Shown: one piece after another, positions 1-64,000 of the stretch
Numbering within the stretch: position 1 is the first letter of the stretch
Layout: each line of letters starts with the position of its first letter
The notes under the pieces: generated by a model
The model's database searches: none
Told to the model about the DNA's origin: nothing
The model's input: the letters and a program-made list of their open reading frames with translations, nothing else
Translations under genes and position numbers: made by a program
Assembly (NCBI GenBank): GCA_024137785.1
Contig: JAHRHZ010000217.1
Coordinates: 10,345,601-10,409,600 of the forward strand
DNA length: 64,000 nt
From: Ginglymostoma cirratum
Lineage: Eukaryota
Direction of reading: 5' to 3'

Positions 1-1859
1 TTTTCCAGGCTGGCCCACATTGCAGTCCCTCCGTTTTATCAAACTGGAAGGAGGGACCTCCAACCAATTTACGACTTGGTCATAAATTCTGTTCTTGCCA
101 GCGACGCCTATATCGCGAGGACGAAGAACCCATTTGTTGGCGTCATCTTGCTGATGAGTTGAGTGTGCACACTGCTCGTTTCTAGGTTTCCCGTTCCTGC
201 CAGTTCTGTCTCAGAAATACTTTCATAGTAGTTCCATTACATTGCAGAGCCTGAAAACTCCGTCTTGTCCAGAAAGACAGAATGTTTAGGACTGCACTCA
301 TAACTGAACAATATCAAAACATAAAGTATGCTTAAAAAACCGATAGGATACGCCGAAGTAATGTCCCAATGATCTCAGCATGGAAAAATGATTTTCTACT
401 TATAGAATTCAATTCTAAAAATAGTAATTTCTCTCAAAGTATACTACCAGAGAATAACCAAGGGTTAAGGTTGAAATTCGCAACTCCGTCTTATGTAGAA
501 AAATAAAAGTCTCGGATATGCTGCCCTTTCTTTCCATTCAGGTGGAGTTTTTTAAAAATAATTTTTCTAATAACAAGATTGCACCTTTCTGTAAAGTATT
601 GACAGCGAGTTGTCTGGATGGGATTCACTAGAGACATGTCAAATCCTTGGCACTCTGCCAAGCCGGTTAGCGGCAGAAATGACCTCTCCTCACATGCTGC
701 CCTCAGCAAGACTGTGAATCATTCATATAGACAAACGAATTTTATTTTTGGAACGATTGGCAAGCCTGTAACCAGTATCATTGTGGACTTTGGTTAGAAA
801 CATTCACAGTATCCTTCTGAAATTTGACTTATCACTGTTCCGACCAAATTCCACAACCAAGTTACAATTTAGCCAAAGGCGGGCCGGCAACACGTGGTCA
901 AGTATGCAGTCAATTTCCTTCAGGTCAGTCCTGGATACATTCATTAAATTGCGCTATTTTACTGTAGCCAGTAAATTTCTCCCATTCGTCATTTGGAACG
1001 TGATAAGTTTGTTTAACATGCATTTTGCATTACTTTGTTACAAGATTAATTCTAACCAAAATATTAGTCGAGCATTGCGCGTGCAAAGTTATTTTTGGAT
1101 GAATTGCTTTATCATATTTCGTATTTTAATTAGCCATACAAGCATTGGTTATACGTTGAGCATCTCAATACAATGGCTGGATTTCCCATAATATTACGAT
1201 TTTGATTCGTTTCGTTGTATACAGTTCTCAGCGTTTTGGGGCATGGAATGGTAGAACTGATGAAACTTAAAACAACAAGTCATGTTGGAAACACGTTTCA
1301 ATTCGTGGTGTGAGCATTCTTTAACAGTTTTGAGTAAGTTTCCTGTTCTTTCCGCCTTGCCTCCATTAATGAATCCTATCATTAAATGATAGGACTCCGT
1401 TAGTTGATAAATATTTCTGGTTTGATATCCAGCATTACCATTGTTCTAAAATTCCGTAATTTAAACAGTGCCATTTTGTGGAATAGTGCTCAACCTGTGT
1501 ATATGTTGTTTTTTTTACAAAATAACATAAACTTCATATACGACTATATTTTAAATTATTAGTTTAATCTAGTAGCTCTTTTTAAAAAAGAAATCACAAC
1601 AGCGAGAGAGAGTGTAATTGTAAAGTCAGGCTGTTTTACGTTGAAAATAAGACTGCAGTTCAGAAACTTCTGCTGAAATCAGGAGTAATTTCTGTTAATG
1701 AAGGGAAAGGGCATATTTCTGGAACACCGATTGTGAAGACGTGACCCCAAACAACGTAGACATTGCAGAATTATTATTCATCAAGAGAAACTTGCAACTT
1801 CGTGAACATTTCAATATAAATTATCGTTGCAGCATTGTACCGTGTTGCGTTTTTGGCCA

Positions 1860-2300
1860 AGGGATCTAAATGAGAATCATTCATTTATGACAAGTTTTAC
1901 ACGAGGGGCAGGATGAGGGGGTTTATCATCAGAAGCTCCCCCAACTTGCCAAACAAGGATCCGGAGTCAGCCCGTTGGCATTTGCTCAATCTCTCAGAGA
2001 TCTCTCTGGTCAGGTTTCCTCCAAGCAACATTTTAACAACATGTAAATGGGTCAAACGAAATGCCCAGCTCCTGATCACTCCACAAACAACCGGAGAAGC
2101 GGCACCGAATACCGAGCTGACAAGCTGCTCTCTTAGCCCTGGCTCAGCATTAGGGAGGTTTCCGGGACTGTCCCGCTGTGATGTATTTGGAAATCTTGGG
2201 CGGCTTTAGTGTGTCAGCTGATAAATAAAAGCAAATTAGGCAGTGGCCATTTCTTAATTTTCGATGCCGTTGCCTTGAATTTCGCGTCTACTTACCCGAT
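1860..2300. promoter_or_regulatory. Candidate cis-regulatory element inside a CpG-retaining region
   Basis: Repeat-free and rich in CpG relative to the rest of the window. Contains TGTCAGCTGATAAAT (TALE half-site, E-box, GATA) and AATTA motifs. Inference from composition only. Confidence 0.35.
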
Positions 2301-2382
2301 CAATACCAAGAGAGAAGCAAAAGTCAAAGATTTACCCCACTAAAAAGAGTTAAACGCCCTTTAGACCTTTTTTTTTCATAAA

Positions 2383-2510
2383 AACGGAAAACAGGGAATG
2401 CTGGGGAAACTCAGCCAGTCTGGCAAGCATCTGGAGAGAGAGAAAACAAAGTTAACATTTCCAGTCCAGAAGGTTCTGAAGAAGGGTCACTCGATTCGAA
2501 ACGTTAACTA
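2383..2510. mobile_element. Penelope-like terminal fragment (family A) with short inversion and hammerhead core on + strand
   Basis: Matches the copies at 5681, 32571 and 62300 (tgctgg..aaactcagc..gtctggcagcatc..gttaac). Core CTGAAGA-A-GGGTC-actc-GATTC-GAAA-CG-TT starts at 2476. Confidence 0.7.
2472..2509 (+). ncRNA. Minimal type-I hammerhead ribozyme motif
   Basis: GGUU-CUGAAGA-A-GGGUC-ACUC-GAUUC-GAAA-CG-UU-AACU. Stem II has 5 pairs including 2 G-U, stem I is GGUU/AACU, and palindromic ACGU replaces stem III. Confidence 0.6.
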
Positions 2511-2820
2511 AACAGATGTTATGTTTGTGTTTATTTTAGAGCATCTTCCATGTCGCTGGGAGATAGTTTGCCCCGCGCCTGGCCACTGAATTTACAGCAG
2601 AAACGCCTGAAGTTCTCCCTCCAAGGCTCGACCGAACACTGAAGGATACAACAGGATGGAGAGGAAGGCAGAAACTAGAAAGCAATTCTAGAAACACTCG
2701 GCATACGAGACAGCACCTGGCAACAAAGGCAAGAGAATATTTCATTCAAACAGTGAGGAGACATTGTCACCATCTGGGACGGTTCATGATATGTTATGCA
2801 GTCTGTGACGTTGGACATAA

Positions 2821-3125
2821 AGGAGGCGATGGTATTACCACTGGACTGTTAATCCAGAGACCCACCAAATGTTCTGAGGACCCGCGTTCAAATCCCGCCA
2901 ACACAGATAGTGGAATTTGAAGTCAATGAACATCTGGAATTAAGAGTCTAATGATGACCACGAATGGGTTGCTGGAGGAAAAACCCATATAGTTCATTAA
3001 TGCCCTTCATGGAAGGAAGCGGCCGTTCTCACCTGGACTGCGCGTGACTCCAAACTCACAGCAATGTGGTTGACTCTTAGCATTCCCCTGGACAAGAGGT
3101 GCCTTCATCCAACGAATAAAAAAAA
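2821..3125 (+). mobile_element. tRNA-derived SINE (family B)
   Basis: B-box-like GTTCAAATCCC. Body (ctggaattaagagtctaatgatgacca...gcaatgtggttgactctta) is shared with copies at 6933, 7437, 32262 and 56772. A-rich end. Confidence 0.8.
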
Positions 3126-3756
3126 GACACAGAATATTTGGGGCACCTTCTCACATTCAGCTATCCATTGAACATAATCCACAACGATGAAATATAAGGT
3201 TTGATAAAATAATCCATTTCAAACACAGAGTAACTATAGTGTCGGGACCCACACCCAGTAACTCCAGGAGAGGATTGGAAACAACAGAGAAATACATGAA
3301 GAAACAGGCCCTTCAACATATTGCCTTGTTTCTATCTCTGATGTTCCACTTTATTTTTGAGATATTATAGTTAAAAGAAAACTCCTACTGGACAGGAGAC
3401 CATTCAACCCACTGTACCTGTACTAGCTTTCAAAAGAGCTACCCAGCTCATCCCATTCTCCAGCTGTATCTCCATAGCCTGCTAAATTGATCACTTTCAA
3501 ATACATATATAGCTCGCTTATGAAATCTCATGCAAAATCTCCCTCTACAACTCTCCCAGACTGTGCATTCCAAATCCTAACAACATTCTCCCTAAAGGAG
3601 TTTCTCCTCATCTCTCTCTGAGCTCTCTGGCTGACAGTCTTGAAATTGTGACCCCTAGTTACTGAATTGTCAACTGGTGGAAATGGAATATCCCTCTTTA
3701 CCCTGTCAAAATTTTTCATAATTTTGAACCCCTTAATAAGGTTACCACTTGGTCTT

Positions 3757-3971
3757 GGAGATAAAAAGTACTGCAGATGCTGGAGAATCCGAGATAACAA
3801 GCATGGGGCTGGATGAACACAGCAGGTCAAGCAGCATCATAGGAGCAGGAAAACTTGACGTTTCGGGCCTAAACCCTTCATCAGAAAAAGGGTTTAGGCC
3901 CGAAACGTCAAGTTTTCCTGCTCCTATGATGCTGCTTGACCTGCTGTGTTCATCCAGCCCCATGCTTGTTA
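3757..3971. mobile_element. Palindromic Penelope-like terminal insertion with 16-bp direct repeat (TSD)
   Basis: Perfect 84-bp inverted repeat (3795-3878 / 3888-3971) with 9-nt spacer CATCAGAAA. GTTACCACTTGGTCTT occurs at 3741-3756 and 3968-3983. Confidence 0.9.
3853..3888 (-). ncRNA. Minimal type-I hammerhead ribozyme motif
   Basis: Minus strand reads UUUU-CUGAUGA-A-GGGU-UUAG-GCCC-GAAA-CG-UC-AAGU. Core is intact with a GUC triplet; stem I is weak (2-3 pairs). Confidence 0.65.
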
Positions 3972-4759
3972 CCACTTGGTCTTCTCTGCTTCAGGGAGAA
4001 TAAGCCCTATTTCTCTAATCTTTCCATTTTTCTAAAATCCCTCAATCCTGGTATCATTGCAGTAAATCTCCTTTGCACCCTCCCCAGGGATTTAACATCC
4101 TTTCTGAAATAAAGTGCCCAGAGCTGAACATAACACTCCAAATGTGGTCTGACCAATGATTTGTACAAGTGTAGCATCAATTCTTTGCTTTTATACTCTA
4201 TGCCTCCATTTATAAACCCAAGGATCCTGTAAGGCTTCTGAACAATTGTTTGAAATTGACTGAACCCAGATTCCCTCTGCTCCTGTACTTCCCTTAAATT
4301 TGTACTATTGAGCCTCTATTGTCTCTCCGTGTTTCTTTTACCAAAATGCATTACCTCACTTTTCTCTGTACTGAAATTCATTTGCCAGGTGTTAGCCCAT
4401 ACGGTCAACTTGCTAATGTCCCTCTGAAGTCGCTTAGCACCATTCTTACATTCACTATTCCTTCTAGCTTAGTATCATATACAAATTTAGAGATTTTGCC
4501 TTAAAACCACATCTCTAAATGATTTATATAAATCAGAAAAAGCAAGAGTCCCACACCAATTCCTGGGGAACAATTCTAACTCATTTCCAATCTGTGAAAT
4601 GCCCATCTATATCTACTCTCTGTTTCCTATCTTTTTGTCAACTTCTATTCCATGCTGCTAATGACCCAACAATCCCAAACATTTCTAATTTACTAAACAA
4701 TCTGCAATGTGGCACTGTATCAAATCAAAATAGACTTAATCATCATTCTTCAAAAGGAC

Positions 4760-4960
4760 TAGTGCAAAGTGCTGTGGATGCTGGAAATTTGAAACAAGAA
4801 CAAAAATAAGTGGTAAAACCTTCAACAGTTCAAGCAACAAAAAAACAAGGAAATCAAAAACAAGGTTAAAACAGGGTTAAAGTTTTAACTGGATGACCTT
4901 TGATGAGAACTGGTTTCTGTTTTTCTCCACAGTTGCTGCCTGGCTTGGCTAGTCTAGAAT
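4760..4960. mobile_element. Highly decayed Penelope-like terminal element with partial inversion
   Basis: gtgctgtggatgctggaaatttgaaacaagaacaaaa...gttaaagtttt...gatgacctttgatgagaactgg, followed by inverted ttttctccacagttgctgcctgg. Confidence 0.5.
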
Positions 4961-5522
4961 TGCAGTTTGGAAAAGACTGAAGACAGGTCTAGGAGAACAA
5001 GGAACCATGTCATAATCACATATGATATCATTTGTGACTCAATGCAAAGATGTAAAAGTTAATGCCTGATCATTTTATCAACAATTTTATATTAGTACTT
5101 GCAAACATGTATGTTTACAATCACAGGTGTGCACATGGATTGTATAAGTGATATTCAGTATTGTGACTCATAACATGTAAGGGCTCCATACCAAGCATTA
5201 ACTCGGGGCCCCTGCAAAGCAAACAGTTTTCCAGGGGACAGGAGTGCATTAGCTGATCTTAATTATGAATATTTCTATTTTGGCTCATTACTCCTTTACA
5301 AAACTTAAACTGTGATTAAAATTCCAAAATCAGACGCAACTTTTATTCAACAATTTAATTACGTCCACATTTTTGTGACAATAATTCCGAAAGAAAGATA
5401 TGTTATGAAGTTGATTTATTTAGTCTCTACATCAATTTTAAAATACAGTTAAAGCAATTCACTGTGGCCAAATGTCAGATTTATTTTTAATGCAATATTT
5501 TTGGTTTGCAGTAATAATTTAT

Positions 5523-5582
5523 GGGGTTGAATTTCCATGGTGGGTTTCTGCAGGCCTTCCATTTTTAAGGAAATTCAATCCT
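5523..5582. repeat. Mini inverted-repeat element (MITE-like relic)
   Basis: GGGTTGAATTTCC (5524-5536) and GGAAATTCAATCC (5569-5581) are 12/13 complementary. Confidence 0.45.
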
Positions 5583-5680
5583 TGGTGTGATCATTAATTA
5601 TGCAAATAATGGAGAATTCAGCTCTGTTGTCCAATTCTGGATAGATGTAATAAGACATAAATCCAACAAATAAATTTAGT

Positions 5681-5821
5681 AAAAACCAAAAGAACTGCAG
5701 ATGCTGTAAATCAGGAACAAAAACAAAGTGCTGGAAAAGCTCAGCAGGCCCGGCAGCATCTGTGAAGGAGAAAACAGAGTTAACGTTTTGGGTCCAGTGA
5801 CCCTTCCACAGAAATCAGAAC
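5681..5821 (-). mobile_element. Penelope-like terminal fragment (family A) with 10-bp TSD and mutated hammerhead core
   Basis: TAAATTTAGT at 5671-5680 and 5822-5831. Minus strand reads CTGTGGA-A-GGGTC-actg-GACCC-AAAA-CG-TT-AACT, with two core substitutions. Confidence 0.85.
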
Positions 5822-5914
5822 TAAATTTAGTCACTATTTCTATAAACAATATTGAAAAGTTAATTTAGTAAGGTACTCTTATGTTAATATTATATAATAA
5901 TTGATTTCAGCAAT

Positions 5915-7430
5915 ACCAACCCTTGTATTTAAATGGCACATTTAACATGGTAATACATCCCAAGCTACTTAACAAGGAAGAAATCAACATTTCATTTCTG
6001 TAGCACCATAACAATGAAGGAATGAAGAACGATGACAAAAACCTTATTCAAAGAGTTAAATTTTTAAGAGTTTCTTAGAAGAGGAGAAAGTGAGACTTGC
6101 TGGTTTAGGAAATGAATTCCAGAATCAGATAGCTGAAAGTAAGATCCACAATGATGGAGTAGTTAAAATCAGGAATGTATAAGCAGTCAGAGTCGGATGA
6201 GCCTGGAGATCATGAAGATTTGTCCGTTTGGAGGAGTGTACTGAGATGGGGAGGGTAAGGTCAAGGAGGATTTGGAAAGCAAAGAAAACAATTTTATAAT
6301 TAAGCCATTCTTGGAAAGGATGCCAGTGCAAGTCAGCCAGCATAGGCTTGATAGGTGAATTAAATATTGAACAAGTTAAGATGAAGGCAGCAGAGTTTGG
6401 ATGAGCTTAGGCTGGGCGCAAGCTGGAAGGCCAGCTCATAGAAGTGTAGAATAGTTAAATCTAGGAGCAACAAAATCATGGATGAGGATTTAATCAGCAG
6501 ATGAGTTTAAGGAAGAGTAAGAGTTGACCAATGTTGCAGAGATGAAATTACGCATTCTTGTTAATGAAGGGACTGTAGTGTCTAAACTCAACCTAGAGTC
6601 CACAACCACTGAATGTTTGCTCAACTTCAGATTGTTACCAGACGTGGAAATTAGAAGCAGGGAGCTTGGCTGGGGACCAGAAAAACTGCTTCGGTCCCAT
6701 CCAAGAAAGGATGTCAAACAAACAGTGTGACAAGTATAAGATAGTTGAAGGATCCAAGGAGGCAGTGGTGTGATAGCACTGAGTATCATTGACATAGAAG
6801 TGGAACCTGATGCATTTTCAGACAATATCACTGAGGGGTAGTGTCTCAATGTGAAATACCAGAAATAGATCCTTGGGGAAGTTTACAGTTAACAACATGG
6901 GAATGAAGCCATTGTTTGCAATTCTCTTTTCCTTTTATTCATTCATGGGATGAGGGCATCACTGGCTAGGCCAGCATTTATTGCCCACCCTTAGTTGCCC
7001 AAAAGGCAGTGGTTTTGAAGTCACATGTAGTCGAGACTGCGTAAGAATGGCAATTTCCTTCCCTAAAGGTCATCAGTGAACCAAATTTTTTTTTCCTCTC
7101 CTGACAACAGGCAATGGCTCCATGGTCATCATTAGACCCTTAATTCCAGATTTTTATTGAATTCAAATTCCACTGCCCTCTGTGGCAGGATTTGAACCTG
7201 GGTCCCCAAACCATTCCCTGGGTAATGTTTTGATCATAATACCCCTAGGCCATCACCTCCACTACCAGCTACTGTTTAACAGATAAGAGTGGAACCAAGC
7301 TAGCGTAGTTCCACTCACCTGGATGACCAAGGAAATACATTGGATGAGAAGGATTCTTTGAACTCTATTGAAAGTTGTCAAGTAAGTCGAGAAGGAAAAT
7401 TTTTCAAAATAACAGCCACAGTCACCAATG
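5915..7430 (-). mobile_element. L2 LINE 3' fragment, interrupted by the SINE at 6933-7260
   Basis: Peptide LADLHWHPFQEWLNYKIVFFAFQILLDL matches the L2 LHWLP...FKIL C-terminal motif. L2-type tail near 5915-5970. Confidence 0.75.
6933..7260 (-). mobile_element. tRNA-derived SINE (family B)
   Basis: Reverse-complement match to 7437-7758, including the tail ggcaataaatgctggcctagccagtgatgccc. Confidence 0.85.
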
Positions 7431-7436
7431 AAAGCA

Positions 7437-7758
7437 GAGGAGGTGGTTTAGTGGTATTATCAATAGTATATTAATCCAGAGATACCAAAAATTTCTAGGA
7501 ACCCGGGTTCAAATCCCATCCATGACAAAAGGCAACAAAAATCTGGAAATAAGTGTCTGACGATCATGAAGTCGTTGCTAATTGTTGGAGGAAAATCATA
7601 TTTAGTTCACTAATGTCCGTTAGGGAAGGACACTGGTGTCCTTACCTGGTCTGGCCTACATGTGACTCCAGGTAGCTGCCCTCTGGGCAACTAGGGATAG
7701 GCAATAAATGCTGGCCTGGCCAGTGATACCCATATATTGTGAGTAGATTTTTAAAAAA
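7437..7758 (+). mobile_element. tRNA-derived SINE (family B)
   Basis: A-box-like tggtttagtgg, B-box GGTTCAAATCCC, and a 3' tail shared with the LINE at 9053-9851. Confidence 0.85.
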
Positions 7759-7769
7759 GCAACTCTTTT

Positions 7770-8140
7770 TCAATGGCTGTGTGAATGTATTCACTCTATT
7801 ACACTGTCTAGGAAGTTCCCAGGTTAAAATCCTGGCTGAGGTTGCACTGAAGCCCAATGAAAGGCCTCAATAACCATGTGTGAGAGAGAATGGAGGAAAT
7901 GATCAAAATGTGTTCCTTATTGAATGGTTATCTGGCATTTTCTGGTGGTTATACATTCATAACTGTTGTGGTGAGGGTAGGGATGGACTTCACATTTGAC
8001 ATCTTTGAATTAAATTGGCAACCAGTCATTATAGTTCAGGATTGCTTACTCTAGCCTTTTGAGAAAAGTACAGGAGGATGACTATGACCCATGCAACTAT
8101 ACCTGAAAAATAATTCAATTACTTCATTAGAAAAGAGCAA
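7770..8140 (+). mobile_element. Ancient decayed SINE, LF-SINE-like
   Basis: Head aggaagttcccaggttaaaatcctggctgagg resembles the LF-SINE head as recalled. Similar relics near 18085-18160, 19430-19745 and 20430-20500. Confidence 0.35.
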
Positions 8141-8419
8141 ATTGGTGAGGGATAGACACTGCAATAATAACTCACTAATTAAACCTGAGATATATGTACA
8201 GTATACAAACACAATTTGATCATTGATATTTATTTACTTTCGTACATCTGACGATTGTCTAACAAATTATTCTAATGTAGTGCTTTAGTAGGCAGCAACT
8301 CTCAGTTTCTGTAGAGCCTTTCAACAGGCACTTCATGTTTATTGGGAACTGCCAGTGTTCATCTGAAGAAGCTAAATTGTTTGGGTCCCAGTTGTCAATG
8401 CACTTATTTTTTTTTTGTT

Positions 8420-8935
8420 TGCCAGATTTAGATGCTGCTGTTGGAATGGATTTATCACCAACTTCAGGTGCCCTTAAGAAGGTAGTGGTGGTCATCAACT
8501 TGAAACTTTGTAGTCCATGTGGTGAAGGTGCTCCCATAATGCTATAAGGCAGGGAGTTTTGATGGTGTTCATCCAGTGGTGGTGAAGGAGCAATGATGTA
8601 AGTATATTTCGGGACGGTAAGTGACTTAGGTGATTGGAGGAAGATATATGGGAGATGTCAGAGGTAGATTCTTTACACAGAGAGTGGTGGGTGTGTGGAA
8701 TGTGCTGCCGGCAGTGGTAATGGAGTCAGGCACATTAGGGACATTCAAGCAACTCTTGGACAAGCACATGGATAATAGTAAAATGTAGGGTATGCAGGGT
8801 AGTTTGATCTTAGAGTAGGATAATAGGTTGGCACAACATCGTGGGCCAAGGGGCCTGTACTGTGCTGTACTGTTCTATGTTCTAGAACTTGATGGTTGTG
8901 TTCTTCCCATGCAACAGATACCTTTGTCCTTCTAG
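8420..8935 (-). mobile_element. CR1/L2-group LINE (family C) 3' fragment, interrupted by a CR1
   Basis: Reverse-complement similarity to 9570-9800. Confidence 0.6.
8630..8884 (+). mobile_element. CR1 (HER1-like) 3' end
   Basis: ttctttacacagagagtggtgggtgtgtggaat...gggcctgtactgtgctgtactgttctatgttcta tail. Confidence 0.85.
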
Positions 8936-9052
8936 TTTTTGTCGTATTCACTCTTGGGATGTTGGCATCACTGGCTGGGTCTGCATTTATTGCCCATTGC
9001 TGATTGGTCTTGAGAAGGCAATAGTTGGTAGGCTGCTTCTTGAACTGTTGCA

Positions 9053-9851
9053 ATGCTGACATGTGGCAAGCAACATTTGCACCACACAAATGCCAGGCAA
9101 TGACCATCACCAATAAGAGACAATCTAACCACCACACCTTGACATTCAATAGTGTTACCATCCCTGAATCCACCACTATTAACATCCTGGGGGTTATCAT
9201 TGACCAGAAGCTCAACTGGACTCACCACGTAAACACAATGGCTATAAGAGCAGGCCAGATGCTAGGAATACTGCGGCAAGTAACTCACCTCCTGACTCCT
9301 CTAAGCCTGTTCGCCATCGACAAAGCACAAGTCAGGAGTGTGATGGAATACTCCACGCTTGCCTGGATGAGTGCAGCCCCAATAATACTCAAGAAGCTTG
9401 ATATCACCCTGGACAAGACAGCCCGCTTGATTAGCACTACATCCATAAGCATTCACTCCTTCCACCACCAACGCTCAGTAGTAGCAGTGTGTACTACCTA
9501 CAAGATGCACTGCAGAAATTCATCAAAGATCCTCAGACAGCACCTTCCAAACCCATAACCACTTCTGTCTAGAAGGATAAGGGCATCAGACATATGGGAA
9601 CACCACCACCTCCAAATTTCCCTCCAAGTCACTAATCATCCTGACTTGGAAATATATTGCCGTTCCTTCACTGTCGCTGGGTCACAATCCTGGAATTCCC
9701 TCCCTAATAGCATTGTGGGTCAAGGCACAGCAGGAGGACTGCAGCGGTTCAAGAAGACAGCTCACCACCATCTTCTCGAGGGCAAATAGAGATGGGGAAG
9801 AAATGTTTGCCAGCCAGTGACACCCACATCCCACAAATGAATAGAAAAAAA
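9053..9851 (+). mobile_element. CR1/L2-group LINE (family C), end of ORF2 plus 3'UTR
   Basis: Open frame WQATFAPHKCQAMTI...ILGVIIDQKLNWTHHV...KAQVRSVMEYS..AW is post-RT LINE sequence. Related copies at 41945, 55955, 44233 and 52445. Confidence 0.9.
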
Positions 9852-9869
9852 TAATCCATTTGGTGTAGA

Positions 9870-10810
9870 TAGATGCAAAATGCTGTTGGAGAGGGAGTTC
9901 CAGGATCTTGACCCAACGATACTGAATAAACAGTGATATTTTCCAGGTAAGGATGGTGAGTAGCTTGGACTGGGACTTAGAGATTATGTTCTTATTATCT
10001 GTTACTCTTATCCTCCTGTATGGTAGTGATCATGGGCTTTAAAGTTGATGTCTCAGGGGAATTGGTGAATTTCAGCTTCTTGTAGACAGTACACACTGCT
10101 GATACTAAATGTTTGTGCAAGTGTTACTGATTAATTGTGTTGCTTATAATTAAATGGTATCAAGCTTCTTGTTTATTGTTGGAGTTACGCTCATTCAGGC
10201 ATTTAAGGAGTATTCCATCACTGTCCTGTCTTGTGCTTTGTAATTGGCAGATAGGCTTTGGGGAGGGAGGTCACAAGGTGAGTTACCTGCAGCTAGACTT
10301 TTAGTCTCTGGCCTGCTCCTGTAGCTAAAGCATTTGGGAATGGATTGGTTCAGTTTCTGAGGATTTATGAATAGCGCTGAACACTGTACAATTATCAGCA
10401 AATATCCCCACTTCTGACCTAATGATGGATGGAAAGTTATTGATAAAGACGCTGTTGATGGTTGGGCGGGGACACTACTCTGAGGAACTCCTGCAGAGTT
10501 GGCCTGGAGCTCAGATGATTAATTTCTAACCATCACAACTATCTTCTCTGTGCCAGGTATGATGCCAATAAAGTTTTTCTCTCCCTGATTCCTATTAACT
10601 GCAGTTTTGCAATAACTCCTAGATGCCACACTCTGTCGGTGCATTCTTGATGTCAAGGACAGTCGCTCTCATCTCACCTTAGCTCTTTTGTCCTCATTTG
10701 GACCAAGGTTATAATGAGATCAGGACCTGAGTAGCCTTGACAGAACTCAAACTGGGCATCTGTGAGCAGATTTTTGCTAGGCAAGTGGTGCCTGATATCA
10801 TTGTTGATGT
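9870..10810 (-). mobile_element. CR1/L2-group LINE (family C), older decayed copy
   Basis: Minus peptide LSANYKAQDRTVMEYSLNA aligns to KAQVRSVMEYSTLA of the adjacent copy. Confidence 0.75.
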
Positions 10811-11475
10811 AGGTGGTGGAAGTCAACAGTTTGAGAGGACCGTTTCAAACCTGGGTTCTCAAATACTTCATTTTCAGCATCCCTGTTCTGTTTTGCTAAA
10901 GTAATCTTAAAACATTTTCCAATTAAGGAAAAATAATTCAAATATTACCTGAAGACATCATTACTATCACGTAACTTATTCTCATTGTACCATTATGCCA
11001 TTTAAGACTGCAACGAAAGATGTAAATATTGAAATGATATGACATTGCCAATGAGTCAAAGTTCCTGCAAATCAGACATGTAGCCTAGATATTTCGCTTT
11101 CTATTCTGTGATCTTTTTGAACAAGATTCCATTACCAACAGTGGAAACTCATAACTTTGGATTTTAATGTAAATAATCATGCTAGCTCCTTCACAAAGAA
11201 AGCCAACATGAGAGCATTGATAAGGTTGTCAAAGGCTTCAGTGAAAGTTACATTTTGAGAGACTTCTAAAGGTAGAGAGTGTTAGAGAAAAGAACCAGGA
11301 AAGGTATTTTATGTTTGGAGACAGAATTCAGAAGTTCAGAAAGCTGTGCCACTGATGGTGAGGTGAGAGGTACAAGGAAGACCAACGACAGAGGACCAGA
11401 AGGTAGAGGAGAGGACACAAAGTTCCGTAGGTGATTTGAAAGTGAATAGGGCAATAATTCAGAAGGATATGTAAA

Positions 11476-12134
11476 TGTTACATACCAGACCAAACTCCCT
11501 CAAAATATATTAAGGAGATAGCTTATTCCCTAACGTTTTATTTTAGTTAAAGGCAGGTGTAAGGCACTGTGTTGCAGATGTGATTTGATTGGTCCACAAC
11601 TAGGCTTTAACCAAAGTGGCTTTATTCTTATAACACAGTTAAAATAAAAATGATAAAAGAAAATTGGCATAAATTTAACTCTATTGAAATACTTAATAAA
11701 ATAATACACTATTTAACTGTAATCATCAACTATTCCTATATAGCAGCATCCCATAAACACACCCTTGGCAAAGGCAAATTCAGCATTCCTCATTTGCAAT
11801 TTCCTCTACAATTCAGGAGAAGGGAACATTAAAAGAAACAATCTAGCAGCGGAAAGAGAAAGTGAGCTTTTTGCTGCAGCACAGAAATAGCTGTATCTGT
11901 CAGCTTCAACAGCCAACTCCAAACCACAGATGAAAGCAAAACTAAAACCATGGGTCTATAAGAGCCCGACTCCACCCATTCATGCTTCTTTTGTCTTATT
12001 TTTAAAAAATCAGCGATCCCAAGGCTGTTTACCTACTGCTTCTGAAGCAGACATTCCAATACCAATGTGGCAACACATCTCTGCAAGAGAAACAGCAAAG
12101 AACAGATCCCTCTTAATGGCACAGTACTGTCACA
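11476..12134. mobile_element. Solo-LTR-like element
   Basis: Termini TGTTAC...GTCACA (TG...CA). A second copy lies at 23370-25910, sharing accagaccaaactc.ctcaaaatatatta and cccataaacac...cttggcaaaggcaaatt. No clear TSD. Confidence 0.6.
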
Positions 12135-12530
12135 TTAGTGAAGATGATTTTCCGTTTGGTGCAGTGGGACCAGGAAACCATTGATAGTCAACAAAGGGAC
12201 TACTGAGTGGTTGGGATTTAGTGCAGATTACCATGTAACGTTTGGATGATATAGAATTTGAGGACATCAGAGATTGGAAGACCAGAGGGGAAAGCTTGGA
12301 GAAAATCAGTCTCACAATGATACAGGGAGGTAATAAATAACATTGCAAAGCTGAATATAAGCAGTCCTGACAATGGACAAAATATTAGATTTGAAAATTA
12401 ACTCAGTTCTGAACAATTGCCAGGATTATGCATATTCTGGGATGGCTTGAGCAAATGTTAGCAAAGATATAAGGAAGTAGATATTTTAGCTTGAAGCAAA
12501 CATTGTGATTTTTGTCTTCCAGGTTGTCAG

Positions 12531-12656
12531 TCACCAGACAAAGGGGCTACGCTTTGAAAGCTTGTGATTTCAAATAAACCTGTTGGACTATAACCTGGTG
12601 TCGCATGATTTCTGACTTTGTCCACCCCAGTCCGACAGCGGCACCTCCACATCATG
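12531..12656 (+). mobile_element. Penelope-like terminal fragment (second family) with decayed hammerhead
   Basis: TCAC-CAGACAA-A-GGGGC-tac-GCTTT-GAAA-GC-TT-GTGA, then caaataaacctgttggactataacctggtg...caccccagtcc. Stems I and II are retained; the core is mutated. Confidence 0.6.
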
Positions 12657-12820
12657 GTTTCCATTTGAAGGTGCATCTGCTCAATCGCAAACTAAGTCTG
12701 GCAGTGCATGTCACATATTCCTAACATGTGGATGAGGAAGAGCCCAAAGTAAAATAACTGGGTAATTGGAGTTGACTATAGAATGAGGAGAAATCATTGT
12801 TAGAAATGCACTGCCTAGAT

Positions 12821-13127
12821 TAGACAATAGACAATAGACAGTAGACAATAGGTGCAGGAGTAGGCCATTCAGCCCTTCGAGCCAGCACCACCATTCATTA
12901 TGATCATGGCTGATCATCCACAATCAGTATCCTGTTCCTGCCTTATCCCCATAACCCTTGATTCCATTATCTATAAGACCTCTATCCATCTCTTTCTTGA
13001 AAGTATCCAGAGACTTGGCCTCCACTGCCTTCTGGGGCGGAGCATTCCATATATCCACCACTCTCTAGGTGAAGAAGTTTTTCCTCAACTCTGTTCTAAA
13101 TGGCCTACCCCTCATTTTTAAACTGTG
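12821..13127 (-). mobile_element. Young CR1 3' end with (TAGACAA)n tail
   Basis: Four heptamer units, then ggtgcaggagtaggccattcagcccttcgagcc, a CR1 3'UTR motif. Confidence 0.85.
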
Positions 13128-14261
13128 ATTGGGACAGCTCGAGGTAGAAACCTGCAATTATAGTCCAATGGAGGATGATCACCAAGGAGTCAGTGTAGGT
13201 CAATATGAAAAGATTAAAATGGAGGAAAATAGTGCAGTTGATCATGTCAAAGCAGTTGATCATATTAAATGCAAATAGACGAGTGAGCAATGGTCTTTTT
13301 GGGAAGACAATCAATGTCAACAAATTGAAAGGCAAAGAAACAAAAGGCAAAGAGAAAAAGACCAATTGGCCATGTTGGTGAGTCTTGGGCATGAAGTATT
13401 TGTCCCCTACTTGGTGTTGAGCACTATTGGATGAAAGGTCATTTGGTATTGTGGATAATTGTAATGGCTGTTTGTAATATCCTAATTGAGTTTGTGAAAT
13501 CTCTGTCATTTTCCATTTTCATTGTAAGAATGTTTAGGCATTAGGGCAATTGCTGCCAAATCATTCCAGACTGTTCAGAGGCCAAAACTTTCTTTGTGTT
13601 AAATCCGAAGGCAATTATTTGCATTACTGTTTGAGAGAGGCATTCCATATTTCTGATGCAACAGGAGCCTTCTATGGCATGTTAAATAAAGCTGTTTGCT
13701 CTTTAGCACACTGCTGTACAGGCTTCACATAGAGCACAGCTGTAACCAGGAAACATAAGAGTGCCCCCCACCCCCACCCCGCCCTGCCAAAAAAAGATAA
13801 TCCTATAAATCCAAATCAGAAAAGAGAGGATTTTGAATCAGCTAAACTCCAGTGTATTCTCAAGGTTGCGAACTCTTAAATTGGTGGTATGGTTTGCAAG
13901 CTATGCTTAAGCTCTTAGATTTTAGTCATTCCTCTAATACTTTTGGACTCAAAGGCATGACAATGAGCAATATCGTAAATAGTCAAGACTTAGAGTCTGG
14001 ATTTTCTTTTTATTTACCAGAAATATCACAGGATGTGTCTTCAGCCAGCCTATACAAACTCACTGGCACCTCACTTGCATTTTCCTGGGGAAGGACCTCA
14101 TTCAGTAAATCATGTGAGTTCAAATTGCAAATTCTACTACTGAGTGGTCTCAGGTACCTGGAGGAAGGGAAATTTGGGTTCATGGCAGCAGTAATAAGGA
14201 CATTACAACTTAAAGAGCTAGGAGACAACTTTGAGGATGTAACAAACCACAGGGTTTAAAG

Positions 14262-14680
14262 GAAAGCATTAGATGTAGTGTATTTAAATTTCCAAAAAGG
14301 ATTTAATGAGGTGCTACATAAAAGGGCACTAATTAAGATAAAAGCATATAGTATTGGTGTTGATACGTTAATATGGATACGGACTGGCTGACTAATAGGA
14401 AACAGAGTTGGGATAAATGGGTCATTTTCAGACTGAGAAAGTGTAAATAGTCTGTGCCTTGGGAATCAGTACTGGAGCTTTAACTATTTAAGATCTATAT
14501 ATATTAATGATTTGGATGAGGGATAAACTGTACTGTCACCAGATTTGCTGATGACACAATAATTTGTAGAAAGTAAGTTGTGAGGAGAATGCAAAGAATC
14601 TGCAAACAGATTTAGATATGTGAAGTGAGTAGGCAAAATAATACCAGATGGAATTTATTATGAGAGAACGTGAGGACTTG
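14262..14680 (+). mobile_element. Decayed CR1 RT fragment
   Basis: Encodes DVVYLNFQKGFNEV...INDLDEG...FADDT-like RT motifs with frameshifts. Confidence 0.75.
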
Positions 14681-15599
14681 GCCAAAAGAATTGGAATAAT
14701 GCTGAATACATCTCTCATCTCCATTTCATCCATTTCCTTGCAGTTGGGGTAAACTGCTGAATGAGACAGCCAATATACACAAGATGCCCTACCTGATCTC
14801 CTCCATCAACTTGTCTCACTGTACCTTACCCAACTTCTTAAGATCAATAATGTTATGCTCTGATTAAAAAGTGAATTCTCTACAAAAAGTAAAGCCTTTC
14901 TCTATCTTCACACTCTTATCAATAAAAAGTTAGCCATGATCATACCAATAAAATTCAACTGGTATAGGAAAGCAAGAGAAATGAACTGGGGAAGATCAAA
15001 TGCATGTAACAGACCCAGTATGATTCCCCATCCATTAAAGTGCAATAAAAGGAATGTCTGCCCTATCATGTTCAAGATCAGGCTTTTGCAAGAGGCTGAG
15101 ATTTCCAAGACTTTCCAAAGACTTTAATGAAGGTTTGCGAAACACGACAATGTTTCCAATAGTGGAATGTAATTGTATTACAGTGCTGTGAAATATGTAC
15201 TTTCTGAATACTGCTAAGTTCTTTTAATACATTCTTAGAATTTTCAATTACTGTAGTAAATGTTGGATGAACTTCATGTTTTTCATGTTCACCTGCTTTT
15301 ACAAAGGCCTTTTGTTATTATAGATGCTGATGGCTGATTTCTGATGATTTTTTATTGGAAGTTTTTAAGGATGGCTTTTGATTTATATGCTTCATGTTTC
15401 TTTCAGTTCTAACCTCGCAGTTGTTTGATACTGAGGCATTCAATCAAATGTGAGCACAAAAGTGTGACCACAAAAACCTAACACTAGAAGATTGACAACA
15501 GTAAGTGTGCATTAAACATGACAGGCATGAAAATCTATGTGTTCTCTGCTAGTCCCTGACAAAACAGTGGCAGGAGCTAGGTGGAACACCCATGGAAAT

Positions 15600-15890
15600 A
15601 ACGCAACCTCTTGAAGGCAGTCGTTCCCATCATCATGGAAGCTTTAAACCATGCAAATATTCAGGGCCAAGACCCACATATACCAATTTTCTCCCACCTC
15701 TCACCCTCGTTAAATTTGAGCTCATCCACAATTCTGTTGCCCATGTCCAAATTTACATAAAATGTCTTCCACTCCTTTACTCCTTGACGTACATGACCAG
15801 GTATCATCTCAGTTTTAAGATACGCACATTTGTTTTCAAAGTCCTTCATGGACACAGAAGTCTACATTTCTGCAAACCTCCTTCAGACTC
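15600..15890 (+). mobile_element. Decayed L2 3' fragment
   Basis: Peptide LIHNSVAH...LSFKIRTFVFKVLHG matches the L2 C-terminus. Confidence 0.6.
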
Positions 15891-16239
15891 TATGTAAATT
15901 ATTCTCATGTAGACAGTGCAGTTCCAGCTTCAATTCCAGATATTGTTAAACTTGGTGAACACAATGACAATTGGTGTGAGGGATGTTGCTCTTTTGCTAC
16001 GTCAGCCTATGAGACAGGAATTCCTAAATCTAATGCTGATTGCTACCCACCAACTCATGCTGGAAAATACACATGCATAGATGTCAAATGAAGGCAGATA
16101 CCTGCTGTCAATCAAAATGCAGGCTGGTGCATAAAGAACACGTGACATGTACAAGTTCCTGAATGGTAGTCAGGATCTATGAAATCAGCATCTTCTGCTG
16201 AAGGGAGACACCAGGAAGAAGAGACAAATAAGATGGCTT

Positions 16240-16560
16240 TACAGTTTTATGGTAACAAATCTTGCTGGATTACAACATCTCATAGCAAACACCATTAGTC
16301 TTCTTCGTGCATTCTTCAGCTTGATAGCTCTTTGCCCTGTAATTTTCTGGAAGTTTGAGTTACTAACAAAATGGTGAGAACTAAGCATCCAGTACCTTAG
16401 CAAACAGTGTGAGTAAAGTACGTCTGTTGTTAACCAATTTGATTGAGAGTGGAGCACAGCTGCTGGACAGTTTCTGATCTCACACCATGTCACTGTCACT
16501 GTCACTGATTAAATCCATTGTGCCCAGATCATAAAAAGTAAGCAAAGGAAATAAGGGATT
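16240..16560. promoter_or_regulatory. Candidate enhancer / conserved non-coding element
   Basis: Unique sequence with three TGTCA units directly followed by TGATTAAAT and CATTGT (TALE, Pbx-Hox and Sox-like sites). Confidence 0.3.
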
Positions 16561-16753
16561 TTTCCGCAAGAAAGGAGGCTAGGCTAGTCATTGTTGCCTA
16601 TCCCTAACTAACCTGGAAAATTCCTATGTGCTACACAAGAAAAGATCCAAATTAGAAAATAACCGAAATAACTGGCCTCATAATTCAAGCAGCAGCCTTA
16701 GCACAAATCTAAGCACATACAATCCTTTGCAAATGTTTTGGAAGCATTCTTTG

Positions 16754-17097
16754 GGTGGCTCAGTGGTTAGCACTACTGCTGCACAGCACCAGGGATCTGA
16801 GTTTGATTTCAGCCTTGGTTGACTGTATCATCTTGTGACTGTGTGGGTTTCTGATGGGTGTTTTGGGTTTCTGATAGGTGCTCTAGTTTTCTCCCACAGT
16901 CCAAAGGTGTGCAGGTTAGGTGGATTGGCCATGTTAAAATGTCCCCATAGTGTCCAGAGATGTGCAGGCTAGATGGATTTGCTTTGGGAAATGCGGGATT
17001 ATGCAGGTAGGACAGGGATCTAGGTAGGATGCTCTTTGGAGGATCAGTGCAGACTCAGTGGTCTGAATGGTCTCTTTCCACCCTGTAGGGATTCTAT
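16754..17097 (+). mobile_element. HE1-type V-SINE
   Basis: tRNA head GGTGGCTCAGTGGTTAGCAC, V-domain ctcccacagtccaaag.tgtgcaggttaggtggattggccatg, and CR1-like tail ctgtagggattcta. Confidence 0.85.
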
Positions 17098-18257
17098 CTG
17101 TAATTATTTTTAAGAAGATTCCTTTAAGCACCTTGCTCTCAACTCAAACGATCCTAGAAATATGACGGCTTCAAATTCCTCATTACTGATCATAGCTGAA
17201 ACTTTCAGCAAGAAGACAGTAAGAGCAACACAAAATATCAAGTTCTCACAAAATAATTCAGGAGTCTATGTTTGCCTCACAAATGTGAATTATACAATCA
17301 TGAAGACTGGACTAAATGATGACTCAATCCCATAGCCACACAGAATAATATAGAATTAAATTATTCTATTCCAGCACTGCGAATTTTATCTGAATCTGTG
17401 CAGGCTCTGCAGAATAGTCAATAACAGTGTGGTACATGGACGACAAGACCACTCTGCTTAGAACTCTGAACTGTCACTCAAGGAAACACAAAACTTTCAC
17501 AAATTGGTCTCAGATGTCGTTTAGCTAAACTGCTGGAGGTTTGCATGTCTGCAGTATATTTAGAGAATATTTTGAATTAAGAATTGTTTTATGAATCACT
17601 ACATTTCTGTAATTATACTTTATAATGTTCCACAGTACAAATTTACAGAAAACCATTTTTGGCAGTTCCATATGATGGGAACCATGTGTGCGTTTGAAAG
17701 CTTTCAGAATGCCCAGGTTTAATTGTGAGTTTGGACAAGTGAAAAGGGTTACTTCATGTTAAGTTTTTGTTTTTGATTGTGTACAAATGACTAATGCTGT
17801 TGGTTGGAAACTGCACATTGCTCTTGGAAAACATTTTAAAGATTGAGATGTACTCACTTAGCCTTCTTTTGTCACAACAAATAAGGAAACCAAGCCTTGA
17901 AAAACTTGTATTAAGTTATTTATTTTCAATTGTAGGTCAGATGTTTAGTTACAGCATCATAATAGCAAAAACCGTCTACTAATAGACGGTTACAATGCTA
18001 CAGTTCAATAACCTTGGTAGGCTAATTCCAAGAATGCTTCTTCAAAAGTATTCATTCATTCATCAGTTTGAATGCAGTTCACATAAATCATTGGCTTATT
18101 GCTGTGTTAACATATGCAGACCAAGATAGTCCAAATTTTAGTCCCTAGTCTTTGCTAAATCTCCTAATTTCCTGGATCCCCTATGTACCTATGGAAAAAA
18201 CTCGTGTGTGTGTGAGAGAGACAGCACAGATGCGTGTGCATGTGCATGTATATAAAC

Positions 18258-19132
18258 AGCACAGGAACAGGCCGTTCAGCCTTCCAAGCTTGCACCAACA
18301 CATTTTGCTGTCTTCTTTTACTGGATCAAAATCCCGCTATTCCCTTCCTATTCATGTATTCATCCAGGTGCTTCTTGAATGCTGCTATTGTGTCTGCTTC
18401 CACCCCATCCTCTGGCAATGAGTTCCAGGCACTCATCACCCTTTGTGTGAATAACATGCCTTGCACGTCTCTTTTAAACTTCGCACCTTGAACTTGTGTC
18501 CCCTAGTAGTTGACCCCTACACCCTGGGAAAACGCCTTATACTTCCCACTCTATCCATGCCATTATGCCATTCATAACCATATGAACTTCTATCAAGTCA
18601 CCCCTCAACCTCCTGCATTCCAGTGAAAACAAACCCAGTTTATTGAACCTTTCTTCATAGCTAAAATCCTCCATATCAGGCAGTATCCTGGTAAGCCTTT
18701 TCTGTACCCTCTCCAAAGCATCTACATCCTTTTGGTAATGTGGTGACCAGAACTGTATGCAATATTCCAAGTGTGGCCTAACTAAAGTTCTATGAAGCTG
18801 CAGCATAACTTGCCTATCCTTATATGCAGTGCCCCTTCCAATGAAGGCAAGCATGCCATGAGCCTTTTTTACTGCCTTGTCTATCTACACTGCCACCTTC
18901 AATGATCTGTGGATCTGCACACCCAGATCCCTCTGCATATCAATACTCATAAGGATTCTGCCATTCACTGTATAATTTCCATCTGTACTTGACCTTCCAA
19001 AATGCATCGCCTCACATTTGTCCGGATTAAATTCCATCTGTCATTTTTCTGCCCATGCCTCCAACTGATCTATATTCTGCTGTATCCTCTGATAATCCTC
19101 CTCACTGTCTGCAACTCCACCAATCTTTGTAT
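18258..19132 (-). mobile_element. CR1 3' fragment
   Basis: ORF 18537-18854: LAFIGRG..YK..VMLQLHRTLVRPHLEYCIQFWSPHYQKDVDALERVQKR...LRGDLIEV. Confidence 0.95.
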
Positions 19133-20652
19133 CTTTTTAGTTGGAAACAATGGAATTGGCCATTTAGTCTCTGAGATTTGAGCTTGTCCAGCTAATTTGT
19201 TCATATCTGTTAAGAAGCAACAGCATTTTAGTTGCAGTTAGAATGAATAGTATTACGGTAGACAGATGGTGTGAGTGCTGAGGGAAGGATTAGGGGGCAG
19301 GATTTGAAGAGATACCCAAAAATGGGATGTCACATCATAGCAAAGTGAGAATACATGCCAAATGGCAATATAACAATCATCAAAGAGATCATCTCCACTG
19401 CATGTTAAATGAATAACTGGATATTTTATACTAGAAAGGTGCCAGATTTAATGCCTGGTCTATGGTGATCTCATCACTAGGAATGCCAGAAATAGCCAAA
19501 GTTAGTGAAAGGACAATTGACTTGGGTTTCCATTCATGACTGTTATGAATTACCGTGGCTAAAGTTGTGCCCCCATGGTTATTATGTCAATGCAGAATCA
19601 GACACAACTGTCATATAGTCCTGGAAAACTGGCCTTCAAACAGTCACTGCCAATGTTTAGATGTGAATTAAAGCTAAGTACCAGAGGACTACTTGCAGAC
19701 ATGGAATCATAACTCACAATGGATCATGCCTTCTGCAGAGGAGAATAGCAAAAACTGACATGAAGAAAAGAAAGTAACAAGTTACCAAGCTTACAGATAG
19801 GATAGTGTGAATATTAAAGTTAATTACATAATATTAATGCCCCAGAATATGTCTTCCACAAATATTGTGCTGTGTTTTAGACTATGACTTTGCTTTGTCG
19901 ATTAATACGTAGCCCTTTATCAGAATTCCTTCCAAGTCTAACCTAAAACATTAATAGACATAGATCACGATCATTCTTGTCTTATGTGTTCCTGTAGCTC
20001 ATTTGATGATGTAGAGACCAGATTTCTTCATCATAACTTTTAATCCTAATTTTACGTTTTCTGTGTTTTCACTGTTAATTTCTATCTTCTCAGCAATGTT
20101 TTCTGAAGACATTAACTGCTTCAGTGTATAATGAATTAGGTGAACAATGTGCAATTGTTAGGTCTTGGACTGGTTACTTTCTGTAATTGGCCTTTTCCCA
20201 CTGAACTAGAAAGAGCCCAGTTTTGTGACAGGCACTGAATGGCATGACTTACACACTTTTTCCCCTGGACATTATCAGGGCAAGGTACCATAGACCCATC
20301 AATATCTTGCTTAGATAGTCGAAATGCATACGCACACAACACCTGAAGCAGGAGCCACTGGATACTGACTAGATGTGAAAACCTTGAACGCTTGCTGTGT
20401 CTGAAACAGAGAGGCCAGTAACAATAGTAGGCTGTATCAACCTCAGCTAAGACAAAGTAAACCTGGACTTTTCTAGACTATAGGCCTCAGCCATTGAAGT
20501 AAATAATTTCCCAAATCATCATAATATCCAGGATTGGAAAGCAGGTTAGTGGGTTCATGAAAATGGAGTTCAGACGTAAGATAGTCCATGGTTGTATTGA
20601 ATAGCAGCACGAGGAGCCAAGAAGTCTGTCGTGACTTCTATTTCATGTTCTC

Positions 20653-21247
20653 ATAGAGTCATATAGTCGCAGAGTCTTACAGCATAGAAACAGACCCTTT
20701 GGTCCAACCAGTTCAGGCCAAACAGAATCCAAAACTAAACTTGTCTCACCTACTTGCTCCTGCCCACATCCCTCCAAACCTTTCCTATTCATGTACTTAC
20801 CCAAATGTCTTTTAAACATTGTAATAGTACCACATCCACCACTTCCTCAGGAAATTCATTCCACACAGGAGCCATCCTCCATGTAACAAATTTGTCCCCC
20901 ATGTTTCTTTTCAATCTCTCTCCTCTCACCTTAAAAATGTGCCTCCTAGACTTGAAATCCCCATCCTAGGGAAAAGGCATCTACCATTAATCCTATCTAT
21001 ACCCCACATTATTTTATAAACTTCTGTAAGGTCACCTCTTAACCTCCTACATTCAAGTGAAAAACGTCCCAGCCTATCCAGCCTTTTTTATTCACTCACT
21101 CAAACCTTCCATACACAGCAGCATCCCGGTAAATCTCTTCTGAATCCTCTCCAGCTTAATAATATCCTTCCTATAGCTGGGACTAGCACAGTACACTGTA
21201 TTCGAGAAGATGCCTCACCAATGTCCTGTAGCAACCTCAACATGACT
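20653..21247 (-). mobile_element. CR1 3' fragment with (ATAGAGTC)-like tail
   Basis: Nucleotide similarity to 33985-34560. Confidence 0.85.
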
Positions 21248-21299
21248 TGGAAGACGGCTGAAAAGAAATAGATAATGAAGCTATTAATGAAAGTATTTA

Positions 21300-21810
21300 A
21301 TGAAATGTCTGCATAGACTGGTAGCAAAAACAGAATCTCAGAGTAAATTATTGATCTGATTAGAAAATTTTTGGCTGGTAGGATACAAAGTGTAGAAATA
21401 ATGAGCAAGTACCCTAATTGGCAGATTGTGGCTAATAGCAACCCTGAAGGATCTACTATTTACCACAATTAGAAATGACTTAGATGATGGGATAGAAAGC
21501 TACACATCCAAGTTTTCTGACAACACACAAGGACAGGTGGGATTGTAGTAGTATAGATGGAAAGATGCATTACAAAGACATTAAGTGAATGAGCAGAACT
21601 GTGACAATAATATTTAGTGTTGGAGAAAATTAGGCAAACCACTTTAAAATTGAAAAAAAGATGGTTAAAAAGTACTTTCTAAATGATGGAAGACTAGAAG
21701 TAGTGGAGTTCAAAGTGGCTTGGGAGTTTAGATCTGTATATCATTAAAATGCCATGAATAAATACAGTAAAATAAAAGCAAATAGGATAATGGAACCTTA
21801 CTATCTAGAG
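21300..21810 (+). mobile_element. Highly decayed CR1 RT fragment
   Basis: Segment aatgacttagatgatggg...aagttttctgacaacac is NDLDDG..KF(A)DDT-like. Confidence 0.55.
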
Positions 21811-22049
21811 AACCAGTATTTACTCGAGTCTGCTTTCTACAGTGTATTCACAATTTGACAAGCAGGGAAGTTGTTAATCTCTTTCAAAAATTCTAATTTT
21901 TTTTGTATTTCATATTTAATATTTAACTGAAATATACTGTTTACATTGTATATTTCATGTATGTTTTGCAAGGTTATATAAGCTCATTGCCTACAGTCAG
22001 CTGAAGTTATTTAAGCAAGTCAGCTGAAGTTGCTTTTTTCAGTAGCTGG

Positions 22050-23370
22050 GCCTTAGCTACCTCATAGCCTATAAGTATAGCCATCTCAGTGTGACTTAGC
22101 ACTGAGTGTGACTTTGAGCAGAGTGTTGGCAGTTTGGTATATGAGGGAGTTAGTTGAAGAGGGAAATCAGATACTTCTCCAATTGCTTCTTCTAATTATT
22201 CATCCTCAATGAAATGACCATTACTTTACTATAAATTAAGAAATAGCTCTTTGGTAAATGATTAATAAATGGTTAAGGCCTATTCTATTCCTAAGCTTTA
22301 AAACAGTATAAGAGCTGATAGTAAAGTTGAAGAAATGCACAGGAAAGAAAAATAAATAATCGAATAAGTTAAACAATTAATTAAAAACAAGGATGGCAAA
22401 ACAGGTGATGTGTCAAAGTTACAGCATATTGGAGCTCCTGAATCCCAAGCCAAACAAATCTGCAGTAAGTTTTTTACTGCTCAAACTGTTTTGGGTCACA
22501 GCTTAATAGCTGGAGACTGAATTGCAGACACTGCAACGTAGCAAAGTGAGGGAATGTTGCCTAGACATTGTGTATTAGGACATGGTCATATCCATTTGGA
22601 CAGGGTATTCTGATTTGGTCTCTGATCAGGAAAAGGATGTTGTGACGATGAAAGAGACAGGTTAGGTGACACGAAGCGAAGGAGTGCAGGATCCATAGCT
22701 TTTGCGATTGTTCATCGGGTTTGAGGTTCTTTCAGATTGTTTGGATGAGAATGAGAGCAACAGCATGGCTTAGCTAACTTACGATACATCTTGGTACAGA
22801 AAGCCATTCAAGTGGGCGGTGTGGGGTGGTGGGTAAAGGGGGGCTGATAAAGGTACATCGTGTTAATACAGGACGGAATAATGAAGCAAATTGACACTTC
22901 TCACTGCAGCCATGTGCGAGAGTGGAATAAACTTCCTGAGGAAGTGACGGATATGGGCACATTTACAGTCAAGTAAAGGAAAAGTTTGGAGGGATATTGG
23001 CCAGGAACACGCAGGTGGGACTAGTTTAGTTGGGATTGTGTTCAGCATGGATTAATTGGTCCGGCATGTCTGTTTCCATGATGTATGACTCTATGATTTG
23101 ATAAGACTGTGTTGTCTGCCTGGCTCAGAATGTCTGCTCAGGGTGAAGCAGAAACTAGGAGTTGGTGGGGAAGGATCCAGTCATGGTGGATTCATGTAGG
23201 TACCAATGACATTTGCAGGACAAACTAAGGTCAGTGTATCGAGCTGGGTGCCGAATTGAGAAGAAGAACTTCAAAGGTAATAATCTGTGGATGTATGGGT
23301 CAAGAAAGTTTCCTATTGTGGGGCATTGGCACTAGTTCTCCAGAAAGTGGGGATGGTATCATTGGGACAG
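22050..23370 (+). mobile_element. Decayed CR1 5'UTR/ORF1 region with a nested CR1 3' end (22920-23097)
   Basis: Similar to 54760-55620. Encodes LCCLP, GKDPVMV and HVGTNDI pieces of the CR1 ORF1 esterase-like domain. Confidence 0.7.
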
Positions 23371-23423
23371 TAATGTGGACCAGACCAAACTCTCTCAAAA
23401 TATATTACGAAGATAGTCTAGAC

Positions 23424-35785: not shown

Positions 35786-36437
35786 ATCTAGGAGGCCCAG
35801 AACATGCCTAACCTTAATTGCTCATTCTATACCAGCCAAACAAACACCCAGATATTCACTGCTATACTTTACTACAGAAAGTTAGAAAAGTAAAAAAAAC
35901 TACTATGCATATAATATATATACGTAAAACTTATACACTAACATTCAGAATTAACATGAGGTAAACAGACAAACTGTGGTCAAACAACACCACAGAGCAC
36001 ATCAATTAGCAGATGTAGTTTAGACAGATCCCATGGATTTCTCAGAAATCTACTCAGATGTTAGTGACACTGGGAGTCATCAAATCTCAATAAAAGTTTA
36101 TCTCCTTCACAAAGGAAATCCAATCTTCCCTTTAAAAAATCTAGACTCTGAAATTCTTCAAATGTTGCTTTGATCTGGACTGCCTCAACAACTGTTCACC
36201 TCCCAGTGATTCAATCTCTTTCCCTACAACTTATTTCTACTGGACTCTTGCATCTTTTCTCCTGCACCTACTCCCAACACAACCCCAGCTCTTTTGCTGA
36301 CAGTTAATTTCTATAAACCTTCACTACCTCTGGCGTTCTCTGAATTCCAGACTCCTAGCTGCACTGAACTATAAAGTCTGCATCTTTGAGGTCCAAATGA
36401 TTCCTAGCATTTCAGAGGTAACAGAAGCACTTTAGAC

Positions 36438-36808
36438 AACATAGTGTAGAGCTGGAGGGTCACTGCAGGTCAGGCAGCTTCAGAGAAGCAGGAAATTTGA
36501 TGTTTTGGGTCAGAATTAAGGATGGGAAGGGTGTTGGGAAATAAATAGAGGGAGGAGGGATGGGGCTGGGGAAAGGTAGGTGCGATGGTGATAGGTGGAT
36601 GCAGATAGGGAGTGGTGGGGATTGGTCGGGTGGGATGGGTGGGGCAGATAGGTGGGAGAGAAGATGGACAGGTTGTGGCAGGTCAAGGAGGTTGGAGAGA
36701 GGATGGGTGGGACTGAGGAAAGGTAGGTGGGGTGCTGATAGGTGGATGCAGGTAGGGGGTGGTGGGGATTGGCTAGTAGGAAGGGTAGGGTGGATAGATG
36801 GGGAAGAA
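36438..36808 (-). mobile_element. Longer Penelope-like 3' fragment with G-rich tandem subrepeats; hammerhead core deleted
   Basis: 36438-36513 matches 3796-3870. The unit gataggtggatgcag.tagggn gtggtggggattgg occurs twice downstream (near 36590 and 36737). Confidence 0.7.
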
Positions 36809-38104
36809 TGTAATATTATTTCTTTTGCACCTCCCTCTATCTTGGCATCTATTACCCTCAAGGGCAAGTAAGTAACATCACGAGAACTAATTTCCAATTT
36901 GTGCAATCATCCTGAACTAACTGCAAGTCATTATTCTAATGCATCCTTCAACTTGTAGTTTACCTAGCCCTGTATCATTAGTGTCCTGCATTTCACCAAA
37001 TGTACTTTTCATCATGAATTATGAATGTCTGTTTTCAAGTCTGAATGATAATATTGGTGCACTGCTGCTTATTGATCTAAAACTCTGCAGTGCAACTACC
37101 TGTTGGCACTTGATCAAGAGAGCAGATGAAAATTTATGAGTCCAATAATTAAATGGTAACATATTAGGGTAAGAGGGATATTTGTTCTCCATATTATGAG
37201 GCATCTTGGTCTATAGCTTAATCAAAGTCCAACACAACTGATGTCCAATGATGTAGCCAAACAGCAACTGAAACTTTGGGAAGCTGCATATACAAGATTC
37301 AAGCAAATCTCATTCAGATCTTAAAGAAATATTTCGAATTGTTAGTCTCCGATGATGTAACTGAAGAATATGACTAGACATTGGAAGGGATTGACAACAT
37401 AAAAATTGAAGTTTCTGATCAGGCCTGATCTTCCATGAGGACTATCCAATCTGCTTGTTTATTGGGCCTTAACATTAGTATTTTAGTTTGAACACCCATT
37501 TCTTTATTCACATCTATTCCAAAAGTCTAAGCAGTTGTCAGACTTAACACCTTTGAAAGTCACCATCCCTAGTAATTGAACAACATTTACCTCTTGCACT
37601 TTGTATCTTTTCTGAGAGAACCTGCCACCAATTCCATTCCATCCCTACTCCATGTTCATTTTGCATTTAATCATGTGTGTTGTGTGAGTTAAGGCAGTGT
37701 AATTTGTCAAGTGGAAATTCGTTGCAAATGCAACTTTTAGAAAAAAAAAATTGTGAAACCACAATAACTTCACTTCACTTCCCATAGATAGCTTTCCTTG
37801 CTATTTTGTTGCATGTACTCCGAATGGCTTGGTCTATCCAAAGATTAGAATCAAAAACATCGTATTTATGTGTCCATGCATCTCATTGCTGCTTATTCTC
37901 ATACAATATAACTATTGCAAATTTCAAACATACCTGAAGTCACAGTTGCCCCTAAATTCATTCACTATATGGTGTGCTTTGAGACATTTTGATGGCGTGG
38001 CAATGCGCTATAATGAAGGGAAAAGCTGTTTAATATTCTCATTTCACCTTGTGTTCTTTCTAAAATTGTGCAACTTTAATTCAGCTCTTAAAGTTAATGA
38101 AAGG

Positions 38105-38510
38105 ATTTGATATGGGTAGGTCCAGAGAAAATATTGCCTTTGGTTGGGCAATCTGGAACAAAACATTAATGATACCCTTTCCTTGCAGAACTTAATCCCT
38201 GCCAATCAAAATGGGGTTGGGGAGGGACAGTGTAACAATAGTTTAAACTTAAAATTATAATCAGGAAGTTTGGTGGTGATATCAGATAGTAATTCTTCAT
38301 ACCTAAAATAGTGGAAATCAGGAACTCTTAACACACACTCCCCGCCTCCCTTTCACAAATTATTGAGGATAAGCCAGTTGAAGATGAGACTAAGTTATTA
38401 ATGGATACAGAACAAAGGTGGGTAAATGGAATTAAGCTAAAGAGCAACTCTGATCTAATTGAATGTACAACAGGCTCATAGGGATGAATGGCCTTTTCTG
38501 TTCCTAACTT
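38105..38510 (+). mobile_element. Decayed CR1 3' end
   Basis: aaaggatttgatatgggtag...gaatggccttttctgttcct. Confidence 0.55.
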
Positions 38511-38519
38511 CTTAAAGAT

Positions 38520-39330
38520 CTCCTTCCAGTTTCATCCCGATAATGATCCTGAGTTTATCGCTGCGATGTTCTGCCAAGGTTTTTGCCTGTGCACATTGAA
38601 TGAAAAAGGCTTTTCAAATTTGACACTGAGCCATTACTGAAAGCTTCTGCCACTGCTGAATGAATGATATTTTTTCTCTCATTTATACTGCTCAAGTGGC
38701 TCATTAGCTGCTTGAGAAGTGTGAAAGGAATGTTAGTACAGGTATGTCGTGATTGGTCAACTTTCTGTCTTCCCTGTTAATGAATTTGTTTTGCTCAAAA
38801 TCATTCGCAGGAAAATCACTGTCACCTGCCATTTTGTCTGACAGGGATGACATTCTAAAAGAAAGTGGGGTAACCAATCCTTTATTTAAAAATAAGAAGC
38901 ACTCTTATTATCTCCTCTCTTTGTCTTATTCCTGGTTTTAATATCACTGGTTCTCACAGTTCTAATTTCTCTCCTGCATTTCTTATCCCTATCGTCAGCT
39001 GATGATTGCAAATCTCACAGTAAAGGTTGTGAAATCTTGTAGAAATTTTCCTGGTATTACTGCATTATAACATGGGCATGGAAGTTTTCATGAGAGAACC
39101 TGTTGACTTGATGGTTGTAAATGCCACAGCAAAGATTGCGAAATTGAAGACATTTTTCCTGACATTGCTGCAGTGGAATATTGCATGAAAACTTTTCAGT
39201 GTCGTTAGAGAACCTGCTGAAGACTTCACGAAAACAACTTTTTTTGGCAGAAACTGTTGTCTAATCAGCCATAACATTTAGTCCAAACTGTACTGACTCC
39301 ACTCATCACTGCAACTTTGTCCAAAACTAG
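38520..39330. promoter_or_regulatory. Candidate enhancer / conserved non-coding block
   Basis: Unique, repeat-free sequence with TGACA, CTCATTAG, TTAATGA and E-box motifs. Confidence 0.3.
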
Positions 39331-40619
39331 TCAGCGTAAAACATGTGTTTATGAACATGTAACATTTATAATTAGAATATCTACTTAGTTTCAGTATATC
39401 CAAACAGAATAATTTGCTAAAATACACAATGTGGGCATTCAATTATAAAACTACTAGAGTTTATAACTATAATGAGGTATTTAAGTACAAGAACAGAGAA
39501 TTTTATTATTTGCAATGTTTATTAAACCTGGACTTTACCAAAATTTGGAAAAGTACTGCTCTGACTTTTTGCTTTTATCATAAACAACATTTTATCATGG
39601 CCAATGTCAAATCATATTTCTGTTTGGGAAAGAATATATCTGCTAATTAACCTAGAATTTCTTGGAGTTATGGTTGTTCTTAGATCTGAAATATACAAAC
39701 ATACAGGGGAAGGTTGTAAGAGCAGCTGCAACTAGGTGTGACGTTGAACTAGTTACTCATCACAGACCTCATCCAATTTTCCGCTTACATCAATAGAAGG
39801 ATAAATCCAGTGTAACATATGACAGGTAGCCATGCTGATATCACATATTATACACTATTATCCATTGCAAGTATTGACATTTAAAAGAAAAAAGTCTGGG
39901 ACTGTGAGTGCAATTTTAACCTCGTCTATAGGAATGGGAACATGAGTGTTTTACACCATGACCAATTTTATTCTCCAGCGGAAACTAGTGAATATAAAAC
40001 CCAGTTCCACTGGATTTCTGCCCAATGAGTCAGATTAAAATTAGCGCCAAAGTGAAGATTAAACTAAGGCACCCAATCCTCAATGTTTCTTATATGGGGG
40101 CCTAAGCTAAAATCACCCCTGTCAATCTGATTGTGTTTCAGTTGCTTGCATTTTCTCTAACAATATTTATTTTGCCTGTCTGTAGTCCCAAAGTCTGTTC
40201 CTTTTCAACTTTTAAAATAACTATTTTCAAACCATACCTACTGAACAACATCCCTTTAATTAAGTTAAATTAATAGGGACCAGCTTTAATTTGGCTTCCT
40301 GTACCAGCTAAAATCTGCTAACAGTGATCTCTGTCTTTTATTCTTATTACAGGAGAAATTTGCCATGGTTGGTTTATTTTTATTTCCTTCATCTGCTAGG
40401 TCTCTCTAAGCCTGTCACACTTCCTGTATGGGAAGACAGTAGGTTCATTGCCTTTACCAACATCCATTTTACCTGCCATATATTTTTTCTAATGCACTCC
40501 TTCTTTTGTCTTTTCCTGTCCTGAGGCCAATGGTTTAGTCTGTGTATGGCTCAACAGCAGTCTTTCAACAATGTTCTGCTATGGTTCTGCATAGATTCCA
40601 TTGTTTTAATTGAAGAGGA

Positions 40620-41040
40620 CATGGATGGGGAGCTGAATATTGATGGGTGAGGGACAGTTGGGAATGTGAGGAAACCAAGAAAATGATGGAGTTGTAGCTC
40701 TGTTAGTTAAGATGGTATTAGTACAATAGAAATGGATGACCTAATTTCAGAAAACCTGAATGTAGAATAGTTTGGGTAGAGATGAGAAATGATAAAGACA
40801 AAAAGTCACATGTGGGAGTGGTGTACAGGCTTCCTAACAATAACCACATGATCGGATGGATCAAAAAGAAAGAAATGACTGGAGCTTGACACAAATATAC
40901 AATAATAATCCCCATTAGAGATTGTAGCTTACATAAGCCCTGGATGAGCCAGATGGGCAAAGGTAGTCTAAATAAGAGTTGATAGAATGTTTTCAGGATA
41001 GTTTCTTGGACTAGCATGTTCTGGAGTCAACCACAGAACA
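40620..41040 (+). mobile_element. Decayed CR1 endonuclease fragment
   Basis: Encodes IVWVEMRNDKDKKSHVGVVYRLPN and FLD.HVLEST, an APE-like CR1 EN motif. Confidence 0.75.
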
Positions 41041-41044
41041 GTAC

Positions 41045-43800
41045 GCCATTGCCACAAGTGGTTTCTTGCCATTATCATTCCTTGCATCTTGAAACTATGT
41101 GGGGACTGAACGTCATGATCAGCAAGGTACTGGATGATGAGCAGTATCCACTATCAACCCCTAAGATGTGAAAGCAGAGTTAGCAAGATCCAAGATATCC
41201 ACTATCCATTTGTCCCATGCTAATGCACAGCTTCATGTAGATTAAGAGAGTCATGATAGTAAACACAAACATGGGATTATGCTCCTGCATGAAACTGCCC
41301 TATGGTGTGAAGTTTTTACCAAATATTTTCTAAACCATAACGGATATAATTTTGTGAAGAACGTAACTTGAATCTTATAATCAGGATTATGTGTTGATTT
41401 AGACTGCAACAGAGGAGGTAAATCTTCAAGTGTGGAATAAAATACTAAAAAATACTAAATGAATCACAATGTGAAGTTGACAAGGAGAAAGTGTGCTTTT
41501 CTTCAAACCACAGTAGTGTAGCTTGACCTCATAAATCAATGCAAAAAGGCTATAACCAATGAGAGAAGACAAAAGCTGCAGTCAAAGCTTCAAATCCAGA
41601 AGGTGGGTCTGAGCTCAGGTTTTTTCAAGGCACGGCCCAATATTATGACAATTTCTGCCTGACATTATAATGGTATTAGCTCCACTTCATGAGTTATTGA
41701 AGAACAATGTGAAACAGAAATAGCCAAAAGCATAAGGTGCTTATGATGCGTGTGACAGAAGCTTGATAATGATACAATGCTCATTCATGACAATAAAAAG
41801 CATTAACTGAAGCAAGTGTTTTGATACTTCAAACTATGGAATTGGGACAGTGATCAGTCAAGAGTCATAATAGTCAAGAGAAATCCATAGCATTTGATTC
41901 ACATACTCTGACCAAGAATGAGTGCAACTACGAACAGATGTCCATCTGCAGCGGCTTCAATGACCTTCCCTCCATCATAAGGTCACAAGTGGGGATGGTC
42001 GCCGATGATTGCACAATGCTCAGCACTATTCATGACTCCTCAGATACTGAAGCAGTCCACGTTCAAATTCAACAAGACCTGAACAATATCCAGGCTTGGA
42101 CTGATAATGTGAGAAGAAACATTCATTCTACACAAATGCCAGGCAATGACTATCTCCAATAAATGACAATCTAACCACTGTATTTGAATCCCTCATTATC
42201 AACCCTTGGCGATTACCATTGATCAGAAACTCAACTGGACTCACCATATAAAGAAAAGAGGCTACAAGAACAGTTCAGAGGCTTGGAATACTGCAGTGAG
42301 TAACTCCCTTTCCGACTCACCAAAGCCCTTCCAGCATCTTCAAGGCACAAGTCAGGAGTGTGATGGAATACTCCCCACTTGCTTCAATGGGTGAATCTCC
42401 AACAGCACTCAAGGAGCTTGCCACCACCCAACACAAAGCATCCCGCTTGATTGGTAACACATCCACAAGCGTCCACTCCCTCCACCACTGATGCTCAGTG
42501 GCAGCAGTGTGTACTATCTAAAAGATGCACAGCAGAAATTCACCAAAGATCCTTAGACAGCACCTTCCAAACCCACGACCACTTGCATCTAGAATGATAA
42601 GGTCAGTAGGTAGAGTGGAACACTACCACCTGCAATTTCCCTTCCAAGCCATTCATCATCCTTATTTGGAAATATATTGCCATTCTTTCACTGTAGCTGG
42701 ATTAATATCCTGGAATTTCTTCCCTCAGGGCATTGTGGGTCTACTGTAGCACATGGACTGTAATGGTTCAAGAAGGCAGCTCACCACCACCTTCTCAAGG
42801 GCAATTATGGACGGACCATAAATGCTGGACGGCCAGTGATGCCCACATCCCAAAAGCAAGTAAATTTTTAAAAAGTGTAATGGAATTATCTTTGGAATCA
42901 AAACATTTCCTGGGTATGTTTAAGTTGATGTTCGTTACAGATCATAAATCCTTAATGGCTTTTCCTGGTCCAAAATTTGCTAAACATTGATTGCAGCAAC
43001 CAGAATGCAGTAATAAGCTATATCCTTCTATCGCACTATGATGGCAACATTGAAGAATGCAGCTCCTAGGGAAGGGATATAGATGATGCACTGTCATTTT
43101 TGCCACATGAAGAAAAGCAAGCTGTGAAGGCACAATCTTCACAAGAGTAGTAATAAATTAGGAGCTTCCAATCACTGCAAATGCAATTGCTGCTGAAATT
43201 AAGATGTTGAATGGTTGGATAAAGATTGACTGATGAGCAGATGAAGCACTGAATTCATTTCACGCTTATTGTAATAAGTTGTCATGTGAACAGGGGTTGC
43301 ATTAAGTGGGGTCATAGAGTGGTGGTACTTAGTTCTTTAAGAGATGCTGGCTGAATGTCATATTGAATACACAGAAATAGCATGAAACCCATTGCCAGAG
43401 GTTGTGTTCATTGGCCTATTCTAAAGATTGCAAACATACCATTTACCGGAACCAAAGATGTAAGCTGCCAAAACATGTTTATAAGATGGTCATGAGCAAT
43501 TGTTCAAAGAGTGCATACAGACTTTTGTGGAAAAAAAAGCAAGTGGAATTGAATGGAGAAAGGGAGGAAGACTAAAACAATATGAATGTTAATTGGAATT
43601 AACTTGGATTCCACACATAAAATACAGACTGTTAATAAACCTGCTGGGATTATGAAACACAATGGTATAATTGTGGATCAGAATAAAGCTGTAGGAGATT
43701 GTCTGTATTTTAATGAGACAAAGACTTGGGGGATATGTAGTATGCAAACTTAACTCCCTTCATCATGGTCATAGGAATGTCAATAATTTTGTCAAGAACA
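41045..43800 (+). mobile_element. Highly decayed Gypsy (K02A2.6-like) pol relic, split by a LINE at 41945-42873
   Basis: Colinear pieces: KLCGD..VMISKVLDDEQYPLSTP, LSHA.AQL, VNTNMGL..KLPYGV (RT); FVTDHKSLMAF.GPK, IAATRMQ (RNase H); WGHRVVVLSSLR, MKPIARGCVHWP, QRVHTDFCG (integrase). Confidence 0.75.
41945..42873 (+). mobile_element. CR1/L2-group LINE (family C), from RT motif to 3' end
   Basis: FNDLPSIIRSQVGMVADDCT...QQDLNNIQAW; nucleotide match to 9053-9851. Confidence 0.9.
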
Positions 43801-43804
43801 CAGG

Positions 43805-44065
43805 AAGATGAAGAGAAACTTCTTCAGCCAGAGAGTGGTGAATTAATGGAATTCATTGCCACAGAAGGCTGTGGAGGCCAGGTCATTGAGTACATTTAAG
43901 ACTGAGATAGATAGGTTCTTTATTATCAAGGGGATCAAGGGTTACTGGGAGAAAGCAGGAGAATGGGATTGAGGAACTTATCAGCCATGATTGAATGGCG
44001 AGCAGACCCGATGGGCCAAATGGCCTAATTTCTGCTCCTATGTCTTATGGTCTTATTGTCTTATG
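43805..44065 (+). mobile_element. Young CR1 3' end with (GTCTTAT)n tail
   Basis: gagaaacttcttcagccagagagtggtgaat...ctgctcctatgtcttatggtcttattgtcttatg. Confidence 0.85.
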
Positions 44066-44232
44066 CGGAAAGTGTCATGACAGAAACTTAAACCTTGAGC
44101 TTAGTTAGAATATGCACACTCTAAATAAAGAATTACTTTGAAAAGTCTTAAGATTCAAGCTGCATCTCTTTCATAGGGTGCATTTTACACATCCTTTAAG
44201 AGATCACACAACAACAATAAAAAAGAAAATAC

Positions 44233-44505
44233 CTTTTTTATTCACTCCTGGGATATGGGTGTCGCCATCTAGACCAGCATTTATCACCCTTGAGAAAATG
44301 GTGGTGAGTTGCCTGTCAGGCAATTTCACAATTTTGATCCAATGACAGAGAAGGAATGGTAATATACTTCCAAGTCAGGATGGTGAGTGGCTTGGAGGGG
44401 AACCTGCACCTGGTGATGTTTTCATGTGTCTGCTCCCTTTGCCCTTTGAGGTGGAAGTTGTTGGTGCAGTCTGAGGAAGCTTGGTGAATTTTTGCAGTGT
44501 ACCTT
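44233..44505 (-). mobile_element. LINE family C 3' tail
   Basis: Reverse-complement match to 9510-9850 with internal deletions. Confidence 0.7.
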
Positions 44506-46619
44506 GGGCGTCCATTCAATCTAATCTTCAAAAAATGCATCTTTACCTTCAATGCTTATTCACCAGCTGACCCTGGCACACCCTGACTAGCTGTGGGAAA
44601 GAAGACTTCTCAGCACCCACAGTTTTATGCCACATGCATCTCTGTAGCTGAATTTCAAAACTCCAGGGACATTTATTCTACCTCTCCTGCTCTTCACGTC
44701 TCCAGATTTCCTTCAGCACTATGATGCTTTTATCCTACTTGGGCCATGACAAAGATTCTGCTCTTCTTCGAGATGCTGGAAGGCATAACAATCCACAGCA
44801 GCCCCCAACTTCCTGCTCCTCATCAGTGAACTTCCCATGAAAAATGTGTTTAGCACTGGCAGTATGCCTACTGCATTCTAATGAGGGGTGCCCTGGAAAA
44901 TGAGGTAAGCTCCCCACCAACTCTCCTGGGCTGGCATTGCTGCCAATCCACCAGGAGCACCCTGCACTTCACATGTTTTAATGACCTCTTTGGTTTAAAA
45001 TGGGGGAGCTGCAGTTTTAACAGGCGCAGCTTTAACTTTGATGAGTTGAAAAGATCAAGAAAAATTAAATAGTAACTGGAGTACAGCTTTCACCACAAAC
45101 ACCTGAATTTCGCTGACATTGAATTTGAAGTGAATTATCTTCCAATCCAACCTTCAAATGTTCATCTTCATCTTTTCTATTTTTAAGTGCTAGACTTCAT
45201 AAAATTCTAGCAGAGTTTAAAGTTACAATAATCACAATGCATCATGGTTTATTTGTACCATACATGCTCCCAATTTTAAGTCCCATAGCAATCATCCGAA
45301 TTAGTAACTTTATTTAGTTTATTAACTTCTTTGCTTCGGCAATTTCCTGATGACATTTTTTTAATGTTTTTTGAAACCAATATTGCACCCAGAGTTCTAA
45401 TGCTCCTCAATCTGAATTATTTTCTTCACGAAGATCTAACATTTCTTGGCAAAAAAAAAAGTATTATACTTTATTTTCATGGTCAATCAGTTTGAATGCT
45501 CCATAAAATACACAAATCTGTTTTTGCAGCTGTATGATATGCTTGGCAAAAAATGCAGCATGTATCAAAAAATTCAGACAGCCTTTTATTACTCTCATCA
45601 ACTTTGGGAAATTTTTAATGAAGAACTTGACTACTTCCCAGTGAGATTTCAAATGCTTAACCAAATGACTCTCTTCTTTTTATTAGAATCTCTAAATAAG
45701 TGCTGCTATCAGCATCTTTGTCCAGCCTTCAGATTATGTTGGAATCTATTGTTCAATGTTCCTGATTTTCTCATTTTCCTAACTTTCAGCGCTTATTTTA
45801 CTTAAATTGTACGTTCATGCTCAAATGGAAATATGGATGTTTAATTTATGAATCCCAGTTGCTTTCAAATCCCAGAAAACATCTGGCATGCATTTCTGTT
45901 ATCCCATATATGTTACCAATTTTATCAGCCAAAATTGCTCATAAAGCATACTACACAGAACTGGGCTTGTTTAGAATGGGTTTGGTGCCCTATGGAGATT
46001 TTATGCAATGCCAACAGCAATTCAAAATATATATCTTGGTTATGTTATGCTATGCTACAATGAATCACATTATGTTATATTAGTGAACATACTATAAAAA
46101 CAGATCAAATGACATGACTATATTCTCAGTAATTTGATAGCTTTAGAGGGTTGCTTTCAAAATTTAATTTGTTTGTTTTGCTGCTTTTTAAGAAAGTATA
46201 TATATCAAACACTCATTGATGTTCTTTGAAATATGACATATGATTTAGTTATATGTACCCCTGAGCTGTTCACATTAATTGAATGGTTACGGCATCACAT
46301 GATATCATCTATAAACTCAGATTCAATAATATGGTAATCTTAAAATGTAAAAATTCTAAATATGAAAGAATATAGATTTCTGGAGCAGCAAGTTGTCTTT
46401 CATTAGAATCTAGTTGATCTCCTGAAGTCACAAATGCAATAGGGCGAAGAATATGTCTGTCTTTGATGTCCTTGTACCTCCAACTTCAACACCTCTTTTG
46501 TGATTTTGTCTGTCTCCTTCTCTTCACCGTTTCTTCCTCAGAGTTATTCTTGCTTCTCTCCCAGCCCTCTTCCCAGCATCTTCTATCTTTTTTCACAATT
46601 TCTAGCTCCTTTGCTTTTA

Positions 46620-47093
46620 ATTGGTTTACCAGGATGCTGCCTGAATTAGAGGGTATGAACTATAAGGAAAGGCTAGAAAAGCTAGGGTTATTTCTCTGGA
46701 GGGGCAGGCGCTGAGGGGAGACTTGATTAGAAGCCTATAAAATCATGAGATACATAGGTAGAGTTGACGGTCAGAATCTTTTTCCCAGAGTTGAAATATC
46801 TAATACTAGGGGGCATGCATTTAAGGTGAGGGGTGGAAGTTCAAAGGAGATGTGAGAGGCAATTTTTTTACACAGGGAGTGGTAGGAGTCTGGAACATGC
46901 TGGTGGGGTAGTGCTGGAGGCAGATAGCATAGGGGCATTTAAGGGACTCTTAAATAAGGGCATGAATATGCAAGGAATGGAGGGATATGGACCAAGGGCA
47001 GGCAGAAGGGACTGGTTTAATTTGGCATCATGTTCGGCACAACATCGTGGGCTGAAGGATCCATTCCTATGCCATACAGTTCTATGTTCTATG
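46620..47093 (+). mobile_element. CR1 3' fragment
   Basis: FTRMLPELEGMNYKERLEKLGLF...LRGDL; tail ttctatgttctatg. Confidence 0.9.
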
Positions 47094-47559
47094 ATCCACT
47101 CAGCTCTTACATTCATTGCACACCATTGTTTCTGCATTATGTTGCATCCTTTATCCACATATTCATGCTCTGACATTCTTTTCTCAAGAGTGGCTATCAA
47201 CATCAATTTCAATAAGATTCTTTCCTCCACACACACCAACTAGCCCTTTATTTACTCTTCTCAAACAGGCTACATTTGTCTTCAAAATTTATTCTTTAAA
47301 AATAATCACAATAAAATAAGGAAAGATGTCTGTCATCCTTTACTACCATAGGTATTTTTATATTATGTTCCTTCTTTCTCTTTGTCCCAATTGCTTTAGG
47401 AATTAGAATCTCTGATAATATTCTAAGCTATTTGTGCCTAGCATTAACATTTTCATAATTGCAACAATTCTCATTTCTCAAGTGAAGAGAAGCGTGAAAG
47501 GTATCTTGATCAAGAGAAGACTAATTATTTTTGGAATATAAGTTTGAGACAATGATAAG

Positions 47560-48230
47560 TAGGACAATGTTGTGTTTTAGAAAATGGACGAGGTGTGTTT
47601 TTCATTTTGATTTTGTAACCCGAAGTTCAAAAGGGGAACTGTGCTGTGTTCACTTATTGGTTACGGAAGATCACGTGATTCTTGAAGAAGCTGGATTTGA
47701 TACTTCCGTGAGACAAGCTGGCACCAGGTGCATTTATGTTGAAAATCTACCTAGTAATAGCTGAATTATCTGTAGAATTGAGGCTCTTCTATCTGCGTGC
47801 GGTCAACAACAATATGATATTATTGCCAAAACCAAAAGAGTTGGGAAAAAGTCACTTCACCCTTGTGGGGGGTTTAAAAACTCGATCCACAGAATTTGTT
47901 CGTTTTCTCCCCTACGTTTTCTACCTGTGATATTAATGCAGAGCTATCTGTCTTCACATTCCTATTTGTGAATGAATGTTTAGGTTTAAAATGGGCATAG
48001 TTTAGGTTTACATAGCTGTAGTTAATAATGAATTTTTGCCATTTGTTACAAAATAAACATGTTAAGAATATATTTTTGTTTATTGATGAAACTAGGTGTG
48101 AGTTTCTTTTGTCCTAGACAACGGTCAAAGTTAGGCAAATTAATTACCTTGGTGATTCAGCTGGTCATTTATCATTTTATCTTTTTTTTATCTTGATGAC
48201 CAGCACACACTTCACATCAGGGTTGTGACA
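47560..48230 (+). mobile_element. Possible solo-LTR-like insert inside a decayed CR1 (which continues at 48231-48570)
   Basis: Ends in GTGACA, has internal AATAAA near 48052 and TGTAAC at 47614. CR1-like sequence on both sides. Confidence 0.35.
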
Positions 48231-48819
48231 ATAGAGTTTATCGCAAGTGTGAAGTCTTTTGCTGGATTAGATGCAGAGAAGCCCTTTCCACTCTTGTCAG
48301 AGTTGAAAATTCGGCCAGGTATGAAAGGTAGTCACCAACAAATACAAAAAGGCATTCAAAAGAAACTTCTTAACTCAACAAGTGATTAGAATATGTAATG
48401 TTCTAGTGTGTTTGAGATGAATGGCATTGGTGTGTTCAAAAGGAAGCTGTTTAAGTTTTTACATGGAGGAGAAGGAATAGAAGGTTGTATTAATAGGTGA
48501 TGAAAAGTGTAGAGCAGAAACACTGATGTAGACATGTTGGATTAAATTGCCTCTTCCTGTGCTATAATTTCTAGATTATCCACAGAAACTTAAGGTTAGT
48601 TGGCTTCAAAATCAACTTGCTCACTTTGTTAACAATTGAGGTATTATCTATGACCTCACTCTCTCCTTGATTCATGTTTTTCCTGTCTCCCCCCTGACCT
48701 TAACACATTTTCTCAAACAACAGAACACAGAAACAAGAATTATTGTAGTATATGTCATTTTAAATCATCCTCACACATCAAGTCTCCACAGGAAAAGACC
48801 AATTCCAGAAGCAAAAAGA

Positions 48820-49150
48820 CAGACTAGATGAAGGGATGATGTTTCCCCTGGGACAGGAGTCTGGAACCATCTCAGGATATGTGGTGGCCCATTTAAGACT
48901 GAGCTGAGGAAATATTTATTTACTCAGAGGTTGGGCAACCTGAGGAATTTTCTGCTACAGAAGGCTGTGGAGGCCAAGTCACAGAGTTTATTCAGGAAAA
49001 AGATTAATAACTTTTCAGATATTAAAGGCATCAAGGTGTATGGGAAGAAAGCTGTATAATGGCACTGAGAGTAGAAGATCAGCCAAGATCAAATTGAATG
49101 ACAGAGCCAGCTCCAAGGGCTGAATGACCTACTCCACCTCTTAGTTTCTA
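48820..49150 (+). mobile_element. CR1 3' fragment
   Basis: gatgtttcccctgg...aagactgagctgagga...aagggctgaatgacctactcc. Confidence 0.8.
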
Positions 49151-49835
49151 ACGATATATCCCCTGTGAAGTATGTCAACTCTTTCGTTTGCATTTTATAG
49201 ATTTTGTTAAAGCCGTATTTGGAAGTATGAAATTTAGGTTACTGTGAAATATTTCTACTGAGAAAAATTTCATAAAGCAATTTTAAAAAATTATGGGGAC
49301 CCCAGAGCAGATTTTGCAGTCTTCAAGCAATGTACTCTGACTATAAAAGAGCAGTTATTTTCTGTCACAATTATTATTGAAATATCCTTTCATAATCTGA
49401 GTTAGTAGGTACTGGAAATACTTTCAATGTGTTTTCAATGAAACACACACCTCATCTGAACTAAATGGCGATTAATTGTTCTTTAAAAATTATAGGTAAA
49501 ATGTTGGATTACTTATGAGCTCCTGTGCATAATTTCAGAGACCAACAAGAAGAATTGAAGCATACAAGATAGAGTGAGTAAAATTCTATGGATTGAACAT
49601 GATCGGCAAATGCAACAATATACATATATATTATATATGAGCAGGCTAAAAAAATTGAAATTAGGATGTTTACGTTGCTAAAATGGTGGACGAGGACATG
49701 TTTTTATTTGTGCATCAGATATTTTCTCTCCTTCCCTTGTTAGGAGCAGTGCTCCCTTGTTACGCGGTGCTCCTTCATTATCTGGGCGAGGCATGCAATG
49801 TCACTTGCTGACAAAAGTGAACAGAGCTTGTTAAT

Positions 49836-50133
49836 GTGGCATGGTGGCTCAGTGGTTAGCACTGCTGCCTCACAGTGCCAGGAACCCATGTTTGAATTCA
49901 CCCTTTGGTGACTGTTTGTGTGGAGTTTGCACATTTTTTTCTGTGTCTGTGTGGGTATCCTCCAGGTGCTCTGGTTTCCCTCCACAGCCCAGAGATGTGT
50001 GGGTTAGGTGAATTAGCCGTGGGCAATGTAGCATTCAGGGATAGGGTGGATCTGGATGGGATACACTTCAGAGGGTTGCTGTGGACTCAATGGGCTGAAT
50101 GGCCTGATCCCACATTGTAGGGATTCTATGATT
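49836..50133 (+). mobile_element. HE1-type V-SINE
   Basis: Head ggcatggtggctcagtggttagcactgctgcctcacagtgccagg, V-domain, and tail tgtagggattctatgatt. Confidence 0.9.
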
Positions 50134-50414
50134 AAGGGTGTTCATCAGTTGCACATCATCCATGGTTAGGAGAACTTCACTCAGGCTTCTGCCAGGGTTA
50201 CCATGCAGAATCTTACCACAAATCCTGGTTGCAGATATTGCTTCCTCTGATTTTTTTTGCATTATTATGAGGAAATGCTTGACCTTAGCTCATCGTCTTA
50301 ATGCAGCAAACTGGGTACAATGGCAACTTGAGACCACATTCCTCATCCACCAGCCTGTGATACATTGGTTAGGAGAAGCATTTCTGGAAGAAAGTCCATG
50401 AAAGGTTAACATCT

Positions 50415-50625
50415 CTGAACTGACCTACGCTGAGTTTTTCAGGTTTTTTTTCCGTTTATTTGTTTCAGACTTCCAGCATTTGCACTATTTTCTACTTTGA
50501 AAACCAAATAAATTAAATAAACAACAAAACAAAACAGAAATTGCTGGAAAAGACCAGCAGGTCTGGCAGTTTCTGTGGAGGAAAAAACAGAGTTAACGTT
50601 TCGTGTCCAGTGACCTTCCTCAGAC
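50415..50625. mobile_element. Two tail-to-tail Penelope-like terminal fragments; hammerhead core on - strand at 50595-50623
   Basis: 50415-50500 is a decayed inverted copy and 50525-50625 is a family A copy. Minus strand reads CTGAGGA-A-GGTC-actg-GACAC-GAAA-CG-TT-AACT. Confidence 0.7.
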
Positions 50626-50689
50626 CCTTCCTTAGATCAAATAATCCTTTGAGTATCACGTAATAACTTTAGTCTGGTAATTCCTGTCA

Positions 50690-51230
50690 TCATTGGAAAG
50701 AACTATTTGTCGCTTTCACAGATGCAATATTGGGAGTGTATGCTTACTACCTATCCTCTCCCACCAAGCTTCCGGTGAGCGGAAACAGGAGGCATGTGGA
50801 TGTCCTTGTACTAAAACTCTTCATTTGACTCAGTTAAAGTAACTATTGATGACACAATAGGGTTCAAGGCTCATTAGCTGCGCAATTTTTAAATGCAATC
50901 AGTGCTGCAATTCTTCACAGAATCCAATATCTGCTTTTCACACTCAGCCCGTACATCTGCGCTTGTAACTTGCCCTCAAGTGAAACAGAGCATGGGCAAT
51001 GTTCTCATGGCCAAGGGCCACTCCCTAGCTCTGACCTGTCTGATATTCAATGTGAGGTTCAGGATTCCCCTTCGCATCGTGCAGTGGTACTAATTACTTC
51101 CTAAACAATTCTTTCATAGCACTGGCTCACAGTGCTTCATGGATGCCCAGTTTTGAGCCATTACATCCATTCATAATCTATCCCATTTAACACAATGGCA
51201 GTGCCACCAATCAGGATGGAGCACTTACAG
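50690..51230. promoter_or_regulatory. Candidate enhancer / conserved non-coding element
   Basis: Unique, balanced-GC block between repeats with TGACTCA, ACAATAG, ACAATGG, CTCATTAG, TAATTA and TGACCT motifs. Confidence 0.4.
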
Positions 51231-51425
51231 CAGCAGGACCAAAAGATAGATAAATATAGTGTTTTGTATGTTGGTAGGGCCAACTTGACATATACTTGCC
51301 ATTTTGAAAGAAGCATTTAAAAACAGGTTGAGAAAGAAAAAAGACTCAGATAGTGCTTTGTTCACTGAAAGTTTGGGACCAATGTGAAGAAGCTGCAGCT
51401 CATAGGGTTTTGCATATGTATCAAA

Positions 51426-51616
51426 GGACATTGTGGCTCAGGGGTTAGCCCTGCTCCCTCACAGTGCTGGAGACCTGGGTTCAAATCCCAGCATTGCACA
51501 ACTGTCTGTGTGGAATTTGCATGTTTCCTCTCTGATTGCTTGGCTTTGCACTAGTTTCCTCCCACAGTCTAAAGATGTGCAGGTCAGATAGATTGGCTGT
51601 GCTAATTGCCCTGTAG
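51426..51616 (+). mobile_element. HE1-type V-SINE, 5' half
   Basis: gtggctcaggggttagc...gggttcaaatccc...ctcccacagtctaaagatgtgcaggtcag. Confidence 0.85.
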
Positions 51617-51724
51617 ATCTAGAGGTGACTTGATAGAGAATAGATAGCACTTTTGCTGATGCGTCAGTTTAACACAATTGAGAGGGCTAGGGATCACAAG
51701 CATAAACCTTGGAGGAGTAGAAAT

Positions 51725-52420
51725 TTTTGATTTGATTTATTTCTTGTCACATGCATATACAGTATGCATATGCATATCCAATATACAGTAAAAACTGTTG
51801 TATAGTGTCGCCACTTTCCAGTGCCATCTTATAACACAGAAATATAGACCAAAGCATAGAATATAAAGGCAGAAAAATAGGAAAAATTGAAATAAAACTC
51901 AACCATACTGTCCTTCTTGTTAAATGCTCAGCTGTGGACCTGGAGCAGCCAGCCACGAGTTCCCTTGTCACGTTGCCAGAACAAGAGATGCCACTCTCCG
52001 GCGCCATCTTGCCTGCCCTGAAGCCGCTGCCACCATGGGTCCTCACCAGTGCAGCCGCCACCCATGCCACCAGGTCCTGCGGCAGCCCAAATGCGACCCT
52101 ACCAATGCCGCCAAAGACCCACTTAGGGACCACTTCGCTGGTGCAGCCGCCCCTGATGCCACTGGGTCTTGCACTGGGCCCAAGAGATGCCGCGGGGAAT
52201 CCAAACTTGCGTATGCTGCAGCAGCCATGAGTCAACGCCTGCCCATGTCGTTGATGCAGAAACAGCAGGGAGCCCAAATCCACCACTGATTCCTCCGCCA
52301 CCGCCGATGCAGTTGCTGCAACCGAGCTCTTCACAAGAGGTGAGTAAAAAGAAGAAAGAGAAACAAGAGAAAAAAAAGTAAAAGAAAAGCAGACTGAGTG
52401 AACGAGTCCCTGGATCCAGA
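51725..52420 (-). mobile_element. GC-rich non-autonomous retroposon with (TCAAA)n tail
   Basis: Minus strand ends catgtgacaagaaataaatcaaatcaaa, like the insert at 60400-60570 (catgtgacaataaa...(TTCAA)n). Overlapping ORFs have no recognisable motif. Confidence 0.55.
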
Positions 52421-55400
52421 ATAGACTGGACGTTAGGTTGTCACATAGAGGGTCAAGCGCAAAGGATGCATAGGAGCATCATCAGCTGAAAATTGCCTTC
52501 CAAGCCACTTTCTATCCAGACTTGGAACTGTATTGCTCTTACTTCACTGATGCTGGGCCAAAGATCTGAAACACCTAACAGCACTGTCGATGTATTTACA
52601 GCCCAAGGACTGGAGCTGTTCAAGACGGTATAAATGCTGGCCTCAGCAGCAACACACATTTCCCATGAACGATATCAACAGAGTAGCTCTTCAGAAGCAG
52701 CAGAACTTTCCTGGGATCATTTGCTGGTGGGGATCCTATTCAGCAGCAGCATTCAGGAAGCAAGGATGTGCTCATGTTAGCATTGGGTGATGTTAGGAGG
52801 TCACCTTTGTGTGAAAAGGAAAATCCAGACCTAATTATTTTGGTATTATTTTTGGTGGGACTGGGTATTAATCCTGAGGACTTTTTAGGAAAGCAACAGG
52901 CTCTGAATATTCTGTTCTTTACCACACTTCTGAAACTGTTATAGCAGAAAAAAACAACAGAAATCTTCTGCCAAGATAATCACTGTCAGTCAGAAAATTC
53001 AAGCCACTTGATAAACAGAACTGGCAAAGCTCAGAAACTTTGGTTGGGGAAGTTTGCAGAATTTTTGTGTGGCAAAGTTACTAAATAGATCACCACATCC
53101 GTTCTCAAAATTTAAGCTATCCAAGCCATAAATAACTTGATCTTGTATTGTGATGTTCCTGCTGAAAATATATCCTTCCCAGCTACTACCATGGAAAGTT
53201 AGTGAAATGATGGAAGCTAATTGTTGGATGTTGGCAATGAATGACTGAACACTGCAGTTAGAGTGGTTGCCAAACTACGGGAACCATTTTAAAAGGACAT
53301 GACCAAAATGAGCCTCATGTGGAAAATGCCTAATAAGCAATGGCCAGAGGGAAAATCATACCTGACAAACACCTTTTTTCTTTGGGAACATTACAGCAGA
53401 GGAAATATCTAAACTATGTCTGAGTCTATTGGCTTTTTCTCTTGATTGCACAGAAAATATTCATATTAAAATCAATGTATGGGAATCCAGGCACTGAATT
53501 CAAAGTTGTTTAAGGGTAGAAGCAGGAATCACTAGTATTTTGATAAACTAAGATGGGATCAGTGGGAGGTGTCAGGGAAAAGTGTGTGGTGGTGGGGCAG
53601 TGTTTAGTGGAGTCCCACAGAAATCACTGCTGTGACCACTATCTTTTTGCTATTTACATAAATGAACTGCATACTGAGACCAGATGTAAGATTGTTAAAT
53701 TTGCAGCCAGCAATAAGATTGGGACCTGCAGCTGATAGCAAAGAATGCAATAAAAAAAACCTGTAGTTACAATTTGGGAAAATGGTGCGAAAGCTAATTT
53801 CAAAGTGAACAGAAGAGAATTTAAAAGACTCTCATATCAGCCCATGTGAATGGTGTCAGTTCCTGATTTTCCTCTTCTTTTTCTAACAGTCTGTATGATA
53901 GGCAGACAAAGACCACTCTAAGTGCACTCCAACTGACTAGTCTTTAGCCTGACTGTCTTTATGAGTTCATGGACATCGGAGTTGGAATGATGAAGCCTGT
54001 TTTCAATGAGGTCTTGTACTTGGAAACTGGAACAGAAATCCAGATTGTAGCAACGGCAATGGACACTGTTGTTTACTTTTTTTCTGGATATCAGCCGGAA
54101 AGCCTCAAAACTAGTTAGCCTTACAGAGGTGGACAATTACTTACTGGATAGCCAAACATACGCACCTCGGCCTGACCCATTTCTTCATTGTGCCCCTACA
54201 GGAGACACACACCCGACCAGCCAGAAGGAAAATGAGGTGCAAGATGTTGCCAGGCCCCTTCCGTTTGTTTTCATAATAATTTGGTGCTTGCTGCAGATGG
54301 GAGCACAAGCATTGTGCCTCCCATTGCCTCAGTGCATTTAAATAGAGTGCTGCATGAGTAAGAAATGCCTTTTGGTTTGCAACTGCAGAGAAAGTCAAAT
54401 TCCAATGTTTCATTTCTTGAGTAAGACTGCACAGAACTGCTCCATTAGCTGTGAATGTAGGTAACAAACTACCAAATATTTTTGCAAAGAAATGTTTTTA
54501 AAAGAAAATCAATTTCAAGAATAAGCAAAAGGAACAAGGTGGCAGTCAGCATCATCAGGAAGAATGAACAAAAGGAGAATTAGAGGTAAAGTACAAGAGA
54601 AGAAGCAAGCTGTTTGATGATTATCTGGTATTGAGTTAAAGACAATTATTTTCTCTTCCTAAGCTTTGTAGTAATACAAGAACTGGTGCTGGTGTTAAAA
54701 AAGGGAAACAAATAACTGAGTACATTTTTAAAAATAGTCAACTAAGGAAGTACATTAAAAATGGCTGCTGGGAGATGTAGTGTATGGGAGATCCTAAATG
54801 CCTGTGTGATCCAGGGCATACATGTCTGCAGTAAAGTTGCTTTTAAAGCTTGAGCAGTTTTGGTGGAGAGTTAAAGAGCTAGAGACCAAACTGCACACAC
54901 TGTGGCACTGCAGGAAGGGGGATGCTATTTGGATTTTTTATACCAGGAGGCAGTCACATCCCTTCAGATAGGCTCTTCGGATTTGGACAGGTGTCGAGGG
55001 AAGAAGGATGTGACTGCAAGTAGGGCAGGTAAGTGGACCCAGAAGGCAGGGATGCAGGAGCCGCATAGAGTAACAGGTTTGAGGTTACTTCTGTTTGGAG
55101 GAGCACAGGAGCTGCAGAATGATGACCCAAAGGGTTATGGGACTGGGGTACAGGAAGCCATTCAAATATGGGTAGCAGCAAAGAACGTATTGGTAATAAG
55201 GGAAAGTCTAGCATGGGAGGTTGAAACTGCACTGTGCAGTAAAGAGCATGAATCCAGAAGGCTGTGTTGCCTACCAGGTTCTGGCATTCAGGACATCTGC
55301 ACAGAGCTGAGCAAGAATCTGGAGGGAGAGGATCCTGTTTTCATGTCCATGTATATAGCAATGACATAGGCAGGACAAGGCAACAGATTCTGGTTAGCCA

Positions 55401-55954
55401 ATAGGAGGAGCTGGGCAGTAACCTCAGAGCAGAACCTCAAGTGTAACAATCTCTAGCTTCCTAGCTGAGCCAAACGCAATTGGCAGATGGTTCATTGAAC
55501 AAAGTAAAATAAATTCATTGGCTTAAGACTGATTTGGGACAAGTATTTTCCTACTTGTGCAGCACTGGCATCAATCCTGGGAAAATGAGTGCAGTGCTGT
55601 TGGGATAATCTTCACCCAAACCGCGCAGGGAGCAGAGTTCTAACAAGCCATATGATGAGCGAAGTAGCAAGGGCTATAAAATAAGCAATGCGGAATGAGA
55701 GATCAAGCTTCAGTCGGTGTAGCAAACCATGGGGTAGAACTAAGACAGGAAAGCAAAATAGTAATATGGAAATTGAATGCCAGAGAATGGCAGGAAGGAC
55801 TGACAGAACAAGACTAAGAATCAACAATCAAGATGAGGTGATACAAAGATAATAAAAGTTCAAAACTAAATGCCCTATATCTGAATGCATCATGTAACAT
55901 TCATAACAAAGTGAAAGAATTGATGGCACACATGGAAGTAAATGAAATTTTAAA

Positions 55955-56420
55955 TCCACTTGTCTGGTTGTCCGCAGCTCCAGCAACACTCAAGAAGCTT
56001 GCCATTGTCCAGAACAAAGCAGCCTGTTTGATTGGTACCACATCCACTTACTCCATCACCAACACTCAGGGGCAGCAGTGTGTGCCATCTTTCAGAAACA
56101 ACACGGAAATTCACCAAAGCTCCTTAGTCAACATTTTCCAAACCCACAGTTCCTAGCATTTAGAAGGGGAAGGGCATCAGATACATGGGGAACACCACCA
56201 CTTGCAAGTTCCCCTGCAAACCACTCACCATCCTGATTTGGAAATATGTCATCATTGTTGGGAGAAAATCTTAGAATTCCCTTCCTAAGTTCCCTACACC
56301 ATGCAGACTCCAGCAGTTTGAGGGGGCAGCTCACCACCACCTGCTCAAGAGCAGTCAGGGAGGGACAATAAATGCCCTAGCCAGCGACCCTCACATTGCA
56401 TGAGTGAATTAAAAAAAAAT
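55955..56420 (+). mobile_element. LINE family C 3' fragment nested in CR1
   Basis: PLVWLSAAPATLKKLAIVQNKAACLIGT matches 9355-9450; shared tail. Confidence 0.85.
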
Positions 56421-56771
56421 CTGATAGCGACTCTGGGGATGTGACTTAAGAATGACAAGAACGAGGTGCTGAAAATTGGGGGAATATGATATTCAAAAAT
56501 GACAGGAAGCTAGATAACAGTGGAAGGGTGGGGCTGTTAATCAATATTACTATTCTTAGTTAGGAATGACCTTCAGGAGATCAGCATGTAGAATTGGTGT
56601 TGATGGAGACGATGAATAATAAGGAAAAGAAGTGATCAAAAGGCCGTTAACTGTAACTATAATGTAGGATGAAGTACACAAAAAAATTGGTGCTCTTGAT
56701 AAAGGGAAGGCAATAATCATGGGGTGGATCTATATATAAACTGGAAAAATCAGTTTGGCAATGGTAGTGTC

Positions 56772-57128
56772 CTTTATTCATTAACAGGATGGGGGTGTCA
56801 ATCTCCAGGCAGCATTTATTGCCCATCCCTAATTGCCCAGAGGGCAGTTAAGAGTTAACCACATTGCTGTGGGTTCTGGAGTCGCATGTAGGCCAGACCA
56901 GGTAAGGATGGCAGTTTCCTTTGCTCAAGGACATTAGTGAACCAGATGGGTTTTTCCTGACAAACAACAATGGATTCATGGTCATCATTAGATTCTTAAT
57001 TCCAGATATGTATTGAATTCAAATGCCACCATCTGCCGTGGTGGGATTCAAACCTGGGTCCCCAGAACATTATCTGGGTCTCCGGGTTAACAGTCCAGCG
57101 ATAATACCACTAGGCCATTGCCTCCCCT
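56772..57128 (-). mobile_element. Full-length SINE family B nested in CR1
   Basis: Complete reverse-complement match to 2821-3125 and 7437-7758. Confidence 0.9.
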
Positions 57129-58739
57129 ATGTGGATGAGGAGCTCACAGAATGTCTTTCAGGCAGTTTGTTAGAGCAGTACATTTCAAGAACCACCAGAA
57201 AACAGGTCATAATAGTTTTGTATTCTAACAGAATTAATGAATGACTGCTGAGTAAAGGCAGTGACCAAAATGTCGTTGAATTTGACATTTAGCTTGAAAG
57301 GGAGAAGTTTGGGTATAAGACTAATATTTTAAACTTAAATAAGTGCAATTATTTGGGCATGAAAGCTAGCTGATGTAAACTGATCACTAGGCTAGGGGAT
57401 AGATCAAAAGAGAAGCGGTGACAGACGTTCAAGAGGAAATTTCAAGTTACTTAGATGATGTATATTCCTACTACAAAGAAAAAGGAGAGAACCCACCAGC
57501 TTGAATGAACTAAAGATTTAAAGAAAAGCATCCAATTTAAGGAAAAAAAGGTAATAGCACATGGGTAAGTGTCAGATCGGATGATTGGGGAGCTAGTAGA
57601 TAAACTGTATTTGAAATTCCAGAAGATGTTTGCAAAGGTGTCACATAAAAGGTTATTGCATAGAGTAGAAACTCATGAATAGGGATTAACATATTAGCAG
57701 GGATGTAAGATTGTCTGACTGAAAGAAGACAGAATGTATACATAAATGAGTCATTTCCTGATTAGCGAGGTGTGACAAGTCAAATGCTACAGGCAAATTT
57801 GTTGGGACTTCAGCTTTTTACAATTTTTTTTCAATAACTTAGATGAATGGAGTGAAGGTATGGTAGCTAAATTTGCAGACAACACAAAGATAGATACTAA
57901 AATACGATGTGAAGAAAATGTAAGAAAGGTGTAGATGGATATTGATAGAGTCACAGGTTAAGTGACTGGACAAAAAAATCTCGCAGATTAAGTATAATAT
58001 GGGAAAATGTAAAGTTTGTTACTTAGGCAAGAAGCGTAAAAGAATTATATCATTACATAAAAGGAGAGTGCAGAATTCCAAGGTGTAGGGAGATCTGTGT
58101 GTTCTAGTACCTGAGTTATTCTGAGTTACATGGGTACAGCGAGAAATAAAGATGGCTGATAGAATGCTATCCTTAAATATGAGTGAAGTTGAACATTTAA
58201 AAATAAGGAAGATTATAAATACTTCTGAGGCAATTCACAGAGGCTTACTAGATTAGTAACTGGAATATGCAGGTTGTCTTATTAGTGAAGGTTGAATAGA
58301 ATGGGATTATTTCCACTAGAGTTTAGAAGAGCGAGGGGTGACTTTACTGAAGTGAATAGACACTGAATGGTGTTTACAATGTGGATGGAGATAGGATGTA
58401 TCCTCTGGTAGAGAGCCCAGGACTAGAGGCACTTCTTTTTTCTGAGAGGGTTGTGCTACTTTAGAATTTGCTACCTCAGAATTAGTGGAAGTGGGGGTCA
58501 TTGAATATTGTTAAGGAAGAAATAAATAATTTCTTACTGTGTCGTGGAATCAAAGGTTATCACATGTAAATGGGAATGTGGAATTCAAAACACAAACAGA
58601 CCAGTCATGATCTTATTGAATGTTGGAGTAGGTTTGATGGATCAAATGGCCTGCTTCTGCTTCTGATTTATATGTTCACATGAAATATGAAATGCTGAGA
58701 ATGGGAGCTGTCACCTGTTATACTTCTCTACTGTTTAAA

Positions 58740-59370
58740 ACTGGGAAAGATGATCAGCTGTCAATATGCTATTTCTCAACTATGCTATCGTCCAAAATGC
58801 CTTCATGTCTCAGAAGAGGTAGCGAACTCAGGATTTGTTGGATATGATGGTTATTTTTGGTTTTGATTTCATTTGTTTCAGAGCCAAGCACAAATGTAGC
58901 AGCTAAATAAAATGTGATTATTACACTGCTGTCCCTAGTGAGCATCTGGTCAATGAAAATATTCCTTGTGAGAGCCTTTTGTTGAGACAGGAATTAACTC
59001 TTAATTTTCAAATGAAAATTTACTGGTTTATAATGATTAAACTAGGGACTGTAGCTGGTACGTCAATGAACTGGCAGATGTAAATGACAAACCATTGCCA
59101 AAGAGCTTCATTTTATTTAATTAGAACTGTTAGCAGAACTACATTTCACGTAACAAATTATTCTTGGCACCAAACTGTCATGAACTATGGAAATTCAATT
59201 AGAAAGGGGCATTGATTTAGAACCCTGAGATTATTAATCCTTCCTAGCACTGGGAAACAGTTGGTACGTTTAATGAATACTGACTATTAGTTCCTGAGAG
59301 GCTGAACAGTTAGTAAATTCTCAGATATTTACCATTTCATCAATGCTGGCAAGTACTTTGAAAATAATCT
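58740..59370. promoter_or_regulatory. Candidate enhancer / conserved non-coding block
   Basis: Unique sequence with CAGCTGTCA, CATCTG/CAGATG E-boxes, TAATGATTA and TTAATTA. Confidence 0.3.
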
Positions 59371-59474
59371 GAAACACTGGACTGAATCTTTTTATGGGAA
59401 ATTGTCATTAGTTACATTCTGTCTTCCAACTTAGCCTGCAATAGTCTGCTCAGGCTGTAGCACTCAGATACAAT

Positions 59475-60110
59475 ACAGGAACTAGAAGAAGGAATCGGCC
59501 CCTTGAGCCTCCTCCACTATTTGATACGATCATGACTGATCCGCTGTCTCAATGGCATTTTCCTGCTTCCTAGCTATAGTCCTTGTTGCCTTTAACGTCA
59601 AAAAAAATTATCAATCTCTTGCTTGAATTTACTTAGTGATCCAGCTTCCAGTCTTCTGTGGAAACAAGTTCCTCAGGCAAATTCCACTCACCCACTAAGT
59701 GAAGAAATATTTCCTCATCTCAGTCCTAAATGGCCTATCCTGCACCCTAAAACTGCTATCCCTGGTTCTAGACTCCCCATCCAGGGCAAAACCTCCCCCT
59801 GGCATTTGGAACGTCCAACTTCATTAAAATTTTGTCTGTTTAAATCAGACGTCCTCTCATTCTTCCAAAGTCTAGTGATTAGACGCCCAGTCGAACCAAT
59901 CTCTCTTCAGTCCTGCTGTCCCAGGTATTAGCCTCGTGAAGCTTGTACGGCCTCTATGGCAAAAATATTCTCACTTAGGCAGAGCAAAACTACACAGCAA
60001 GCTACTCCAGGTGTGGTCTCACCAAGGCCCTGTACAACTGCAGTAAAGCATCTGTACATCTGGACTCAAATCGTCTTGCGATGAAGGTGAACACACCATT
60101 TGTCTTCCTA
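59475..60110 (-). mobile_element. CR1 3' fragment
   Basis: Similar to 12850-13127; includes tactccaggtgtggtctcaccaaggccctgtacaactg (LYRALVRPHLE on the minus strand). Confidence 0.85.
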
Positions 60111-60189
60111 AAGGGAAGCAAATCACTTGAGTTGTTTCAGCTCATAATACCAAAGGCCTCCACAGTGTGTCCCAGTTTTTCTCTGACAT

Positions 60190-60780
60190 AACTTTAGTCT
60201 TCAACCATTCCTACAACCTGGTCATTATTCATGCCTTTCTTACTTAGAAACTTGACTATTTCAATGCAGTTTGGGTTAGCCTCCCACTTTCCACCTACTG
60301 TAATTTTGGAGTCACCTAGAACTCTGCCTATGCCCTAACTCCCATCTAACTATTCACGCATCATTTCTGCACTCACTGACCTGTATCATCTCCCAGTTAT
60401 ACGTATTATTTAGACAAATTGTAATGTTTAACTTTTTAAATTTCTTTTCTTTATTTTTCTGCTTTGGTACCTTTTTTTATCTAGATTGGTACTGTAAGTG
60501 GCAGCTTGTGACACTGTACTCATGTGAGTACATGTGACAATAAACCTAATTCATTCAATTCAATTCAATTCAGTTAAGCTATGCCTCAACTTTAAAATTC
60601 TTGTTCCTGTTTTCAAATTCCTCAATGGTCTCATTCCCAAATGCCAGCATCTCCTTAACATCTGTATCATTTTGACAACCCTATAATCCTTCAAGATATC
60701 TGTTTCACTCCAGTTGTAGCCTTTTGAACATCCCTGGTTTTAAAACACCCCACCAGTGACACTTTGCCGTCAACTATAAA
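60190..60780 (+). mobile_element. Decayed L2 3' fragment containing an insert (60400-60570) flanked by a CAGTTA duplication
   Basis: LDYFNA...LTDLYHLPV / LNFKILVPVFKFLNG is split by the insert. CAGTTA at 60394-60399 and 60571-60576. Confidence 0.7.
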
Positions 60781-61003
60781 GGTAAAGTCACTATGGATTT
60801 ACCACACCACGGGGCTGCTCTGCAATTGGAGAGAGATGACTTTGTGGTGGTTTAACCTGAGGGTCACCAGGCCTCAGGTGAGGGGAGAGATTGAGAAGGA
60901 GAGTCCTTCTTGGTAACTGTGGCTGGTTTGGGAAGTGAACCCATGCTGTTAGCATTGCTCTGCATCAAAAACAAGCTGTCCAGCCAAATGAACTAACTAA
61001 CAC
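60777..61003 (-). mobile_element. tRNA-derived SINE (third family)
   Basis: Minus strand has an A-box-like ttagttcatttggctggacagc and a B-box-like gggttcacttccc. Confidence 0.6.
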
Positions 61004-61139
61004 CCCCTCCACCCTGCACCCCCTGCCCTGCCCCCTCCCCCCCAAAACCACCACCACCACCACCCTTCAACTGCACAGGCCTTATGCTTTTGAATTCCCT
61101 TCCTGAATTTGTGGTTCTCATCGCTGGGTGACCATTGAG

Positions 61140-61520
61140 GTTTTCGGGCTGTTCATTAAATAATCAACAATCTTGTTGGGCATTGTGTAATGCATTTTAC
61201 AAAACATAGCAGAGGGACTCTGGTAATAGCACTACAATGTTTGGCTTCATAATTAATTTTAAATAAGATTAATTGTATCATGATTAGTAATGATTGGTAC
61301 GGAAGAAGCTTCTCTTGCTTTTTGCATCTCAAGAAGCGAACCACTTGCAATTTCCCCTGGGTGGTATTGTGTTAAAGTCAAGACCAAGTGAATCAACAAG
61401 TTGTGGCTCGAGGCAGCATCAGTCTGCATCAGGAGGTGGGAGCAGTGTGCTGTTGGCACATGTACAGTGCTGATTCAGGTGGCTGCTTCACCTCGGGAGG
61501 TAGGCACTAAAGATTGTTCA
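61140..61520. promoter_or_regulatory. Candidate enhancer / conserved non-coding element
   Basis: Dense Sox-like (AACAAT, CATTGT, ACAATG) and homeodomain (CATTA, TAATTA, GATTAATTG, TAATGA) motifs. Confidence 0.4.
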
Positions 61521-62299
61521 ATGTTATTATTTTAGCATCTTTATCTTCTACAATTCTCCTGTTTGAGGTGAGAAGGAGGAGTTTTGGAACTCTACAAAAA
61601 TGTACATTTTAAGCCAAATAATCCAAAATATACTGTTTCTGACATTAACCGACAGATTCTAAAGGAAACTCTTAATGTATAACAACAGGCCAACAAGCTG
61701 TTGGTCACCTATCTCATGCAGCTCAGCATCACTTTTTGCTGGATAATGTTCCTGTGAAGACATTTTATTCTGTTAAAGGCTCTACATAAATTCAAGTTGC
61801 TGTTGATGTTGTTCAGATTTATGGAGTCTCACTGGGCACATAGTTGGCTATACCATTTCCTAAAATACCACACTGATTACTCCTCAAAAGAATGTAATTG
61901 GCTGTAAATTGTTTTGCGACATCTTGTGGTTATGAAAGGCAGCGTATAAATGCATGTTATTCCTTTCCTTACCTGTCATCTGGGTTGAAAGAGAGTTCTA
62001 AGTTGGCAGTGAATTGGAAAGAAGACCTGGAGGAGAGCAGGGCTCTATGGGACCAAGCAACATGGGGGTAATGTATAGCAATTGATCACTGTCCAATTCA
62101 GATTTCAAATAAGATTTGGCATTTGTTTCCAAGTGGCCAGTTTATGTTGAGAAGGCACCTTTTATGTTTCAGGATCACGTGGTGAAAGATTTTTATTGAT
62201 ACCTTATTGACTAGAGCACGAGAGGCCAGAGCTATTTCTCTGAAAATGACTTGTTTCTGTTCGGTTCAAGTTCAAAACCACCTGATGGATCTTGAATCA

Positions 62300-62430
62300 T
62301 AAAACAAAGAACTGCGGATGCTAAAGATCTGAAACAAAAACAGAATTTGCAGGAGAAGCTCAACAGGTCTGGCACCACCTGTGGAGAGAAAGCAAAGTTA
62401 ACACTTTGAGTCCAGTGACCCTCCTTCACA
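62300..62430 (-). mobile_element. Penelope-like terminal fragment (family A) with decayed hammerhead
   Basis: aaaacaaagaactgcggatgct...gttaacactttgagtccagtgaccctccttca matches 5681-5812. Confidence 0.8.
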
Positions 62431-64000
62431 ATTGGGATGTATTGTGTATTCCTTAATAAGAAAAGCTCTATTTACACAGCAGTGATCTTTAATGTATGAC
62501 CGTTCCAATATCAATGCATTTTTTACCATAGTTGTGACTGTGTACAACGAATGAAGGTGTGTGGCCCATGTTCCTCCAGAGAGAAAAGTAAAAATAAATC
62601 TCACCTTTAGCTTTAGAATTGAAGTGGTTTCGTATTAGCATAACTTAGCCAGCGGGTTAGTGAAAACCCCAGCACTTCTGATTCCAATTATTCATCCAGT
62701 AGTCCGCTGAAGTTGGCCAGGCTGTTTATTGTCTTGTACTCAAAATGTCATTGTGCAGTTTTGCACATGACATCATCCTGCGACTGCACGCAAACATACA
62801 CCAGCCTCAAAATTACTGTTCTCTGCTACAAATTATCATTGCTGGTATGCTGTGGCTAGATGTGCTATAATTCAGAGCAGAAGGATACAATTCACATTAG
62901 TGGAGAATGCAAATTGAATCCTTGCTGTCTATGTCAATAAAAAGTCAATTCACAAGTCTTAATTTACAAGTGGTACAGATCTCAAAAATATATAATCACG
63001 ACATTTTACAGAGGCAGCTGAATCAGATCTGGTATAACAGACATTAACAAACTGAAATTTAATTGGCCTCAATCATCATGTTTATTTACCTATTAGAAAG
63101 TTTGGAATTCAGATATTTTTGATGGTCCACTCATTAAATGCTTTTCCGAGCTGAGCCATACAGAAAGCAATATATTGTTATGACCAGTCCCTGAGTGAGA
63201 CTCCCCAGTTTCAGACAGGATACCACAAATTATTATGCTCTTAGGTAAGGAGGGGTGAACTGGCCCAGTCAGGCCGCAACAAAGTTAATTAAAAAGGACC
63301 ATGTTTGTTTGGATACCTTTCTCTCAGCCCAAGGTAATTTTATGATTAAAAAGGAGTCAATTTAACCAGGCTCTCCTGAGATAAAGAAAGGACAGAATCT
63401 TCTCAGGCTCAAAGTGACATAGGATATGGCAAGATGCATTGGCAGAATCAGGTGAGATATTTGGAGGTGTGGAGATCATCTCACCACATCTTGTACACCT
63501 CTATCATGCTACACGGTGAGAACCTGGCTAAGCTGCAGCGAGTTCCCAACTGATGCTCGTTATTGCTTGTTAAACACCTTATTACTGCTCAACTCATAGT
63601 GACCTTCCCAAAATTCACCATACAAACAAGGCATTGGGAAAACTCGACATGGAACCTCAGAGCAGGGTTTTGGCAGGATCACCTTGCCACAAAAGAGCTC
63701 CATGTTAGGTACTGGGCACTGGCCACGTGCACCTCACATCTTACGAACCTTGGTGGCACATTTCTGATCCACTTACAGAATGTTTCTGCACTTCAGTGAT
63801 GCACCTCAGGCTGCACTGGCAACTAACATTGCAAAGCTGCAGCAAGGACACTTGTGTTCAGGGACACACACAGCCAGCTCCTGGACTGAACCAGGTTTCA
63901 TCTCCAGGGTGTCCACTTGCTGTCATAGCCCACCTCAGCTTCCAATTGCATTATGTAGGGTGATGCCAGTAGCATTGATGTTGGTAGATGATTTGAGATT

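Follow-up and report, generated by a model that had tools for sequence, protein, structure and literature searches.

What kind of event leaves a perfect palindrome, with a hammerhead motif at its apex, inside an old repeat? The question is raised by a short segment of the Ginglymostoma cirratum genome (GCA_024137785.1, contig JAHRHZ010000217.1, forward-strand positions 10,345,601 to 10,409,600), which we analysed as a window of 64,000 nucleotides; positions below are those of the window. Two arms of 84 nt (3795–3878 and 3888–3971) are 100% complementary and enclose a 9-nt loop (3879–3887), with the head-to-head junction between 3887 and 3888. They lie in an insert of 211 bp, flanked on the plus strand by a direct 16-mer repeat (3741–3756 and 3968–3983) whose identity stops at both repeat edges. 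The first 4 nt of the right copy (3968–3971) double as arm sequence, and 38 nt at the left of the insert (3757–3794, the tail) are unpaired. The minus strand is predicted to fold into a single hairpin (−178.9 kcal/mol, z −26.6), and none of 200 shuffled sequences was equally stable. A preliminary description of this DNA had reported the perfect arms, the 16-bp duplication, the 4-nt overlap and the absence of the hammerhead core from the inverted arm, all of which are borne out by the present analysis.

In the insert, the terminal pLTR of a young Penelope-like element (PLE) is present twice, the copies being joined head to head. The long arm (3757–3887) is on the minus strand, which is the RNA sense, and comprises 131 nt of pLTR and tail, running from start site 1 (3757) to a 5′ hotspot that precedes the hammerhead core by 3 nt. 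The short inverted arm (3888–3971, plus strand) is a tail-less pLTR copy that starts from site 2 and covers element positions 122 to 39; its 4-nt overlap with the right 16-mer is a microhomology at that start site. Since it begins only past CUGAUG, this half of the core is missing from it. The arms are nested (131/122) and identical in sequence. The tail, on the minus strand of one arm only, spans the interval between the two start sites, a concept taken from PMC11167929 and PMC3846280.

The insert interrupts the decayed C-terminal region of a non-LTR retroelement ORF2 (approximately 3528–4760, minus strand), which from its protein motifs may be CR1 or CR1-like. A protein-cluster look-up with a 102-residue piece of the host gave a weak match (recognition 2120), to clusters that are unnamed or labelled "reverse transcriptase family". 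The flanks belong to an old and abundant repeat (3,304 candidates, of which 40 were scored, with identities of 76–84%), and together with the duplication this agrees with the earlier view of a young insertion in an old repeat. A site with one 16-mer outscored a site with two in all 11 plus-orientation paralogues (of 19; the 8 minus-strand loci were left out), and the decayed host reading frame is continuous through a single 16-mer. The duplication is thus a true target site duplication (TSD). Contigs from four sequencing runs over 3300–4500 were mostly copies of the PLE family, with none across the insertion among the pieces listed; one contig of run X10 matches 3550–3740 with 9 differences and extends 61 letters further. 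In a search across sequencing runs, no RNA run was listed as a match and no run contained half of the query words, a result that is uninformative about expression.

Copies of the inserted sequence are very common. The left 131 nt are 99–100% identical to other loci, and a 33-mer of the pLTR has 29,004 exact matches in the genome, against 0 for the reversed control. The native upstream sequence continues in 15,459 of these matches and leads to a 3′ UTR and then to an ORF with a reverse transcriptase (RT), a CX4CX2C linker and a GIY-YIG domain, the order of RT and C-terminal GIY-YIG being seen in translations of partial ORFs. RVT_1 scored above the cut-off in L231 (E 1.7e-7), and GIY-YIG fell just under the gathering cut-off in L232 and L105 (E 2.7e-4 and 4.8e-4); look-alike proteins of the parent ORF carry HTH_animal, RVT_1 and GIY-YIG. 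The linker between RT and endonuclease is present in L081, L083, L087 and L105, and in the last three of these the GIY-YIG domain has CxxC between its GIY and its YIG motif and histidines downstream, matching a CCHH motif. In PMC8557442, CCHH denotes two cysteines between GIY and YIG, and a CX2-5CxxC linker is the Neptune/Nematis motif. By these predicted motifs, the parent is an endonuclease-bearing PLE of the Neptune/Nematis type. At L104, an internal deletion joins an N-terminal piece of the ORF to the 3′ UTR and pLTR. In a partial tandem copy, the RNA extends beyond the outer end of the element into the likely start of the ORF, suggesting an internal start of reverse transcription, like that of the anole element (PMC11167929).

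At 3854–3887 the minus strand carries a minimal type I hammerhead motif, CUGAUGA-A-helix II-GAAA-CGUC, with CUGAUGA at 3884–3878, C3 at 3884 and a predicted cut between 3857 and 3856. As in the minimal type I PLE hammerheads of PMC4209133, there is an extra nucleotide between 9 and 10.1 (an A following A9), a G10.1-C11.1 pair, a palindrome at the 15/16 positions (15.2–16.2), a short helix I and no helix III; helix II has 4 bp here, compared with 7–8 in that paper. The preliminary description had called the core intact. The core nucleotides are indeed all present, but a scan of the window at Rfam gathering scores returned 0 matches to hammerhead families, there is no helix III, and helix I, of 4 bp in the parent, keeps 3 bp here owing to the position of the junction, 3 nt upstream of C3. 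In fold computations, imposing helices I and II carries a penalty of 9.5 kcal/mol for a native pLTR and 49.8 for the window hairpin, where the motif is buried. Any transcript would give a predicted 84–85 bp of dsRNA that takes about 50 kcal/mol to open, which supports the earlier suggestion that the duplex sequesters the ribozyme; the Dicer, ADAR or cruciform role suggested alongside would be hypothetical. Monomers of minimal PLE hammerheads showed no cleavage (PMC4209133). The window ribozyme is predicted to be inactive in the hairpin fold, and the hammerhead is probably a passenger.

The position of the motif has a simple explanation. Of the 33-mer matches, 13,545 diverge from the native sequence within 8 nt (some via mutation or gaps), and inner ends lie at positions 129–134 in 15 of 30 copies picked by the 33-mer alone, a few of the 30 being two arms of one insertion. 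The hammerhead is therefore at the apex because element copies tend to end 3–5 nt upstream of CUGAUGA. From these DNA ends we infer that the hotspot would correspond to the 5′ end of the RNA, just upstream of CUGAUGA.

The window hairpin has a large number of sisters. A pattern spanning the apex gave 2,201 strand matches, corresponding to about 1,100 hairpin loci or more, and the junction at the window apex recurs at L013, L022, L026 and L062. Among the first 30 loci, a set biased to copies ending like the query, 13 had an inverted arm facing the first arm within 900 nt; the inverted layout is also that of L231, a long copy that includes an ORF. Exact TSDs of at least 10 nt flank 33 of 67 gap-free hairpins, with a mode of 15, and the arms are identical over shared positions in 12 of 25 gap-free hairpins. 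Many sister hairpins retain the whole hammerhead core in both arms, so its loss from one window arm reflects trimming at the junction rather than design. Apices and arm lengths vary between loci, indicating that each hairpin arose at insertion. The combination of inverted pLTR, one-sided tail and TSD is the published layout of PLEs and already known (PMC3846280, PMC8557442). The implication that this hairpin is special is not supported: perfect arms are usual in the family, the genome has more than 1,000 such hairpins, and the window copy is a routine insertion, not a unique structure, of a young PLE that is very abundant.

Older relatives are found in the same window. An older hairpin of a related PLE pLTR at 32580–32800 has the same layout, with a tail on one arm only, about 89% identity between arms and an imperfect TSD of 12–14 bp. 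Older hammerhead-bearing or pLTR-like fragments of related families lie at 2476 (+), 50623 (−), 5688–5814 and 36451–36509, and older inverted repeat pairs with 68–75% identity at 9241–10325, 6954–7731 and 8936–9851. Elsewhere in the genome, two hairpins (L020:1634-1950 and L029:1634-1933, query orientation) have about 300 bp of unrelated DNA between inverted pLTR arms within one TSD, a capture of sequence at the apex. At L003 and L009 (G000:C88 and C249), both arms share inverted foreign sequence of 46–98 bp up to a run of 400 N, either a longer palindrome with 5′ transduced DNA or an effect of assembly. At some apices, for example G000:C1:4562751 and C9:1799007, the junction contains short repeats templated by element sequence close by, which resemble the products of polymerase-theta end joining.

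The outer ends of the arms proved informative about mechanism. In 30 copies picked by the 33-mer, 17 ended at site 1, 11 at site 2 and 2 elsewhere, the two sites being about 35 nt apart. One arm ending at site 1 faced one ending at site 2 in 56 of 67 gap-free hairpins, drawn like all our hairpin samples with exact-motif patterns and hence not random. The other 11 comprise 2 two-tailed hairpins that were fetched deliberately, 3 scored as site 2 twice (two of which become site 1 with site 2 by other end calls) and 6 with one end elsewhere; inverted arms ending off both sites were seen at L019, L022, L027 and L162. The same pairing was found in 11 of 14 gap-containing hairpins with both ends visible. 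Two-tailed hairpins number 39 genome-wide in all subfamilies; the pattern of a tail opposite the commonest variant's arm gave 679 matches, and 708 hairpins have the commonest variant on both arms. The mean overlap between TSD and arm is 1.6–1.8 nt at both sites, a value that is inflated by the longest-repeat search and carries no weight.

Inner ends were compared in 53 pairs of a site 1 arm with a site 2 arm, from end pairings of 73 arm pairs in which a few loci are counted twice. We call a pair crossed when the tailed arm stops short inside and the tail-less arm goes further. The ends agreed within 5 nt in 31 pairs, 10 pairs were nested and 12 were crossed, that is, 12 of the 22 unequal pairs, with one crossed case (L213) doubtful on account of an internal deletion. 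A short arm copied from a long cDNA would always be nested, so copying of a single cDNA cannot yield the crossed pairs. The arms can also differ in origin: 25 of 896 hairpins, most of them with TSDs, have arms of different subfamily variants, told apart by an indel and two substitutions that all lie within some 45 nt of unique flank. Such discordance is rare (97% of hairpins are concordant, and 282 discordant cases would be expected from independent draws on the pooled family), and across 25 pairs the sharing of variants between arms stood at 5, compared with a mean of 0.35 for shuffled pairs. Arms therefore usually come from one RNA or donor, or were homogenised later; the sharing fits same-template copying or gene conversion, and subfamilies active at different times would also lower discordance.

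Taken with the in vitro behaviour of a lizard PLE, for which both target strands are cut and extended, two internal start sites are used and a dimer is predicted (PMC11167929), these patterns make priming from both nicks the best reading. The window hairpin is, in our view, a non-coding insertion of two head-to-head pLTR copies within a 16-bp TSD, probably primed from both nicked target strands. The GIY-YIG endonuclease of the element would make cuts in the two strands with an offset of about 15 nt and so leave 3′ overhangs. Priming by one target 3′ end would then occur at site 1 and by the other at site 2; in the window, 4 nt of pairing would help, as the bottom-strand end finishes in 4 nt that match site 2. 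Both cDNAs would be extended toward the RNA 5′ end, just upstream of CUGAUGA, and host end-joining would join their 3′ ends, with small trims or templated fill, to form the apex. Mostly a single RNA or donor locus would supply both arms; in some cases different RNAs would. The geometry agrees with this model, as each arm is cDNA-sense on the strand whose 3′ end is at the far side of the TSD.

The main competing account is a snap-back or self-priming event, in which one cDNA bends back at the apex (AA on UU) and serves as its own template, or an antisense template lets the RNA prime itself, with the endonuclease then trimming the tail. Self-priming is the published reading for rotifer Penelope (PMC3846280), and resolution by the endonuclease that for the tail (PMC8557442), which calls the formation of PLE inverted repeats undefined. 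The concordance of subfamily variants and the private variants common to both arms speak for it, and the window copy, being nested with identical arms, fits snap-back equally well, leaving the argument for priming from both nicks to be made by the sisters. There, the crossed arms in 12 of 22 unequal pairs and the 25 hairpins whose arms differ by an indel and two substitutions count against self-copying, as does the finding that some copies without an inverted arm beside them, L031 and L037 for example, also have site 2 as their outer end. The pairing of site 1 with site 2, the crossed arms and the mixed-variant arms thus together argue against simple fold-back copying and for priming from both nicks. 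As a general account we regard snap-back as unlikely, although it could be the route for a minority of hairpins, the window copy included.

A palindrome may also arise in assembly by fold-back. Exact runs of 400 N, probably assembly gaps, interrupt many sister hairpins, often at the apex and often with duplicated sequence on either side, so assembly errors at sister apices are possible. The window locus, however, contains no N, and its 16-bp TSD restores the host frame; its loop is non-palindromic, its tail one-sided, its junction recurs at other loci, and its layout is shared by the older and diverged hairpin at 32580–32800. An artefact is thereby rendered extremely improbable at this locus. 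Selection for a hairpin RNA (a small-RNA precursor, an ADAR substrate or a ribozyme switch), or spread as a MITE-like hairpin unit, also seems improbable, if less so. The fold is very stable, rotifer Penelope copies yield small RNAs (PMC3846280), and a subset of the roughly 1,100 or more loci could contribute to silencing the family. On the other side, apices and arm lengths vary by locus and nothing points to conservation of the window copy; a unique functional RNA was rejected. A MITE or fold-back DNA transposon has equal terminal inverted repeats and spreads whole as a conserved unit; this candidate was ruled out by the unequal arms and the variable apices of the sisters. A non-LTR retrozyme was likewise rejected: it would need at least two units in direct tandem, every one carrying a full hammerhead, and the insert is an inverted pair with one full core.

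Like published PLE insertion units (PMC3846280, PMC8557442), the family described here has head-to-head inverted pLTRs, a TSD, a pLTR hammerhead and, in the parent, RT followed by a C-terminal GIY-YIG, as well as a tail on one end only (31–37 bp in those units, about 35 here). Unlike them, the window copy has no ORF between its arms, and the hairpins, at more than 1,000, are numerous enough to test mechanism; the TSD mode of 15 bp compares with 8–10 bp in the rotifer examples. The in vitro system of the PAc Poseidon element of the green anole (PMC11167929) shares the two internal RT start sites bounding the tail, and both strands are cut and extended there with uncleaved RNA as template. Its start sites lie inside the ORF, whereas those of the parent described here are about 40–75 nt upstream of the likely ORF start, and Poseidon lacks the CX2-5CxxC linker that this parent carries. 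That paper supplies most of the ingredients of priming from both nicks, but its available portions do not tie two-strand priming to inverted pLTRs and give the start site as the same on both strands, in contrast to the pairing of site 1 with site 2, which implies coordination. Non-LTR retrozymes (bioRxiv 10.64898/2026.07.22.740005) are likewise short non-coding PLE-derived repeats with a type I hammerhead, but consist of direct tandem units each with its hammerhead, unlike the inverted pair of the window. The arms of the window hairpin copy the same interval from two fixed sites. In the L1 twin priming that Ostertag and Kazazian reportedly described in 2001, a second target 3′-OH is said to prime on the element RNA and give an inverted segment within one TSD, but the segments are non-overlapping and the sites variable.

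At the level of the family, we lean towards a dimeric enzyme that would prime both nicked strands in a single event, using for each strand a different one of two fixed RNA sites separated by about 35 nt, sometimes on two different RNAs, with the cDNAs fused head to head. Inverted pLTR and one-sided tail would then have a single cause, and the hairpins would overturn the self-priming reading. Priming of PLE inverted repeats from two ends was not found in our search of the literature on PLEs and shark PLE hammerheads; the Penelope papers of 2004–2008 and supplements, outside that search, may hold such a model.

The window locus matters little by itself, and the interest lies with the family. The site 1 and site 2 pairing, the crossed arms and the mixed-variant arms are three genomic tests that point to priming from both ends, and they can be checked in the existing in vitro system. 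If this reading is true, about a thousand hairpins offer a natural readout of the two-strand priming step. With about 1,100 or more near-perfect palindromes of 80–130 bp in the genome, the family might also generate dsRNA and cause gaps in assemblies.
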